41,292 bases of DNA from the IMG/VR virus record IMGVR_UViG_2718217862_000001; one strand, written 5' to 3'. Numbering within the stretch: the stretch's first letter is position 1; the number at the start of each line of letters is the position of its first letter. Under the pieces are notes generated by a model, which was given only the letters and a program-made list of their open reading frames with translations, did not search any database and was not told the DNA's origin. Source of the DNA: a virus (taxonomy: Duplodnaviria > Heunggongvirae > Uroviricota > Caudoviricetes). The translations under genes and the position numbers were made by a program. Of the stretch, positions 1-41,292 are shown in pieces.

Positions 1-888
1 ATGCCACTGCTGGATAAGCTGCGTGAGCAGTACGGGGTCGGACCGCTATGCAGCGAACTGCATATTGCCCCGTCAACGTATTACCACTGTCAGCAACAGC
101 GACATCATCCGGATAAACGCAGTGCCCGTGCGCAGCGCGATGACTGGCTGAAGAAAGAGATACAGCGCGTATACGATGAAAATCACAAGGTATACGGTGT
201 GCGTAAAGTCTGGCGTCAGTTGTTACGGGAAGGTATCAGAGTGGCCAGATGCACTGTGGCACGTCTCATGGCGGTTATGGGACTTGCCGGTGTTCTCCGG
301 GGTAAAAAGGTCCGTACGACCATCAGCCGGAAAGCCGTTGCCGCAGGCGACCGCGTAAACCGTCAGTTCGTGGCAGAACGACCTGACCAGCTGTGGGTGG
401 CTGATTTTACTTACGTCAGCACATGGCGGGGCTTCGTCTATGTGGCGTTCATCATTGATGTGTTTGCCGGATACATCGTGGGGTGGCGGGTCTCATCGTC
501 CATGGAAACGACATTCGTGCTGGATGCACTGGAGCAGGCGTTATGGGCCCGTCGACCGTCCGGCACGGTCCATCACAGTGATAAAGGTTCTCAGTATGTA
601 TCGCTGGCCTACACACAGCGGCTTAAGGAAGCCGGATTACTGGCATCAACAGGAAGTACAGGCGACTCGTATGACAACGCGATGGCGGAGAGCATCAATG
701 GTCTTTACAAAGCGGAGGTAATACACCGTAAGAGCTGGAAAAACCGTGCAGAAGTGGAACTGGCCACACTCACGTGGGTGGACTGGTATAACAATCGACG
801 ATTGCTGGAAAGGCTGGGCCATACTCCTCCGGCAGAAGCAGAAAAAGCTTATTATGCTTCCATCGGAAACGATGATCTGGCAGCCTGA
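1..888 (+). CDS. IS3-family transposase OrfB (DDE catalytic subunit); N-terminus/orfA lies upstream of the window
   Basis: 295-aa ORF with DDE-transposase hallmarks (WVADFTYV...HSDKGSQY...YDNAMAESINGLYKAE); strongly resembles recalled IS629 OrfB. Confidence 0.85.
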   Translation: MPLLDKLREQYGVGPLCSELHIAPSTYYHCQQQRHHPDKRSARAQRDDWLKKEIQRVYDENHKVYGVRKVWRQLLREGIRVARCTVARLMAVMGLAGVLRGKKVRTTISRKAVAAGDRVNRQFVAERPDQLWVADFTYVSTWRGFVYVAFIIDVFAGYIVGWRVSSSMETTFVLDALEQALWARRPSGTVHHSDKGSQYVSLAYTQRLKEAGLLASTGSTGDSYDNAMAESINGLYKAEVIHRKSWKNRAEVELATLTWVDWYNNRRLLERLGHTPPAEAEKAYYASIGNDDLAA

Positions 889-930
889 GTTCACAGATAA
901 AACACTCTCCAGGAAACCCGGGGCGGTTCA
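1..930 (+). mobile_element. IS3-family insertion sequence (IS629-like), 3' part only; right terminal inverted repeat ends near 930
   Basis: Transposase OrfB ORF 1-888 followed by the reverse-complement motif TGAACCGCCCCGGGTTTCCTGGAGAGTG at ~894-930, which I recall as the IS629 terminal repeat; element continues beyond the window start. Confidence 0.7.
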
Positions 931-3900
931 GTAAGGTTTTGCCCGTCTGTTGTTTTTTGCGCATAAAACAGATACGCAGCAGACGTTCCAACCTCAAAAA
1001 CGTTTTGTCGAGTACTGGAACCCCACACCCTGATACTAACTGGTAGTTCTGAATTACCTGAATTAAGTAAAGCAAAACGATTGCCAGTCCCTGTTTGTTT
1101 TCTAATTACTAAATCGGCAGTTGAGTTAACCTCATCTTTGTTGATGGTTAGCGCCTGCGCTGTAGCACCGTTAACAGTGCCACTTAGTAGTTGAACCGCT
1201 CCATCATCGCCATTTAACAGCACTTGAGCGCTGCTTCTGTGGTTTTTCAGGAACAACATTTTGCCTGTGCTTTCTGATGTGCCTACCGACCACGCCGAAT
1301 TGGTTCCAGTGCTATCAACACCGCGCACAGCACAATTCATACTACTGTAATCTGACGTACTCCCCAGCACATCAACACGCCCGCCGCCTAATTTTGATGG
1401 AGTCGTCGAGGTTAACGACCTGACGGTTACATCCTGATTCCATCCTGAAACAACTACCTGACTCCACTCCGTCCAGTTTCCATTGACAACAAAGCGAACG
1501 TATATGCGTTTTGTGTCGCTGCCAATCAGCGTTTGCATGATCGCATAATCTGAACCCGTAGTTTTACGAGTAGATTCTACACGTAGCAAAAAGTTACCGC
1601 TTACGCCGTCAGGCTTATTGGTAATATATGCACCACCTGCAACAGTTTTGCATTGATAGTATTTAACAGATCCAGCCACTGTATTAGCAATGATCAAGTC
1701 GTTTAAATCAATAGTCTTGTTGTCAATGGTTTCCGGCTCGATAGATCCCGCCATACCTGCGTTAAATGTGGCAAAGTCAGAAAAGGTTGTTTTACCGCCT
1801 ACCGTCACCCCGCTATCGAGTTTTGCTTGTGTGATTACTTTGCTGTTTTTTGTGTGGTCAGAATAACTACCAAAATACAAATCACCGTCACCAGCTATAC
1901 CCAGGTATTTTTGATCAACATCATCAACCTTAAACCCAATGGACAAGTTTTTAATTGTGTTGTTGCTCGTTAAAACCAAAGGCGTATGCTGAGATCCTTT
2001 GATGCTTACCGTAGTGTTATCGGAACTGGTGCTTGTGTTTGCAAATTCTGCGGTGGCTGCGCTGATTTTGTAAGTTATTTTTAGATTGCGGGCCTCAACC
2101 CTCCCGTCGTGGCGAACAATAAAATCACCACTTGATTCACCTTTTGTGTTTTTCGCCCTGATGTGGATTTCGCCAAGTGATTCGTTGTTTTCAGGCGACC
2201 AAACAACGCCGCGCTCGCTTCCGTCGTTGTTCATGAACCACAGATGAGCGGTTCCTTTTGCTGATTTTAGCCTGATAGATGGCGTTTCTTTCAATATATC
2301 AAGATCACCAGACATAACATCGCCGGATTTTTTCACCTGCGCATCGTTAGTTACGTTGCCAAGTCCAACATCCGATTTCGACGGCTTGTTTGCCGAGCCG
2401 TATAGCTCATTGATGCTAAAAGTCCCGTTGTTAAGCCGGGCATCGTTGCCGGCATAGATCTTAATCTTCGCGGTTGAGTAGTCGATATTGATCGCTGACC
2501 ACGTATCGCCGCACCGCGAGAATATACCAGAACCGTGGCTATAAATGGTCGCCGTGCTTCCGGTCGGCTTATCACCGCGCCAGAAATGACCACCTTTGTC
2601 ACGCAGAGCTTTTAAGATCTCTACATCGCTCATCTTGCCGTTTGTTGATATCCCGCTACCGCCAAGACCGAAAGCGCCTGTAAGCATAGCATTAGAAAGA
2701 CCCAAATCTGCTTTAGTCGGCTTGTTTAACTGGTCGTAAATCCTTACAACGGGGCTTTCAACATATCCAGAAGGCGCGGCGGTTTGCTTAACAAATCCGT
2801 CTGGAATGTATAATTCCGGGCGTGCCGTCTGCGCCAGCACCGCAACCTTTGCGCCGTTGATAAATGCGCGCTGGAAGGCCCAAACCTCAATAAAGCCGTC
2901 ACCTTTAACCAGGCCGTAACGCATCTGGTTGTTATCGGTCAGCCCGGTTGACCCTAAGCGGCGTATACTCAGATGACGAGAAACATTATCCGCACTAAGC
3001 AAAGAAGGCAGACCGCGCGCCGAGATCTCGATAAAGTCAATGTTTCCGTAAGGGGAGCCGTAGTTACCGGCATTAGTAACCATTAGCGTTACATGGCAAT
3101 TGCCGCTTCCGGGATCGGAAAGTTTCGCGATCTTTATGTAAAAAGACTCATTACCAGTAACAACGGGCCAATCGTATTGCGTCATCGGGCTGACGAGTCC
3201 CCCGACCTTGTCGAGATATTCTTTCGCCTTGTTCTCTGACGCTTTAGCGTTGGTTTCGCTGACCTTTGCTGCTGCCTCACTATTTTTCGCGTTGGTTTCT
3301 GATTTTTTGGCTGCTGTCGCGGAGTTTGCCGATGCAGTTTGTGAGTCTGCTGCCGCCTGTGCGCTGTTATCCGCATTCGTCTCAGACGTTTTTGCGGCCT
3401 TCGCGGAATTTCCTGCTGCCGTTGCCGAGGAAGCTGCACTGCCGGCGCTCGAGGCAGCGCTCGTTTCTGATGATTTTGCCGCCACTTTTGAAGCCGACGC
3501 ATCCCGGGCTGAGGTGGCAGCTTCTGACGCTTTCGTGGTCGCGGTGGATGCAGATGTGGCCGCAGATTTTTGTGATGCTGCGGCATTCATTTCCGACGTT
3601 TTCGCTGCACCGGCACTGGTGGCTGCCGCGCTTTTTGAAGACTCTGCGGCGGCAGCACTTTTTGATGCTTCAGTGGCCTTTGTTGATGCCGTTCCTGCGC
3701 TGGAAGACGCTGACTGAGCCGACGACGCGGCCTGTCCGGCTGACGTGCTGGCTGCACGTGCTGAGCCTGCAGCATCAGTCGCACGGGTTGCCGCCTCACG
3801 GGCTGATGTGCTGGCATCGCTGGCTGACTTCTTCGCGGCTGCCGTGTTCTGTGCCACCGCGGACGCGTTACGCGCCACCTCTTCCACCATCAGTTCAAAA

Positions 3901-4214
3901 CGGCGCAGTGCCTCAGGACGGGCATCATCCTCCGTCATGGCACCGAGAAAATCATTCAGCGTACCGGGTCGGGAATCTTCATACACGGTGATGGTCCCGG
4001 CATGTGACGGCGGGAATCCTTCCACCAACAGAATAACGCTGTACTGACCGTACTCAACGTCCATGCTGTAACGCCCGGCTTCATCCGGATTTTCTGAGGC
4101 CAGCGTGTTCACCACCACCGTGGTACTGTTACGTTTTGCTTTCAGCTGGATTGTGCAGTTCTGTACCGGTTTTCCTGTGCCGTCTTTCAGTACACCTGAA
4201 ATCTTTACTGCCAT
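891..4214 (-). CDS. stf: Side tail fibre protein Stf, disrupted at its 3' end by the IS element (last ~13 codons are read-through into the IS inverted repeat)
   Basis: N-terminus MAVKISGVLKDGTGKPVQNCTIQLK matches lambda Stf as recalled; long Ala/Ser-rich central repeat; ORF stop coincides with IS end; ATG at 4214 preferred over GTG at 4220. Confidence 0.75.
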   Translation of the reverse strand: MAVKISGVLKDGTGKPVQNCTIQLKAKRNSTTVVVNTLASENPDEAGRYSMDVEYGQYSVILLVEGFPPSHAGTITVYEDSRPGTLNDFLGAMTEDDARPEALRRFELMVEEVARNASAVAQNTAAAKKSASDASTSAREAATRATDAAGSARAASTSAGQAASSAQSASSSAGTASTKATEASKSAAAAESSKSAAATSAGAAKTSEMNAAASQKSAATSASTATTKASEAATSARDASASKVAAKSSETSAASSAGSAASSATAAGNSAKAAKTSETNADNSAQAAADSQTASANSATAAKKSETNAKNSEAAAKVSETNAKASENKAKEYLDKVGGLVSPMTQYDWPVVTGNESFYIKIAKLSDPGSGNCHVTLMVTNAGNYGSPYGNIDFIEISARGLPSLLSADNVSRHLSIRRLGSTGLTDNNQMRYGLVKGDGFIEVWAFQRAFINGAKVAVLAQTARPELYIPDGFVKQTAAPSGYVESPVVRIYDQLNKPTKADLGLSNAMLTGAFGLGGSGISTNGKMSDVEILKALRDKGGHFWRGDKPTGSTATIYSHGSGIFSRCGDTWSAINIDYSTAKIKIYAGNDARLNNGTFSINELYGSANKPSKSDVGLGNVTNDAQVKKSGDVMSGDLDILKETPSIRLKSAKGTAHLWFMNNDGSERGVVWSPENNESLGEIHIRAKNTKGESSGDFIVRHDGRVEARNLKITYKISAATAEFANTSTSSDNTTVSIKGSQHTPLVLTSNNTIKNLSIGFKVDDVDQKYLGIAGDGDLYFGSYSDHTKNSKVITQAKLDSGVTVGGKTTFSDFATFNAGMAGSIEPETIDNKTIDLNDLIIANTVAGSVKYYQCKTVAGGAYITNKPDGVSGNFLLRVESTRKTTGSDYAIMQTLIGSDTKRIYVRFVVNGNWTEWSQVVVSGWNQDVTVRSLTSTTPSKLGGGRVDVLGSTSDYSSMNCAVRGVDSTGTNSAWSVGTSESTGKMLFLKNHRSSAQVLLNGDDGAVQLLSGTVNGATAQALTINKDEVNSTADLVIRKQTGTGNRFALLNSGNSELPVSIRVWGSSTRQNVFEVGTSAAYLFYAQKTTDGQNLTEPPRVSWRVFYL

Positions 4215-4221
4215 ATTCACC

Positions 4222-4255
4222 CCACAAAAAAGCCCGCCTGAACCGGCGGGCTGTC
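4222..4255 (-). terminator. Rho-independent terminator between lom and stf
   Basis: Minus strand reads AGCCCGCC-ggttca-GGCGGGCT followed by TTTTTT. Confidence 0.5.
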
Positions 4256-4278
4256 ATAACACTGTGTTACCTGGCTAA

Positions 4279-4878
4279 TCAGAATTTATAACCGACACCC
4301 ACGATGAAACCGTCAGTGCGCCAGTCGCCACTGCCGGAACCTTCATAAGCGACATCAACGGCCACGGATTCGGTCGGGTTAAACTGCACGCCAGCCCCCC
4401 ACGCCAGAGACGTGTTGCTGTGGCGACCGTCATCACTTCCGGTCAGCACGTCGTGCGTTTTCCCCTTGTTGTCAGTTACGCGGAGATAATCCCCGGAGAA
4501 AGTCGACACACGGCTGTAAGCCATACCCGCCATCGCATACGCGCTGAACCATTCATTCACGCGCACAGACGGCCCCGCCATCACGCTGAACCAGCGGTTA
4601 CGCACGGAATCTTCATGCCAGCGGGTATCGCTGTAATGCGTTTTTTGCTCATCTTTGGCATTGGCATAACTGAATGACGTCACCAGCCCCAGCGTGTCCG
4701 TAAATTCATAACGGTATTTCACGTTAATCCCGTTCAGATTATCGCTGCCGGGGACGTTCGTACGGGCATGAAGATACCCTGCGCTCAGTGTGGACTGGTG
4801 TTCAGACGCCCATGCAGGCGTACCTGATACGGCCAGACAGATGGCTGCGGACAAAATAGCTGCATAAACTTTACGCAT
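4279..4878 (-). CDS. lom: Lom outer-membrane protein (Ail/Lom family beta-barrel)
   Basis: 199 aa, signal peptide MRKVYAAILSAAICLAVSGTPAWA, C-terminal GYKF; position after J as in lambda. Confidence 0.85.
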   Translation of the reverse strand: MRKVYAAILSAAICLAVSGTPAWASEHQSTLSAGYLHARTNVPGSDNLNGINVKYRYEFTDTLGLVTSFSYANAKDEQKTHYSDTRWHEDSVRNRWFSVMAGPSVRVNEWFSAYAMAGMAYSRVSTFSGDYLRVTDNKGKTHDVLTGSDDGRHSNTSLAWGAGVQFNPTESVAVDVAYEGSGSGDWRTDGFIVGVGYKF

Positions 4879-4902
4879 AATTACCTCTCGCTTTTCTGCA
4901 AT

Positions 4903-4926
4903 AAAAAAGGCGCCATTTCTGGCGCC
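4903..4926 (-). terminator. Rho-independent terminator between J and lom
   Basis: Minus strand GGCGCC-agaaat-GGCGCC followed by TTTTTTATT, then lom RBS GAGAGG. Confidence 0.55.
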
Positions 4927-4945
4927 CGTATCTGGGTTATAAAAT

Positions 4946-7900
4946 TCAGCTAATCGTGATGCCTGCAGTGGCTTTCTTCATCACCACAACCAGCAAATCG
5001 CTGATACTGGCTGTGGGATACCAGTTATTTACCAGCCATGCTGACACCGAAAACTCCAGTGTCATGTGACCGTGACCGGCAGGCATATCAATAACACCAC
5101 TGTAAATCAGCGTATTATCCAGCGCGGTACGGTTATAAATTTCAGCACCGTTTTTCCGTACTATCAGGCGGCATGACGAATAAATATCGTTATTCTCCCG
5201 CTCATGTTTAGCGCCGCTGAATGCCACCGCCGGAATAACAATCTGCCGGTCAAACGGCTGATCGTCATAAACCCTGACGGTGATGGTCCCTGATGGCCAC
5301 CGTTCCGGTGCACGGGAGTCCCGGGGGAAAGCTTTGCCCACTGTTTTAACGAGATCGCCTTCAATCTGGTTGGCGGACAGTTTTCCCAGAACCCGACAGT
5401 TCTCGTTAATCGTGACGTTGTTGAGCGTCCCGGCGTTCGCATTCACGTTACCGCTGATATCGGCATTTTTCGCCGTCAGCCGCCCGTCCGGTGTCAGGGA
5501 AAATACCGGAGGATTACCGCCGCTGGTAATGGTGGGAGCCGTCAGGCGTTTCAGGAACACTTCGTTCATGAATATCTGATCGCCCTGCCCAACAAACATC
5601 GGCTTTGTGTTGCCATTCGCAGGATTAATCATCGCAATCCTGTCTGCCGCCAGCAGCACCTGACTCTGCATGCCGTCAGGGGTGTTCTCAATACCGGCAC
5701 CAATACCCGCGATATAAAGGCGTCCGTCCTGCATCTGCTGCAGCTTCACAGCCCACATGCTGTTCAGGTTATTATTTGTATCAACCTGAACCTTCTGTAT
5801 CTGCTGAATTGCCGCACTCTGGTCTTCCAGTTTCTTATTGACGGTCTGCGTGATTTCATTGCTGACATCCGTAATGGACGTCCTGATTTCAGCCAGGTCA
5901 GGCGCAAGCTGACCGTTATCAATCTGCGTCCACAGCTCCTGAGCCAGATGGGTTTTCCCTATCTCGCCTTTGAAAAAATCCAGATAACCGGATGCATCAT
6001 CACTCGGCTGACCAACAGCCTCCACGAATGCCGATTTGCCAACGGTGTTCACACTGCGGATATAAAAGTAATAATCATGGCCCGGTTTGATATTGATACT
6101 GGCGGCTATCCAGTACAGCGCCGTGCCAAGATAGCGTGCTGTGGTTTCAACCTGCCTGATATCGGTAATCCGCTTTTCCGAGAACCAGAACTCAAACTGT
6201 ACCGTCGGATCATAAACCGCAAGATGCGGCGTGGCGGTTATCTGAAAATAGCCCGGCGTCAGCTCAATCCGCGACGGCGCTGCCGGTGCGGCAATCCGGA
6301 ACGATACCGACGCCGGATCGCCCTGCTGCCCCCACGCATTTACTGCCCGGACTGTCAGCCTGTAGTTCCCCAGCGCCAGTTGTGTGAAGCGGTAAGTGGT
6401 TTCCGTCGTCCGGGCCGTGCTGACCAGCCACTCACTGCCGTCATCCGCTGTTACGGTCAGACGGAGCAGGAAGCTCACGCCCTTCACCACCTTCGGCGTG
6501 TCCCAGCGCGCCAGCACCTGATATTCCCCGCTGTCTGCGGTGACTTCGGCAGTCAGGTGCTGCACCGCTGGCGGCGTGACACCATTCACCGTGCCGCTCT
6601 GGTCGCCGTCAAAGTGCGCCCCGTTATCCACGATGGCTTCTTTTTCCGGTACATGCTGCACGGCGGTGATGGCATACGTGCCGTCATCGTTCTCACGGAT
6701 ACTCACACAGCGGAACAGGCGCTGGCGCAGCGTCGGCAACTTCAGCCCCCACACGCTGTATTCTGCAACACCATCAGGAACCCGGCTCACTTTCACCTTC
6801 ACGCCGTCGGTGACGGACTGGACCTCCACGCTGACCGGATTACCCTGACCGTCAACCAGGCTTATCAGCGTGGTACCGGAGGATGGCAGCGTGATTTCAC
6901 GGTCGAGCGTCAGCGTCCGGGTCTGGCTGTTCACCGCCAGCACGCGCCCGCCGGTGCTGATACCCGCATAGTCATCATCGCAGATTTCAATGACATCCCC
7001 CGGTACATGGCGAAGCCCTTCCGCACCCACGCTGAAGTCCACGGTCTGCGTTTCCAGCAGTTCCGTTTTAATCAGCCACAGCCCGGCGCGGTGCGCCTGC
7101 CCCCGGCTGGTACAGCCAAAGGCATCCATCTTCGTGACGTTACGACCGTAACGGGCAATGGCCTGCGTATCTTCAACAAGCTCTGTCGCCGTCTCCCAGC
7201 CGTTGTCCGGGTCAATCCAGTTCACCTCAACGGCATTATGGCGGTCTTTCAGGGCGCTGAAGCTGTAGCGGAACGGCGCGCCATCATCCGGCATCACCAC
7301 ATTACTGCGGTTATAGGTCCACACCTTATCTGATGGTCGGTCCTGCACGAACGTCAGCGTCTGCCCGTTCCATACCGGCATACAGCGCATCGCCGAGCAG
7401 AAATCACTGAGCACATCCCACGCCTTGCGCTGTGTGGTCAGGTACGCATTACAGGTGATGCGCGGCTCCGTGCCGCCAAAGCCGTCCGGCACCGACTGGT
7501 CGCAGTACTGGCCGATGACATACAGCGCCCATTTATCCACATCCGCCGCACCAAGACGTTTCCCCATGCCGTAGCGCGGATGGGTCAGCATATCCCACAG
7601 ACACCAGGCCATGTTGTTGCTGTATGCCGGTTTAAACGTTCCGTCCCAGATACCGCTGTATTGCCGCGTCTGCGGGTTATAGTTCGACGGCACCTGCAGA
7701 ATGCGCCCGCGCAGATGATAATTACGGCTCACCTGCTGGCTGCCGAACTGCTCCGAATCCACCTGTACGCCGACCAGTGCCGTGTTCGGGTAGCACTGTT
7801 TCACATCGATGATTTCGGTGTATGACGACCAGAGCGTTTTGTTCTGCAGCTGGTCTGTGGTGCTGTCCGGCGTCATCCTGCGCATCCGGATATTAAACGG

Positions 7901-8425
7901 GCGCGGCGGCAGGTTATCCACCACCACCGAGGCCAGATACTGCGAGGTGGTTTTGCCCTTAATGGTGATGTCTTTTTCCGTCACCCAGCCACCATTACGC
8001 TGTATCTGAACCAGCAGGCGAACTTCCGACGGATTCCGGTCCCCCTTTGAGGTGGTTTCCACCAGTGCCTGCACACCGAAGGTAAAGCGCAGACGGTCGA
8101 TGTTTGCAGACGTGATGGTGCGGGTGATCGGCGTGTCATATTTCACTTCCGTACCCAGCACCGTCTCGGAGCCGGAGGATTCAAACCCCTCCGGCGGTGT
8201 CTGCTCCTGCTCACCGGCACGGAACACCACCGTGACACCGGAGATGTTGGTATTCCCCTCAGTGTCCAGCACCGGCGTACTGTTCAGCAGCACGCTTTTT
8301 AATCCATCCACCGGACCTTCAACCGGCCCTTCACTGATGGCGTCTATCACGCTCAGCATCTGGGATGATTTCAGGTTGTCCTTCGCTTCGCGCGGGGTAT
8401 GCCCCTTACTGCTGCCTTTACCCAT
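4946..8425 (-). CDS. J: Tail tip / host specificity protein J
   Basis: 1159 aa; overall resemblance to lambda gpJ (fibronectin-like repeats, C-terminal receptor-binding region); gene order I-J-lom. Confidence 0.9.
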
Positions 8426-8485
8426 TCCTCACGCTCCAGAAACGACAAAACCGCCCTGAGGCGGTTTCACATAAAACGTTTTGCA

Positions 8486-9133
8486 TCAGCGACCAATCAC
8501 CACAACCTGACCACCGTCCCCTTCGTCTGCCGTGCTGATCTCCTGAGAAGCCACCCGCGACCCCACGCGCATTTCACCGTACAGAACGGGCAGAACATTG
8601 CCCTGGGCAACCATGTTATCCAGTGAGGAGAAATAGGTGTTCTGCTTACCGTTATCCGTTGTCTGTGTACGGGGAGTTCTGGCTTTCGGTGCCAGCATCT
8701 GCGCCACACCGCCAAGGATCATACTGGCCCCCGCAGCATACATGCCCGATACAGCCGCAGCTCCCAGCCAGCCCACAGGGTTCCACCACGCCACTGCAAT
8801 CAGCGCCGCACCCAGCACCGCCTGAAACACACCGCCACTTTTTGCTCCCGCAAGACGCGGAACGATGTGGATCACGGCACCATTTTTCAGCGGCTCATTA
8901 AGACGGGCTGATAATTCGTTTTCGCCTGCATCACGCCCGGCAATGCGCACCTGATACCAGCCATCGCTCAGTTTCTGACGAAACGCCGGGATCTGCATGG
9001 CCAGCGCCCGGATGGCTTCGGCCCCCGTTTTCACACGAAGGTCGATGCGGCGGCCAAATCGTTGCAAATCCCCGTAAAGGCAGATACGTGCCATGCCCGG
9101 TGACGCCAGAGGGAGTGTGTGCGTCGCTGCCAT
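8486..9133 (-). CDS. I: Tail assembly protein I
   Basis: 215 aa, hydrophobic central segment, position between K and J. Confidence 0.8.
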   Translation of the reverse strand: MAATHTLPLASPGMARICLYGDLQRFGRRIDLRVKTGAEAIRALAMQIPAFRQKLSDGWYQVRIAGRDAGENELSARLNEPLKNGAVIHIVPRLAGAKSGGVFQAVLGAALIAVAWWNPVGWLGAAAVSGMYAAGASMILGGVAQMLAPKARTPRTQTTDNGKQNTYFSSLDNMVAQGNVLPVLYGEMRVGSRVASQEISTADEGDGGQVVVIGR

Positions 9134-9774
9134 TTGTCGGTGTACCTCTCTCGTTTGCTCAGTTGTTCAGGAATATGGTGCAGCAGCTCGCCGTCGCCGC
9201 AGTAAATTGCGGCGTGATTCGGCACCGATGAACCAAAACAGCACAGCAGCACATCGCCCGGCTGTGCCGCTGACAACGGCACCTGATACAGCCCCGTCGC
9301 CTCCAGATTATCCAGATAGAGATTCTGGCCGTTACGCCACCAGTCATCCTCACGATGAAAATCAGGCATCTCAATTCCCGCCAGATGGTAAGCATCCCGG
9401 AGCAGCGTGTAACAGTCCGTCACCCCGTGCTCAAAGCGCCGCCCGGTAAGATGCGGCACACAGCGGAACTTGTGAATCGCCCCCCGGCAGACCAGCCACC
9501 ACGGCAAATCACTCTGCACCTGCAGCCGCCGGTCGGCCTCACTCAGCCAGGGCAGACCACCGGGGTGGCTGTGGACCAGCGCCACAATCTCACCCTGCAT
9601 TTCTGCCTGCAGCCAGTCTTCCGGCGACATACGGAAATACGCCTCCGGCTCACCGGAGATATTCACGCAGGGAAAATATCTTTCCCCCTCCGGCGTGCTT
9701 ACCACGAAGCCGCACGACTCCGCTGGCGCACATCGCCGGGCGTGCGCCAGAATCGCTGATTCTGTCTGTGTCAT
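9031..9774 (-). CDS. K: Tail assembly protein K (JAMM/MPN + NlpC/P60-like domains)
   Basis: Starts MTQTESAILAHARRCAPAESCGFVV as lambda gpK; HSHP motif; overlaps I as in lambda. Confidence 0.85.
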   Translation of the reverse strand: MTQTESAILAHARRCAPAESCGFVVSTPEGERYFPCVNISGEPEAYFRMSPEDWLQAEMQGEIVALVHSHPGGLPWLSEADRRLQVQSDLPWWLVCRGAIHKFRCVPHLTGRRFEHGVTDCYTLLRDAYHLAGIEMPDFHREDDWWRNGQNLYLDNLEATGLYQVPLSAAQPGDVLLCCFGSSVPNHAAIYCGDGELLHHIPEQLSKRERYTDKWQRRTHSLWRHRAWHVSAFTGICNDLAAASTFV

Positions 9775-9779
9775 GGGAT

Positions 9780-10478
9780 TTACTGCGAAAGTTTGTTAAT
9801 GGAAAGGAAGCCGCCAAAGTTGCCGACGTTATTGCGGAACTTACAACCGCTCAGGCATTTGCTGCATTTATCCTTCGTGATATCGGACGTTGGCTGGTCA
9901 TATTCATCCGCGACAGCCGGACCGCTATAACCGCACTCGTCACCGCGATAGGTCCAGGTGCAGGTGTTGGCCAGCATGATACGTCCCGGAAAAACAGCGC
10001 CATCCGTTTCCGTCGGCGTGGACAGTACAAAGGAGGCACTCACCGCGCTCAGTTCGCTGCACTGCTCAATGCGCCAGCGGCTGATCACCTCCTGCTCCGG
10101 ATCGGCGTAACTGTTTCCGTTGACGAAGTTCACCGCATCCAGAAAACGGGCGTAAACCTTACGCCGGACCACCGTTCCGCCGACCAGACTCTGCATATCT
10201 TCCGCCATCCCGGTGACCATGCCGTACAGATTAGAGACTTTAAGCGTTGGCCTTGCACTGGCTCCTTTGCCGTTCATCTCAAATCCGCTTCCCTGAATGG
10301 GATAAGCCTGATACTGCCGCCCCTGCCAGGTGACTGGTTCACCTTTTTCGTTCTGCTCATTACAGAAGAAATAACGATCTCCGCCGACCTCTGTCAGATC
10401 AATTTCCCAGAGCACGACCAGCGCGGATTGCTCCGTTTTAGTGCACTCATTGAGTGTTTCCTGCTGTATATCCTGCAT
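9780..10478 (-). CDS. L: Minor tail protein L
   Basis: 232 aa, C-terminal Cys cluster (CSKCLSGCKF), start overlaps M stop (ATGA). Confidence 0.9.
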   Translation of the reverse strand: MQDIQQETLNECTKTEQSALVVLWEIDLTEVGGDRYFFCNEQNEKGEPVTWQGRQYQAYPIQGSGFEMNGKGASARPTLKVSNLYGMVTGMAEDMQSLVGGTVVRRKVYARFLDAVNFVNGNSYADPEQEVISRWRIEQCSELSAVSASFVLSTPTETDGAVFPGRIMLANTCTWTYRGDECGYSGPAVADEYDQPTSDITKDKCSKCLSGCKFRNNVGNFGGFLSINKLSQ

Positions 10479-10819
10479 CAGTGAGTGACCTCTTCAAAGG
10501 TACAGTTAAAATCGGTATACATGGCATTATCCGAAATGCTCCACTCCCTGCAGACAACCCGGACAGTCCTGTTGTGTTTTGGCGGACGCCACAAAAAAGC
10601 ACGAATCCCGGCATGACGGGATAAAAAACTGTCCAGCGCGGCACGGGAATATTCATCTGTGACACGAAATACCGGTTTAAACGTTTTCAGATCCGCATTC
10701 AGACCACCAGCCCGTCGCTGTTCATATCCGTCACCAAACTTTACCGTAATAACTGATGGCTTTCGTGTCGTCTCCATCCCCTCACGGGGGATCCAGTTAA
10801 AAACTTCAGGCTCAGGCAC
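10478..10819 (-). CDS. M: Minor tail protein M
   Basis: Lambda gpM-like (KFGDGYEQR...FLWRPP); start chosen at GTG 10817-10819 preceded by GGAGGA, overlapping H stop; ATG at ~10777 is an alternative. Confidence 0.75.
   Translation of the reverse strand: MPEPEVFNWIPREGMETTRKPSVITVKFGDGYEQRRAGGLNADLKTFKPVFRVTDEYSRAALDSFLSRHAGIRAFLWRPPKHNRTVRVVCREWSISDNAMYTDFNCTFEEVTH

Positions 10820-41292: not shown

Follow-up and report, generated by a model that had tools for sequence, protein, structure and literature searches.

IS629 interrupts a side tail fibre gene in a lambdoid prophage and cuts it off from its predicted folding chaperone

The window, by which we mean the whole 41,292-nucleotide stretch of DNA analysed here, belongs to a lambdoid prophage that E. 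coli carries between potB and potC. It opens inside an insertion sequence that converges on a truncated side tail fibre gene, beyond which lie lom and J. The features are given below in window coordinates, with positions in the source locus (L001) where they are needed.

1..930, plus strand: 3' 930 bp (positions 381-1310) of a 1310-bp IS629, identical to L001 8001-8930
1-888, plus strand, TGA stop at 886-888: orfB part of the IS629 transposase, with a DDE integrase-core domain (Pfam rve and HTH_21)
906..930, unstranded: right terminal inverted repeat of IS629, ending ...CGGTTCA; 23/25 positions match the left inverted repeat
931..933, unstranded: GTA, the 3-bp target-site duplication as it stands on the right flank of the IS; its partner adjoins the left end of the element outside the window, at L001 7618-7620
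891..4214, minus strand: truncated side tail fibre gene stf, an ORF of 1107 codons (1095 native and 12 IS-encoded; Pfam phage_tail_N)
891..930, minus strand: stretch of the stf ORF supplied by the IS, namely the final nucleotide of the Thr1095 codon, then 12 foreign codons (EPPRVSWRVFYL) and TGA (891-893)
3813..4214, minus strand: N-terminal tail-attachment (collar) domain of Stf, residues 1-134, intact (PF08400 profile positions 1-134/134)
4279..4878, minus strand: lom (Ail/Lom outer-membrane protein), directly upstream of stf (Pfam Ail_Lom, E=3.5e-125; RefSeq)
4946..8425, minus strand: J, central tail fibre or host-specificity gene, an open 1159-codon ORF (RefSeq 'phage attachment tail tip protein J')

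We assign the element to IS629 of the IS3 family, with the RefSeq label serving as a proxy for the ISfinder reference sequence; most of the genomes that have this copy give it the name 'IS3-like element IS629 family transposase', and a neighbouring copy in L001 bears the identical IS629-family label. The complete element occupies L001 7621-8930 in the source genome and is 100% identical over its 1310 bp to many plasmid copies. The window starts at the ATG of orfB, with orfA and the left inverted repeat lying outside it. The orfB product matches rve (E=8e-28), HTH_21 (E=3e-18) and NCBIfam transpos_IS3 (NF033516; 314 bits against a cut-off of 160), and RefSeq joins orfA and orfB into one CDS with a programmed (-1) frameshift. 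An ALIL pseudoknot (Rfam RF01497, 120 bits) spans L001 7956-8072, which corresponds to window 1-72 plus the sequence upstream, the window itself holding the orfB side alone of the frameshift region. The terminal repeats are imperfect and 25 bp long, with termini TGAACCG...CGGTTCA (5'-TG...CA-3'), and the right end of the element (...GGGGCGGTTCA) falls at window position 930. In its 1310-bp length, -1 frameshift, ALIL pseudoknot, TG...CA ends and 3-bp duplication this is the same element as the IS629 (isoforms IS1203 and IS3411) of O157:H7 lambdoid prophages. In four O157 genomes, 62% of IS629 copies were found in prophages, with duplications of 3-4 bp (PMC3271280), and the insertion described here is in keeping with that preference for prophage DNA.

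The interrupted gene is identified as a lambda-type side tail fibre gene from its collar domain and the gene order J-lom-stf. The Pfam phage_tail_N profile (PF08400) matches its product with E=1.5e-71, and residues 1-94 align to the collar domain of Ur-lambda Stf (PDB 9e7m/9mgh, E=1.7e-51; PMC12617516), to which the collar is nearly identical. Although the ORF can be read from a GTG (891-4220, minus strand), we place the true start at the ATG at 4214, because the product then begins MAVKISG, as in lambda Stf. At its other end, the ORF enters the right end of the IS for 40 nt. Residues 1-1095 are native, residue 1096 is the first to differ from the intact allele, and the protein diverges from all 27 homologues in our alignment (A1) exactly at the IS-derived end. 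An earlier sequence-only reading had described this run into the terminal repeat correctly, counting about 13 IS-encoded codons where there are 12, and had rightly placed the stf stop close to the convergent transposase stop, at a spacing of 3 bp rather than the 2 nt (889-890) that separate them. RefSeq lists the truncated stf of the source genome as an ordinary CDS and not as a pseudogene.

The missing 3' end of stf lies directly beyond the other IS flank, outside the window, at L001 7143-7620. When the IS and one GTA are removed in silico, the two parts join into a single continuous stf ORF of 1252 codons. The same arrangement exists naturally in strain EC11, which has an empty site (...CAAAACCTTACTGTAAACGG...) with a single TAC/GTA and flanks that are 100% identical to the source locus without gaps; its stf ORF is continuous over 1254 codons from the GTG, equal to 1252 from the ATG, and the restored stf is 100% identical to this uninterrupted allele. 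The Stf of phage Ayreon is likewise 1252 aa long and 87% identical to the restored protein with no gaps, and 27/27 aligned homologues run beyond the break into QSSDRxLK... (alignment A1), none of the intact proteins ending at the same residue without IS sequence. The claim of the sequence-only reading that an IS3-family, IS629-like insertion cuts the 3' end of stf is thus borne out by the anatomy of the element, by the GTA duplication and stf 3' end recovered at its other flank, and by the empty-site allele and intact homologues. We propose that a complete 1310-bp IS629 transposed into codon 1095/1096 of a 1252-codon stf, duplicating 3 bp (GTA). Annotations that split stf in IS-free genomes could be taken for a second lesion in the gene. 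We rejected this candidate and regard the split as an annotation artefact, because the DNA of those genomes is 100% identical to the window without gaps and their ORF is continuous.

The same reading had further supposed that the insertion displaced the distal receptor-binding tip of the fibre and any tfa chaperone gene, and here our results differ. The displaced 157 codons comprise the final 13 residues of the mature fibre and a 144-residue Peptidase_S74 domain, predicted to be a self-cleaving intramolecular chaperone. PF13884 (Peptidase_S74) matches the displaced fragment alone with E=1.5e-17 (64 bits against a cut-off of 22) and the restored protein with 60 bits at its C-terminus (residues 1111-1162, GTG numbering), whereas a Pfam scan of the window's own stf ORF does not return it. 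A predicted catalytic Ser-Lys dyad, S1109/K1114, lies in the motif SDRRLK with i/i+5 spacing, both residues being at least 90% conserved in alignment A1. Over the SSDRR(L/I)K motif the displaced part also aligns with the distal subunit of the long tail fibre of phage S16 (PDB 6f45), and the chaperone is predicted to end in a C-terminal coiled coil. The part of stf that lies upstream of the IS within the window still encodes nearly the whole of the mature fibre (1095/1108 residues), its distal region included, and the break falls 13 residues before the predicted self-cleavage site. As for tfa, a full-length Caudo_TAP (Tfa) domain is absent downstream of stf, where a match covers profile positions 86-130 of 131 only; this C-terminal remnant of 44-56 codons is no functional gene and is equally short in the IS-free genomes EC11 and HUM3355.

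We expect the receptor-binding domain to lie upstream of the break, judging from the domain order, the source annotations ('pyocin knob domain-containing S74 family peptidase') and weak structural matches. The latter came from an AlphaFold2 monomer of an intact homologue (P0002, from a 28-row alignment) that was poor (pLDDT 59, pTM 0.27); a Foldseek search of the PDB with this model gave weak matches to R-pyocin fibres 6cl5/6cl6/6ct8 (E 2.5e-3 to 6.6e-3, TM <=0.28), as well as weak matches to phage baseplates. The restored Stf matched no family in an NCBIfam scan.

Domains of the S74 class occupy the same C-terminal position in the endosialidase endoNF, the T5 L-shaped tail fibre pb1 and phage S16 gp37. 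They use a Ser-Lys dyad (S911/K916 in endoNF), cleave themselves in a manner dependent on trimerisation, and help to assemble the domains upstream of them (PMC8326128). The SDxxxK dyad predicted here has the i/i+5 spacing of the endoNF pair, and, as in known S74 domains, it is followed by a long helix with a predicted coiled coil, the Pfam match being well above its cut-off. Unlike in endoNF, pb1 and gp37, the S74 domain, here predicted to cleave itself, is separated from its fibre by the IS and cannot act in cis. A fibre of this class would depend for its trimerisation on its own C-terminal chaperone, which acts in cis and removes itself by cleavage afterwards. With the upstream part of stf now reading into the right end of the IS and stopping after 12 foreign codons, and the downstream 157 codons stranded beyond it, the truncated Stf would keep its collar, shaft and almost all of the distal region, and yet its folding into a functional trimer is expected to fail. 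Virions, if there are any, would in that case be without working side fibres and would adsorb via J alone, like laboratory lambda. J itself is open over 1159 codons, and the essential receptor-binding protein is therefore unaffected. While the structure of the insertion is observed directly, it is likely that the truncated fibre cannot fold and that virions would depend on J. Taken as a whole, an IS629 insertion in stf that cuts off the chaperone of a fibre then expected not to fold is the best explanation of the locus, and we hold it with high confidence; no observation speaks against its structural part.

This consequence has a close precedent in lambda, whose side fibres are dispensable and serve to speed adsorption (PMC12617516). 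The stf frameshift of lambda PaPa, relative to Ur-lambda, is likewise a lesion in stf that abolishes the side fibres and leaves J-mediated infection intact (PMC12617516), the corresponding loss here being inferred. The lesions differ in kind, ours being an IS insertion rather than a frameshift, and so do the fibres: the distal two-thirds of the present fibre are unrelated to those of lambda, whose DNA matches no more than 25% of the gene, and the lambda fibre uses a separate Tfa chaperone where this one is predicted to carry an intramolecular S74 chaperone.

The alternative that fares best, though we consider it unlikely, is that the truncated fibre still functions, having lost only a chaperone that is normally discarded. 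The intact collar and the retention of 1095/1108 mature residues, with the break just short of the predicted cleavage site, speak in its favour. Against it, characterised S74 C-terminal domains drive trimerisation of the sequence upstream and are released only afterwards (PMC8326128), and 12 unrelated residues stand in place of the final 13 of the mature fibre. Nor would the stranded chaperone readily act in trans: we considered its separate expression and rejected it, as neither an in-frame start codon ahead of the S74 motif nor a promoter-like site was found for the fragment.

We give a distinctly smaller chance to a reversible side-fibre switch, in which precise removal of IS629, for instance by the IS-excision enhancer IEE, would make the empty-site genomes revertants rather than ancestors. 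IEE promotes IS629 excision and restored an interrupted lacZ in STEC (PMC9943667, PMC9397093), and the 100% identical flanks of empty-site genomes are compatible with such an event. An ancestral empty site explains the same data equally well and more simply, however, and the IS at this site in one strain, reduced to a 260-bp internal-deletion remnant, resembles decay rather than switching. If a switch did exist, side-fibre production could come back on, toggling phage adsorption or host range. The slim chance we allow here extends to a related idea, that the 646-bp segment carrying the S74 chaperone and tfa vestige between two inverted IS629 copies is a composite module shuffled between fibre genes; the evidence favours neither version.

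The second of these IS629 copies (L001 3395-6974) lies in inverted orientation 646 bp from the first. Its proximity, together with the fact that repeated IS elements are a classic cause of misassembly, might suggest an IS-mediated deletion or inversion, or an assembly artefact. Each copy nevertheless has its own matching 3-bp duplication (GTA for the first, GTT for the second), the three non-IS segments are colinear with EC11 and 100% identical to it, with no loss and no inversion, and the junctions recur in independently assembled complete genomes (173 for one, 176 for the other), all of which leaves this explanation highly improbable. The weakest proposal, that stf naturally ends here with the IS merely downstream of a complete gene, draws on the length of the ORF (1107 codons) and its RefSeq status, and is refuted, in sequence terms, by the empty-site allele and alignment A1: the IS supplies the final 12 codons as well as the stop, the otherwise identical EC11 gene goes on for 157 codons further, and the 27 homologues and Ayreon Stf all pass the break and carry PF13884.

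The insertion is an ordinary knockout of a non-essential prophage gene by IS629, a common mobile element of E. coli. Existing annotation of about 175 public genomes already names the pieces, and the case matters little beyond bookkeeping. It does illustrate how complete a fibre ORF may look when it runs into the end of an IS, as its RefSeq entry as an ordinary CDS attests, and that what is lost by such a truncation depends on the architecture of the fibre, here a predicted self-cleaving folding chaperone and not the receptor-binding tip. A GenBank record deposited as a phage, ON470612.1 (vB_EcoS-640R1), was considered as a viable IS-bearing phage and rejected, being a partial genome that includes the host genes mfd, lolCDE, nagK and cobB; the sequence was cut out of a contig as a prophage region, carries no evidence of induction, and finishes precisely at the stf stop codon that the IS supplies.

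Both IS-stf junctions occur in about 175 (173 and 176 per junction) of 5426 complete E. coli genomes. Such a junction is not due to chance, because the IS is identical over its full length to many other copies and the junctions recur in so many genomes. The likeness to the O157:H7 setting concerns the element and its target. Most of the carriers are clinical isolates from humans, and many bear names of the style usual in carbapenem-resistant collections; for this group the insertion provides a clean clonal marker.

The insertion sequence (IS) that enters the window is a simple insertion into the side tail fibre gene (stf). Both IS ends are flanked by GTA, and when the IS plus one GTA is deleted in silico, the flanks meet in frame as a single long ORF. 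The missing stf 3' end and the GTA target-site duplication, which the sequence-only reading had proposed seeking at the opposite IS flank, were both found. The locus is also present without the IS in strain EC11 (NZ_CP060938.1), where three segments match the source genome in the same order at 100% identity without gaps, and where the stf ORF is uninterrupted over 1252 codons from its ATG. Stf of phage Ayreon (host E. coli K12 per its record) is 1252 aa and aligns gaplessly at 87% identity. A homologue search with the last 404 native Stf residues (E ≤ 1e-5) returned 216 proteins, with PF13884 carried by most of the 120 listed. All 27 homologues aligned (27/27) extend beyond the break into ...VNG.(V/I)NCTTLNQSSDRxLK... 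and none ends at the break residue, which bears out the earlier proposal that the IS truncates stf.

In the IS-free alleles of EC11 (locus L003 3142-6900) and HUM3355 (locus L002 3142-6900), RefSeq annotates the intact stf as two pieces, an 'incomplete' N-terminal pseudogene and a separate downstream CDS, divided at a point that differs between the two genomes. The EC11 DNA is gap-free and its ORF continuous despite this annotation, which is probably an artefact of the Ala/Ser-rich low-complexity region.

The ORF at window 1-888 (+) encodes an integrase-core (rve) domain and matches an IS3-family transposase model above cut-off. In the source genome the complete IS measures 1310 bp (L001, the source locus, 7621-8930), and its positions 381-1310 correspond to window 1-930. 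It has imperfect 25-bp terminal repeats (23/25 matching) with TG...CA ends and an orfA/orfB programmed frameshift with an ALIL pseudoknot, and RefSeq names it an IS629-family transposase in most carrier genomes. Prophage insertion of IS629 with 3-4 bp duplications is well known (PMC3271280).

On the minus strand, the stf ORF starts at 4220 (GTG) or 4214 (ATG) and stops at 891-893; the ATG is the true start, because the product then begins MAVKISG, as in lambda Stf. Its N-terminus is a prophage tail-fibre N-terminal domain (PF08400, E=1.5e-71), and residues 1-94 are nearly identical in alignment to the collar structure of the Ur-lambda side fibre (PDB 9e7m/9mgh). Together with lom and J, the central tail fibre gene, situated upstream, these matches mark the ORF as the stf gene of a lambdoid prophage. 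As first described, this ORF runs into the IS, which it reaches at window 930, though the small counts differ: the IS-derived end of the ORF comprises one base of Thr1095, 12 codons (EPPRVSWRVFYL) rather than about 13, and the stop, and the convergent stf and transposase stop codons lie 2 nt, not 3 bp, apart. The Ala/Ser/Thr-rich repetitive shaft (window 3180-3990, about residues 110-335) generates several long spurious ORFs, on the opposite strand as well as in other frames, including:

3266-3991, + strand, spurious ORF of 241 aa
3208-3717, + strand, spurious ORF of 169 aa

The window is 100% identical to E. coli WCHEC005784 (NZ_CP028578.2), in which it spans, from IS to integrase, a prophage between potB and potC. 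From the RefSeq annotation of this identical genome, which includes the following features, the prophage looks otherwise largely complete from integrase to stf, a few small pseudogenes excepted.

23528-23821, iss (increased serum survival lipoprotein)
27604-27679, tRNA-Ile gene
30528-30683, hokD
36963-37151, dicB
40174-41292, integrase
about 25789-26766 and 31293-31609, small pseudogenes

The right junction occurs in 176 and the left in 173 of 5426 complete E. coli genomes; this recurrence rules out an assembly artefact, and the counts point to clonal inheritance of the insertion. Strain 11899A_LBHALD (NZ_CP130447.1), which lacks the second IS629 described below, has at exactly this position in stf, flanked by the identical duplication, just a 260-bp IS629 remnant (L008, the locus in that strain, 3426-3685). 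This remnant fuses IS positions 1-132 to 1181-1310; it is a MITE-like derivative formed by internal deletion, or else a collapse in the assembly.

Beyond the window, at L001 7143-7620, the stranded stf fragment codes for 157 residues. By Pfam, a Peptidase_S74 'chaperone of endosialidase' domain begins at Ser1109 (E=1.5e-17). Its SSDRR(L/I)K motif can be aligned with the distal long-tail-fibre subunit of phage S16 (PDB 6f45), and Ser1109 and Lys1114, each at least 90% conserved among homologues, are spaced i/i+5, as in the S911/K916 dyad of endoNF. In the Peptidase_S74 family, the C-terminal domain trimerises upstream domains and then self-cleaves (PMC8326128). Because this domain would likewise cleave off after assembly, the IS is predicted to remove the entire 144-residue chaperone together with 13 residues of the mature fibre, and not the receptor-binding tip that had been thought displaced. 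Monomer modelling with AlphaFold gave a poor structure, with weak fold matches to R-pyocin fibres. The insertion itself is an ordinary, previously annotated event: the public annotation of carrier genomes has entries for the IS, for the truncated fibre and for the partial 3' fragment, and S74 chaperone domains of fibres are already well characterised (PMC8326128). The sole substantive addition here is the corrected account of what the truncation removes.

Lacking its chaperone in cis, the 1107-aa product would be expected to fail to trimerise; the stranded fragment has no in-frame start upstream of the catalytic motif, and no promoter-like site was found. Phage made from the IS-carrying prophage would probably be viable and lack side fibres, since J is intact in the window and since the side fibres of lambda speed up adsorption but can be dispensed with (PMC12617516); laboratory lambda is a classic precedent for lost stf function (PMC12617516). 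We rejected ON470612.1 (GenBank 'Escherichia phage vB_EcoS-640R1, partial genome') as evidence of viability. This record includes the host genes mfd, ycfT, lolCDE, nagK and cobB and its end coincides exactly with the stop that the IS supplies to the truncated stf. Judged from its content, it is a prophage region from a contig that broke at the IS and not the genome of a packaged phage.

A displaced tfa (tail fibre assembly chaperone) gene had also been suggested, but no functional tfa was displaced: the downstream 'tfa' is a C-terminal vestige of 44-56 codons (Caudo_TAP profile positions 86-130 of 131), equally vestigial in IS-free genomes. A second, inverted IS629 lies outside the window, 646 bp past the first (L001 3395-6974); it has its own 3-bp duplication (GTT) and disrupts the final codons of the tfa vestige. 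The stranded stf 3' end and the vestige are bracketed by the two inverted copies. An insertion of about 2.26 kb interrupts the second copy near IS position 790; it encodes a group II intron reverse transcriptase (ltrA), and Rfam matches Intron_gpII within it at L001 3910-3996. The stretch between the second IS629 and potB (L001 2332-3322) holds a further C-terminal piece of tfa, a DinI pseudogene with a frameshift and a gene for a SAM-dependent methyltransferase. The tfa fragments at L001 2351-2467 and 6982-7098 form a 117-bp repeat of 89% identity, and these remnants look like the residue of past fibre-module exchanges.
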